Of a stretch of DNA of 64,000 nt, positions 1 to 64,000 are shown piece by piece (the stretch's first letter is position 1; every line of letters begins with the position of its first letter). Origin of the DNA: Armatimonadota bacterium (GTDB taxonomy: Bacteria > Armatimonadota > HRBIN16); the NCBI GenBank assembly GCA_963677485.1, contig OY781964.1:1984001-2048000 (forward strand). Reading direction: 5' to 3'. Under the pieces are notes generated by a model. That model was not told the DNA's origin and did no database searches. It saw only the letters and a program-made list of their open reading frames with translations. The translations under genes and the position numbers were made by a program.

Positions 1-722
1 GCATCTTCCAGATTGTTGACGCCGGTCGTGACTAAAGCTGTCTGTAACCCCAACTCGCGCCCCAGAATGACATCTGTATCCATTCTATCGCCAATAAGCA
101 GGCTGCGTTCAGGTGTGGTTCCCACTTCGGCTATCAGCAGGTTGATCCCAAGCGGGTTTGGTTTCCCCGCGGTATACGCCGTCACTCCGCTCGCTCGTTC
201 AATTGCTGCAACCAGCGAGCCGGCTCCCGGCCGGATGGATCCGTTGGCTCCCGGAAAAGTGGCGTCTTGATTGGTAGCAATAAACTGCGCACCATTCTGT
301 ATCGCCACTAATGATTTACGCAATGTCTCATACGTGAAGTTCCAGTCGATACCTGCCACCACATAATCGGGCTGATCCTCATCGGGGTCGTCCACCAGCT
401 CAATACCCACTGCAAGCAGTTCCGCGCGCAGCCCATCCATGCCCACAACGAAGGCATTCTTACCTTTGGCTCCCTGTTCGATCAGGTGGTAAGCGGCGCA
501 GAAGCTGGATGACATGAACTCAGCGGGTTGGCAATCAATGCCCATGTTCTGCAGCCTTTGGGCAAAGGTATGGCGCGAGACGGATGAGTTGTTGCTGAGA
601 AACCGCACCACCACACCCTCATCACGCAGCCGCTTCACGCCTGTAGCAGCGTAGGGCATCGGCTCCTTGTCTCGGTAGATCACACCGTCCAGGTCGAAAA
701 TAACCAGATCAACATCAAACAT
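1..722 (-). CDS. HAD-superfamily class IIA hydrolase (NagD-like), 3' end outside window
   Basis: Not in ORF track. Manual minus-strand translation from ATG 722 gives MFDVDLVIFDLDGVIYRDKEP...VRFLSNNS (DxDG motif I, SNNS motif II). Overlaps the stop of the upstream gene. Confidence 0.9.
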   Translation of the reverse strand, partial: MFDVDLVIFDLDGVIYRDKEPMPYAATGVKRLRDEGVVVRFLSNNSSVSRHTFAQRLQNMGIDCQPAEFMSSSFCAAYHLIEQGAKGKNAFVVGMDGLRAELLAVGIELVDDPDEDQPDYVVAGIDWNFTYETLRKSLVAIQNGAQFIATNQDATFPGANGSIRPGAGSLVAAIERASGVTAYTAGKPNPLGINLLIAEVGTTPERSLLIGDRMDTDVILGRELGLQTALVTTGVNNLED

Positions 723-1725
723 CGCGGGCCACTACAAACCGGGCAAGGTCCACTAGAGCACGTTTGCCTCGATTATTGTGAAGGGTGTCCAGGCTTTGGA
801 CCGCCTGTTTTGTGTAGTTCAAGGCCCGCTGCCTTGTGAACTCAAATCCGCCAAGCTCCGTGATCAGGGCTGACATCTGTTGGAGGACCAATGGGGAGGT
901 GGTATCTTCAGCCAAAATCACCATCTGCTCACGCTGGGAGCTTGAGGCCTTTTCGAGTGCGTAGATTAATGGCAATGTAAACTTACCCTCGGCAAGGTCA
1001 CTGCCGCATGGCTTCCCTATCCGCTGAGGGTCTCCCATGTAGTCCAGCAGGTCATCTACCATCTGGAAGGCCATTCCCAAATTGTAGCCATAACTTTGTA
1101 ATGCAGCCTGCTCCTGCTCGCTGGCATCGACTGCAATGGCGCCGCACCGGCAACAGACCTCAATCAGCATCGCGGTCTTTTTCCCGATCACTTCCAGATA
1201 CTGCTCTTCAGTGACGTTGGTATCACCTACCAGCAAGGCTTGCATCACTTCACCTTCCGCCAGCGAGCTGCTGACATCAGAGATCGCCCGGATCAGCCGT
1301 AAATCACCGACATTGGCCAACAACTGCACGGAGCGCGCGAGAAGGAAGTCACCAGTCAACACCGATACACCATTGCCGTAAAGTGCATTCGCGGTTTTCC
1401 GTCCCCTGCGCATATTGGTGTTGTCCACCACATCATCATGCATCAGTGAGGCCATGTGCAGCAGTTCCAGGGAGGCGGCGACAGGCAGCAGCGTGTCTAC
1501 TTTCACGGCCGCGTCCACACAGCGGGCACTCAGACAGACTAAAGCGGGGCGTAGCCGTTTGCCGCCAGCGTTCAGCACGTGACTATTTAACTCTGCAATG
1601 ATCGAGACCGATGAGATCACCTCGCGCCTAAGGTAGTGCTCCACCGCATCTATGTCTGGTGAGGCCGTCTCCAGCCACAAAGATTGTGACGAGGGTGATT
1701 CTTCAGGGTGTTGGTTTAGTGTCAT
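715..1725 (-). CDS. Long-chain trans-polyprenyl diphosphate synthase (HepT/IspB-like)
   Basis: GGKRLRP, HDDVVD..RRG (FARM), KTA and FQMVDDLLD (SARM) motifs; adjacent to menG. Confidence 0.95.
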   Translation of the reverse strand: MTLNQHPEESPSSQSLWLETASPDIDAVEHYLRREVISSVSIIAELNSHVLNAGGKRLRPALVCLSARCVDAAVKVDTLLPVAASLELLHMASLMHDDVVDNTNMRRGRKTANALYGNGVSVLTGDFLLARSVQLLANVGDLRLIRAISDVSSSLAEGEVMQALLVGDTNVTEEQYLEVIGKKTAMLIEVCCRCGAIAVDASEQEQAALQSYGYNLGMAFQMVDDLLDYMGDPQRIGKPCGSDLAEGKFTLPLIYALEKASSSQREQMVILAEDTTSPLVLQQMSALITELGGFEFTRQRALNYTKQAVQSLDTLHNNRGKRALVDLARFVVARDV

Positions 1726-2504
1726 AGCTTTTTCGTTTTACTTCCATGGTGTATGACGACATACCCGAGTGTGAGGTCTTTCCACCGATTATTTCGCAAA
1801 CCAGCATCATGCATCAGTTGGGCCAACGCGCGCCTGCCAGGAAACAGCCGTATGGAGGCCGGCAGATAGGCGTATCCGTCGCTGCCGCTGAACAGCCTGC
1901 CGATGACCGGCAACAGCTTTTCGCAATACAGAACATGCATGATTCGGGCCAGGCGTTTACGCGGATGGTTGAACTCCAGCACCACCAGTTTACCTTCCGG
2001 CTTTAGCACCCGAACAAACTCTTCGAGCGCCTTTTCCAGCATCACCACGTTACGTAACCCAAAGCCGATGGTGATCACATCAAAACTGGCATCAGCGAAA
2101 GGCAGATGCATGGCATCCCCCACTATCAGCTCATACTCCGGCTTGTTGATCATCAGTCTGTTCAGCTTTTTCCGGGCGATTTCCAGCATCTTAGGCACAA
2201 AATCCAGCCCGATCACCAGCCCTCTGCCGTCCATACGCTTCATGGCCTCAATCATCATGTCCCCGGTACCGGTAGCCACATCGAGTATGGTTTGGCCAGG
2301 GCGGATATCTGCAATCGAGATGGCTTGCTGCCGCCATTTATGGTGCATGCGAAGGCTTAGTATGGAGTTCATGCGGTCATACTGCCCAGCTATGGTGCTG
2401 AACATTTTGCGCACGTAATGACCCTTCTCATCACCCACCAGGTGATAAGAGGGCCTTTTGCGCTTGGGTTGACCTCGGTTTGGGTCGTGACTATATGTAC
2501 TCAT
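1722..2504 (-). CDS. menG: Demethylmenaquinone methyltransferase UbiE/MenG
   Basis: YDRMNSILS, LDVATGTGD SAM motif, GFGLRNV, RVLKPEG, YAYLPASI. Confidence 0.93.
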   Translation of the reverse strand: MSTYSHDPNRGQPKRKRPSYHLVGDEKGHYVRKMFSTIAGQYDRMNSILSLRMHHKWRQQAISIADIRPGQTILDVATGTGDMMIEAMKRMDGRGLVIGLDFVPKMLEIARKKLNRLMINKPEYELIVGDAMHLPFADASFDVITIGFGLRNVVMLEKALEEFVRVLKPEGKLVVLEFNHPRKRLARIMHVLYCEKLLPVIGRLFSGSDGYAYLPASIRLFPGRRALAQLMHDAGLRNNRWKDLTLGYVVIHHGSKTKKL

Positions 2505-2551
2505 GACCGAAATAAGTATACCATTCTATAAAATAAGTGTGTTGTCATATG

Positions 2552-3424
2552 TCAAGCGATCACCTGCAAGCCGGTGGCGGATGGCATCAGCTTCCTGAAG
2601 ATAGGACGCTCATTTGGTGTTTGGTTTGGCTGATGAAGCGAAAGATACCATTGCCCATCATATGCCTGAAACACCATTCCGTGGCCTGCATCGTCATTGG
2701 CCAAAGCGGTTGGCTGCTGCAGCCATGGGCCAAGAATACCTGCCTCGGAGGTGGCGATTCCCTGGGCATAGCGTCCAGCCTGGAAGCTGCTCCACAACAT
2801 GCCTAGCAGTCCACCTGGCAATGTAAATAGGAACGGACCATCAGTCACATACACATCGTGCTGCGCGCCCATTTGGAGAGAGCTGACCCATGGCGCGTCC
2901 GAAGCTTTGAACAGCGTGACGGGATCCCCTGTAGCACGGCTGAGGTCATCGCTGAGAGGAATGGCGCAGATCTCGCCATCAGTGATCTGTACCCATTCGT
3001 GACAGAACACCATATACGGCTTGCCGTTCTCCACCCACAAGGTGCCGTCGAGGCACTCCCAGTCGGCTGGGGTGACGGGGCCATCGCTAATGGGTTCATA
3101 TGGACCTGCCGGATGGTTGCTGCACAGTATCTGTGTGCCGCGCCGCCGAGTGGGGCTGTGCAGCGTAATAAACATATAGTAAGCACCTTGAAAGGCATGA
3201 ACCTCAGGTGCCCAGTATTCTTGCTGGCTCCAGAACGTAGCATCTGGTGTGAAAGCCGCAATAGGCCCACTCCAACACTGCAGGTCTGTGCTGCGGTAAC
3301 AACAAACGGCTTCGGGCCGTTGGTCCCAGCAGGTGCTGCCCAGTGTACCAAACAGGTAGTATGCATTTTCATCGGGCACCGGCAGTACAAACGGATCACG
3401 ATAGTTTATATCGCTCAGCTTCAT
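2552..3424 (-). CDS. Glycoside hydrolase family 43
   Basis: RDPFV, WAPEV, CLDGTL, DGPF and GHG motifs of the five-bladed propeller. Confidence 0.9.
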   Translation of the reverse strand: MKLSDINYRDPFVLPVPDENAYYLFGTLGSTCWDQRPEAVCCYRSTDLQCWSGPIAAFTPDATFWSQQEYWAPEVHAFQGAYYMFITLHSPTRRRGTQILCSNHPAGPYEPISDGPVTPADWECLDGTLWVENGKPYMVFCHEWVQITDGEICAIPLSDDLSRATGDPVTLFKASDAPWVSSLQMGAQHDVYVTDGPFLFTLPGGLLGMLWSSFQAGRYAQGIATSEAGILGPWLQQPTALANDDAGHGMVFQAYDGQWYLSLHQPNQTPNERPIFRKLMPSATGLQVIA

Positions 3425-3545
3425 GGGTTACCTCCGCGCGTCTAGCATCATAAATATGGTATCAGTTTCTGGCAATGAAGGTTGGAATACATAAAGTGCT
3501 AAAATATGATTTAGGTAACAATGGCCCACGAGACACCATGCGGGT

Positions 3546-4553
3546 GTGATAAGCAGGCAACAGGAGAGACAGATGATCACCATCCTATTACGAATGAAAA
3601 ACACACTTATTATATTATGTGCAGTGGTGCTGGGTGTAGCTATCGGGGCGGCAGTCACAAACCGTATGATCCGTCCCATGCAGGTCAACGGAATGTCGAT
3701 TGGCCGGTTTGAACAGCGGTATCCAGGCTTTTTCCAAGGGCCGATGGTCAATGCACGACTGGGTGATCTTCCTGACGGGACTCTGGTCAATACCGGACAA
3801 CTCACGGTCTACATGGCCGATATTGAGAAACTGTTGCGGTCAGAAACTCCAGCCATCGCCAAACAGATAAATCTAAATCTGCCAATCGTTGTGGAACAGA
3901 TGGCGGAAAGCCTGCTTTTCAGGCAAGAGCTATTGGAATATGCTCAAAAACAAAACATCCCCAAGGACACCCCCGTAAAGAACCTCAGCGAAGCTTACCA
4001 AACCGAGCTTATGCGTACCACCGAAGTGAATGAATCGGACATTGAGGCGTTCTACGAACAGCAAAAGGAACAATACGGCGGCTCTTTACCTCCTCTTGAC
4101 GTGGTTCGTGACCAGATAAAACAAAGATTGACCGAAACCGCCATGAGTAATAAATTCACCTTGCGTATGAACCTGCTGGCCCAACAATGTGTAGTCAACC
4201 GAAAATGGGTGGAAGCTCAGTATAAAGAACTCCTCTTGAGACCTGATGTTCAAGCGGTAGAGAAGCTGCGGTATGGCGGTAAACCGACTATTCTGGTGTT
4301 TGCCTTTAATGATCCTAAATTGATGTCGGCAGTTGATCAACAGATGAAGGATTTAAAGAAACTAGTAAATGATAAAGCCAATATCAGTGTCGTGCCTTCT
4401 ACATCCCGGACTTTCTTGAGGGCGCGGTATCGAGTCGGCGAGGTAAATTGGATGACAATAGTGTTTAACACGACCGGCCGCGAGGTCTACCGGACTGAAG
4501 GGCAAGTTCCCACCGAAGAGCTGCTGTTGATTTTGAAACAGGCCGGTATGTAG
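3546..4553 (+). CDS. Membrane-anchored hypothetical protein, SurA/PrsA-like helical region plus thioredoxin-like C-terminus lacking CxxC (likely start ~3594)
   Basis: N-terminal TM helix; EVNESDIEAFYEQQK..PLDVVRDQIK resembles the SurA N-domain; GKPTILVF..IVFNTTGREVYRTEG resembles a Trx fold. Confidence 0.55.
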   Translation: MISRQQERQMITILLRMKNTLIILCAVVLGVAIGAAVTNRMIRPMQVNGMSIGRFEQRYPGFFQGPMVNARLGDLPDGTLVNTGQLTVYMADIEKLLRSETPAIAKQINLNLPIVVEQMAESLLFRQELLEYAQKQNIPKDTPVKNLSEAYQTELMRTTEVNESDIEAFYEQQKEQYGGSLPPLDVVRDQIKQRLTETAMSNKFTLRMNLLAQQCVVNRKWVEAQYKELLLRPDVQAVEKLRYGGKPTILVFAFNDPKLMSAVDQQMKDLKKLVNDKANISVVPSTSRTFLRARYRVGEVNWMTIVFNTTGREVYRTEGQVPTEELLLILKQAGM

Positions 4554-4584
4554 GGTCGCGGCCGCCTGCGGGTTTGTCGGCCTT

Positions 4585-4995
4585 GATTGCCACTGTCCGG
4601 GGCGGTTTTCTCCTAACCGCGCCGGTCTTGTTTCCGACACCAATATGTATGGCTCACCGCCAGACCGGCGCGGTCTTTAGCCACCTGCCATTGTTTGCCT
4701 CCTGAAAGACCGCCCCGGACAGTGGCAATACACACACTAACAGACAGCCGATACCAACGTCCGGGGCGATTTTCCTCACCGACCGGTCCCGAATTTCCTA
4801 TGTCCGGGGCGGTTTTCCCCTAACCGCGCCGGTCTTGTTCCCGACATGTATATTTATGGCTCACCGCCAGACCGGCGCGGTCTTTAGCCGTCTGTCATTG
4901 TGTGCCTCCTGAAAGACCGCCCCGGACAGTGGCAATACACACCCTAACATACACCCGTTCCCCTCCGCGTCCTCCGCGTCTCCGCGTGACACATC
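4585..4995. repeat. Composite REP/BIME-like cluster: two tandem ~205-bp units of GTCCGGGGCGGT/ACCGCGCCGGTC hairpins plus CTCCGCGT micro-repeats
   Basis: 4595-4740 is nearly identical to 4801-4945; lies between convergent genes. Confidence 0.85.
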
Positions 4996-5007
4996 CCGGG
5001 GGTCACA

Positions 5008-5040
5008 AAAAAAGCCGGGTGGAAAAATCCACCCGGCTTC
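5008..5040 (-). terminator. Intrinsic terminator of the 3D-domain gene
   Basis: AAGCCGGGTGGA-AAAA-TCCACCCGGCTT hairpin preceded by an A-run (U-tail on minus). Confidence 0.8.
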
Positions 5041-5065
5041 GTGTACACCGCTATTGCGGTTCACA

Positions 5066-5827
5066 CTAATTCAGAACGTGTACCTTCACGGTCCGTCGTC
5101 CGGTACGCATGGCTTGACTGTGTGTGTCATGCCCCAGGTCGATCCGGTTGCCTTTGATGGCCCCTCCGGTATCGGCTGCTACTGCGTATCCATAGCCCTC
5201 AATATAGAGCTTGGTCCCTAAAGGTATCACTCTTGGATCAACGGCAACCACGCCGACACCGGCGTGAATTCCCGTGGCTGTGCGTCCAGATCGGCTGCCT
5301 CCACAGGTATATGGGGCATACCCGGTGGCTCTCATGTACAGTACCTTGCGGGCACCGTATCCACTGCGCGACAGAGGTGTATTGCTCTGCCTTAGTGCTT
5401 TTACCCGAACAAAATTAGCTCGGACAGAAGCTTTACCGCTCTTTCGGCTGATGGTCTTAAGAGCAGGTTTCGGCACAGATGCTGTAGAAATTTGAAGCTG
5501 CGCGGGCTTCGGTTGCTCTGTGCTATGTACTGTATCCGTATTCTGCTGACTCTCAGGCAGAGTATCGGTCTTAGTTGTCACCTTTACCTCGGTATTATAA
5601 ACGAGGGGTGTGTTTAGGTCAGGTATGATAAGCGAATGCTCATCTAACTTAACTTGTGCCTCTCGCAGAAATTCTGCGACTGTTGAGGCCTGTGTTGTCA
5701 ACGTACGCACCGTGCCACCCTCCACCAACCGTACTTCACGGGTGGCATCAGCGGTCACATACGCGCAGACAGTGAATGTAATCGCCACTGCGGCTAACGC
5801 CACTGCGACTGCTTTCGCTTTTTGCAC
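5066..5827 (-). CDS. Cell-wall protein with ubiquitin-like DUF348 and 3D domain (YabE/Sps-like lytic transglycosylase)
   Basis: ATGY..TATG..VAVDPRVIPLGTKLYIEGYGYAVAADTGGAIKGNRIDL. Likely start is GTG 5827 after AGGAGG; the ORF track starts at 5872. Confidence 0.9.
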   Translation of the reverse strand: MQKAKAVAVALAAVAITFTVCAYVTADATREVRLVEGGTVRTLTTQASTVAEFLREAQVKLDEHSLIIPDLNTPLVYNTEVKVTTKTDTLPESQQNTDTVHSTEQPKPAQLQISTASVPKPALKTISRKSGKASVRANFVRVKALRQSNTPLSRSGYGARKVLYMRATGYAPYTCGGSRSGRTATGIHAGVGVVAVDPRVIPLGTKLYIEGYGYAVAADTGGAIKGNRIDLGHDTHSQAMRTGRRTVKVHVLN

Positions 5828-5979
5828 GCTGTCCTCCTTTTCGGCACCTTGGCGGCTCTGTAAACCAACCAAGGATTTGTCGGTGCCGATTCGAACGCAA
5901 GCGTGATGATGCTACCACATGATTTTTGGGTGAGTCAATCCTGGTAATTGGAGTTGTGCTGGAGCTTAGAAATTATATA

Positions 5980-6025
5980 TGTCATATTTTGTATTATTTA
6001 GTTCTTATTGTCATATTTTATTATT
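5980..6025. promoter_or_regulatory. AT-rich direct repeat TGTCATATTTT(G)TATTATT x2 overlapping a possible TTGTCA-17-TGTAAT promoter
   Basis: Copies at 5980-5998 and 6009-6025, 29 bp apart. Confidence 0.45.
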
Positions 6026-6073
6026 CATTGTGTAATTATATATAAGTATTGTTATGCACAGCCTCGATATGCT

Positions 6074-6630
6074 TCAGGTATGTTCAGCACAAAACAGCCC
6101 ATTATCACAAAAATACCACCGAATCTGTGAGATACCTGACCTCGAACAGGGTAATTCTTAAATTCAGTGTCTTCGAAAGGAACACAGCATCAACTATATA
6201 TACACCAGGCGCGATAAAGCCATATGGAACCATATTTCAGGTGAATTCATGGCCTGATATGTCAACTCGGCGAACACAGTATCGACTCACCGTCCGACTA
6301 TCCCTGGTCATATATATTTCCTCATCTCCGTCATCTGTGGTTCTAATTCTACTAGTAGCACATAGGGGATACGGCTCCAGTACCTGACAAGATGGCCGAA
6401 TAACCACGGGATTTATACAAATAGCCCGTAAACAGTAGATTTTACTGGTGGACACCATTCATAATAAAGACAGATCGAATGAAATAGGAGGTAACTGCCC
6501 TATGGACTGTTCTCGAGGTACTCTTTGGGCCTAGGGTTTTAACCCATAAGGTCATAAACGGCAAATTCGCTGTTTTGAGCTAGTGAGCCATGAATTCTAG
6601 GCCCACTCTCCGGCTACCACCGATTAGGGC
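6074..6630 (+). ncRNA. Putative structured RNA: multi-hairpin 5' part and rod-like 3' part with weak 6S-like features
   Basis: Stems 6074-6081/6132-6139, a GAAA-capped hairpin 6167-6185, 6196-6209/6303-6316, and a 14-bp stem 6526-6539/6592-6605; no convincing long ORF; ends in a terminator. Confidence 0.35.
6502..6534 (+). CDS. Possible 10-aa micro-ORF MDCSRGTLWA
   Basis: Perfect AGGAGG at 6486-6491, 10 nt before ATG. Confidence 0.3.
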   Translation: MDCSRGTLWA

Positions 6631-6659
6631 TTGCTGTAATTTGGCAAGCCCTCTTTTTT
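6626..6659 (+). terminator. Intrinsic terminator
   Basis: AGGGCTTGC...GCAAGCCCT followed by CTTTTTT. Confidence 0.85.
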
Positions 6660-6676
6660 GTATATGGTAACTAGTC

Positions 6677-7033
6677 GTAGGGGCGTCCCTTGTGGGCGCC
6701 CTAAACGTGAACTATCGAACGATCAACGATTAGGGCCACCACAAGGGTGGCCCCTACGACCGTATCCGCTACATTATGGGCTGCCGTGAATGCACGGGCA
6801 GGTGCTTGTAAGTCACCCATGGAGATTCGCGAATCGCCCCTAGTACGCTGACGCGTAAGCGGGGAACCCTCCCCTGCGCCGGCCGGAGCGGAGCGACGCC
6901 GGCCGATATTGATCAGCCACGCGGTGGGGAAACCCCTAAGGGACGCCAGTCCCGTGGGGTGACTGAACCCGTGGCCATTTGCGACCGTATCCGCTACAGC
7001 CTGGGCAGCCGTGCCGGCACGGGCAGGTGCTTG
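6677..7033. repeat. REP cluster with GTAG/CTAC-ended palindromes, an imperfect ~52-bp direct repeat, and an orphan IS110 left junction
   Basis: GTAGGGGCGTCC..GGGCGCCC and GGGCCACC..GGTGGCCCCTAC; GACCGTATCCGCTACA...GCACGGGCAGGTGCTTGT at ~6758 and ~6983. Confidence 0.8.
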
Positions 7034-7253
7034 TTTACTTCATATATATATAGTTTGGCGCAACCTCTGTTGCTCAGTTGAACACGAAGGGCTCCATATG
7101 TGTCTATAATATTGGTATACACGTGCATCATGTTATGATGAATGCGGTGTCTTTTTTCCAAAACTGGAAAGAAGGATTCTGTATTAGGTGCGTTGAAACT
7201 GAAAGCTGTGCCATAATATAGTAGTTATCCGATTTGCTGGAGATCTCGAAACT

Positions 7254-7964
7254 ATGCGAATCCTAAGTATCTCGAGAAGGCTGGCCGCTGCGGTGGTCTT
7301 GCCTCTAATTGCTACCGCTGTATATGCAGCCAACATCGTACCTGAAGCTCAGTTGCTTGGCACGAAGTTGATGACCCCCATTCGTAACGTGATCCTGCGA
7401 CTCGGTCCGCCGCAGTTCATCGGTTTAGCACCATGTGCGTCCGATGATATCTATGGCGTGTTAAAACAAGTTCTTGAGCAGCAAGGTGCCACTGGCACAG
7501 GTGCTGCAGGCGCAGGTGCTGTATCAACGATGGGTGGAGCATCAAGCATGCCCATGATGATGGGTTCGATGCCGATGTCACCCACGACAAGCCCCTCTGC
7601 AGCAATGTCAACCGGCATGCTGGGTTCTCAGGTTGGGCCATCTCTGGGTGGAGCAATGGGAGCCTCTTCAAGCGCCGCTAAGGTCGATAACATGGCTGTA
7701 TACGATCAAACGATCTTCTACTTCAATGCCGACGACATCGTTGTGCGGATCGCCTCTGTCAAAAACACAGGGAAACACCCGGTGGCTAAGACCGTAAGGG
7801 GAGTGAAACAAGGCGACATGTTCTCTAAAGTGATCAAAACCTACGGTTGGCCTAAGCGATTTGCGGCTGAAGGCCAGTATTTCCTTTTGGATTATCCGGA
7901 TTATGGTCTACGGTTCGGCTTCAAGGTGAATAAAGTCATCTATATCGAGTCGGTCATACTGTAG
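7254..7964 (+). CDS. Secreted hypothetical protein with Gly/Met/Ser-rich insert
   Basis: Signal peptide (AVYA); shares LxGxKL..RLGxP and TxxG..G..F..VxKxYGxP motifs with the next ORF. Confidence 0.8.
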   Translation: MRILSISRRLAAAVVLPLIATAVYAANIVPEAQLLGTKLMTPIRNVILRLGPPQFIGLAPCASDDIYGVLKQVLEQQGATGTGAAGAGAVSTMGGASSMPMMMGSMPMSPTTSPSAAMSTGMLGSQVGPSLGGAMGASSSAAKVDNMAVYDQTIFYFNADDIVVRIASVKNTGKHPVAKTVRGVKQGDMFSKVIKTYGWPKRFAAEGQYFLLDYPDYGLRFGFKVNKVIYIESVIL

Positions 7965-7991
7965 CACCATTCCCAAGGAGAGTAGTCGCAC

Positions 7992-9017
7992 ATGAGTAAG
8001 TATTTTTTAACCACGATGGCCGTAATGGCACTGGTGGCAGCACAGATGTCCGCCATGGCTGTAGAAACCAAGCTGGCCGGAGTGAAACTGGGTATCACCA
8101 CCTCGCAACAACTAGTATCAAGGCTGGGCAACCCCACGATGGTACAAGTGAATGACGGCCGGACAGGCACAGGCTCGGGTACTGCTGGTGCGGCTGCTGG
8201 GATGTCCAGTATGGGCGGGTCTTCTATGGCTCTGCTCGGTGGTATGCAAAGTGCTGTGCAGGGTTATGCTGGCGCATTGAACTCCGCTATGGGTGGTGGT
8301 GCACCGACGATGCCTGGCATGTCCATGCCCGGTATGTCAATGCCCGGTATGGGTGGAATGCCCGGCATGGGCAGCTCTTCTATGCCTGGTATGGGCGGAT
8401 CCCAGCAGCGGGGCACGTCCGATATGCAGCAGCCAGGGGCCGAAGTGTTGATGATCTACGAAACCAGCGGGCATAAAATGCGCTACGAGTTCCTTTTTAA
8501 CCGATTAGGCAAGCTGAAACAGATCAGTGTTTACGGCTTTAAAGACCTTCGTGGTCTTAAAACTCGTGCATCGGCGATCACTTCACAGGGCATCGGCATT
8601 GGATCCTCGTTTAACCAGGTAGTCAAAAAATACGGGATGCCCAGCTCTGGTGTATATGGCAAGAGCTCTAATAAAGCACAGAACACCATCACTTTTGTCT
8701 ATCTGGACAAACACCTCGCGATTCAGTTCGTAAAGAACTCGGTAGTCGCGCTTGTCGTATGTCTTGATCCACCTACGAAATACACTTTCGAATCTCCCGG
8801 CTACTCTTCTGGTCAGGCTCCGGTTGCTCAAGGCGGCATGGGATCAACCATGCCAGGAATGGGCGCGATGTCTGGCGGTTCCTCTATGCCTTCGATGCCT
8901 GGCATGATGTCGCCTGGGATGAGCGGTGGCGGTGCAAGCTCGCCTATGATGCCTCCGGGTATGGGTATCGGCGGCGGTGGTATGTCCATGCCCCCATCGC
9001 CAAACATAGGCCGCTAA
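7992..9017 (+). CDS. Secreted hypothetical protein with MPGM repeats (paralog of the previous ORF)
   Basis: AGGAG RBS, signal peptide (AMA), two GM-rich tracts. Confidence 0.85.
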   Translation: MSKYFLTTMAVMALVAAQMSAMAVETKLAGVKLGITTSQQLVSRLGNPTMVQVNDGRTGTGSGTAGAAAGMSSMGGSSMALLGGMQSAVQGYAGALNSAMGGGAPTMPGMSMPGMSMPGMGGMPGMGSSSMPGMGGSQQRGTSDMQQPGAEVLMIYETSGHKMRYEFLFNRLGKLKQISVYGFKDLRGLKTRASAITSQGIGIGSSFNQVVKKYGMPSSGVYGKSSNKAQNTITFVYLDKHLAIQFVKNSVVALVVCLDPPTKYTFESPGYSSGQAPVAQGGMGSTMPGMGAMSGGSSMPSMPGMMSPGMSGGGASSPMMPPGMGIGGGGMSMPPSPNIGR

Positions 9018-9037
9018 CTGGAGCATGAAGGTGATGC

Positions 9038-10849
9038 TTGGCAAGCCGAGTAACTAATGACATTGAAGACGTCCGCGCCGCTAACGACATCGTCCGTGTG
9101 GTGTCTGGATATCTAACCCTTAAGAAATCGGGCAGAACCCTTAGCGGGCTCTGCCCCTTCCATCACGAGAAAACCCCTTCATTTTACGTCTATCCCGACA
9201 CTCAGCGTTTCTCATGTTATGGGTGCGGGCTATACGGTGATGTGTTCGCCTTCATCATGCGTGCGGAAAACCTCAGCTTTCCTGAAGCTGTGAATATCCT
9301 GGCGGAACGCGAAGGCATGGAATACCGCACCGCCGGCTACAACAGCAATGCCCCCAGCAGAGACCATCGCGAAACCCTTCATGTAGCCAATGAACTGGCG
9401 CTTCAGTATTATCAAGAGATGCTGCCCCAGCACCAGATCGCTCAGGAGCTCATCCAACAACGCGGTCTTCGCCAGGAGACGGTGGCGAAGTTCTGCATCG
9501 GATACGCGCCCGAGGGTTATCGGGGGTTGATGAACCGGCTGGAACAGCGGAATGTGACCAAAGAATCGGCCCTTGAGGCTGGTCTGCTTATCGAGAGTGA
9601 TAAAGGCGATCTATACGACCGGTTTCACAACAGGCTGATGTTCCCCATATGGGATGCACAGGGACGGGTGGTTGGGTTTGGCGGACGCGCAATGGAAGCC
9701 GATGCAAAACCAAAATACCTGAATACCTCTGAAACCCCTGTCTTCCGGAAAAGCCGAATCATATATGCGCTTCACCTGGCCAAGACCAGGATACAGTCTG
9801 AAAAGACGGTGCTGCTGCTGGAAGGATATATGGACGTGGCTGCCGCGCATCAGGCGGGGTTTACTAATGCCATCGCCACGATGGGCACCGCGATCACGCC
9901 GGAACATGTGGGCATACTAAAGCGCTTCTCTCAGCATGTCACCGTGGTCTACGATGGCGATACACCTGGTCAGAACGCCTCCAGCAAGGCGGCCGCGGAG
10001 CTGCTATCGCAAGGGATGCAGGCGTCTATCGTCTGTCTGCCAGACAACCATGACCCAGATAGCTATGTAAAGCAGTATGGAGCTGAGGCCTTCGCGAACC
10101 AGTTGAAGGCGGCTGTTCAGGTGATTGAGTTCGAATTGAATCGAATCGCGACTCAACACGACATGTCTCGGCCTGAAGAGCGTGTGCAGGGTCTGCATAA
10201 AATGATTGAGGTTCTGGCCAGCATACCCGATTCGCTGCAGCGAGAACAGTACATCATGCAGGTTCTCCGATATCATCCTGCGGGGTTCACCGACCCTAGC
10301 GGTGCGGTAGCCCAACTGAGGCGCGAAATTGCGCTGTCTCAACGCCAGCGTCACGACCAGGCGAAACGGCGGGATCTGTACCATCCTGAGCCAGAGCAGT
10401 TTGAAGAGCATCAGCGTCCAGCACCCATCGTAGAGCCCTTGCAGAGATCAGGAATCTTGGCAGAAGCGGTACTATTAAAGGGTATATGCAATATCGAATG
10501 GTGCCGGCACACCATCGATGCGCTAGGCGATCTGTCACTGGCCACTGAAGGCGCACAGATGTTTTTCGAGCTTGCCAAACGGCAGATATCGCAAGGTGAA
10601 GACGCGAACCCTGTGCAGATATTGGCACAAATGACAAATGAGCGTGACCGCGAGCTGGTGTCGCGGCGGCTGGGTGAGAATGAGCCTGTTAACAAAGGTT
10701 CCATTGACGGTGCAGTAGATTGGTTACAGAATCAAATGGTGGAACAGCGTAAAAGACAGTTGCAAGAGTTGCTTCAGAGAGGCAGTGAGGGCGATACCGA
10801 TGCGCTGGCCGAGTATCAACAGTTAATGCAAAAGAGACATCATCACTGA
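9038..10849 (+). CDS. dnaG: DNA primase
   Basis: CPFHHEKTPSF..CYGC zinc finger, GFGGR, KYLNTSET, TOPRIM EGYMD and YDGD motifs. Confidence 0.98.
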   Translation: MASRVTNDIEDVRAANDIVRVVSGYLTLKKSGRTLSGLCPFHHEKTPSFYVYPDTQRFSCYGCGLYGDVFAFIMRAENLSFPEAVNILAEREGMEYRTAGYNSNAPSRDHRETLHVANELALQYYQEMLPQHQIAQELIQQRGLRQETVAKFCIGYAPEGYRGLMNRLEQRNVTKESALEAGLLIESDKGDLYDRFHNRLMFPIWDAQGRVVGFGGRAMEADAKPKYLNTSETPVFRKSRIIYALHLAKTRIQSEKTVLLLEGYMDVAAAHQAGFTNAIATMGTAITPEHVGILKRFSQHVTVVYDGDTPGQNASSKAAAELLSQGMQASIVCLPDNHDPDSYVKQYGAEAFANQLKAAVQVIEFELNRIATQHDMSRPEERVQGLHKMIEVLASIPDSLQREQYIMQVLRYHPAGFTDPSGAVAQLRREIALSQRQRHDQAKRRDLYHPEPEQFEEHQRPAPIVEPLQRSGILAEAVLLKGICNIEWCRHTIDALGDLSLATEGAQMFFELAKRQISQGEDANPVQILAQMTNERDRELVSRRLGENEPVNKGSIDGAVDWLQNQMVEQRKRQLQELLQRGSEGDTDALAEYQQLMQKRHHH

Positions 10850-10866
10850 GTCGACTGGAGTGCTAG

Positions 10867-11757
10867 ATGTGTGACCAACACTTGCCTGAAGAGACCAGCA
10901 CTGAGCATTATACGTCCGAGCGGGCCGAAGCTGAGCTTTGTGCGCTAGGCAGCCTGCCGGTATCAGACGCGGTTTCACTTTGGCTGCAGCGTATTCGAAG
11001 GTACCCCCTTCTCAGTGCCGAACAAGAGCTGCAGCTTAGCCTGTTGGCCAAAAAAGGCGACGAAGAGGCGCGATGCCTGCTTGTGAACAGCAATCTACGC
11101 CTGGTGGTCAGCATCGCCCGAAGATATCTCTCAAAAGGACTCAGCTTCAGTGACTTGATGCAGGAAGGCAATATCGGCCTCATCTACGCCACCACCAAAT
11201 TCGAACCGTCCCGTGGTTTCCGCTTTTGCACATATGCAGGCTACTGGATACGCCACGCGGTCACACGGGCCATCGCTCAGCAGGCCCGCAGTATACGTCT
11301 ACCGGTGTATCTTGTGGAAGAGATCAACAGCGTGCAAAGGTGCTCCGCCAAATTGAGTGCCCAACTGGGGCGTCAAGCCACCATAGATGAGGTGGCACAT
11401 GAGATGAATATGAGCGTGCCCGAGTTGAATGAGATGCTATGCTTAGCCGAGGAGCCGGTCAGCCTGGAAAGGCCTTTCGGTAATGAACGTCCACTATCTG
11501 AGACACTCATCGATCACAACCTCGCACTGCCTGCTAGCGTGTATGAACAAAGCGAACTGCTTGAGGAGTTGGCTCACGCCATTGATAATCTGTCTGGCCG
11601 CGACCGCATGATAGTCGTCAAGCGATACGGCCTGGATGGCAACCGGCCCCACACCCTCGCGGAGGTAGCCTCTGAGTTGGGCATCAGCCGGCAGCGGGTG
11701 AAGCAGCTTGAGCAAGCCGCTCTGGACAAGATTCGGATCGCTACCGAAGGCGAGTAG
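10867..11757 (+). CDS. RpoD/RpoS-family sigma-70 factor lacking region 1.1, with diverged DNA-recognition residues
   Basis: [29 protein letters not shown], region 4 [23 protein letters not shown]. Confidence 0.92.
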
Positions 11758-11764
11758 CCAGTTT

Positions 11765-12535
11765 TGCCACTGTCCGGGCGGACTGACATGGAACTCAACG
11801 CAAGGACGCAGAGGGGCAAAGGACGCAAAGGGATATATATCCACAGATTACACAGATTACGCAGATTGTCTGAACCACGGATTACGCGGATTTGTGGGAT
11901 GACACGGATGGGAGACTTCGCCGCAGCCCAATTGGCTATGTCCGGGGCGGTCTGACAGTACGATAACGGCTGCGGAAGGCCCAAGACCGCGCCGGTCTTT
12001 CTCCAAGGCGGATAGCGATTGGCACGGAGGATACGTCTCACGCGAAGACGCGAAGGGTAAGGGAATTTTCCTCACCACGAATCAACACAGATTAACACGA
12101 ATGGACGCAGATGAACGCGGATTGTCTGAACCACGAATGACACGGATTTATGGGATGACACGGATGGAAGACTTCGCCTCAACCCAATTGGCTATGTCCG
12201 GGGCGGTCTGATGGTACGATAGCGGCTGCGGAAGGCCCAAGACCGCGCCGGTCTTTCTCCAAGGCGGATGGCGATTGGCACGAAGGAATTGGAATTACAA
12301 TCCACAGATTACACAGATGACACAGATTGTCTGAACCACGGATTACGCAGTTGACACGGATAGGTTCAGATGGGAGACTTCGCCGCAGCCCTAAGGTAAT
12401 GCCCAGGACGGTCTGACGGTATTGTGAGGCGCGGAGACCGCGCCCTTACACGTCATCAATGGGCGGTAGGGTGCATGGCGTGCCGTGCCAGACCGCTCAG
12501 GACATATCCTCCGCGTCCTCCGCGTCTCCGCGTGA
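11765..12535. repeat. Composite repeat cluster: two full and one partial copy of a CTGAACCACGGAT..GTCCGGGGCGGTCT..AGACCGCGCCGGTC unit plus 9-mer CACAGATTA micro-repeats
   Basis: Units start at ~11866, ~12121 and ~12327. Confidence 0.85.
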
Positions 12536-12622
12536 GGCTATCCGCCGGACCGGCGTGCTCAAGCCCCGCCAAACCGGTATACTGAAACATAGTAAATACG
12601 CAATAAACAGGGGTCTCATCTG

Positions 12623-14086
12623 ATGTCCGAACTCTATTCTCTCACCGCCCACCAGCTTCGCGATATGCTGCGAAATAAACAAATCAGCAGCGTAGAACTG
12701 ACGCAAAGCGTGATCAACCGCATGCAGCAGGTGGAGCCCAAGGTGCAGGCCTATATCACACAGTGCCCTGAACTGGCGCTTGAGCAGGCCAAAGCTGCTG
12801 ATGAGCGGCTGGCCAGCGGCGATGAGCAGCCGGAGCTGTGCGGTATCCCGGTGGCGATAAAAGACAACATGTGTACCGAAGGTGTGCGCACCACGGCTGC
12901 CAGCAAAATACTCAGCAACTTCATACCACCTTACGATGGCACTGTAGTGTCAAAACTGCGGGCCCAGGGTGTGGTCTTTACCGGTAAAACCAACCTCGAT
13001 GAGTTCGCCATGGGCAGCAGCACCGAAAACAGCGCGTTCTTCCCCAGCCGCAATCCATGGAACACCAACTGCGTGCCTGGCGGCAGCTCCGGCGGAAGCG
13101 CGGTGGCGGTCTCAGCAGATGAGTGCATCGTCAGCATGGGCTCCGACACGGGCGGAAGCATCCGGCAGCCCGCCGCGCTTTGCGGTGTGGTCGGCATGAA
13201 GCCCACCTATGGTCGTGTTAGCCGTTACGGACTGATCGCCTTCGCCAGCTCGCTAGATCAGATCGGCCCCTTCAGCAAGGACGTGGAGGACTGCGCCATC
13301 GCGCTGAATGCCATTTGTGGGAAAGACAGTCACGACAGCACCAGCGTCGATCTGCCCAAAGAGGATTTCGGACGCCTGCTGCACACCGGTGTGAAAGGCC
13401 TGCGCGTGGGCGTGCCCAAAGAGTATTTTGGCGAGGGGGTTGACCCCGAGGTGGGAGCCAGCGTGATGGCGGCCATCGAGGAGTTGCGAGCTGCCGGAGC
13501 TGAGATCGTGGAAATTTCGCTGCCCAGCACGGGATACGGTCTGGCTTGTTACTACATACTCGCTCCCTGCGAAGCCAGCAGCAACCTGGCGCGGTTTGAT
13601 GGCGTGAAATACGGCCACCGCACCACCAACATCACCCACCACACGGGCCTGATGGAGCAGAGCCGAGGCGAAGGCTTCGGCGCTGAGGTGAAGCAGCGTA
13701 TCATGATCGGCACCTACGCGCTCTCTGCAGGATACTATGACGCCTACTATCTGAAAGCCCAGCAGGCGCGTACCATCATCCGACAGGACTTTGATACCGC
13801 CTTCCAGAGTGTGGATGTCATCGCGACGCCCACATCACCGGTCGTGGCTTTCGGCATCGGCGAAAAAGCGAACGACCCACTGAGCATGAAGCTGGCCGAT
13901 ATCTGCACCATCCTGGTCAACATCGCCGGTCTGCCCGCCATGAGCATGCCCTGCGGCTTCAAAGATGGTCTGCCAGTAGGCCTGCAGCTCATCGGCAAGC
14001 CTTACCAGGAGGCGGAGCTGCTTCGTGTGGCTCAGGCTTATGAATTGCGATCTGGTTTAGCGGGCAAGAAGCCCAACATCGGTTAG
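12623..14086 (+). CDS. gatA: Asp/Glu-tRNA amidotransferase subunit A
   Basis: AIKDN, GKTNLDEFAMGSSTENS, PGGSSGGS, GSDTGGSIRQPA, SSNLARFDG, GYYDAYY. Confidence 0.98.
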   Translation: MSELYSLTAHQLRDMLRNKQISSVELTQSVINRMQQVEPKVQAYITQCPELALEQAKAADERLASGDEQPELCGIPVAIKDNMCTEGVRTTAASKILSNFIPPYDGTVVSKLRAQGVVFTGKTNLDEFAMGSSTENSAFFPSRNPWNTNCVPGGSSGGSAVAVSADECIVSMGSDTGGSIRQPAALCGVVGMKPTYGRVSRYGLIAFASSLDQIGPFSKDVEDCAIALNAICGKDSHDSTSVDLPKEDFGRLLHTGVKGLRVGVPKEYFGEGVDPEVGASVMAAIEELRAAGAEIVEISLPSTGYGLACYYILAPCEASSNLARFDGVKYGHRTTNITHHTGLMEQSRGEGFGAEVKQRIMIGTYALSAGYYDAYYLKAQQARTIIRQDFDTAFQSVDVIATPTSPVVAFGIGEKANDPLSMKLADICTILVNIAGLPAMSMPCGFKDGLPVGLQLIGKPYQEAELLRVAQAYELRSGLAGKKPNIG

Positions 14087-14097
14087 GTGCCACACAG

Positions 14098-14679
14098 ATG
14101 CCTGGGCTGATAGACCAATTACGGGCATGGAAGGCGCGGCGTTTGAAAACAAAACGCTGCAGACGGCTATGGCGGCGTGTGCGAGAGCACTGCGCCGCCA
14201 TTCGTGTTGTTCACCATGAACTCAGTCCAGAGTGGCGCAGCATCTTCAACTCCTTCCCCATGCGGATGAAAGCCGTAGAGGCTGAACTCTACAACCGCGT
14301 ATTAGCACAAGACCAGATACTCCGGCATGTGCCAAAAGACCACCCGATAGAGCCTGTCGTGCTGCAGATCAAGATAGGCTTCCACCGCAGTATGGGAAAC
14401 AACCAGCTCGCGTATGTCTATCAGCAGAGCCTGCAGAACCTGCAGCTGCAGATGGAGCGGCGAACCCAGATGCTGGCCAATGCGCAGCGGATTGAGAACG
14501 AGGTATTGGATTTCACCTTCCAACTACAGCGGTGGGGTGACCAGGTGATGAGTGTCAGCCGGGCCGGTTTGAGCGGAGGCAGCGATAACCGCGTGGCCGA
14601 CGTGATGGAGCAGATGCAGCAGGAGATGGAGGGTATCCATTCCGCCATCCGCGACGCTCAGGCCGAAGTCGGGTATTAG
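14098..14679 (+). CDS. Hypothetical helical/coiled-coil protein
   Basis: 193-aa ORF directly after gatA with host-like codon usage; family not recognised. Confidence 0.7.
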   Translation: MPGLIDQLRAWKARRLKTKRCRRLWRRVREHCAAIRVVHHELSPEWRSIFNSFPMRMKAVEAELYNRVLAQDQILRHVPKDHPIEPVVLQIKIGFHRSMGNNQLAYVYQQSLQNLQLQMERRTQMLANAQRIENEVLDFTFQLQRWGDQVMSVSRAGLSGGSDNRVADVMEQMQQEMEGIHSAIRDAQAEVGY

Positions 14680-14767
14680 CAGTTAACCACCTCACATTCG
14701 ATCTCATCCCAGTTGATATGCCCTATCGATTTCCCACAAATCATGTGATTTGTGCTCTCGTTGGTCC

Positions 14768-14980
14768 GGCACCCACGAAGTGGGTACGATTCTTATAGCC
14801 ACGGGTGAGCGCCAGCGAAACCCGTGGAGGAAGTCCTACAACATCTACCCACGAACGTGGGTCGGTTGCCGTGACTATCAGGTGCGACCCACTTCGGGGT
14901 AGGAACAAATTCACCGCTCACCACGGGTTGCGCTTCGCTTACCCGTGGCTGTAAGAATTGCTACCCACTTCGTGGGTGCC
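14768..14980. repeat. MITE/REPIN-like element with long terminal inverted repeats
   Basis: GGCACCCACGAAGTGGGTA..ATTCTTATAGCCACGGGT pairs with ACCCGTGGCTGTAAGAAT..TACCCACTTCGTGGGTGCC. Confidence 0.8.
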
Positions 14981-15072
14981 CGGAAGGTATCGATCGTTAT
15001 TTATTTGTGGGTAATGGATTGGCTGATATCGGCCAAGAGGGCTGCCGTGCCAGCCCTCACGGGTTTCCGAGT

Positions 15073-18000
15073 CTAATAGCCCACGATCCGGTAGTCATCA
15101 ATCGAGACCCAGTCATCACCCAGGTTATCGAACTGCACGGAATGCTCACCGGCGGGTACATCCACCGTGAACGTTCGGTCATACTCCTTGGCGAAAGGGT
15201 CCATCTTGCCGTCGATGTTGGGCAGCGGCTGCCTTAATACCTCTTTACCGTCTAGTTTACCCACTAGCAGCGCATCGGAGGGAACCGAATTGACATGCAC
15301 GCTGATGCTGCCCTGCTGCTTGAAGTTCACACAGAAGGTGGGACCGCGGCCGAACTTCGGCCGGTGCAGGTTGCCATGGATCAGATAGGGAATCTGCGTG
15401 TCGGTCGGGCTAAGGCTGCCATCTGAGCGGATGTCGATGGGCACCTGCGTCTGCTTCACGCCATATCCACCAGCAGGCGTCAACACCAGCGTGCGGTTCT
15501 CCCACATCAGCAATGGATGCTTCGCGGCTTTCAACCCGCTGGCACTGGCCCCGTATTTGATGGTCACCTGGCCGGGGAGCTGGAACCGGATACGCAGGAT
15601 GCGGCTCTCAGGGTTGAAGTTCGCCTCGCCGCCTTGAACCGACTCAAAGCTGTCGGTCACGCTGATGATCTCGGCTTCACCCTTCAAGGATGGATCGAAC
15701 TGCAATGTCACGCTCTGGTCACACAGGAAGAGCGGCACGTTGCTGCCGCGGGTCTTCTGTATGGTGTCCAGCGTGAAGATATGCCGCTTGGTGGCCTGAT
15801 CTCGGCCGGCGTATAACGGGTTGATCGTGGTGCCTGCGTCGCTCCACACCCAGTTGCGCACACCGGACTTTTTGGCCTCGGCCGCAAGCTGCGGCATCAC
15901 CGACTGCACGAAACGCTGGCCATTTTGCAGCCGAAGCTCCACATCGGCGGGGTTCAGGTACAGCACCACGCGCCCCTTGCCAACGCGCTGTTCGACACGG
16001 GTGAGGCCCTTCTGTTTGGCTTGAGCGATGCTCTTCAGGTTCACCATACCAGCCAGGCCGGGTGTTGATACCACCTTCCGGCTGGGTGACACGGTATAAG
16101 CGAGGCAGCCCTCGCCGAAGCCGATCAGCGTGCCGCCTGCTTTTACCCAGCTCGTGATGGCTTGCACCGCCTTCTGCGTGGTCATGGTCACGGCAGCGTT
16201 GGGTATCACGAACAGCTTGCGGCCCTTCAACGCTCCGTCTTCGATCATCTGGTCGTCGGCCACACCAGGACTGCACAACGCCCGTCCCCAGTTCGGGTAA
16301 CCCAGGTCCGCTGACCAGAGCGTGTTCACGCTGTCATAAAGGTTCAAGCCGTCAGGATAGCTCCGCGAGGCACGGTACCACGAGGTCACGTAGCTGTGGA
16401 ACATCAACGCCTGAGACTCGACACCCGGGGTGACGATCTCCTTCGCCACGGGAGCAAGGTCTTGCCAGGCTTTGGCAAAGAAGTGGTCCTTCTGGAACAG
16501 CTCACCCAGGTGTGCGAGGTGGAACACCTTCGCACCGCAAGCCAGACCGTTCAAAAGCATGTCATACTGGTGCGCCAGTGCCAGACCGGGAGGGCCGACG
16601 TGCTCTATCATCAGGTCCACGCCATACTGCTTCGTGGCCGCCTGCGAATAGCGTACCGAATAGAGGGTCTGCGAGTCGGTGTCGTCAAACCACGCTGGGC
16701 GGATCTGCCCCAGCATCTTCATCACCGGTCCGATGTTGCCCAGCTCAATGCCCTGGTTGTAGCCGACTTTCGGCCCGCCGATCATGCCCTCGATGGGCTT
16801 TTTGGTGTAATGGCGCATGGTGCCGAAGCCATTTCGGGCTACCTCCATCAGGCACCAGTTATACCAGTGGATGAAATCGCTGAACTTTTGGCTGGTGTCC
16901 ACACCCTTCGAGTTGGCCATCTGACCATCGGGCGGGATAATTGCATCCCAGCTTGATATGGGCTGCCCCCAGGCCTTGCTGAGCGCCTTGAGATTATTGC
17001 CATACTGCTGCTTCAACCAGTCTTGGAAATTCTGTTTTGCTGGTCGGCTGAACACCATGTACTGCCCCGCCGTAGAGGTGGGGAAGTGCAGCTCGCCGTA
17101 CATGCTGGTCGGAGCGGCGAAGTTGAACGAGGTGACCCAGGGTGAGTCTGCCAGCGGCTCTACCCGTTGCGCCAAAAATTGGTTCATACGCTTGGTGACT
17201 TCCGGCATGAAGATCGAACTCTCATAGCCGAAGTTCGACTTGTTGCCTTTGGCGTCCTGGTCCATATCTTCTGGCTGCAGATCCAGCCCGGCCAGTCCCA
17301 GAGGTGCCCGTGGACGATCCGGCCCGACGTTGGTCAGCCAGCCTTTGGTGTAGTAATACATCATCCACAGCGGCCCCTCAGAGAAGCTGGAGCTAAAGCC
17401 TAAGCCCATCTTCTGCAGAGCCTCAAGATGCTCAGGGCTGTGACCAGGCCAGATCACATTCCCCAGGCGCGTGAGGTTGGTGGCCGGCGGCAGTTTGGTC
17501 ACGACCGCGTCATACAGTCCAGCGTAGCGGTACTCACCGGGTTCATCTTTACTGCGGCTGACGCTGATGTCGTCTATCAGCAGATGCGCAGAGGGGGTAT
17601 CTTTCCAGACACCCATGGTCAGCGAGAACAGCGAGGTGGTGCGCAGTTTGGCCTCAGTGTTGCTGGCCTGCAGATCCGCGAAGGGGATGTTGATCTGTTG
17701 CCATTCTGTACCGTTGATAGGCACCTGCACGGAGAACCAGGCCTCAGGCTTCAAATCATCCTTATATTGCTGAAAGCCGATGGTGAGTGACAGGGGGTTG
17801 CCATCGCCCTTCACCCATAGGTTCAATGTATCCGCTCTGATTTTAGCCCAGTCCAGACAGATGGGGTTGAGATCGTATCCTGCAGCCGCGAAGCCCTTGA
17901 CATCCGTGAGATCCAGTTGCAGCGCGCCTTTGCCGGTACGGGCCTGCTTGCTGATGTCAATGCGGACATACGGCTTGGCGGCTGTGCCGCGTCCAGCGTC

Positions 18001-18132
18001 GTTGGTCATCCATCCGTTCAGACCGTATTCGAAGCCTTCCACCGGCAGTGTCTCTGGAGTGGCGGCAGTGGCTCCAACGGCGCAGACCATCAGGCCGGCG
18101 AGGAGCAATAAGGGGATGTTCACGGTGCGCAC
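15073..18132 (-). CDS. Secreted multidomain glycoside hydrolase (CBM11-like N-domain, GH42/GH14-like TIM barrel)
   Basis: Signal peptide; FQDWLKQQYG..LSKAWG motif; WVKAGGTLI trimerisation-domain motif. Confidence 0.7.
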   Translation of the reverse strand: MRTVNIPLLLLAGLMVCAVGATAATPETLPVEGFEYGLNGWMTNDAGRGTAAKPYVRIDISKQARTGKGALQLDLTDVKGFAAAGYDLNPICLDWAKIRADTLNLWVKGDGNPLSLTIGFQQYKDDLKPEAWFSVQVPINGTEWQQINIPFADLQASNTEAKLRTTSLFSLTMGVWKDTPSAHLLIDDISVSRSKDEPGEYRYAGLYDAVVTKLPPATNLTRLGNVIWPGHSPEHLEALQKMGLGFSSSFSEGPLWMMYYYTKGWLTNVGPDRPRAPLGLAGLDLQPEDMDQDAKGNKSNFGYESSIFMPEVTKRMNQFLAQRVEPLADSPWVTSFNFAAPTSMYGELHFPTSTAGQYMVFSRPAKQNFQDWLKQQYGNNLKALSKAWGQPISSWDAIIPPDGQMANSKGVDTSQKFSDFIHWYNWCLMEVARNGFGTMRHYTKKPIEGMIGGPKVGYNQGIELGNIGPVMKMLGQIRPAWFDDTDSQTLYSVRYSQAATKQYGVDLMIEHVGPPGLALAHQYDMLLNGLACGAKVFHLAHLGELFQKDHFFAKAWQDLAPVAKEIVTPGVESQALMFHSYVTSWYRASRSYPDGLNLYDSVNTLWSADLGYPNWGRALCSPGVADDQMIEDGALKGRKLFVIPNAAVTMTTQKAVQAITSWVKAGGTLIGFGEGCLAYTVSPSRKVVSTPGLAGMVNLKSIAQAKQKGLTRVEQRVGKGRVVLYLNPADVELRLQNGQRFVQSVMPQLAAEAKKSGVRNWVWSDAGTTINPLYAGRDQATKRHIFTLDTIQKTRGSNVPLFLCDQSVTLQFDPSLKGEAEIISVTDSFESVQGGEANFNPESRILRIRFQLPGQVTIKYGASASGLKAAKHPLLMWENRTLVLTPAGGYGVKQTQVPIDIRSDGSLSPTDTQIPYLIHGNLHRPKFGRGPTFCVNFKQQGSISVHVNSVPSDALLVGKLDGKEVLRQPLPNIDGKMDPFAKEYDRTFTVDVPAGEHSVQFDNLGDDWVSIDDYRIVGY

Positions 18133-18215
18133 CTCTAGCGGTTATGTTTGATGTAGTATACGCCGCGATGGAGGGGATATCCTGCGTTTGTGGGGGGTAG
18201 CCGCCTGGACCGTCT

Positions 18216-18400
18216 CCTGGGAACGCCAATCTCCTGATGGGCATATTGTCCTACTCATCCTACTCATCCTACTCATCCTACATGCCCGGTTAAGGGAAAC
18301 TGAACCGCGAATGAACGCGAATGCCCGGATTGTCTGAACCACGGATTACACAGTTGCCACGGATAGGACGGATGCCAATCGGGAGATTGGCGTTCCCAGG
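18216..18400. repeat. Inverted repeat CCTGGGAACGCCAATCTCC enclosing CCTACTCAT tandem 9-mers
   Basis: Arms at 18216-18234 and 18382-18400. Confidence 0.8.
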
Positions 18401-18409
18401 GTTATCCGC

Positions 18410-18988
18410 TTACTCCCTGGGTAACAGTCCGTTCAGCAATACTTTCGACAGCACTTGCGACAATCCGTCGATGTCATCAACCTCACCAGCCACTGGGTTC
18501 ATCAAGCCAAACCCAAGCGCTATCCCAAGCATCATGCGGCTGATAATCGAAGGTTCAACATCCACGAAAAGGCCTTTGAGCTGCTGCTGTGTGATACACT
18601 CGTTCAGCTTCTTCATTGCAGGATCATAGACGCGGTTGCGGTAGAGGTCGCGGAACTCGTCGTCAAAGATAGCTTCAGAGATCATGACCCTGAGAATTCC
18701 CGAATGCTTCTTCCACATCAGCAACCTGTTGTTCAGTAGTTTCATCATCATAGTCTCAACATCGTCAGTGTCGTTGAGTTTAGGGATCGTCTCCAGAACC
18801 TGCTGCTCCAGCACGCACACCAAAATATCTCGTTTGGTCGGGAAGTAGTTAAATATGGTACCCTCGGCCACGCCAGCCCGCTTGGCAATAGCGCGCGTGG
18901 TGGCGCGCTCAAAACCTAGTTCCGCGAAAACTTCCACGGCAGCGGATAATATCTGCTCTTTGCGATCGGCACGTTTTGGAGTAGGCAA
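18410..18988 (-). CDS. TetR/AcrR family regulator (likely TTG start 18988; ORF track 19039)
   Basis: ILSAAVEVFAELGFERATTRAIAKRAGVAEGTIFNYFPTK. Confidence 0.95.
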   Translation of the reverse strand: MPTPKRADRKEQILSAAVEVFAELGFERATTRAIAKRAGVAEGTIFNYFPTKRDILVCVLEQQVLETIPKLNDTDDVETMMMKLLNNRLLMWKKHSGILRVMISEAIFDDEFRDLYRNRVYDPAMKKLNECITQQQLKGLFVDVEPSIISRMMLGIALGFGLMNPVAGEVDDIDGLSQVLSKVLLNGLLPRE

Positions 18989-19022
18989 CTGGTCACCCTT
19001 GACTTTCTTCGCGATATATATA

Positions 19023-19052
19023 AAAATATGAGTGAGCACTCACTCATATTTT
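19023..19052. promoter_or_regulatory. Probable TetR operator between divergent tetR and the efflux operon
   Basis: Perfect 14-bp inverted repeat AAAATATGAGTGAG-CA-CTCACTCATATTTT. Confidence 0.8.
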
Positions 19053-19108
19053 ACTATCTCCACTCGGGAGATTGCAATGCACCGGCGCAATCGAGGAAGG
19101 AAACCTGC

Positions 19109-20576
19109 CATGAGCCAGCAAGCAAGTCATACACCACATACGCACTCCGTGCCGCCCAGGGTCCGCATCATCGGACTACTGTTGTTGATTGTTTTGATAG
19201 TGGTCGGTGTCAAAGCCTGGCAGAAGAGCCAGATTGACCCCAACCTGTTGAAACTCAGCGGAACGGTGGAGGCCACCGAATCTGATGTCGCCCCTCGCGT
19301 GGCTGGACGAATAGTGAAGCTGCTGGTGGATGAGGGTGACCACGTGAAATCGGGGCAGACCATCGCCATCCTGCAGGCGGATGAACTCACAGCCAGAGTC
19401 GACCAGGCCACCGGTGCGATGCTGGCCAACCAGGCTCGCCTAAAGGAGCTTGAAGAAGGCACTCGCCAGGAGCGCATCCGCGCGGCGCAGGCCGACCTCG
19501 CCCGAGCGAAGGCGGTAGCTAGCGGAGCGGTGGATGTGCAGCAGACCATCGCCCTGGCCCACAGCAGAGCGAACGAGCTGAAGGCGAGCATGGTCACGGC
19601 CATGACCAACATGCAGGTGGCCCAGCGCGAATACGACGCCGCCGCAGCGCAACTGCAACTGGTGCGCAAAGGCCCCCGAAGTGAGCAGATCGATGCGGCT
19701 AAAGCCGCCGTCTCGCAGGCCGCCACTCTGGCCCACAATGCGGAGCGTGAGGCTGACAGAGCCATCGAACTCTGCACCGAAGGTGCCATCAGCGAACAGT
19801 TGCGGGATAACAGCGTGGCAGCACGCGATGCGGCCAAGGCCGTGTATGCCGGAGCGGAATCCAAACTTCGCGAGGCGCTAGCCGGCAGCCGCCCGGAGGA
19901 GATCACCAGCGCGAACGCCAAACTGGAGCAGGCCTCAGCCCGGCTCCAGGGTGCCCAGATGTTGGCCCAGACCGCAAAGCAGATGTATGACGACCGCCTG
20001 GATAACCTGCAGAGGCTTCAAAGTGCGAAAAGCAGCTCACAAGCCGCCTACCAACAGGTGCAGGCGGCTCAGGCTGCGCTGGATCTGCTCGTGAATGGGC
20101 CAAGTCAGAATGACCTTAACGCCGCGAAAGGTGGGGTGGTACAATCCAATGCTCAGCTCAACGAGGCGCAGTATATGCGCGGTCAGATCGTGATCACGGC
20201 ACCGTTCGACGGTGTGATCACCACCAAATACCGCGAGGTCGGCGAGGTGCTGACTCCGGGAGCCGCCATCGTGCGGGTCGCCAACCTGGCGCGACTCTGG
20301 GTGCGTGTCTACGCCCCGCTGACCAGCATGGGACGGTTCAAAGTGGGCGACACCGGACAGGTGATCACAGAAAGTCTGCCTGATAAGCAACTCGAAGCCA
20401 AGGTGGCCAGCATCAGCCAGGAGCCGGAGTTCACGCCCAAGAACGTGCAAACCAGCGAGGAACGTGTGAAGTTGGTCTACGCCTTGCGGCTGAACCTGCC
20501 CAACCCGAAGCAGTTGCTGAAACCGGGTATGCCCGTGGATGCGCTGATAAAGATGCAGCCGGAAACAGGCAAATAA
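19109..20576 (+). CDS. HlyD/YbhG-like membrane fusion protein with a long coiled coil (ORF track start 19032)
   Basis: TM helix, VDEGDHVKSGQ, ITAPFDG, EFTPKNVQT..R, LKPGMP. Confidence 0.93.
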
Positions 20577-21511
20577 TGAGCTCCGAACAAGTCATACGCC
20601 TGGACGGGCTGTGCAAGAGCTTCGGCAGCAACCTCGCTGTCGATAAGCTCAGCCTGACCGTAAACCGCGGCGAGATATTCGGTTTGCTGGGGCCAGACGG
20701 CGCTGGAAAGACCACCACGATACGGATGGTGGTGGGCATCATGCAGCCATCGGATGGTGACGGCGAGGTGCTGGGTTTCAATATCAATAAACAGGCTGAA
20801 CAGCTCAAACCGCACATCGGATATATGTCGCAGCGGTTCAGCCTGGATGCCGACCTCACAGTGGCGGAGAATCTGGAGTATTTCGGCGAGATCTACGAAA
20901 TCCCGAGGTCTGAAAGGGCCGCTCGGGAGAAGCTGATGTATGAGTTCAGCCGCCTGGAGCCGTTCAGACACAGGTTGGCCGGTGATCTATCTGGCGGGAT
21001 GAAGCAGAAGCTGGCGCTCGCCTGTACGCTGATGCACACCCCCTCGCTGCTGATTCTGGACGAGCCCACCACCGGCGTAGACCCCGTCTCTCGGCGGGAT
21101 TTCTGGCGTATCCTCTACCAGTTGGTGGCGGACGGCATGACGATACTGGTCAGCACGCCCTACATGGATGAAGCAGAGCGCTGTAACCGCATCGCGCTCA
21201 TGGACCAGGGGCGGCTACTGCATCTCGATACGCCTGATGCGATGAAAGCCGGTATGCGCGGTCAGCTCTTCCAACTGGAGAGCGAGCAACTCGCTGAGGC
21301 ACAGGGGCGTCTGCTGCAGCACCCAGAGGTTCATGATGTGCAACTGTTTGGCGACCGACTGCACGTGCAGGCCTCAGCCAACATCAGTGCAGAGCAGATC
21401 GAGCAGATCTGTGCTGGGCTGGGTGCTGTGGTCAGCTCCATCCCCTTCGGTCTTGAGGATGTTTTTGTGAACACCATCGCAGAGGCTCATCATACGGTGA
21501 TTCCGTCATGA
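20576..21511 (+). CDS. ABC-2 type exporter ATPase
   Basis: GPDGAGKT, LSGGMKQ, DEPTTG. Confidence 0.95.
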   Translation: MSSEQVIRLDGLCKSFGSNLAVDKLSLTVNRGEIFGLLGPDGAGKTTTIRMVVGIMQPSDGDGEVLGFNINKQAEQLKPHIGYMSQRFSLDADLTVAENLEYFGEIYEIPRSERAAREKLMYEFSRLEPFRHRLAGDLSGGMKQKLALACTLMHTPSLLILDEPTTGVDPVSRRDFWRILYQLVADGMTILVSTPYMDEAERCNRIALMDQGRLLHLDTPDAMKAGMRGQLFQLESEQLAEAQGRLLQHPEVHDVQLFGDRLHVQASANISAEQIEQICAGLGAVVSSIPFGLEDVFVNTIAEAHHTVIPS

Positions 21512-22452
21512 CAGATTTCGCGGTGCAGGTGCAGAACCTCAGTAAGCACTTCGGGAGCTTTCACGCCGTAGATGGCATCAGCTTCGAGGTAGAACGGGGA
21601 GAGATATTCGGCTTTCTGGGTCCAAACGGCGCCGGGAAAAGCACCACCATCCGAATGCTGTGCGGGCTACTTTCACCCACCTCCGGCAGCGGGCAGGTGG
21701 CGGGTCTGGACATCGTGACGCAAAGTGAGGCGATCAAAACGCGCATCGGCTATATGTCGCAGAAGTTCAGCCTTTACGACGACCTGAGCGTCGAAGAAAA
21801 CATACAATTTTATGCTGGCATCTACGGGGTTCCCGCCCGAAAGTATGCCGAACGCAAGAAGTGGATTTTGCATATGGCTGGGTTGGAAGGCCGTGAGCAG
21901 AGCCTGACCCGCGACCTGAGCATGGGCTGGAAGCAGAGGCTGGCACTGGGCACCGCCATCGTGCATGAACCCGAGATACTCTTCCTTGATGAGCCCACCA
22001 GCGGTGTGGACCCCGTCTCAAGGCGGCAGTTCTGGGAGCTGATCCATGAGGTCGCCGCAGGTGGGGTGACCGTGTTTGTGACCACACACTTCATGGACGA
22101 AGCGGAGCACTGCCAGCGGCTGGCATTGATCTATAAAGGAAAGATGGTGGCACTGGGCACACCCCGTGAGCTCAAACTGGACTTCGCGGGTAACAGCCTG
22201 GCGGACATCAGCGTGAAGCCGATACTGAAGGCATTGGAGCTGCTGATCGATCATGATCTGGTGATCGATGCGGCGCTCTTCGGCACGGACCTGCATGTGG
22301 TGGTGGCGGAGCAGGCGCATGGTGAGCCACTGATGCAGATGCTGGCTGACAACGGCTGCGAGGTGAGCCACCTGGAGTGGATCACGCCTAGCCTGGAGGA
22401 TGTGTTTGTGGGACTGATTGAACGAGAAGACCGCATGGGGGCATCTGTATGA
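21508..22452 (+). CDS. ABC-2 type exporter ATPase
   Basis: GPNGAGKS, LSMGWKQ, DEPTSG; with the previous ORF equivalent to a split YbhF. Confidence 0.95.
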   Translation: MTDFAVQVQNLSKHFGSFHAVDGISFEVERGEIFGFLGPNGAGKSTTIRMLCGLLSPTSGSGQVAGLDIVTQSEAIKTRIGYMSQKFSLYDDLSVEENIQFYAGIYGVPARKYAERKKWILHMAGLEGREQSLTRDLSMGWKQRLALGTAIVHEPEILFLDEPTSGVDPVSRRQFWELIHEVAAGGVTVFVTTHFMDEAEHCQRLALIYKGKMVALGTPRELKLDFAGNSLADISVKPILKALELLIDHDLVIDAALFGTDLHVVVAEQAHGEPLMQMLADNGCEVSHLEWITPSLEDVFVGLIEREDRMGASV

Positions 22453-23576
22453 ACCGCCGAATGAGGGCTGTGGCCAAGCGCGAATACATCCAGATCAAGC
22501 GCGATCCCCGAAGTCTGGCGGTGGCTATCATACTGCCCATCGTGATGCTGCTGCTCTACGGCTACGGCATCAACCTGGATGTGAAACACATCCGCACGGC
22601 TATTTGTGACCAGGACCGCACCGCCACTTCGCGGAAGATCATCGATGTCATCGCACAGTGCGGCCACTTCGACATGGTGGATTATCTGGACAGCCCCAGT
22701 TCCATCGACAGCGTTCTTGACAGCAATCAGTCCAAAATCGTGATATGGATACCCAAGGGCTTCCAGAAGCTAATGGCACGCAACCGCGCCGTGCTGCCGA
22801 TATTGACCGATGGATCCGACAGCCAGACGAGTGCTTTAGCCACCAGTTACGCCAGTAGTGCGTTGTTGGATTACGCACAAAAGCTGAGCGTCAGACAGGC
22901 CATCAGCCGGACCGGCGTGATGCCTCCAGGCGGTGTGGAGCTGCGCACACGCATGTGGTACAACCCTGAGCTGAACAGTGCGCACTACATTGTGCCCGGG
23001 TTGATCGCGGTGATCCTGATGCTGCTCAGCGCGCTGCTCACCAGCATGACCATCGTGAAAGAACGCGAGCGGGGCAGTTTTGAGCAGATCGCCGTCAGTC
23101 CGATCAAGCCGCATGAGCTGATCATCGGCAAGCTGATACCCTACATGATTCTAGCGTTCTTCGATGTGCTGCTGGTCAGTGTGGGCGGGGCGTTGATCTT
23201 TGGGGTGCCGATGCATGGCAGTCCGTGGTTGTTCGCGTTTGGCAGTCTGCTGTTCCTTCTGGCGGCACTCAGTCTGGGGCTGGTCATCTCGTCGGCCGCA
23301 CCCACGCAGTTGGCAGCAATGACGGTGGCCATGATGGGCACCATGATCCCCACCATATTACTCTCAGGATTTGTGTTTCCGGTGAGTGCCATGCCAAAGC
23401 CTATACAGATACTGACCATTGCCATCCCCGCACGCTTCTATTTGGTGTTTACCAGAGGTGTGCTGTTGAAGGGTATCGGATTGAATGAACTCTGGCCGGA
23501 AGTGCTGATCCTGGGCGCTACCTCTGTAGTGCTGATGATGATGAGCATGCGACGGCTAGTAAAGCGGGTGGGTTAA
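22449..23576 (+). CDS. ABC-2 permease (YbhS-like)
   Basis: WYNPEL..VPGL, KERERGSFEQ, LSGFVFP. Confidence 0.93.
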   Translation: MNRRMRAVAKREYIQIKRDPRSLAVAIILPIVMLLLYGYGINLDVKHIRTAICDQDRTATSRKIIDVIAQCGHFDMVDYLDSPSSIDSVLDSNQSKIVIWIPKGFQKLMARNRAVLPILTDGSDSQTSALATSYASSALLDYAQKLSVRQAISRTGVMPPGGVELRTRMWYNPELNSAHYIVPGLIAVILMLLSALLTSMTIVKERERGSFEQIAVSPIKPHELIIGKLIPYMILAFFDVLLVSVGGALIFGVPMHGSPWLFAFGSLLFLLAALSLGLVISSAAPTQLAAMTVAMMGTMIPTILLSGFVFPVSAMPKPIQILTIAIPARFYLVFTRGVLLKGIGLNELWPEVLILGATSVVLMMMSMRRLVKRVG

Positions 23577-23579
23577 CAG

Positions 23580-24719
23580 ATGGCGATTATCAACTGGCAG
23601 CGAGTGATGCACGTGGTTCGCAAGGAGCTGCTTCAGCTCAAACGCGACAAAAAAATGATGGGTCCCATCTTCATAGCTCCGATCTTTCAGTTGCTGGTGT
23701 TTGGATATGCCATCACCTCGGACATCAAGAATGTTCATACCGTGATGGTCGATATGGACCACAGCCAGTATAGCCGCCAATTGATCGAGCGGTTCCGAGG
23801 GGCTGGAGAGACCTTCTCCCTCGATAAACAGGCGGACAGCCCTGTCTTGGTTGATAAGCTGCTGGATTCGGGACTGAGCCAATTGGCGATCGTGATACCT
23901 AAAGGCTTCCAGCGCGCCATCGGACGCGGCGATACAGCCCCTGTGCAGGCGATTTTGGATGGTTCTGACAGTAAGACCGCCTCGCTGATCAACAGTTATG
24001 TCAACGCCGTGGTGAGCGGGTTCAGCAGGCAGCGGGTGGATACCTGGCTCCGCGCCCGAGGCAGCACGCTTCAGATGCCGCTGCAGGTCAGACCGCGAAA
24101 CTGGTATAACCCCGACATGCGCAGCGTGAACTATATGGTGCCCGGTGTGCTCTGCCTGATTTTGATGGTGGTCACCATGATGCTGACCTCGCTCTCCATC
24201 GTGCGGGAGCGAGAGATTGGCACGCTGGAGCAGATCATCGTCACGCCGATCACCAACCTGGAGCTGATGCTGGGCAAGATGATCCCCTTCGCCATCATCG
24301 GCATGGTTGATGTGGTGCTGATTTTGTTGGTCTCCACGCTGTGGTTCAAAGTGCCCATTGCCGGCAGCATACTGCTCTTGCTGGTGCTGACGATGGTGTT
24401 CTTGACGGCCACACTGGGACTGGGTTTGTTCATCAGCACCATCAGCCGCACGCAGCAGCAGGCGATGATGGTCAGCTTCTTTATCATGCAGCCCAGCATC
24501 CTTCTGTCGGGCTTCATGTTTCCGGTGGACAACATGCCCCAAGCCATCCGGCTGCTGACCACGGTGATTCCGCTGCGGTATTATCTGGAGATCGTGCGGG
24601 GGATTTTCCTACGCGGGGTGGGCATTGAGGTGCTCTGGCCGCAGACGCTGGCGCTGGTCGGGCTGACGGCTCTTCTCGTGTGGGGCAGCGTCAAGCGGTT
24701 TGTGAAGCAGGTGGGTTGA
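23580..24719 (+). CDS. ABC-2 permease (YbhR-like)
   Basis: WYNPDM..VPG, REREIGTLEQ, LSGFMFP. Confidence 0.93.
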   Translation: MAIINWQRVMHVVRKELLQLKRDKKMMGPIFIAPIFQLLVFGYAITSDIKNVHTVMVDMDHSQYSRQLIERFRGAGETFSLDKQADSPVLVDKLLDSGLSQLAIVIPKGFQRAIGRGDTAPVQAILDGSDSKTASLINSYVNAVVSGFSRQRVDTWLRARGSTLQMPLQVRPRNWYNPDMRSVNYMVPGVLCLILMVVTMMLTSLSIVREREIGTLEQIIVTPITNLELMLGKMIPFAIIGMVDVVLILLVSTLWFKVPIAGSILLLLVLTMVFLTATLGLGLFISTISRTQQQAMMVSFFIMQPSILLSGFMFPVDNMPQAIRLLTTVIPLRYYLEIVRGIFLRGVGIEVLWPQTLALVGLTALLVWGSVKRFVKQVG

Positions 24720-24854
24720 GGGGCAGGTGGGGCTTCGTGTGGTGGGAAGGGTTTCGCGTGCGGTAGGGGCTTCGCGTGCGGAGCCCTTCATGCACGGCGG
24801 TATTGTGGTATTCCTAAAGATCACTCCTCCCTGGCCGCCGTCATCCTATATCCC

Positions 24855-25373
24855 TTAGGCCAAATAGAGAAACATTAAAGCTCCTGGATACGTGATATAC
24901 CATGGAAATAGGGATAACATCTCTCTACTGAATAACGTTGCGTCATGCGGTATTCGCGTTTGTATGTATGCGATAATCAAGCATAAAATAACAGATTTCA
25001 GACATGCGGTAGCTATGTTTGAGTTCCACCGTCTACACGATTCTGTGGATGCAACTGTAAAATAGTTAAATACCATCAGACTTACAAAAAAATGTATACT
25101 CATAGGAAAAAACAGCAGAGAACAGACTGAAAACATCAGTGATCTAGCTAAAATCGCTACATACTTTGCACGTTTTAGTGTAGAGTATGCGGCAGCAAAA
25201 AACGCATTAAAGAGGATGGCAGCGAGATACGACCTGGTAAGCACCAGACATAATGCTGTCATCGCGGTTAAAATCAAACAGAAATGTAAGATGGGTATTT
25301 TGGCAACCATACACATACCCGATAGCTTAAGGGTATGCCATTTGCTCTGATTCCTTCGTATTCCTACCATCAT
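24855..25373 (-). CDS. Low-GC hydrophobic hypothetical protein (start uncertain), possible orphan immunity protein
   Basis: Several TM segments, AT-rich relative to neighbours. Confidence 0.5.
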   Translation of the reverse strand: MMVGIRRNQSKWHTLKLSGMCMVAKIPILHFCLILTAMTALCLVLTRSYLAAILFNAFFAAAYSTLKRAKYVAILARSLMFSVCSLLFFPMSIHFFVSLMVFNYFTVASTESCRRWNSNIATACLKSVILCLIIAYIQTRIPHDATLFSREMLSLFPWYITYPGALMFLYLA

Positions 25374-25390
25374 GTTCCAACTCTCTGCGG

Positions 25391-25485
25391 CCCGGAGCCG
25401 CTGGTCATATCACCAAATGTGTTACATTACCGGAGTTACGCTTGTGGCTGTCGTCCGTGCGGCTCACCCCAATGCTGTCGAGCAT
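25391..25485 (-). pseudogene. Possible decayed RHS-core fragment
   Basis: LDSIGVSR.TDDS, then after a frameshift NTFGDMTSGSG; resembles D.LGS.R.LTD.SG...YDAFG. Confidence 0.4.
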
Positions 25486-26339
25486 CATCGGTTGGCTTCT
25501 GTATGACACTTCAATAACCCTCTCAGCCAGCTATAGGACATATACCCCTCGACGATCAATGGGGCAAATATCATCGACATAATAAAGGCTATCCAAAAGG
25601 CCATGTCTCTTAATTCCGATTTTGGCCATACAGCGATATGTACCGGCATATATGCCACGACGAAATATGCCAGTGCGCCACCAATAATAATGCGCATGAT
25701 GTGCCATTGTTGAGTTGTGACCCATATCTTAGCGAGGCTTAGGATTACTACAGGGAGCCACAGCATCATGAAAAACATATAACCGAATTCGTAACCAAAT
25801 CCTTCCGGCCCGAAGCCTAATCGAATTCCCAAGCCGTAAAGCAGCAACAGCATCAGTCTGTATAATACCCACATAAGTATACTGGCGTAGTAGGTCATTT
25901 TATCGCTTTCGGTCACTGGGTTCTCACTACAGATTGGCAGAAGGTGCTCTTTATGCCACCGCCAGGAGATGAAGCCTTCAATGATTAACGGCGAGGTAAT
26001 GGCGAGTATACCCAGTAGAATTGAATACTTTGTGACTTGCCACGGGCAAAAAGCAACTGTCGCTACGATAAAGGCAATCAGCAGATACAGTATCACGACA
26101 CCATGAATCATTCTCGTATAATGCCATACCATAGCAGGCATTTTCCATCCCGCCCACCAGACAACATATGAAGGTATTACAAGCGTTATTACGGCTACAT
26201 AACCTACAGTAAGATAGTATCCGTACGGGGTAAAGTTTTGATACGCTACCAGTATGTATACCACGAATAACAAAAGCCGATATGCGTTATATAACACACC
26301 GTGCGGCGGTTTGACCATATTAGCAATGAACCTCGTCAT
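25485..26339 (-). CDS. Low-GC integral membrane protein made of two tandem homologous halves
   Basis: YRLLL..GY..P..WHYTRMIHG..PLIIEGFISWRW recurs as YRLML..GY..P..WHIMRIIIG..PLIVEGYMSYSW. Confidence 0.75.
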   Translation of the reverse strand: MTRFIANMVKPPHGVLYNAYRLLLFVVYILVAYQNFTPYGYYLTVGYVAVITLVIPSYVVWWAGWKMPAMVWHYTRMIHGVVILYLLIAFIVATVAFCPWQVTKYSILLGILAITSPLIIEGFISWRWHKEHLLPICSENPVTESDKMTYYASILMWVLYRLMLLLLYGLGIRLGFGPEGFGYEFGYMFFMMLWLPVVILSLAKIWVTTQQWHIMRIIIGGALAYFVVAYMPVHIAVWPKSELRDMAFWIAFIMSMIFAPLIVEGYMSYSWLRGLLKCHTEANR

Positions 26340-26534
26340 GCTATATTCCTAATTTTGGTATGAAAGGAACTAAGGGCGTGGGAGCCATCACACTTCGTAT
26401 GTCCTTTGCAGGCGTTGATTGCTTCATGTATCCGATTTTTGGCGGACTGCTATCAGCATACTGTTTTCACATACGTGTGTCAATGGATTTCAGCCAAAGT
26501 TTGCGGTGATTTTCGGGCAGGTATGTCATGTCCT

Positions 26535-26820
26535 AATCTGCGGTATCAGCGTAATCTGTGGATTACCATTCCCATACCGTGCCAATAGCTATCCGCCATG
26601 GAGAAAGACCGGCGCGGTCTTAGGCCTACTGACATCGCTCGCATACCGCCAGACCGCCCCGGACATAGGCATTCCAGACCGCTCGGAAGGGCGGTTCGCG
26701 AACCGCCCCTAGTACGCGACACGTCGGCGCGATCATAACCCTTCGCGCCTTCGCGTCTTCGCGTGAGACTAAACCGGCACCTACGAAACCCTCCGCGGAC
26801 TCCGCGTCTCCGCGTGAGGC
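26535..26820. repeat. Composite repeat cluster with a 30-nt-loop hairpin, REP GGGCGGTTCGCGAACCGCCC, and an orphan IS110 left junction
   Basis: Same modules as at 11.9 kb, 41 kb and 49 kb. Confidence 0.85.
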
Positions 26821-26836
26821 GCGCCGTCTGTGCCAT

Positions 26837-29530
26837 CTACCCCTTGGTGTGCAGATCCAATGTTTTCGGGTAAAGCCTGGGGACACCGCCGGTTAACTCC
26901 TGCCGAACGATGACCGCGCCATAGGCCTCCAGGCTCAACACAACCTGGGCTGGATTGGGCAGGGGGGTGATCTCCCCCGTGGCCAGGTTGCACATTTCTG
27001 CGGCACGAGCCGGCTGGCAGATCGTCACGCCGCCGCGCCAGCGCTTGGGGCTGTCGTTGATGATCAGGAACACATCATGGCCATCGATCACGCGCCGGGT
27101 TATGCGCACAGGAGCCGTCGGGTTGCTGATGACCACATCCCTGCCAAGCACGGCGTCCAGAACAGCGGGCAGCTCATTTACCATATGAGGCGGAAGGTAG
27201 ATGCCATACCCACCCTTGGTGTTCGAGGCCCAGCAGGGCGATTTCGCATCTTTCGGCGTCCCAAACATGCGGATGGCGCATGACTTTGCGGCTGCTGAGG
27301 GGAAGTCACGCTCGGAGTCCAGCGGCAGCGATCCAGCGGCGATGACCACTCCGCCGTTTTCCCAGAACCGCTCCAGGTTCCTCCACGCATCAGCGGGCAG
27401 CGTGTCGGTGTCCGGCAGCACCACCACCGAGAAGGCCAACCTGTGGTACTGCAGCTCGTTCTGGCTGATCTTGGCCTCAAGAAGCGTGCGGGTATCGATG
27501 TGGGAGAACTCTCGCTGGTGTTCGTAAAGCAGGTTGTTGACCTGCTGGTATATCTGAGCCAGCCGATCCATCATCGGACCGGCTTCGGTCACCTGGTGTT
27601 TGGATGGTTTGAATCGTGGCCAGGCGGATTGGATGGGATACAGCACGCCGATGCGGGCGTTGCGGGCTCCGCCCGTGAGCGCCATGCATGCGCGCCCTGT
27701 CCACAGGTTCAGCTCGTTGATGTCCGCCACAGACAGATCCCTAAAGCCGCTGTAGCTGTTGAACCGGTTGATGCCACCCAGCAGCAGGCGGTTAATGGTG
27801 CCGCGGAACTGCTCCAGACTCACGGGGATAGGCGGTTTGGCCATCATCTCCGAAAAGTCCGAGGTCTCGCTCATCACCAGCGTGCTTCCCTCAAGCTCGC
27901 CGGCACTGCTGGCCAAGCGTGCTGTGTACCATGGCGACTGGGCGGGAACTAATGAGAGCACATCGATGCCTGGCACATCCATTTCGCGCAGGCAGGCAAA
28001 GAAGTCGCCGTATAACGGAACGTGCTCGCGAAGGTCTTCCTCCAGCAACAAATGGCCGCCAGACGGGATGTTGTGCGCTTTACACCAGATGCGTATCCGC
28101 TCAAAATAGTTAGTACGCAACTGCTCTGCTACGGTCAGCCAGAAATCATACCGCGTGCGGGCGGCTCCCGGGCCATCGAGGAACAACAGCGGCAACTCGG
28201 CGGTCAACTGCCGACCTGTCCTCTTCGTAAAACCGGCCGCAAGGCTTGGGTGCCAGGCGATAGGGGCCCACGGCATCGCCCAGACATAATAGTCGGCGAT
28301 CAGCGATGGCTCATCCGTGAATGTGGAGACAAACACCTTACCCAGGTCATTGCCGATCTCTTTAGCGTATCGGTCGTGTGTGATTTGAATAAACGAGGCG
28401 ATCGCATCAGGGTCCAGCAGACTGACGTATGGTGCGTGTTCGGGAACACCGCTGAAATCAACCTGCGAGCCATCAAACAGCCGGTCCTCACTCACTGCGA
28501 GAAGCTGCCATCGGCCCTTAGGTGCCGTCCAGTCGATCTTGTTATCAACCGGCGTTGGTAGATCAATGGCGCTTTTCAGAAGGATACCACCCTGTTTGTC
28601 CATCTTGAAGGCTTTCGCTAACAACAGTTTACCAGGCGGCATCGGCAGATGATACACCTCCGGCTCTTTACCTGCCGGTGTGAGCACTTCGAGCTCCACC
28701 ACCCGGACGATGCCCTCCTGCTGGGCTGGACCCTTTTCGCCCAGGAAGCGTATTTGGCTGGTTTTGACGGCCTGCCTGGCCACATGCCGACGCTGCACAT
28801 CCCTGTTTCCGCTCACATCGGCATCGGCAAACTGCCGCCACATGCCGTTATCCATATATTCAATGGTATAGTCCTGAGCTTCGTAGCCTCTCATGGTGTG
28901 GAACACGATCTGCTTTACTGCGACCGGCGAATCCCACTCCAGCGTCAACCAGACGGGTTTCGTGCGCGAAGACGGATCGGTGGCAGGGTCATTCGTCCAG
29001 TGATTCCAGTCCAATGGGGCAGCAGCACCGTTGTTCACATTTTCGGGCTTATAGGAGCCGCCCGCCTTGTCGGTGCTGCTGGCGGTGACTTTCGCTAGCG
29101 GTCCCACATTCATCAAGCCATCAGAGTTGATTTCGCTGCCTTGGGTTGTGGCCAGCAAGGCATGGGCCTCCCGCTCAGGATGTCCTTCGAGCACTAGCCC
29201 CCCAGCTCTGCCAGAGGGATACCCCGCCTCATCATATAACCACAGATCAAGTCCGGCTTTGCGTATGGCCGCGATACCGCCGCGCATGGCGTCCCAGTTT
29301 GCAGAACTCGTGACGTATCCGCCACCAAAGTTGATGCTGTTCACAAACCCGCCGAACCCGTTCTTCAGAAGGTCATCAACCTGCTGCTGTCGGGCGGCTT
29401 CTGTGCCGGGCCAGCCGTGATTGATCTTCAAGATGCGGCAGGATGCGGGTGGGTTCTTGAACTGCTCAGTAAAGCGGGAACTATCTGGTGTCATTTCGTG
29501 CTCCTTGTGCGTCAACCGGATGTCAGCCAA
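26837..29530 (-). CDS. GH106-like glycoside hydrolase with an inserted F5/8-type C (CBM32-like) domain
   Basis: GFGG, WLYDEAGYPSGRAGG, FTDEPS, DVPGID. Confidence 0.75.
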   Translation of the reverse strand: MADIRLTHKEHEMTPDSSRFTEQFKNPPASCRILKINHGWPGTEAARQQQVDDLLKNGFGGFVNSINFGGGYVTSSANWDAMRGGIAAIRKAGLDLWLYDEAGYPSGRAGGLVLEGHPEREAHALLATTQGSEINSDGLMNVGPLAKVTASSTDKAGGSYKPENVNNGAAAPLDWNHWTNDPATDPSSRTKPVWLTLEWDSPVAVKQIVFHTMRGYEAQDYTIEYMDNGMWRQFADADVSGNRDVQRRHVARQAVKTSQIRFLGEKGPAQQEGIVRVVELEVLTPAGKEPEVYHLPMPPGKLLLAKAFKMDKQGGILLKSAIDLPTPVDNKIDWTAPKGRWQLLAVSEDRLFDGSQVDFSGVPEHAPYVSLLDPDAIASFIQITHDRYAKEIGNDLGKVFVSTFTDEPSLIADYYVWAMPWAPIAWHPSLAAGFTKRTGRQLTAELPLLFLDGPGAARTRYDFWLTVAEQLRTNYFERIRIWCKAHNIPSGGHLLLEEDLREHVPLYGDFFACLREMDVPGIDVLSLVPAQSPWYTARLASSAGELEGSTLVMSETSDFSEMMAKPPIPVSLEQFRGTINRLLLGGINRFNSYSGFRDLSVADINELNLWTGRACMALTGGARNARIGVLYPIQSAWPRFKPSKHQVTEAGPMMDRLAQIYQQVNNLLYEHQREFSHIDTRTLLEAKISQNELQYHRLAFSVVVLPDTDTLPADAWRNLERFWENGGVVIAAGSLPLDSERDFPSAAAKSCAIRMFGTPKDAKSPCWASNTKGGYGIYLPPHMVNELPAVLDAVLGRDVVISNPTAPVRITRRVIDGHDVFLIINDSPKRWRGGVTICQPARAAEMCNLATGEITPLPNPAQVVLSLEAYGAVIVRQELTGGVPRLYPKTLDLHTKG

Positions 29531-29754
29531 AGCGCGGAAGATGATCGACCTTGGTTACTTACAGTTTCAAGCCATGAGAGGGAAAATCCTGCCAAACAGG
29601 CTTCAACGCGCGGGTTATGGCGCATATGCGTTGTCATATGGCCTATTCGAGGCCTGCTCGATCATACTGGCACCTCGGTCGGATAGAATCTCATGTAGAA
29701 TGTATGCGTTCGAAGCCGCCGTCACCATTCATTCTCATTCTGCAGGTTAGCACT

Positions 29755-30576
29755 ATGTTTCTATCCCATTGGCCGCATCAACTCACCGTTCATCAATACG
29801 GCATTGCCACACACCATGAACCGGAGCTATGCATCGTGAGGGAGCGGGGGATGGACAACACCCTTGTCATGTGCTTCCGCACACCGTTCCGTTTTCATGC
29901 AGGCGGTGAGGTGCATACAGGTGAGGCCGGGGATTGCCTTGTCCATCCGCCAGGCACCCCGCATATGCATGGTCCGTTGCCCGGTGCCCCCGATGGGTTC
30001 ATCAATGACTGGCTTCATATTGAAGGGGAGGATGTGCCCTATCTGCTCACACTCTATGGTGTGAAAGCCAACAGTCCGATCACGACCGGAAATCCGACGC
30101 TGATTTCCGAACACCTGGCAATGATCCAGCGTGAGCAGTTTTCCCTTCAGGCGAACTGGCAAACTGCCGTGGAATTGAGCCTTCACAGTTTGCTTCTGGA
30201 GTTGGGCCGTTTTAGCCAGCAAAAGTCGGGCGATGAGAATCGCAGCGAAGTCGAATCACGGCTGGTAGAGGTGAGGATGGCGGTACATCAGCAGTTCAGC
30301 AGAGACTGGACACTGGAGCAGATGGCAGACATGGCATTTTTGAGTAAGGGACGATTCTCAGTGCTGTATACTCGCAGTTTTGGAGTCAGCCCGGTTGAGG
30401 ATTTGATCCGGCAGCGGCTTCATCACGCAGCTTATCTGCTGAGCAGCAGCCGGATCACAGTAAAGGAAGCCGCCGTGGCTTGTGGGTTCAACAGCATTTA
30501 TTACTTCAGCCGCACCTTTCACAGGCGATACGGCTGCAGCCCCAGCGACTATTCGCGCAAGGCCCACATGGGGTAG
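29755..30576 (+). CDS. AraC family transcriptional regulator (ORF track start 29617)
   Basis: Cupin HPPGTPH and WLHIEG; C-terminal ACGFNSIYYFSRTFHRRYGCSPSDY. Confidence 0.93.
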   Translation: MFLSHWPHQLTVHQYGIATHHEPELCIVRERGMDNTLVMCFRTPFRFHAGGEVHTGEAGDCLVHPPGTPHMHGPLPGAPDGFINDWLHIEGEDVPYLLTLYGVKANSPITTGNPTLISEHLAMIQREQFSLQANWQTAVELSLHSLLLELGRFSQQKSGDENRSEVESRLVEVRMAVHQQFSRDWTLEQMADMAFLSKGRFSVLYTRSFGVSPVEDLIRQRLHHAAYLLSSSRITVKEAAVACGFNSIYYFSRTFHRRYGCSPSDYSRKAHMG

Positions 30577-30596
30577 GGGGCGGCTTTGCGGGCAAC

Positions 30597-30680
30597 AGGT
30601 CCTACTCGTCCTACTCATCTTACTTGTCTTATGAACCGGCTTTGTTATAGGACAGCTAGGACGAGTATGACGAGTAGGAC
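30597..30680. repeat. Inverted arrays of the GTCCTACTC 9-mer
   Basis: GTCCTACTCGTCCTACTCATC...GGACGAGTATGACGAGTAGGAC. Confidence 0.7.
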
Positions 30681-30727
30681 TTGCTGGCTAGCTGCCACCC
30701 TCCTCTGCTCCTGTCTCCTGCCTCCCT

Positions 30728-30769
30728 AAAAACAAAAACACCCCCCGCAGCTAATGCTGCGGGGGGTGT
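30728..30769 (-). terminator. rRNA operon terminator
   Basis: ACACCCCCCGCAGC-TAAT-GCTGCGGGGGGTGT with a U-tail on minus. Confidence 0.9.
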
Positions 30770-30779
30770 GAAAGATAAC

Positions 30780-30897
30780 CCCTGGCGATGTCCTATCCTC
30801 CCGGAGGCTTGCGCCCCAAGTACTTTCGGCGCTGGAGGGCTTAACGGTCGTGTTCGGTATGGGAACGAGTGTATCCCCTCCGCCGTGATCACCAGGA
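30780..30897 (-). rRNA. rrf: 5S rRNA (ends approximate)
   Basis: Minus strand CCTGGTGATCAC..CCCATACCGAACAC..TCGCCAGG. Confidence 0.95.
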
Positions 30898-30987
30898 GAG
30901 CCGTGACGCGATTAGATCGCATCGGGTAGACATGGCCGCATTTCACACAACTTATCTATAGGCGGTGTGCGCCTTTAAAGTATCGGG

Positions 30988-33927
<2,940 letters not shown>

Positions 33928-34223
33928 GCTTCGATACCTTAGAGGCGCAACACACTACATTACTGCAATGTGCCACCATCTATAGAATTCATTACAGAAG
34001 TTTCCTTCTGTGACTGTCTTGTTTGTTTTGTGAAATGTGTAGCTTCAAGTAATTAGCTTTGATTTTTGGATTATTCATCCTAAACCATAGCTTCTTAACT
34101 TAAAGATGCCATGTCTACCCTATGCGATTTTCAATGTGCGTCTCGCCACTTTCGTGACAACTTTGCCGGATTGCAACCCGGCATTTCTTCTTACCTGCCA
34201 CCCACCTACCAAAACCTAAATCT

Positions 34224-34299
34224 TGGTGGAGGATAGCGGGCTCGAACCGCTGACCCCCTGCTTGCAAAGCAGGTGCTCTCCCAACTGAGCTAATCCCCC
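34224..34299 (-). tRNA. tRNA-Ala(TGC)
   Basis: GGGGGATTAGCTCAG..TTGCAA..TTCGAG..CCACCA, 76 nt. Confidence 0.97.
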
Positions 34300-34308
34300 A
34301 AACTTGGG

Positions 34309-34385
<77 letters not shown>

Positions 34386-34493
34386 ACGCCGCGAGACCGC
34401 GGAGACTAGGTGAAACTTGTTAAACCAAAACTAAAGAATAATAACTCGGACGACCTGAGAGATGCTCACCACTCCGAAGAGTGGGGCGCTTCC

Positions 34494-36044
<1,551 letters not shown>

Positions 36045-36216
36045 AATATCCTTTAACCCCTTACGAGGTCAAGTTCCAACTTTAGTGGATCGATTAGCTT
36101 CAAAACCGAATTACCATTCTTGTCAGTCTTTCAACTGACGTTTGGTTCGCTGCTTCACCTAGTTTTCAAGGTCCCAAGTCTTCGTGCTAGGCTCTCCTAG
36201 TCACTCGACCTTCAAT

Positions 36217-36245
36217 ATGATAACATTCGTGAACGGGCTTGTCAA
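36217..36245 (-). promoter_or_regulatory. rRNA operon sigma-70 promoter
   Basis: TTGACA-17 bp-TATCAT with TGn extended -10. Confidence 0.8.
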
Positions 36246-36339
36246 TAGCTAAACCGCCTATTTTGGAATATTCGTTCAAATTGGTCTATAGAGGTATTAA
36301 ATGATACATTTATTCGCTTCAAGCATGTTTTTTGGCACA

Positions 36340-36600
36340 TCGCGGCTGTTGACAACAGCCTCATCGGCAGTTAGTATCCATTGTGGCGTTACAAATGCGT
36401 GGACCTGAACGGCAATGACGGCGATCGGCCGCGGGTGTGGCCACCCAGCCAATGAAACACATGTGAATAACAGGCATATGGCCTCCGATTCCGCGACATA
36501 AATGTCTCGGCTATTGACCTGCCAAGCCTGCTGAAGCAGTCTGGGTGCCCATTCCAGCCACATGGCGAAGCCCTGCAGCCGGCTTCGAGCCGGCTTTTCG
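36340..36600. repeat. REP-like cluster containing CCGCGACATAAATGTCTCGGCTATTGA
   Basis: Same motif at ~40915 (reverse) and as an inverted pair at 58126/58233. Confidence 0.7.
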
Positions 36601-36672
36601 GGTAATAAGCCGTGTCCTTCAGGGCGCGGTGGTGAGTATCGCGGCCCAATCTCTCGTCATAGGAGCACGTGA

Positions 36673-37485
36673 TTGATCATCTCCGCCAGCCGACGCACCG
36701 ATATCCCTGCCTTCTTCATGGAAGAGTTCGTGCAGCAGCTACGGCAGGGGAGCTGCATTAGCGTGAACCCCTTCAACCCGAAACAACAGCGGGTGATCTC
36801 TCTGCTGCCTGAGGATGTGGATGCCATCGTGTTCTGGACCAAGAACCCCAAACCTTTGTTGCCATTCATCGATGAGCTGCAGAAACACTACCGCTTCTAT
36901 GTGCAGGTCACGCTGAACGGATACGGGGTGGCGGTGGAGCCGCAGGTACCGCCTCTTGACGAACTCGTGCAGAGTTTCACCGCACTCAGCCGGCAGATAG
37001 GCCCTGGACGCTGTGTGTGGCGCTACGACCCCATCCTGTTCACGGAGCACTTCACGCCCGAGTGGCATACCCGGCACTTTACAGAACTCGCCGCGCGGTT
37101 GGCGACACATACATATGGATGTACCATCAGTCTGCTGGATAGCAGTTACCGCGGGGCTGCCCGGCGGATGAAGGCGTTGGGGGATATCATCCCGTTTGAT
37201 CCCGCCGATGTATGTCACACCGCTCTGCTGCGCCATATCGCGCGCACAACCCGTGAGGTTGGCATGAGCGTACAGAGCTGCTCCTCGCAACTGGACCTCA
37301 CCCCCTATGGCATTCCCGCAGGCAAGTGCATTGATGAGAAGCTGCTGAGCAGGGAACTGGGCGTAGAGCTGCCTGCCCGCCGCGACCGGCACCAGCGGAA
37401 ACAGTGCCTCTGCCAGCAGGCGGTGGACATCGGCTGCTACAACACCTGCGGGCACGGCTGCCTGTATTGCTACGCGACGCGGTAG
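36673..37485 (+). CDS. DUF1848 family protein (radical-SAM/SplB-related)
   Basis: MIISASRRTDIPAF, VFWTKNP, WRYDPI, C-terminal DIG.YNTC.HGCLYCYA. Confidence 0.92.
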   Translation: MIISASRRTDIPAFFMEEFVQQLRQGSCISVNPFNPKQQRVISLLPEDVDAIVFWTKNPKPLLPFIDELQKHYRFYVQVTLNGYGVAVEPQVPPLDELVQSFTALSRQIGPGRCVWRYDPILFTEHFTPEWHTRHFTELAARLATHTYGCTISLLDSSYRGAARRMKALGDIIPFDPADVCHTALLRHIARTTREVGMSVQSCSSQLDLTPYGIPAGKCIDEKLLSRELGVELPARRDRHQRKQCLCQQAVDIGCYNTCGHGCLYCYATR

Positions 37486-37583
37486 CGCGGATCCAACTTA
37501 CCCATTTCTTTAACAACACCAAGCCGAATGTTGGTTATTCCAAGTCTGGAGGATGGTTTGGGCGTGAGCCTGGCATGCATTAC

Positions 37584-37697
37584 AGTTGAGCCGCTGGACG
37601 AAACCACCTCACGCCATGCGTTGTAGACTTACTTGCCCGTCTGTATGCCGTTTGCGTCCGTCAAGAAGAGTGTGCTGCCGAGTTAGTCGAACAATTA
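37584..37697 (-). pseudogene. Decayed RHS-core fragment
   Basis: Translates *LFD*LGSTLFLTDANGIQTGK*VYNAWREVVSSSGST, matching Y..D.LGS...LTD..G.....Y.YDAWGE with stops. Confidence 0.65.
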
Positions 37698-37706
37698 CAG
37701 CTTACT

Positions 37707-38483
37707 TCATCGTTTAATGAAATCAGAGGCCAGTTTACGGATATCATGGTTAGTATCATTACGAGCTATCTGACGCATTACAGTTGTCACAACGGTGCAT
37801 TCCTTTGGATATCTGGTCAAGCACGTGACCACACCTCTACGACAGTCTGTCTCATTTTGGGATTTGGTATACATTTTGCGTAAATGAGCAACATCAGGGG
37901 ATGCGTTATAGAAGTCGCCAAGCATCGAATCGATATAGTTCGTCATGAATCTTGTAATTGATACACACATGAATTGCGAACTGCGAAAATAATGAAGTGA
38001 CTGAGTTAGGTAAGGCATAAATTGCTCTCCTGCCCCTGCTAACCGCACATATGGAATCGTGCCTGGGCAACCATTTATAAAGGATTTACCGTAAAATGAC
38101 ATTTCACTTATCTCAGTGCCTAAGCGCTTTGGATCATTTCTTATATTCCAACAAGCATCGAATAGCTTCACACACTCTATGAAGTGTTTCCGAAGTTCAT
38201 CACCGGAAGCCATCTGGCATAGTTGTCTTGTTTCCACTCTACGTGTAACAATCAGATCATAACTGATTGCCAATAGTTGATTAAACGACTTTCCATCAAG
38301 TCCGCTGATATCAGAGTTCAACAGCGTTAAATAACGATTGTCTTTCAACCATTTCGACCGGTACTGTTTTAACGATATATAGCGAGTGTTATAACTACTC
38401 GCTTTAAGTATTGTCAATACATCAGTATTGAACTGTTTAACTAAGCTAGATGCTATCATGCTGAGTCCCCAATTAATTTCCAT
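37707..38483 (-). CDS. Low-GC hypothetical protein, candidate immunity/partner protein
   Basis: 258 aa; ATG abuts the stop of the upstream ORF; HEAT-like C-terminus. Confidence 0.65.
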   Translation of the reverse strand: MEINWGLSMIASSLVKQFNTDVLTILKASSYNTRYISLKQYRSKWLKDNRYLTLLNSDISGLDGKSFNQLLAISYDLIVTRRVETRQLCQMASGDELRKHFIECVKLFDACWNIRNDPKRLGTEISEMSFYGKSFINGCPGTIPYVRLAGAGEQFMPYLTQSLHYFRSSQFMCVSITRFMTNYIDSMLGDFYNASPDVAHLRKMYTKSQNETDCRRGVVTCLTRYPKECTVVTTVMRQIARNDTNHDIRKLASDFIKR

Positions 38484-38768
38484 TTATATGCCAGGCTCGT
38501 TTGGTATACTTATCTCCCCACAATAGCACTGCGTATCATAGCTGAATGTCTTTATTAACTTATCGGTGATGTCAGCCCAACTCAGTGGGTTACCGCCATT
38601 TGTGTGGGTGATGCGGATACCGCCCTTGTTGGTTATCGTATCGCCTGAGTTGCACTTGTAGGCATAGTATATGCCTGTGGGTATGTAGCGCGCATCGGTG
38701 CCGTAGCTGAATGTCTGCCCAGAGACATTAGCGGGCATCATCTCCATATGGAATTTACCGAAAATCAT
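38484..38768 (-). CDS. Probable truncated C-terminal fragment (candidate RHS toxin tip)
   Basis: 94 aa, no clear RBS, translationally coupled to the next ORF, next to an RHS remnant. Confidence 0.4.
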   Translation of the reverse strand: MIFGKFHMEMMPANVSGQTFSYGTDARYIPTGIYYAYKCNSGDTITNKGGIRITHTNGGNPLSWADITDKLIKTFSYDTQCYCGEISIPNEPGI

Positions 38769-39041
38769 CTCTCGTACAATACACCCTTCTCAGTGCAACC
38801 AGCTTCGTCGCATCCGTTTTTTCCGGTATGATATGACCTTACCCTTTCCCCATACGGATGTCAAGAGGTTTTGGGGTATTTTTGGAGTTTTTTATACTCG
38901 TTTCAGTTTTGCCCAAAGCCCCAATTCCAACACTCCGCCAGCAGAACCGCGGACAAAACACCTGCCGGTATGGCTGCCTGTATTGCTACGCGACGCGGTA
39001 GCGCGGATACTAAAGATATCTAGTTTCCAGGGGGTCCATCC

Positions 39042-39992
39042 ATGTTATCAATAGCACCATCTCTCGTTCTACTTGCCACAGCGGCTCTGTTCACAGTCGC
39101 CACATCGCAATGCCGTGCAGCGGGTGCGGCCGACGACCATAAATCCAAAGTTGAAGAGATACCGGTATGGGCAGGTCCAGCTCCCGGTTCTGAGAACTGG
39201 GATTGGTCGGAAAGGTCCGTTACACCCAACGGCATGCCCATCACGCTGGATGTAGTGAAACCGGTGTTGCTGTATTATCCAGCCGACCGCAGTAAAGCCG
39301 TAGGCACCGCCATGATCGTGGCTCCTGGAGGCGGCTTCGCGGGGCTGATGATGAGCTACGAAGGCGTGGATGTCGCGAAAAAGCTCAACTCGATGGGGGT
39401 GGACGCCTTCATACTGAAATACAGACTGCTTTACACCGGTCCGGGAGCTCCAGCGGAAGGCGACGATGAACCCGAAGCAAAGAATGAGCAGCCGCGTGAG
39501 TATACGGTACGGGGCCGTTACAAAGCGCAAAAGGGTCAGGACCTTGTGGAGATGGCGGTGGCTGACGGTCAGCAGGCGATTCGTGTGGTGCGGAGCCTGG
39601 CCTCAAAATACGGATATCAGCCAAACCGAGTGGGTATGATCGGATATTCCGCAGGCGGTGTCGTGACCTCCGAGGCGGTCTATGGTCCTGTGGTTTCGCG
39701 ACCGGACTTTGCCGCCGTGATTTACGGGGTTGGCTTACCGCACGAAATGCCGAAGCCTGCCCCCCTGTTGTTCCTTGCCGTGGCGGGTGATGACACCATA
39801 GCGTATACCCAGACATTGGATTTGTTCCATGCCTATCATGATGGCGGCGGGAAAGTGGAACTGCACGCCTTCCAGATGGGTGCGCATGGCTTCGTGAACA
39901 AGGGCGGCGGAGCGGACCGCTACCTTGACCGGCTGGGGGAGTGGTTGAAGGTAAACAACCTGCTGACCAAACCGAAGAGCTCTGTTAAATAG
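39042..39992 (+). CDS. Secreted alpha/beta hydrolase (acetyl xylan esterase/BD-FAE-like)
   Basis: APGGGF, GYSAGG nucleophile elbow, GAHGF. Confidence 0.9.
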   Translation: MLSIAPSLVLLATAALFTVATSQCRAAGAADDHKSKVEEIPVWAGPAPGSENWDWSERSVTPNGMPITLDVVKPVLLYYPADRSKAVGTAMIVAPGGGFAGLMMSYEGVDVAKKLNSMGVDAFILKYRLLYTGPGAPAEGDDEPEAKNEQPREYTVRGRYKAQKGQDLVEMAVADGQQAIRVVRSLASKYGYQPNRVGMIGYSAGGVVTSEAVYGPVVSRPDFAAVIYGVGLPHEMPKPAPLLFLAVAGDDTIAYTQTLDLFHAYHDGGGKVELHAFQMGAHGFVNKGGGADRYLDRLGEWLKVNNLLTKPKSSVK

Positions 39993-40177
39993 GTGGTTAT
40001 CTGACATGCTTCACGCGGAGGCGCGGATGGCACAGAGGCGGATTGACATAACCCTCGCGTCCTGTGCGCCTTTGCGTCTTTGCGTTGGATGTTCGTTCTA
40101 CCACCAGCAACAGAATCCGTTTGAATGCAGGTATAACAAGTACATACTGGCATCGCAGAGATGGATGACGAAAGGAC

Positions 40178-40756
40178 GTGACCGATATGTATGCAACTGA
40201 CGACCTTCGCAACGAACACGAGGGCATCAAAATCGCCCTGAACGTGCTGGAGCACCTGGCCGGCGAACTGGACACAGGCAGCACTATTGACATAAAAGAC
40301 GCCGAGGATATGGTGGACTTCCTCAAGACCTTCGCCGACCGATGTCACCACGGGAAGGAAGAGGACCTTCTCTTCCCTGCTCTGGAAGCCGCCGGAGTGG
40401 CGAATGAAGGCGGGCCGATTGGTGTGATGTTGTACGAGCACGCGCGAGGACGTGAATACATCGCGGCCATGGGTAAGGCATTACCGGCTCTGCATCTGAA
40501 GGATCATACCGCCGAAATGGCGTTTGCCATCGCAGCCCATGGATACGCCAGACTGCTCAGGAACCATATCGTGAAGGAGAACAACATCCTATTTGTGATG
40601 GCGGAGCAGAAGCTGTCACCAGAGGAACACGAGCAGTTGGCCGCAGGCTTTGAGGTGATCGAGCACGAGCGCATAGGCCCTGGGGTGCATGAGCGCTACC
40701 ACGCCATGCTGGATATGTTGAGTGCCAAATACCCCGTGAATCCGCTGCTGGAGTAG
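40178..40756 (+). CDS. Hemerythrin HHE-domain protein
   Basis: EH, HHGKEEDLLFP, GPIGVMLYEH, HIVKENNILF. Confidence 0.92.
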   Translation: MTDMYATDDLRNEHEGIKIALNVLEHLAGELDTGSTIDIKDAEDMVDFLKTFADRCHHGKEEDLLFPALEAAGVANEGGPIGVMLYEHARGREYIAAMGKALPALHLKDHTAEMAFAIAAHGYARLLRNHIVKENNILFVMAEQKLSPEEHEQLAAGFEVIEHERIGPGVHERYHAMLDMLSAKYPVNPLLE

Positions 40757-40769
40757 GGGGGAGGTAGTT

Positions 40770-41170
40770 TCTCACGCGGAGACGCGGAGGGCACAGAGGC
40801 GGAGAGATTCGCAAGACCGGCGCGTATTTTGTCTGAACCACGGATTCCGCGGATGGAACGGATGACACAGATGCGAGACAAGGCGCAGACTGCTTCAGCA
40901 GGCTAATGGATAATAGCCGAGACATTGATGTCGCGGCGGCCAAACGCCACATGTCCCAGCCATATCCCTTCGCGCCTTCGCGTGAGACCGTTCCCTTCGT
41001 GCCAATCGCCAGCGGGCAAGGAACCAGACCGGCGCGGTCTTGAGCCTTCTGCAGCCGCTAGCCTGAGCCCAGACCGCCCCGGACAGTGGCAATCGAGGCA
41101 CCGTCCCTTCGCGTCTTCGCGTCTTCGCGTGACACGTCCCCCTCCGCGCCCTCCGCGTCTCCGCGTGATA
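40770..41170. repeat. Composite repeat cluster between convergent genes
   Basis: CACGCGGAGACGCGGAG and its reverse complement, 30-nt-loop hairpin, CGCGTCTT micro-repeats. Confidence 0.85.
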
Positions 41171-41178
41171 GGAAAAGC

Positions 41179-44160
41179 CTACTCCAAATGGTACAGCCCC
41201 GTGCCCTTGGCCTCGATGTCCGCCTTGAACTCGCTGATACCGGAGCCGACCAGCTTGCCCGTAAACAGCTGGGTCACACGCGCAGGCCGGGGCAGGCGCA
41301 CGGTGCGGACACCACCCTCGTTGACGGACACCGAAAGCACGCTGCGGTTGGCGTAGACCGTCTCACCACCCTCGGTATACAGATGCACTCCGGCGGCCCG
41401 CGCCAGGTTGCGCAGCAGCGCGGTGGGGATGATCGGCGCGGAGGAATACACGCTTGTCCACTCCGGGTAACGGCGTACGGCTAAGCCGGCCATCGGAGTG
41501 TTGGCGATGGTGCCCAGAACCTGCGCTTTGGGGTCATCTGCGTAGATCACAGGACCGGTCACATAGTCGGTTCCGTAGTTGGTGCCGGATGCCAGACCAG
41601 CTAGAAGAGGGTCGGTGCCGTTGAGTTTCACCAGGCAGGGCGACTGCTCGCGCAGCATCTTCAAACTGATGCCCGTCAGCGACTCCATGCCGGCTGGATC
41701 GAGTTTGCCCTCGGTGTAGACGCCTGGCGCGAATATCCACACCGCCATCCGACCGTCGCGCTTGACCACCCTGTCGATCATCTGCCGCTGCTTCGCGGTG
41801 GGCGCCACGCACGATATGAACACATACATGCGATGGGGCGGTATCAACTCGATGTCGTCCAGCATATAGGTGCCGAATGGCGCACCCACATGGCCCAACT
41901 GCGGAAGCTGCTCCATGATCATCGGCCCGCTCAAGATATTGCCTGTGCGCAGCCATGCGAGGGAGCGCGGGTCCAGCACATACGCGATCTGATCGACCGG
42001 CGAGCGATCCCAATCCACCGTCTTGTTGGCGATGGCAGCCATATCACCGATCTCCCGCATCATGCGCGGATCATCAAACCAGCCGCCGCCCATGTCGAAC
42101 CACCACATGCCGCAGCCGTGACCCAGCACATTGCCCAGCTCACGCTTCTGCTGCAGCAGGCTCTCTTCATAAGTTGCCGCCTGACCAAACTCACCCACTT
42201 TGCCGCCTGTCAGCCAAGTGCGGTAGTCGTTCTCGTCCATCCAAAGCTTGCCGTGCGCCTTGATGGAGTCGGTCAGTGACATGAAGTGCGAAAAGCCGGT
42301 GCCTGCGGTCCGGAAGGCGTAGCTTGAGGGGCTGGTCATGAAGTCCACATCAGGGCAGGCCAGAAGCTTGTCCATCGCCAGATGACCCGCGTTCTGCTGA
42401 CGCTGATCGGCGGTGAGCTGCAGCACATAGCCGTAGAACGCCCCCACCAGCTTCTCGCGGCGCGTCGCCTCCTTGATGACCTTACCGAAATAGGCGATGG
42501 TCTCCGCCACCAGGTCACTGGTGTAGAGGCTGTAGTCGATGACCGACTGCGCCTTGGCAGGATCGTGCAGCGTGTAGAGAGCCGACTCAGACCGCTGCGC
42601 CCGTGTGGGGATCGGGGCGTTCTCAAACGTCACAGCCGGATCACCCCAGGCGGTGCGAAGGACCTCCACGCTGCCGTACTTCTCTTTCAGCCAGCGGTGG
42701 AAGGCATCGCGATTGGGCCGGCTGTAGTCCACCCATTGGTCCTCGTTGCCGCCCCACATCATCCATTCTTCGGTGGTGCCGGAGGCCACGTGGTAACCCA
42801 CCACGCGGTCCGCCCAGGGCGACTGTTCCATATGGCGGATATAACGGCGGATGGCCTCAGCGGTGTCTTTCCGCCAGACCTCGGAAGACCATGAGGGCAC
42901 CTGATGCTCATCGTTGTGAATGAACGGGATCGGCTTGCCGTCGCCCTTATCGTATGTCACCATCTCGTCGGGGTGCTGGTCGCACCACCATTTCGGTGCC
43001 CGAAGGTATAGACGGGGGAAGAAATGGGCCTGCGGATCGCTGCTCAGCACCATCATTGAGCGCTCATCCACCTGCGAATAGTCCCACATGTTAGGCGCCG
43101 TCCAGACCTCTTTCGCCAGGAAATACCCAGCCTCGGAAGGCGTGGAGCTGAAGGTGTAAAGATGCACCCCCGCTTGACCGAACTGCGTGAAATACTTGAT
43201 CTGCGGGTTGTAGGACATGTAGGAGATCGCCGCGTTGGGCTGCCCGTTTAAAAACAGCGTCGGTACGCCCTTGTGCGGCTTCACCTCGGCAATGCTTCTG
43301 GACGCCTTGCGTCCCTGCAGCTTGATCTTGCCCAGAACGCCCCCACCGCCCTTGCTGTCTACTACCATGTTACCCACACGAAGCCGCACGGTGTGCTCGC
43401 CCGTCCACGCAAACTCCGGTATCATCAGCTTCACTGGCCCGAAACTCGCGCGCTGACCCGCTTTCAACTCCGTCGGCAGGGAGACGGGCACGCGGGCCAC
43501 GATCGTCTGCCCTTTCAGAAGCTGCAGCTCGTTCACGGCGTCGTTCGTGAAGTCTTTCTCCGGTCTGATGGCCCCGCTAATGATAATCACCTTACCCGCG
43601 GCGGCTGTTGCTGGGATTGTCGCTGTGGCAGACACATGCACCGGCTCATCGCGCAGAAGGGTGATCGAGGCCAGCTCGATCTGGTATTCCGTATTCTGGG
43701 TGATGCCAAATGCGATGGCCGCCGTCTGCTGTGCAGGCCAGTCGAAGCGTCCGTTGGCATCTTTCGACCAGGAGGAGACACGGAACTGAGACAAAGTGAA
43801 GCGGACATCGCGCCACTCGTCTGAGTCGGTGAGGTTGAACGGCTCTGGGGAGTATTCGGCACCGTTCTGATCCACAATTTTCACGCAAAAGGCGAACGCC
43901 GCCCCCAGATTGCGCACTCGCAGCACCATCTCCTTGAAGGGCAGGGTGATCGCTCTCCGTAAATACATATCGGCGGAAGTGCCGGTTGCATCCTTCGGCG
44001 AAAACTTCCAGCCGATGGCGTTGCCGGCGGGTTCAATCTCATAGTGGTTGAACTCCACAGCCAGGCGTGAGGCATCGCGGGCGCTGTCCCATTCCTTCGA
44101 ATTAAGGCCGTCTACGAACAGCTCTTTCAGCGGTGTGGTGTTGGTTTTTTGCGGGCTCAT
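41179..44160 (-). CDS. Large beta-galactosidase-like (GH42-related) hydrolase with N-terminal CBM-like domain (ORF track start 44211)
   Basis: GTTEEW, DYS..FHRWLKEKYGS..LRTAWG, SPSSY, WWFDMGGGW; GGAGG RBS before ATG 44160. Confidence 0.75.
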   Translation of the reverse strand: MSPQKTNTTPLKELFVDGLNSKEWDSARDASRLAVEFNHYEIEPAGNAIGWKFSPKDATGTSADMYLRRAITLPFKEMVLRVRNLGAAFAFCVKIVDQNGAEYSPEPFNLTDSDEWRDVRFTLSQFRVSSWSKDANGRFDWPAQQTAAIAFGITQNTEYQIELASITLLRDEPVHVSATATIPATAAAGKVIIISGAIRPEKDFTNDAVNELQLLKGQTIVARVPVSLPTELKAGQRASFGPVKLMIPEFAWTGEHTVRLRVGNMVVDSKGGGGVLGKIKLQGRKASRSIAEVKPHKGVPTLFLNGQPNAAISYMSYNPQIKYFTQFGQAGVHLYTFSSTPSEAGYFLAKEVWTAPNMWDYSQVDERSMMVLSSDPQAHFFPRLYLRAPKWWCDQHPDEMVTYDKGDGKPIPFIHNDEHQVPSWSSEVWRKDTAEAIRRYIRHMEQSPWADRVVGYHVASGTTEEWMMWGGNEDQWVDYSRPNRDAFHRWLKEKYGSVEVLRTAWGDPAVTFENAPIPTRAQRSESALYTLHDPAKAQSVIDYSLYTSDLVAETIAYFGKVIKEATRREKLVGAFYGYVLQLTADQRQQNAGHLAMDKLLACPDVDFMTSPSSYAFRTAGTGFSHFMSLTDSIKAHGKLWMDENDYRTWLTGGKVGEFGQAATYEESLLQQKRELGNVLGHGCGMWWFDMGGGWFDDPRMMREIGDMAAIANKTVDWDRSPVDQIAYVLDPRSLAWLRTGNILSGPMIMEQLPQLGHVGAPFGTYMLDDIELIPPHRMYVFISCVAPTAKQRQMIDRVVKRDGRMAVWIFAPGVYTEGKLDPAGMESLTGISLKMLREQSPCLVKLNGTDPLLAGLASGTNYGTDYVTGPVIYADDPKAQVLGTIANTPMAGLAVRRYPEWTSVYSSAPIIPTALLRNLARAAGVHLYTEGGETVYANRSVLSVSVNEGGVRTVRLPRPARVTQLFTGKLVGSGISEFKADIEAKGTGLYHLE

Positions 44161-44319
44161 GGTGTTCCTCCAAGGTGGCTGAGTGTGGTTCTTTGGTTTA
44201 CTATACGCCAATGAGGGGGCGGATACCTGCGTGAGGCGGGTTATGGTAATAGATGGCCGGTCGATACGTTAGCTCAAGGTATAATAGAGCTGGATCGGGC
44301 GAACCCATTGGATGTTAGA

Positions 44320-44520
44320 ATGAAGGAACTGTTTTTCGATACGCGCGAGGACAAGGTCGATGGCGGGTACACCGCGTCGGCAATCGGCCTTGGGATACAC
44401 ACCCAAGCTGAGACTCTTGAAGAGCTTCGAGCGAACATCCTTGATGCGGTGGACTGCTACTTTGACGAACCCTGCGAAGCGCCCGCAAGGATTGTAGTTG
44501 TTGGTAGCGTGATTTTGTAG
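44320..44520 (+). CDS. Short HicB-like antitoxin
   Basis: DGGYTA..IHTQAETLEELRANILDAVDCYF. Confidence 0.75.
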   Translation: MKELFFDTREDKVDGGYTASAIGLGIHTQAETLEELRANILDAVDCYFDEPCEAPARIVVVGSVIL

Positions 44521-44619
44521 GGTTTTGTGGACGGATCGAGGATCGAAAGGCACAGAGTCTATCCCCAATCTGCGCCATCTGCGTAATCTGTGGATTGTAA
44601 CTCCCTGTCCACGCCAATT

Positions 44620-44911
44620 GTCGGCTGCACTCAAATCGGATGATGGCATCGACCGACTTGATGCGATTGCCATGATGCTTATTGTGCTTGGGGAGAGTGT
44701 GAAGAACCTGGATAAGGCTACCGATGGCACGCTATTGCCCCAATTCCCAGAAGTGGACTGGAAAGGGGCCAAGGGTGTAAGGGATATCATGAGTCATCAC
44801 TATGTGGATATAGACGCCGAAGTGATTTTCGATATCTGCCAGACTTTCATCCCTCCCCTGATCGCCACCATCGAAAAAATGCGGCAAGAGATAGTCAATG
44901 GCACTGTATAA
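44620..44911 (+). pseudogene. 5'-truncated HepT/DUF86 (HEPN) RNase toxin
   Basis: LDAIAMMLIVLGESVK..PEVDWKGAKGVRDIMSHHY.DID (Rx4H); the N-terminus in the ORF track is translated repeat DNA. Confidence 0.75.
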
Positions 44912-45102
44912 ACCGGTAATACATTGTTTCGCAGCAGATGTGTCGAGGCGCGGTTGCCGCGCCTAAGGGTCGGGATGGGTCGGGAAACCCGACCCCTACA
45001 TGCTTGCCAGACCATCCAGGACACTACCAATGCGGACGCTATGTGTTGAAAAAACCCGCGGAGGGAGGGCGATTCGCGAATCGCCCCTAGTACGCTATAT
45101 AT

Positions 45103-45302
45103 GGTGAGCTCCCCGGACACCAAAAGCAGTCGGGGAGCTAATCTCACCCCTTAGCTGGGGGTGAAGGAGAAGGATTGGATGCCGGAACCGCCCCTGGTGG
45201 AAAACACCGTGACGTAGATAGGCATCCTTCTCCCAATCAACCCATATCGAACAGTATCTTGGGAGAAAACCCCGTGTTCGCTAGGCTGATTTGGTTGATT
45301 GC
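45103..45302 (+). ncRNA. IS110 bridge RNA (two 5' hairpins, target-binding loop, donor-binding loop)
   Basis: LTG ACCGCCCCT 45187-45195, RTG GTAG 45214-45217, LDG ACAGTATCT 45251-45259, RDG CTAG 45281-45284; each lies in an internal loop and matches the element's junctions. Confidence 0.88.
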
Positions 45303-45334
45303 ACCATCAATCACTACCAACTGGAGATTACCAC

Positions 45335-46627
45335 ATGCACGAAGTTGAAGACAAAATCTACATCCATTATGTCGGGATCGACATCTCGAAATTGACGTTT
45401 GACGCGTCTGTATTAGGTTCATCGCACAAGCCGATAGACCATAAGGAGTTCAAGAACAACAAGGCCGGATACAAGGAGTTGTTGTCATGGGTGAAGAAGC
45501 TTACCCGAACTCCCGCCTTGTATGCGGCTGAAGCCACCGGGCCTTACAGCCGACCGCTGCTTGATTACCTCTACGAGCACCAGCACGATGCTGTCCAACT
45601 GGAGCCAAAACGGGTTCTCTATCACCGCAAAGCCAAAGGCTGGGAACAAAAGACGGACTGCTCTGACAGCGTGCTAATCGCTGACTATGTGAAAAGTCAC
45701 AATGTCTCACTCTATGTCCCTCGTCTAGCATGCTATGATGCGCTTATTGGTTACACCAATGACCGCCGTATGCTGGTGCAACACAGACAGGCGATCGCCC
45801 AGCGCCAAAGCTGTCGGCTTACGCGGAGCACAGTGCTGGACGAGATGATCGCTTTTCATGACATGGGCATCAAAAAGCTTGATGTTCAGATCAAAGAGCT
45901 TGTGATGAGTTCACCGCAGATGACCGAAGATATGGCTCTGCTGAAGAGCATTCCGGGTATCGGCGACGTCACAGCAAGCTATTTCCTTGCGAAAATCGGT
46001 GATGCTAAACGATTTGAAACATCGAAAGCGGTCGCGCGCTATTTCGGAATGAACCCCTGCCCGCAACGGTCAGGAAGCTGCAAGACATACGACGGCTCCA
46101 TATCCAAGATGGGTGACCGATATATGCGGACATTACTCTACTGTGGATCGAGCACTGTGGTGAAGATGGTCAACGGTAAGTCGAAAAAGCTTGGCCAGAG
46201 CATGCACGACTTCGTGAAGGAACTGCAGCATCCGAATTTGGTAAAGAATCCCAATAAGAAACCGAAGTCCAAGCGAGTTGTCCGGTGCGCAATCATGCGC
46301 AAGCAGCTGGTGCTCATGTGGTCGGTATTAATCAGCCGTCAGCCATATGATCCAAACTTCGGCATCGAACAAGCTTCAAATGCGGCCAACCAGCAACCGC
46401 TGACCGACGCGAACGGACATGTCCAGGATCGTGCCGGAGCGGCCCATGATATAGCCGGTGTAGGCAATGATCCTGGGCTGGACGTGAGCGTTCCAAGACG
46501 GGGATGCGTGGATGGAAATCCCACCAATGAGCCCACTCCTGCCGGCGGTGGTCGGCCCGCATCCCGAAACCGGCCATCGCGCAGTCGGGTGGGCAACAAA
46601 CCGAGGGTTCTGACACCAGTATCCTAG
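45335..46627 (+). CDS. IS110 family DEDD recombinase with a long C-terminal extension (ORF track start 45299)
   Basis: GIDISK, EATG, KTDCSD (DEDD), SIPGIG, RSGS serine loop, ISKMG. Confidence 0.95.
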   Translation: MHEVEDKIYIHYVGIDISKLTFDASVLGSSHKPIDHKEFKNNKAGYKELLSWVKKLTRTPALYAAEATGPYSRPLLDYLYEHQHDAVQLEPKRVLYHRKAKGWEQKTDCSDSVLIADYVKSHNVSLYVPRLACYDALIGYTNDRRMLVQHRQAIAQRQSCRLTRSTVLDEMIAFHDMGIKKLDVQIKELVMSSPQMTEDMALLKSIPGIGDVTASYFLAKIGDAKRFETSKAVARYFGMNPCPQRSGSCKTYDGSISKMGDRYMRTLLYCGSSTVVKMVNGKSKKLGQSMHDFVKELQHPNLVKNPNKKPKSKRVVRCAIMRKQLVLMWSVLISRQPYDPNFGIEQASNAANQQPLTDANGHVQDRAGAAHDIAGVGNDPGLDVSVPRRGCVDGNPTNEPTPAGGGRPASRNRPSRSRVGNKPRVLTPVS

Positions 46628-46879
46628 CTGCGGCAGTCTGCCGATAGCACGCATCGAAGCATAACGATATCTTTCGAAGCCACGAAGATGTCGCACGTCC
46701 GTTCGCGACTCCGAGCGTCATGTGAGGTGCTACGGACCAACTGATGCCATCTGAGCCTGTTTCTGTCGCGGATCCAGGTTTGGTCTATATGCCACAAACA
46801 TCACATTAACGTTATTCTACGTGGTCTAGAGCCAGTGTCTGATATTCAGGTCCAAATCCCCAGATTTGCCCCTGGGGAC

Positions 46880-46885
46880 TTGACA
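46880..46885 (+). promoter_or_regulatory. -35 hexamer of the IS110 circle-junction promoter
   Basis: TTGACA; joining the ends places it exactly 17 bp from TACGCT (45091-45096). Confidence 0.8.
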
Positions 46886-46932
46886 AAAGCCACAGTATCT
46901 ACAGGCCAATACGTGAACCCGCGGCCAATTAG

Positions 46933-48890
46933 CCCAACTTCCGCAGTTAATCGGCTTGAATGAATTTCAAGCCGATTTTTCGTGCTCAGCATGTTGACAT
47001 CATAGACAGGTTCGTGCTCAAAACATTCAATAATGCTCTGTAGTGTAGAAAATGAGTATGAAAATATCGTGTATATTCAGGGTATGTATTTACGAAAATG
47101 CCGACAAAACAAAGGTGGCAGGGAATACTGCTATTGGCAGCTCGTTGAGTCATATCGGCCAGAACGTGGCGCGCGTCAACGTGTTGTAGCCAACCTGGGC
47201 GAACTCGATCTACCCAGCCAAAAAGGCATGAGGCAATTCGCCACAGGCCAACAAACGCGGGTGTATCAAACCAGTCTGCTCGAGGAGAACTCACCACCTC
47301 AATGGGTAGTTGTGGATACCAGCAGTGTCACAGTAGACCGTGTGAAACAATATGGTGGGGCCTGGCTTTGTATTCAAGTCATCGACAGATTGCATCTCAG
47401 TGGCTTCCTAAAAGAGGTGATGCCCAGAGGCCGTGAATCCGTTCCCTGGCATTCTATGGCCTTAGTACTGGTGATATCAAGACTGCTCGAACCCTCCAGT
47501 GAACTGCAGATCGCCCAACATTTGTTTGAACGCACCTCATTAAGCGACCTGCTCGGTATTCCTAAGCACAAATTGAACGATGACCGGTTATACCGCGCAC
47601 TGGATGCGTTGTTGCCGCATAAGCAGGCCCTTGAGAGACACCTCAAAAACCGTCTTGGCGAATTGTTCCAGATTGAATACGACCTTCTTCTCTATGATGT
47701 CACCAGCACCTATTTCGAAGGACAAGCTAATCGTAACGAACAAGCCAAACGCGGCTATTCGCGCGATCACCGCGGTGACTGCAAGCAAGTCTGCATTGCA
47801 CTAGTGGTGTCAAAGTGTGGGATGCCCTTTGCCTATGAGCTTTTCGACGGTAACCGACACGACTCGACAACAGTTCAAGAGATCATACTCAGTATTGAAG
47901 CAAAATTCGGCTCAGCCGACCGTGTCTGGGTCATGGATCGCGGCATGACAAGCGAGGATAACATCGAGTTCCTCAAGACCCGCGGTCAGCACTACATCAT
48001 AGGTACACCGAAATCGTGCTTGAAGCAATATGAACAGCAGTTACTTGAAGGTAACTGGGATGTGGTGCATGAAGGGCTGGAAGTGAAACTGTGCCCCACT
48101 CCTGATGGTCAAGAGACATTTGTTTTGTGTAGGAGTGCCAATCGGCATGAAAAAGAGAAGGCGATGCATGACAGGTTTGCAGCATGTTATGAAGAGGGCT
48201 TAGAGAAGATAGCTAAAAACTGCTTGAATCGTCGGCAAGACGTCGTCACCACTGCACAGAGAGTGGGCAGATTGAAACAACAATACAGCCGGGCATCTGG
48301 CCTGTTTGACGTAAAGATCACCGAGTTAGATGGGAGAGCACAGATATCCTGGACAAAGCTCGAAGAATGGAGCAGCTGGGCCACGTTAAGTGAAGGCTGT
48401 TACATACTACGCAGCAATATGACTTCCTGGAGTGCCAACGACTTATGGAAAGCGTACATACAGCTGACACAGGCAGAGGCGGCATTCAGAATTCATAAAA
48501 GTGACCTCGCGATCAGACCAATCTGGCACCAGAAGACGGAGCGTGTTCATGCGCACATACTGGTCTGTTTCATGGCATTTGTTCTGTGGAAAACGCTGGA
48601 GCAAATGTGTGTGCAGTCTGGATTAGGTGACAGCCCTCGCATTGTGCTAGACGAACTAAGCCAGATATATACAGTCGATGTGTGGATGGCTACCAAAAAC
48701 GGCCAAAAGATACGTCATCGGACGATCTCAGAACCGACCAAACACCAGCTCATTCTTTTACAAAGGCTCGGACTTTACCTTCCAAGATCACCATTAACCT
48801 GCAGAAATGTAGTGTAGAAAATAAGCTTTCATTTGCGTGCAGTTGAGCACAAACTGCACATCATAAAAACGACAAACTGCGGAAGTTGGG
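46933..48890 (+). mobile_element. IS1634-like insertion sequence with 16-bp terminal IRs and a 4-bp TTAG target duplication
   Basis: CCCAACTTCCGCAGTT 46933-46948 / AACTGCGGAAGTTGGG 48875-48890; TTAG at 46929-46932 and 48891-48894. Confidence 0.9.
47084..48817 (+). CDS. IS1634 family DDE transposase (ORF track start 47033)
   Basis: YWQLVESYR, YDVTSTYFEG, GYSRDHR, VMDRG, AEAAFR..KSDL.IRPIWHQ. Confidence 0.93.
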   Translation: MYLRKCRQNKGGREYCYWQLVESYRPERGARQRVVANLGELDLPSQKGMRQFATGQQTRVYQTSLLEENSPPQWVVVDTSSVTVDRVKQYGGAWLCIQVIDRLHLSGFLKEVMPRGRESVPWHSMALVLVISRLLEPSSELQIAQHLFERTSLSDLLGIPKHKLNDDRLYRALDALLPHKQALERHLKNRLGELFQIEYDLLLYDVTSTYFEGQANRNEQAKRGYSRDHRGDCKQVCIALVVSKCGMPFAYELFDGNRHDSTTVQEIILSIEAKFGSADRVWVMDRGMTSEDNIEFLKTRGQHYIIGTPKSCLKQYEQQLLEGNWDVVHEGLEVKLCPTPDGQETFVLCRSANRHEKEKAMHDRFAACYEEGLEKIAKNCLNRRQDVVTTAQRVGRLKQQYSRASGLFDVKITELDGRAQISWTKLEEWSSWATLSEGCYILRSNMTSWSANDLWKAYIQLTQAEAAFRIHKSDLAIRPIWHQKTERVHAHILVCFMAFVLWKTLEQMCVQSGLGDSPRIVLDELSQIYTVDVWMATKNGQKIRHRTISEPTKHQLILLQRLGLYLPRSPLTCRNVV

Positions 48891-48904
48891 TTAGCCACCG
48901 GTAA

Positions 48905-49515
48905 CGGGCTGTCCGCCAGACCGCGCCGGAGATGGGCTGCACAGCAATCGCAAGCGTGCTGAGTAACCGGCGCGGTCAAATACCTAATCTGTGTCATCTG
49001 CGCCATCTGTGGATCGCAACTCGCTGTCTGTGCAAATCGCCATCTGCCTTGGAAAAAGACCGGCGCGGTCTATAGCCATCTGTAACCGCCGGTGTACCGA
49101 CAGACCGCCCCGGACATAGCCAATGGGGCTTCGGTGGCCGCCTCTCTTGCGCCGGCCGCTAATGATCAGCCGTGCGGTGAAGGAACCCGCGGCAAGATGG
49201 CTCACGAGATTTGGCTATCCGCCAGACCGCGCCGGAGATGGGCTGCACAGCAATCGCAAGCGTGCTGAGAAACCGGCGCGGTCAAATACCCAATCTGCGT
49301 CATCTGCGCCATCTGTGGATCGCAACTCCCTGTCCGTGGCAATCGCCATCCGCCTTGGAAAAAGACCGGCGCGGTCCTGGGCCTTCTGCAGCCGCTAGCG
49401 TACTGACAGACCGCCCCGGACATAGCCAATCGAGACGCTACGCGGCCAAACACCCTTCGCGTCTTCGCGTCTTCGCGTGACATTTCCCCTCCGCGCCCTC
49501 CGCGTCTCCGCGTGA
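48905..49515. repeat. Two tandem ~205-bp composite repeat units plus CGCGTCTT micro-repeats
   Basis: 48912-49123 is nearly identical to 49218-49429. Confidence 0.88.
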
Positions 49516-49525
49516 GACATATGAC

Positions 49526-52498
49526 CTACCCCAGGTGATACAGCGCGGTGCCCTTATCGGGGATGTCCGCGGTGAAATCCCGTATGCCGGTGCCGATGAG
49601 CTTGCCGCTGAATAGCTCGGTCACCCGGGCAGCACGAGGCAGACGCACAGTGCGTGGCCCTCCTACGTTCACATTCACAGCCAACATGCTGCGGTTGGCC
49701 CACACCACCTCATCGCCCTCGGTATACAGATGCACTCCAGCCATTCGCGCCAGGTTGCGCAGCAGGCCGGTGGGCAGCATCGGTGCAGAGGAAAACACGG
49801 ATGTCCAGCCGCGCATCTGCAGCGAAACCAGACCCGCCTGCCCTCCCTTGACCAGCTTCCCATGCTGTCTCACCAGCGGATCGTTGGCGTAGACCACCGG
49901 CCCATTGACCAGCTCAGAGCCGTAGACCAGTCCCGAGGGCAGACCAGCAAGCAGGGGGTCCGTGCCCGATATCTGCACCTGCATGGGTGCCTCTTCACGC
50001 GCCATCTCCAGATGAATGCCCGTCAGCGATTGCATACCAGCCGGTGCCAGTTGCCCATCCTGGTAGATTCCAGGCGCGTAAACCCACACCGCCACGCGTC
50101 CACCATGTTTGACCACCTTATCGATCATCTTACGCTGGGCATCGGTGGGCGCGAAGCAGGAGATAAAAACATACATGCGATGGTCAGGGATTCGCTCCAG
50201 GTCGTCCAGCAGATAGCAGCCGAACGGTGCCCCCATGCGGCCAATGAGGGGTAACTGCTGCATGATCAACGGCCCGCTGAGCGCATTGCCCGTGCGTAGC
50301 CAGGCCAGCGAGTGGGGGTCAACGATGTAGGCCACTTGATCGGCTGGTGAGCGGTCCCAGGCCAGACTCTTGCCTGCGATGGCCGCCATCTCGCCGATGG
50401 AGCTCATCATGCGCGGATCGTCATACCAGCCGCCGCCCATATCGAACCACCACTTGCCGCAGCTATGGCCCATCACGCAGGCGAACTCCCGCTGCTGCTG
50501 TTGGATGCTCTCCTCGCAGCTCGCGGTCTTACCCCACTCCACCAGCGGACCGGGGGTGATCCAGGTTTTGTAGTCGTTTTCGTCCATCCAAAGCTTGCCA
50601 TGGGCGCGCACCGAATCGGTCAGCGACATAAAATGCGTGTAGCCCGTGCCCGGGTCGCGGAAGGCGTAGCTGGTGGGGCTAGTCATGAAGTCCACATCCG
50701 GACAGTTCAGCAGCTTAAGCAACGAGAGGTGCCCCGCGTTCTGCTGGCGTTGCTCCGCCGCGAGTTGCAGCACATATCCGTAGAACGCACCCACGAGCTT
50801 CTCGCGGCGGGTGGCGTCTTTCACCACCTTCGCGAAGTAGGCGATGGTCTCCACCACCAGATCGCTGTTATATAATGTGTAGTCGATGACCGACTGCTCT
50901 TTGGCAGGATCGTGCAGGCTGAATATCGCCGCATCACTCCGCTGCGCCTTGGTGGGAATCGGCGCGGTCTCGAACGTCACCGAAGCATCGCCCCAGGCCG
51001 TGCGCAGCGCGTCGACCGATTGGTATTTCGCCTTCAGCCAGCGATGGAACGCCTCACGGTTCGGACGGCTGTAGTCCACCCACTGGTTCTCATTCCCACC
51101 CCACATCATCCACTCTTCGGTGGTACCCGAGGCGATGTGGTAGCCGATCACACGATCCGACCACGGCGAACCCTCCATATGCCGGATGTAGCGCTGGATG
51201 GCCATCGCGGTGTCCTTCCGCCAGACCTCTGAGGCCCATGAGGGAACAGGTCGGTTCTCAGAGTGAAGGAACGGGATGGGCTTTCCGTCGCCTGGGTCGT
51301 AGGTCACCAGCTCATCGGGATGGGCATCGGTCCACCACTTCGGTGCTCGCAGGTAGAGTCGAGGGAAGAAATGCGCTTCAGGGTCGCTGGACAGCACCTT
51401 CATAGATCGTTCATCGGTTTGGGAGTAGTCCCATGTGTTTGGCGCGGTCCAGGTCTCCCTTGAGAGGGTATAACCTGACTCAGTCGGCGTGGCGCTGAAG
51501 GTATACAGATGCACACCCGCCTTGCCAAACTGCGTGTAGTATCGGGTGTTGGGGTTATAGGACATGTAGGACATCGCCGCATCTGGCTTGCCGTTGATGT
51601 GCAGCGTGGGCACTCCGCCATACGGCTGCACAGTCGCCACCCCCTTGCCAGGCCGTCGGGCTTGAACCTTCAGCTTCGCGAGCACCGGTGTTCCGCCGAT
51701 GCCCTCAACACTGGCATACCCTAAGCTCAGCACTATGCTGTGCAGACCACCCCATGCAAACTCCGGAACCTGCAGTTTGACCGGACCGAACGGCAGAGCC
51801 CTCCCTGCCTTCCACACCGCGGGCAGAGTGATGGGAACACGCGCCACCACCTGTTCACCATGCACCAACTGCAGCTCGTTGGCACCCTCACTGCGGTATT
51901 CTTTGACAGGGGTGATGCTGCCGCGGATGCTGAGCGTCTTGCCAGCAACGGCTGAGGCAGGTGCGATCACGGTGGCTTTGATACGCGCAGGGGGCACCCT
52001 CAGCACAGAGATATCGGCGATATCCAGCCGGTACTCCTGACCACTCTTGATGCCGTAGGCGATCACCGCCATCGACTGAATCGGCAGACTGATCTTTCTG
52101 TCGGGGTCCTGTGACCAGGATCCAAGTGCAAACTGATCCCATGTAAAGCTGACCTGCTGCCATTCAGGTGTGGCCTGAACAGATATCGCAGGCACCACAT
52201 AATCAGCATTGCCGCTATCCACCAGTTTCACCGCCAGCTCGAACGGGGCACCTGTGTTGCGCAGCTTTAACACCAGCTCCTTGAAGGGGATTTTTATCTG
52301 CGGACGCACGAACATATCGGCAAAGGAATCCGCGCGAGGTGCGAAGCTCCAACGCACCGCATTGCCCTCAGGTTTGATCTCATGGTGCAGATATTCGGCT
52401 GCCATACGGCCACCATCGCGACCGCTGTCCCATTTATCTGCGGCGTTACCGGAGAACAGTGTCTCCCGTTTCAGTGTGGCGGTGCTATTCTGTGGCAT
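49526..52498 (-). CDS. Large beta-galactosidase-like hydrolase, paralog of 41179-44160
   Basis: Collinear, with long near-identical blocks (e.g. ASGTTEEWMMWGGNE, FMSLTDS, WWFDMGGGW). Confidence 0.78.
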   Translation of the reverse strand: MPQNSTATLKRETLFSGNAADKWDSGRDGGRMAAEYLHHEIKPEGNAVRWSFAPRADSFADMFVRPQIKIPFKELVLKLRNTGAPFELAVKLVDSGNADYVVPAISVQATPEWQQVSFTWDQFALGSWSQDPDRKISLPIQSMAVIAYGIKSGQEYRLDIADISVLRVPPARIKATVIAPASAVAGKTLSIRGSITPVKEYRSEGANELQLVHGEQVVARVPITLPAVWKAGRALPFGPVKLQVPEFAWGGLHSIVLSLGYASVEGIGGTPVLAKLKVQARRPGKGVATVQPYGGVPTLHINGKPDAAMSYMSYNPNTRYYTQFGKAGVHLYTFSATPTESGYTLSRETWTAPNTWDYSQTDERSMKVLSSDPEAHFFPRLYLRAPKWWTDAHPDELVTYDPGDGKPIPFLHSENRPVPSWASEVWRKDTAMAIQRYIRHMEGSPWSDRVIGYHIASGTTEEWMMWGGNENQWVDYSRPNREAFHRWLKAKYQSVDALRTAWGDASVTFETAPIPTKAQRSDAAIFSLHDPAKEQSVIDYTLYNSDLVVETIAYFAKVVKDATRREKLVGAFYGYVLQLAAEQRQQNAGHLSLLKLLNCPDVDFMTSPTSYAFRDPGTGYTHFMSLTDSVRAHGKLWMDENDYKTWITPGPLVEWGKTASCEESIQQQQREFACVMGHSCGKWWFDMGGGWYDDPRMMSSIGEMAAIAGKSLAWDRSPADQVAYIVDPHSLAWLRTGNALSGPLIMQQLPLIGRMGAPFGCYLLDDLERIPDHRMYVFISCFAPTDAQRKMIDKVVKHGGRVAVWVYAPGIYQDGQLAPAGMQSLTGIHLEMAREEAPMQVQISGTDPLLAGLPSGLVYGSELVNGPVVYANDPLVRQHGKLVKGGQAGLVSLQMRGWTSVFSSAPMLPTGLLRNLARMAGVHLYTEGDEVVWANRSMLAVNVNVGGPRTVRLPRAARVTELFSGKLIGTGIRDFTADIPDKGTALYHLG

Positions 52499-52661
52499 TT
52501 TGGTCCCTCATGTATGTATTCCGTCTGATCGGATATGATTCGTTTTGATTCTAAATACACCAGCAACCGGCGTGATACCTTCTTTCAGTATCAGTTCAAC
52601 TGCGCACCTAGAAGTAAGATGAGTACCATATCATCTATCTGCTTCGGGTATAATCAAGCCA

Positions 52662-53111
52662 ATGAATGCATTGGGAGGCTGTGCCATGACGCTCCGCGAA
52701 TTCATCGCCGAAAAACGCAACACCATCCTTGAGCAACTCAAACTTCATCAAAAGCCGGAAGGTCGGATACTCTCTGAGCACTTTGATGAGGCGATCCAAC
52801 TGCCCATCATCCAACTGGGGGCTATCCGCTACACGCCTCATGGTGTTATTCTCGAATACAGTTTCAGGTCAGAGGGTGATACCCAGGTTATCATCATCCC
52901 GATATCCGTGCATACCCCAGAGCCTGTGGTCTTTCTGCCCGTCCCTCACTGGGTTCACGCTCAGATATGGCAAGGAGAGGTGAAAGGAAGCTTCCATCTG
53001 GCGTCGGAGGCACGGATGTTAGTCGATGAGTTGGTCCATGATGTGTTCAACTCACAACAGACTGCGGCATTTGAAACACAAGGGGACAACCCGTACCAGC
53101 GCGAGAGCTAG
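52662..53111 (+). CDS. Hypothetical protein (likely start 52686)
   Basis: GGAGG before ATG 52686; FLPVPHWV..WQGEV.GSFH looks like a conserved core. Confidence 0.75.
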   Translation: MNALGGCAMTLREFIAEKRNTILEQLKLHQKPEGRILSEHFDEAIQLPIIQLGAIRYTPHGVILEYSFRSEGDTQVIIIPISVHTPEPVVFLPVPHWVHAQIWQGEVKGSFHLASEARMLVDELVHDVFNSQQTAAFETQGDNPYQRES

Positions 53112-53119
53112 TGCCAGAT

Positions 53120-53465
53120 TCGTAAGTTGTCCGCATTGAGCGGGGGATAACCTGTGCAAAACTCGGTCATGAATGTGCAAGACCGTCAGTTATCCACCAG
53201 ATTTTTGGATCAAAACATCGGAACAATTCTAGTAAAGTGCATTTGGTGTATAAGCGGCTTCGGTCATCAACTGGATGATGTGCATATCTATCAGTCTGAT
53301 TTACCGAAATTGACAGGCTCTGTGTCAGTGCTTAAGCATGAATGAACTGTGGTTCCGGCTGATTTTGTTGAAAAGCAGGAGTGATTTGGAGTTATCCACA
53401 GTATCCACAGCCCTCTCTATCACTATTAAGATTCTATTTATACTAATAAGAAGATAGCGTTAAAG
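53120..53465. other. Probable chromosomal replication origin oriC
   Basis: Perfect DnaA box TTATCCACA 53392-53400 abutting GTATCCACA, then GCCC, CTA/TCA/CTA/TTA triplets and an AT-rich tract; several further degenerate boxes at 53127-53374. Confidence 0.75.
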
Positions 53466-53518
53466 ATTGCTTTCAAGTCGCCGCCTGAACTGCGCCGGGC
53501 CTTCTCAGGAATGGGCAG

Positions 53519-64000: not shown

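What the first reader, a model, noticed from the sequence alone, without database searches (positions are those of the whole stretch)
45087..46900. Fully decodable IS110 bridge-RNA recombination system programmed against the host REP palindromes
Seen: upstream of a DEDD + Ser recombinase lies a ~200-nt RNA with two 5' hairpins and two internal-loop hairpins. Loop 1, GGATGCC-[GGA ACCGCCCCT]-GGTG gaaaa CACC-[GTGAC GTAG ATA]-GGCATCC, specifies target ACCGCCC-CT-AC. Loop 2, CAATCAACC..[ACAGTATCT]-TGGG agaaaa CCCC-[GTGTTCG CTAG]..GGTTGATTG, specifies donor ACAGTAT-CT-AG. The element's real junctions are ATCGCCC-CT-AG (45080-45090) and ACAGTAT-CT-AC (46892-46902). These are the predicted recombination products, with one guide mismatch on the target-left side. 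Known: this matches the architecture of the IS621 bridge RNA (CT core; from memory its left donor is also ACAGTAT and it also targets REPs). Inference: a probably intact member from a distant phylum, with a new target guide, a different right donor and an extra 5' hairpin. It is a candidate programmable recombinase.
Basis: partly seen in the sequence, partly recalled or inferred. Interest (0 to 1): 0.9.

Follow-up and report, generated by a model that had tools for sequence, protein, structure and literature searches.

The report
IS110 bridge-RNA element targeting REPs
This is one of twelve copies of a small jumping gene whose own guide RNA spells out both its ends and the repeated host palindrome it inserts into; it is a clear but ordinary new member of the known bridge-recombinase family.

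Summary
Window 45089-46900 is a 1812-bp IS110-group insertion sequence. It has a 246-nt left end that folds into two 5' hairpins plus two internal-loop hairpins. Its 430-aa recombinase carries all five IS621 catalytic residues.

- **Copies.** The genome holds 12 copies, 10 of them intact, and the RNA region is identical in all 12.
- **Target.** Every copy sits at ...CCCCT|element|A(C/T), at the foot of a REP palindrome. After removing the copies in silico, 6 of the 9 sites that match the loop-predicted target ACCGCCC-CT-AC perfectly are occupied. Occupancy falls to 4 of 166 one-mismatch sites and 1 of 935 two-mismatch sites.
- **Siblings.** Two sibling elements have different target loops (CGCGCCCCU, GUCAUCCCU), each matching its own different REP flank.
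- **Promoter.** A TTGACA box 15 nt from the right end would form a promoter with the left end only in the excised circle.
- **Host.** RpoB places the host in Armatimonadota.

However, this is a new member of a well-described kind (IS621-type bridge recombinases, also REP-targeting), not a new mechanism. RNA expression, circle formation and reprogrammability are untested.

Side finding: the recombinase's 90-aa C-terminal "tail" overlaps a conserved 140-nt hairpin.

The parts
45067..45086 (.). REP palindrome GGGCGATTCGCGAATCGCCC; the element sits at its 3' foot
   Evidence: Read directly. The genome has 38 cores of this family. 10 of 12 element copies lie in this family.
45080..45088 (+). Left target ATCGCCC plus core CT (left junction)
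   Evidence: One mismatch to the LTG, at position 2.
45089..46900 (+). Whole insertion sequence (1812 bp), ending with the second CT core
   Evidence: 12 full-length copies at 99.1-100% identity. Identity ends exactly at these coordinates.
45091..45096 (+). TACGCT, a -10-like hexamer that lies 17 nt from the right-end TTGACA once the ends are joined
   Evidence: The siblings have TATGCT at the same place. It matches the consensus at only 3 of 6 positions.
45103..45143 (+). Bridge RNA 5' hairpin 1 (the RNA 5' end near 45103 is inferred)
   Evidence: Fold. The same module is found in the siblings.
45144..45164 (+). Bridge RNA 5' hairpin 2
45166..45233 (+). Target-binding loop module. LTG ACCGCCCCU 45187-95; inner stem-loop 45196-45208; RTG GUAG 45214-17; handshake AU(A) 45218-20.
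   Evidence: The LTG equals the flank in 6 of 12 copies. RTG matches CT-AC in 11 of 12. There are compensatory changes in the outer and inner stems.
45235..45300 (+). Donor-binding loop module. LDG ACAGUAUCU 45251-59; inner stem-loop 45260-73; RDG CUAG 45281-84; handshake GC 45285-86.
   Evidence: The LDG equals the last 9 nt of the element. The RDG matches CT plus the first two bases AG.
45335..46627 (+). Recombinase gene (430 aa; D16, E66, D108, D111, S246). The homologous core ends near aa 342.
46381..46523 (+). Conserved long hairpin inside the ORF's C-terminal tail
46628..46900 (+). Right non-coding end. TTGACA at 46880-85; left donor ACAGTAT plus core CT at 46892-46900.
46901..46902 (+). 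Right target AC
   Evidence: AC in 11 of 12 copies, AT in 1.

Best explanation
Window 45089-46900 is a recently active IS110-group insertion sequence of an Armatimonadota bacterium. It transposes by bridge-RNA-guided recombination.

**Inferred cycle.** The element is excised as a circle whose RE-LE junction reads ACAGTAT-CT-AG. Joining the ends places the right-end TTGACA 17 nt from the left-end TACGCT. That drives a roughly 200-nt RNA starting near 45103. The RNA binds the DEDD+Ser recombinase.

**Guides.** The RNA's first internal loop pairs with both strands of the target: LTG ACCGCCCCU with the bottom strand, and RTG GUAG with the top-strand CTAC. Its second loop pairs with the donor junction: LDG ACAGUAUCU and RDG CUAG. 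Strand exchange at the shared CT core inserts the element between CCCCT and AC, at the GTAG-tagged foot of host REP palindromes.

**Shown:** the anatomy, the copy number, the site specificity, the guide-to-site correspondence, the covariation in sibling elements and the catalytic residues.

**Inferred:** RNA expression and its ends, RNA-protein binding, circle formation and programmability.
For: **Copies.**
- There are 12 copies and 10 have an intact ORF. The RNA region 45089-45334 is invariant in all 12.
- All 12 flanks read ...CCCCT|IS|A(C/T). The sequence outside the REP is unrelated between copies, so these are independent insertions.

**Site occupancy.**
- In the in-silico emptied genome, occupancy by number of mismatches to ACCGCCC-CT-AC is 6 of 9 (0 mismatches), 4 of 166 (1), 1 of 935 (2), 1 of 5299 (3) and 0 of 23063 (4).
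- Fisher's test for 0 versus 1 mismatch gives p = 4.5e-7. The four occupied one-mismatch sites differ only at LT positions 1-2.
- Within a single palindrome family the hairpin is held constant. There, 6 of 7 perfect-match sites are occupied against 2 of 18 T-variant sites, p = 0.001. These counts were read; the test is.

**Sibling elements.**
- Element B in the same genome has LTG CGCGCCCCU, and its copy-1 flank is CGCGCCC-CT. Its RDG ACAAG matches its LE start TGT.
- Element B' in a same-genus genome has LTG GUCAUCCCU. Its flank is GTCATCC-CT in 6 of 8 copies and has one mismatch in the other 2. RT is AC in 7 of 8.
- A, B and B' each fold into the same four modules, with z = -3.55, -4.09 and -2.93. 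Stem pairs show compensatory changes.

**Handshake guides.** The first handshake base of each loop pairs with position 7 of the non-cognate DNA in A, B and B'. This is read directly, and it is the rule described in PMC11208158.

**Promoter.** TTGACA ends exactly 15 nt from the right end in A, B and B'. At a 17-nt spacer, LE positions 3-8 read TACGCT or TATGCT. The scan found no promoter-like site on the + strand upstream of the RNA in the integrated state. Excision-reconstituted promoters are described for IS110 elements in PMC11208160.

**Protein.** It matches the IS621 transposase (8wt6, E = 2.5e-28) and the ISCro4 transposase (9t56, E = 5e-26). D16, E66, D108, D111 and S246 align with IS621 D11, E60, D102, D105 and S241.

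**Relatives in public data.**
- A 94%-identical relative on a metagenome contig keeps all four guides. Its only change in the RNA region is 45185 G>T, in a linker.
- Another contig carries this locus's left flank ending ...CCCCTA followed by C, with no element after it.
Against: - No direct RNA or circle evidence could be obtained, because every public run found is held as contigs.
- The -10 hexamer of this element, TACGCT, matches the consensus at only 3 of 6 positions. It would fail the scan tool's own threshold.
- RDG complementarity is only 4 nt.
- One of 12 insertions has 3 mismatches to the guide and one has 2.
- In the siblings the LDG departs from the donor. B reads ACAGUAUCA and B' reads ACAGUAACA, against the donor ACAGTATCT.
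- B copy 2 sits in a site with 2 LTG mismatches.
- The second handshake base of the donor loop does not pair.
- No Rfam family matched the RNA. This may only mean that none is curated.
Confidence: 0.9

Rival explanations
1. The recombinase, not the RNA, recognises the REP. It would read the hairpin shape or the sequence directly, and the loop complementarity would be incidental or vestigial.
For: All 12 insertions lie at the 3' foot of a hairpin. For ISPpu10, a target stem-loop is reported to add specificity beyond base pairing (abstract of 10.64898/2026.03.19.712850).
Against: Within one palindrome family with the same hairpin, the single base that matches the LTG changes occupancy from 2 of 18 to 6 of 7. 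Sibling elements with nearly identical RNA scaffolds differ in the LTG and in their REP target in step. A hairpin contribution in addition to RNA guidance is not excluded; I put that at about 0.4.
Confidence: 0.04
2. The element is a well-preserved but now inactive family. The copies would be fossils of a past burst, and the RNA or protein no longer works.
For: 2 of 12 copies carry a 16-bp frameshifting deletion. The -10 box is weak. No circle junction ACAGTATCTAG is present in the assembly (0 sites).
Against: Ten ORFs are intact and the copies are 99.9-100% identical, with only 6 variable single positions in 1812 bp. The catalytic residues are intact. The best-matching sites are nearly saturated. 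A transient circle is not expected in an assembly.
Confidence: 0.1
3. The match between the loops and the junctions is a chance resemblance in a GC-rich repeat context.
For: The target is a low-complexity C-run, and CCCCTAC occurs 728 times in the genome.
Against: The full 11-mer is expected about 3.7 times by base composition. Even so, 6 of its 9 occurrences carry the element. Three elements give three different, matching guide-target pairs.
Confidence: 0.01

Closest known systems
IS621 of Escherichia coli (bridge RNA; PMC11208160, PMC11208158; PDB 8wt6)
   Same: - LE-encoded RNA with target and donor internal loops.
- 9-nt LTG starting with A and ending with CU, and a 4-nt RTG GUAG.
- TBL handshake AU and a G as the first DBL handshake base.
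- CT core; left donor with A6 and T7; right target AC.
- REP target: the IS621 wild-type target is ATCAGGCCTAC.
- Promoter rebuilt by circularisation.
- DEDD+Ser residues.
   Different: - The HMMER alignment spans the roughly 265-aa core (query aa 10-274). I did not compute percent identity to IS621. The other IS110 relatives found are about 30% identical or less.
- LT is ACCGCCC rather than ATCAGGC.
- The right donor starts AG, whereas IS621 has T at donor positions 10 and 12.
- Two 5' hairpins instead of one.
- A 1-nt rather than about 11-nt spacer between the two loop modules.
- A 90-aa C-terminal tail, with at least 273 nt after the stop codon.
- The host phylum is Armatimonadota.
ISCro4 transposase (PDB 9t56)
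   Same: The same two domains align over residues 10-277, E = 5e-26.
   Different: It is a distant relative. Its RNA and target were not compared here.
ISPpu10 and ISPpu9 of Pseudomonas putida (10.64898/2026.03.19.712850, abstract; PMC12288879, search listing)
   Same: Both are IS110-family elements that insert into repeated intergenic palindromes or REPs whose stem-loop lies 5' of the site.
   Different: No sequence comparison was made. ISPpu9 is described with its small RNA downstream of the transposase gene, whereas here the guide RNA is upstream.
Sibling elements B (same genome, L091:197-1986) and B' (same-genus genome, L001:948-2744)
   Same: The same RNA architecture, the same left donor ACAGTAT-CT, the same right target AC, the same TTGACA position and the same tail hairpin.
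   Different: About 42% protein identity. The LTGs are CGCGCCCCU and GUCAUCCCU, aimed at other REP families. The right donor is TGTAT.

Membership tests
IS110 family recombinase (IS110 group) | N-terminal RuvC-like DEDD domain (PF01548) plus C-terminal Tnp domain (PF02371) | tested here: met
   E = 1.8e-21 and 4.4e-22, both above the curated cut-offs.
IS110 family recombinase (IS110 group) | Catalytic D, E, D, D and the Ser nucleophile | tested here: met
   alignment to 8wt6: D16, E66, D108, D111 and S246 align with IS621 D11, E60, D102, D105 and S241 (residue numbers). All five are invariant in the 8-sequence alignment.
IS110 family recombinase (IS110 group) | Guide RNA in the left end, with LE longer than RE | tested here: inconclusive
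   The RNA is in the LE (246 nt), which meets the first half. The RE is 273 nt after the stop codon, or about 530 nt after the conserved core. It is therefore not shorter than the LE, unlike the group description.
Bridge RNA (IS621 type) | [quoted passage not shown] | tested here: met
   There are two 5' hairpins rather than one.
Bridge RNA (IS621 type) | LTG and RTG complementary to the bottom and top strands of the target, including the core | tested here: met
   Covariation in B and B'.
Bridge RNA (IS621 type) | LDG and RDG complementary to the joined element ends, including the core | tested here: met
   For this element, 9 of 9 LDG bases and 4 of 4 RDG bases match. In the siblings the LDG has 1-2 departures.
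Bridge RNA (IS621 type) | Handshake guides that pair with position 7 of the non-cognate DNA | tested here: met
   The TBL base A pairs with donor T7, and the DBL base G pairs with target C7, in A, B and B' (rule).
Bridge RNA (IS621 type) | Promoter reconstituted across the RE-LE junction | tested here: inconclusive
   TTGACA-17-TACGCT/TATGCT is conserved in position in three elements. The -10 of this element is weak, and no transcript data exist.
Bridge RNA (IS621 type) | The RNA is expressed, binds the recombinase, and redirects recombination when its loops are changed | not testable with these tools
   Only assembled contigs of public runs were available.
GTAG-tagged REP (the target) | High-copy short palindromes with a GTAG tag, plus Y1 (RAYT-like) transposase genes | tested here: met
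   There are 728 CCCCTAC sites (the complement of GTAGGGG) in many palindrome families. There are 38 family-1 cores, and for 31 of the 38 no reading frame stays open longer than 200 codons across the core. The genome has 3 Y1_Tnp matches. The GTAG-tag concept comes from the title and listing of PMC3733652.

The most novel reading that the evidence does not exclude
This Armatimonadota clade of IS110 elements may carry a second functional nucleic-acid component. It is a conserved, roughly 140-nt extended hairpin (46381-46523) that the recombinase ORF merely reads through as a disordered tail. It is accompanied by position-conserved AACGWTAT motifs in an unusually long right end.

If the hairpin is part of the transposition cycle, it would be an accessory element not described for bridge recombinases. 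Possible roles are an mRNA or circle-state regulator, a recombinase or host-factor docking site, or an RNase III or antisense control point.
Probability: 0.2. Interest if true: 0.5.

Novelty: new member of a known kind. Interest (0 to 1): 0.35.

Why it matters
It adds a cleanly decodable, apparently active bridge recombinase from a little-studied phylum, and it comes with three natural experiments.

- Twelve insertions show how occupancy falls with guide mismatches. Only positions 1-2, the farthest from the core, tolerate a mismatch.
- Sibling elements have target loops retargeted in nature to other REP families.
- The same CT-AC / GTAG-tag logic seen with IS621 in E. coli appears here too. 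This suggests that REP heads are a recurrent safe harbour for this family across phyla.

As an orthologue about 30% identical or less to the other IS110 relatives found here, it could be one more candidate for tool development. It does not change the understanding of the mechanism.

Tried and rejected
- **Rfam.** A scan of 44500-47500 at E <= 1 gave only a chance IRES match outside the RNA. There was no bridge-RNA family hit.
- **Metagenome contig scans.** A scan with the protein found nothing. A scan with a 6-sequence alignment found only three loci at 26% identity.
- **Cluster look-up.** It gave no organism names.
- **ESM Atlas.** A search with an RpoB fragment gave only broad bacterial clusters, which are useless for placement.
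- **Phylum-wide search.** A search of 401 genomes found the clade only in this genome and one same-genus genome at E <= 1e-40. 'Not found in those searched' is all that can be said.
- **Sequencing runs.** All 23 listed runs are kept as contigs. I laid four of them (X1, X3, X6, X8) and found no RE-to-LE joint and no transcript ends. Contigs cannot show rare circles or RNA ends, so this is no evidence either way. The six RNA runs hold only 0.06-0.13 of the sampled words.
- **Circle junction.** The 11-mer ACAGTATCTAG is absent from the assembly (0 sites), as expected for a transient form.
- **RNA alignment.** The MAFFT alignment of the three RNAs is out of register in the 5' hairpins. I therefore did not run the count of structure pairs on the projected structure and compared independent folds instead.
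- **Covariance model.** I did not build one and did not search the about 70 distant IS110 loci (L008-L082).
- **Right-end extensions.** I looked for an extended RTG or RDG beyond 4 nt. The right flanks of the 12 copies share nothing with GTGAC, and the RDG extension does not match the LE.
- **Protein model.** AlphaFold on a shallow 8-row alignment gave a mediocre model (mean pLDDT 59.9). I used it only to note that residues 342-430 are unstructured, and I did not send it to a fold search.
- **Direct IS621 comparison.** I did not obtain the IS621 DNA or RNA sequence. The comparison rests on residue and nucleotide numbers quoted in paper passages. The IS621 left donor 'ACAGTAT' as a string was not found in either text; only dA6/dT7 is stated.
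- **Not consulted.** Supplementary files of the papers were not opened. They may list this element among predicted bridge RNAs. ISfinder could not be consulted.
- **Literature.** A search for IS110 plus Armatimonadota found 0 papers.
Full report
**What is there.** The left junction ATCGCCC-CT-AG is at 45080-45090 and the right junction ACAGTAT-CT-AC is at 46892-46902. Between them lie a 246-nt non-coding left end, an ORF at 45335-46627 (430 aa from the ATG that homologues share) and a 273-nt right end. The protein carries both IS110 family domains, DEDD_Tnp_IS110 at 1.8e-21 and Transposase_20 at 4.4e-22. Its best matches among solved structures are the IS621 transposase (8wt6, E = 2.5e-28) and the ISCro4 transposase (9t56, E = 5e-26). 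In that alignment D16, E66, D108, D111 and S246 fall on the IS621 catalytic residues D11, E60, D102, D105 and S241 (residue numbers from passages of PMC11208158; the PDB chain index runs two ahead of the paper's numbering).

**The RNA.** Window 45103-45300 folds at -77.9 kcal/mol (z = -3.55; 0 of 200 shuffles fold as well) into four modules (the longer stretch agrees).
- Two 5' hairpins lie at 45103-45143 and 45144-45164.
- A long stem at 45166-45233 encloses a large internal loop with a small inner hairpin.
- A second module of the same kind lies at 45235-45300.
- In the first loop the 5' side reads GGA-ACCGCCCCU and the 3' side reads GUGAC-GUAG-AUA.
- In the second loop the 5' side ends ACAGUAUCU and the 3' side reads GUGUUCG-CUAG-GC.

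This geometry follows what PMC11208158 describes for IS621: a 3-nt linker, a 9-nt LTG, an inner stem-loop, a GU linker, a 4-nt RTG and then two handshake bases (A81/U82, G166/U167). No Rfam family matched.

**Copies and ends.** The complete one-contig genome holds 12 full-length copies at 99.1-100% identity.
- Identity stops exactly after ...CCCCT on the left and resumes with A(C/T) on the right in all 12.
- The sequence outside the REP is unrelated between copies, so these are independent insertions.
- Ten copies keep the 430-aa ORF. Two share a 16-bp frameshifting deletion.
- There are only six other variable positions, and none lies in 45089-45334.

**Does the target loop predict the sites?** The left targets are ACCGCCC (6 copies), ATCGCCC (3), AACGCCC (1), CCCGCCC (1) and CCGCCCC (1). 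The right target is AC in 11 copies and AT in 1.

I removed the 12 copies in silico and classed every NNNNNNNCTNN site by its mismatches to ACCGCCC-CT-AC:

| Mismatches | Occupied | Sites |
|---|---|---|
| 0 | 6 | 9 |
| 1 | 4 | 166 |
| 2 | 1 | 935 |
| 3 | 1 | 5299 |
| 4 | 0 | 23063 |

- Fisher's test for 0 versus 1 mismatch gives p = 4.5e-7.
- The four occupied one-mismatch sites all differ at LT positions 1 or 2, the positions farthest from the core.
- Of the three unoccupied perfect sites, only one lies in an intact palindrome.
- Holding the hairpin constant within the GGGCGNTTCNCGAANCGCCC family, the perfect-match variant is occupied in 6 of 7 cases. The T-variant is occupied in 2 of 18 (p = 0.001). 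The counts were read; the test is.
- This argues for sequence reading by the guide and against recognition of the hairpin alone.

**Covariation in sibling elements.** A second, 42%-identical element (B) is in the same genome. One copy is intact. The other is interrupted by an IS21-family element with IstA- and IstB-like ORFs.
- B's LTG is CGCGCCCCU, and its copy-1 flank is CGCGCCC-CT. Copy 2 sits in CCTGCCC-CT, which has two mismatches.
- B's RDG ACAAG matches its own left-end start TGT.

A same-genus genome holds at least 8 copies of B'.
- Its LTG is GUCAUCCCU.
- Its flank is GTCATCC-CT in 6 of 8 copies and has a single mismatch in the other 2. RT is AC in 7 of 8.

All three elements share the left donor ACAGTAT-CT and RTG GUAG.
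- In B and B' the LDG departs from the donor by one and two bases (ACAGUAUCA, ACAGUAACA). This is a wrinkle I cannot explain.
- B and B' fold independently into the same four modules, with z = -4.09 and -2.93.
- The three-way alignment shows compensatory changes in the outer and inner stems of the target module.
- In all three elements the first handshake base of each loop can pair with position 7 of the non-cognate DNA. This is the conserved rule reported for IS110 orthologues.

**Promoter.** TTGACA ends exactly 15 nt from the right end in A, B and B'.
- With a 17-nt spacer, the -10 falls on left-end positions 3-8, which read TACGCT in A and TATGCT in B and B'.
- This is the arrangement PMC11208160 describes, in which excision reconstitutes a sigma-70 promoter that drives the RNA.
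- In the integrated state the scan found no promoter-like site on the + strand.
- The -10 of this element is weak (3 of 6 positions), and no transcript data exist.

**Target biology and host.**
- The genome has 728 CCCCTAC sites spread over many palindrome families. There are 38 cores of the family used here, and for 31 of the 38 no reading frame stays open longer than 200 codons across the core.
- There are three Y1_Tnp (RAYT-like) genes.
- CTAC is the complement of the GTAG tag that names one REP super-family (title and listing of PMC3733652). The IS621 wild-type target ATCAGGCCTAC ends the same way.
- The nearest named relatives of RpoB are Armatimonadota: 71% identity to an 'Armatimonadetes bacterium' and 64-66% to Chthonomonadales and Capsulimonas.

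**Relatives in public data.**
- Protein relatives at 61-95% identity, all about 430 aa, exist on short metagenomic contigs. Identity then falls to 42% for B-like proteins and to about 30% for ordinary 320-330-aa IS110 transposases.
- The best plasmid-borne relatives reach 30%, and their matches stop at query residue about 342.
- Laying contigs of four runs gave three results:
  - The cultures carry the element at roughly 8-13 times the word depth of the flanks.
  - A metagenome contig at 94% identity has a single change in the RNA region, 45185 G>T in a linker.
  - Another contig carries this locus's left flank and continues ...CCCCTA-C... with no element.
- No circle joint was seen, but contigs cannot show one.

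**Side finding: the tail.**
- Residues 342-430 have no counterpart in other IS110 proteins.
- They are modelled as unstructured, with pLDDT 21-33.
- Yet they are the best-conserved DNA between A and B, at 78.7% over 134 nt.
- Third-codon positions there are as conserved as first and second positions: 0.63-0.73, against 0.13-0.53 in the core.
- No frame on either strand shows a coding pattern of substitutions.
- The + strand of 46375-46525 folds into a long hairpin (-65 kcal/mol, z = -3.97). The - strand gives z = -1.23.
- A, B and B' each fold into the same hairpin. Of 51 consensus pairs, 32 are invariant, 3 change on one side, 6 are compensatory and 10 are broken in at least one sequence.
- I read this as a nucleic-acid element that the ORF runs through. 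Three sequences, two of them close, are too few to be sure.

**Verdict.** The element is a functional-looking IS110-group bridge-recombinase system aimed at GTAG-tagged REPs. It is a new member of a known kind, because REP-targeting, CT-core, LE-encoded bridge RNAs are the published paradigm.

Noticed in passing
window 46381-46523: A conserved, roughly 140-nt extended hairpin lies inside the recombinase's C-terminal tail (aa 342-430). Synonymous positions are as conserved as the others, no frame shows a coding signature, and the tail is modelled as disordered. The hairpin is shared by sibling elements B and B'.
   Followed up: partly
window 46663-46677 and 46808-46822; L091 and L001 right ends: AACGWTAT motifs lie at conserved distances from the right end in A, B and B' (about 238-248 nt and 80-94 nt). 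The first is followed by a small conserved hairpin, ATCTTT...AAAGAT. The right end is unusually long for the IS110 group.
   Followed up: partly
L091:197-1986 (G000 about 1296596-1298385) and L092:278-4639: A sibling IS110 element B (387-aa ORF) targets a different REP family. Its second copy is interrupted, at about element position 622-627, by a 2.57-kb IS21-family element with rve/Mu-transposase-C and IstB ORFs.
   Followed up: partly
window 47033-48817: A 594-aa DDE_Tnp_1 (IS4-like) transposase ORF starts 133 nt to the right of the element. This may explain why the right flank is not syntenic in the related metagenome contig.
   Followed up: no
window 44308-44911: A HepT-like ribonuclease ORF (128 aa, E = 4.3e-15) is preceded by a 70-aa ORF with no Pfam hit. 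This is probably a toxin-antitoxin pair just left of the REP.
   Followed up: no
window 44977-44999: A second, unoccupied REP of another family (GGGTCGGGAAACCCGACCCCTAC) lies about 70 nt upstream of the occupied one. Genome-wide there are 728 CCCCTAC sites in many palindrome families and 3 Y1_Tnp genes.
   Followed up: partly
G000:C1 138550, 1100948, 3874741, 2574553: Four further PF01548 matches belong to other IS110-family elements, with open frames of 442-512 aa. Their RNAs and targets were not examined.
   Followed up: no
G000:C1 1369196-1370991 and 1871159-1872954: Two copies of the element share the same 16-bp deletion (window-equivalent 45773-45788), which truncates the recombinase to 165 aa. 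This suggests either one defective copy mobilised in trans or a duplication.
   Followed up: no
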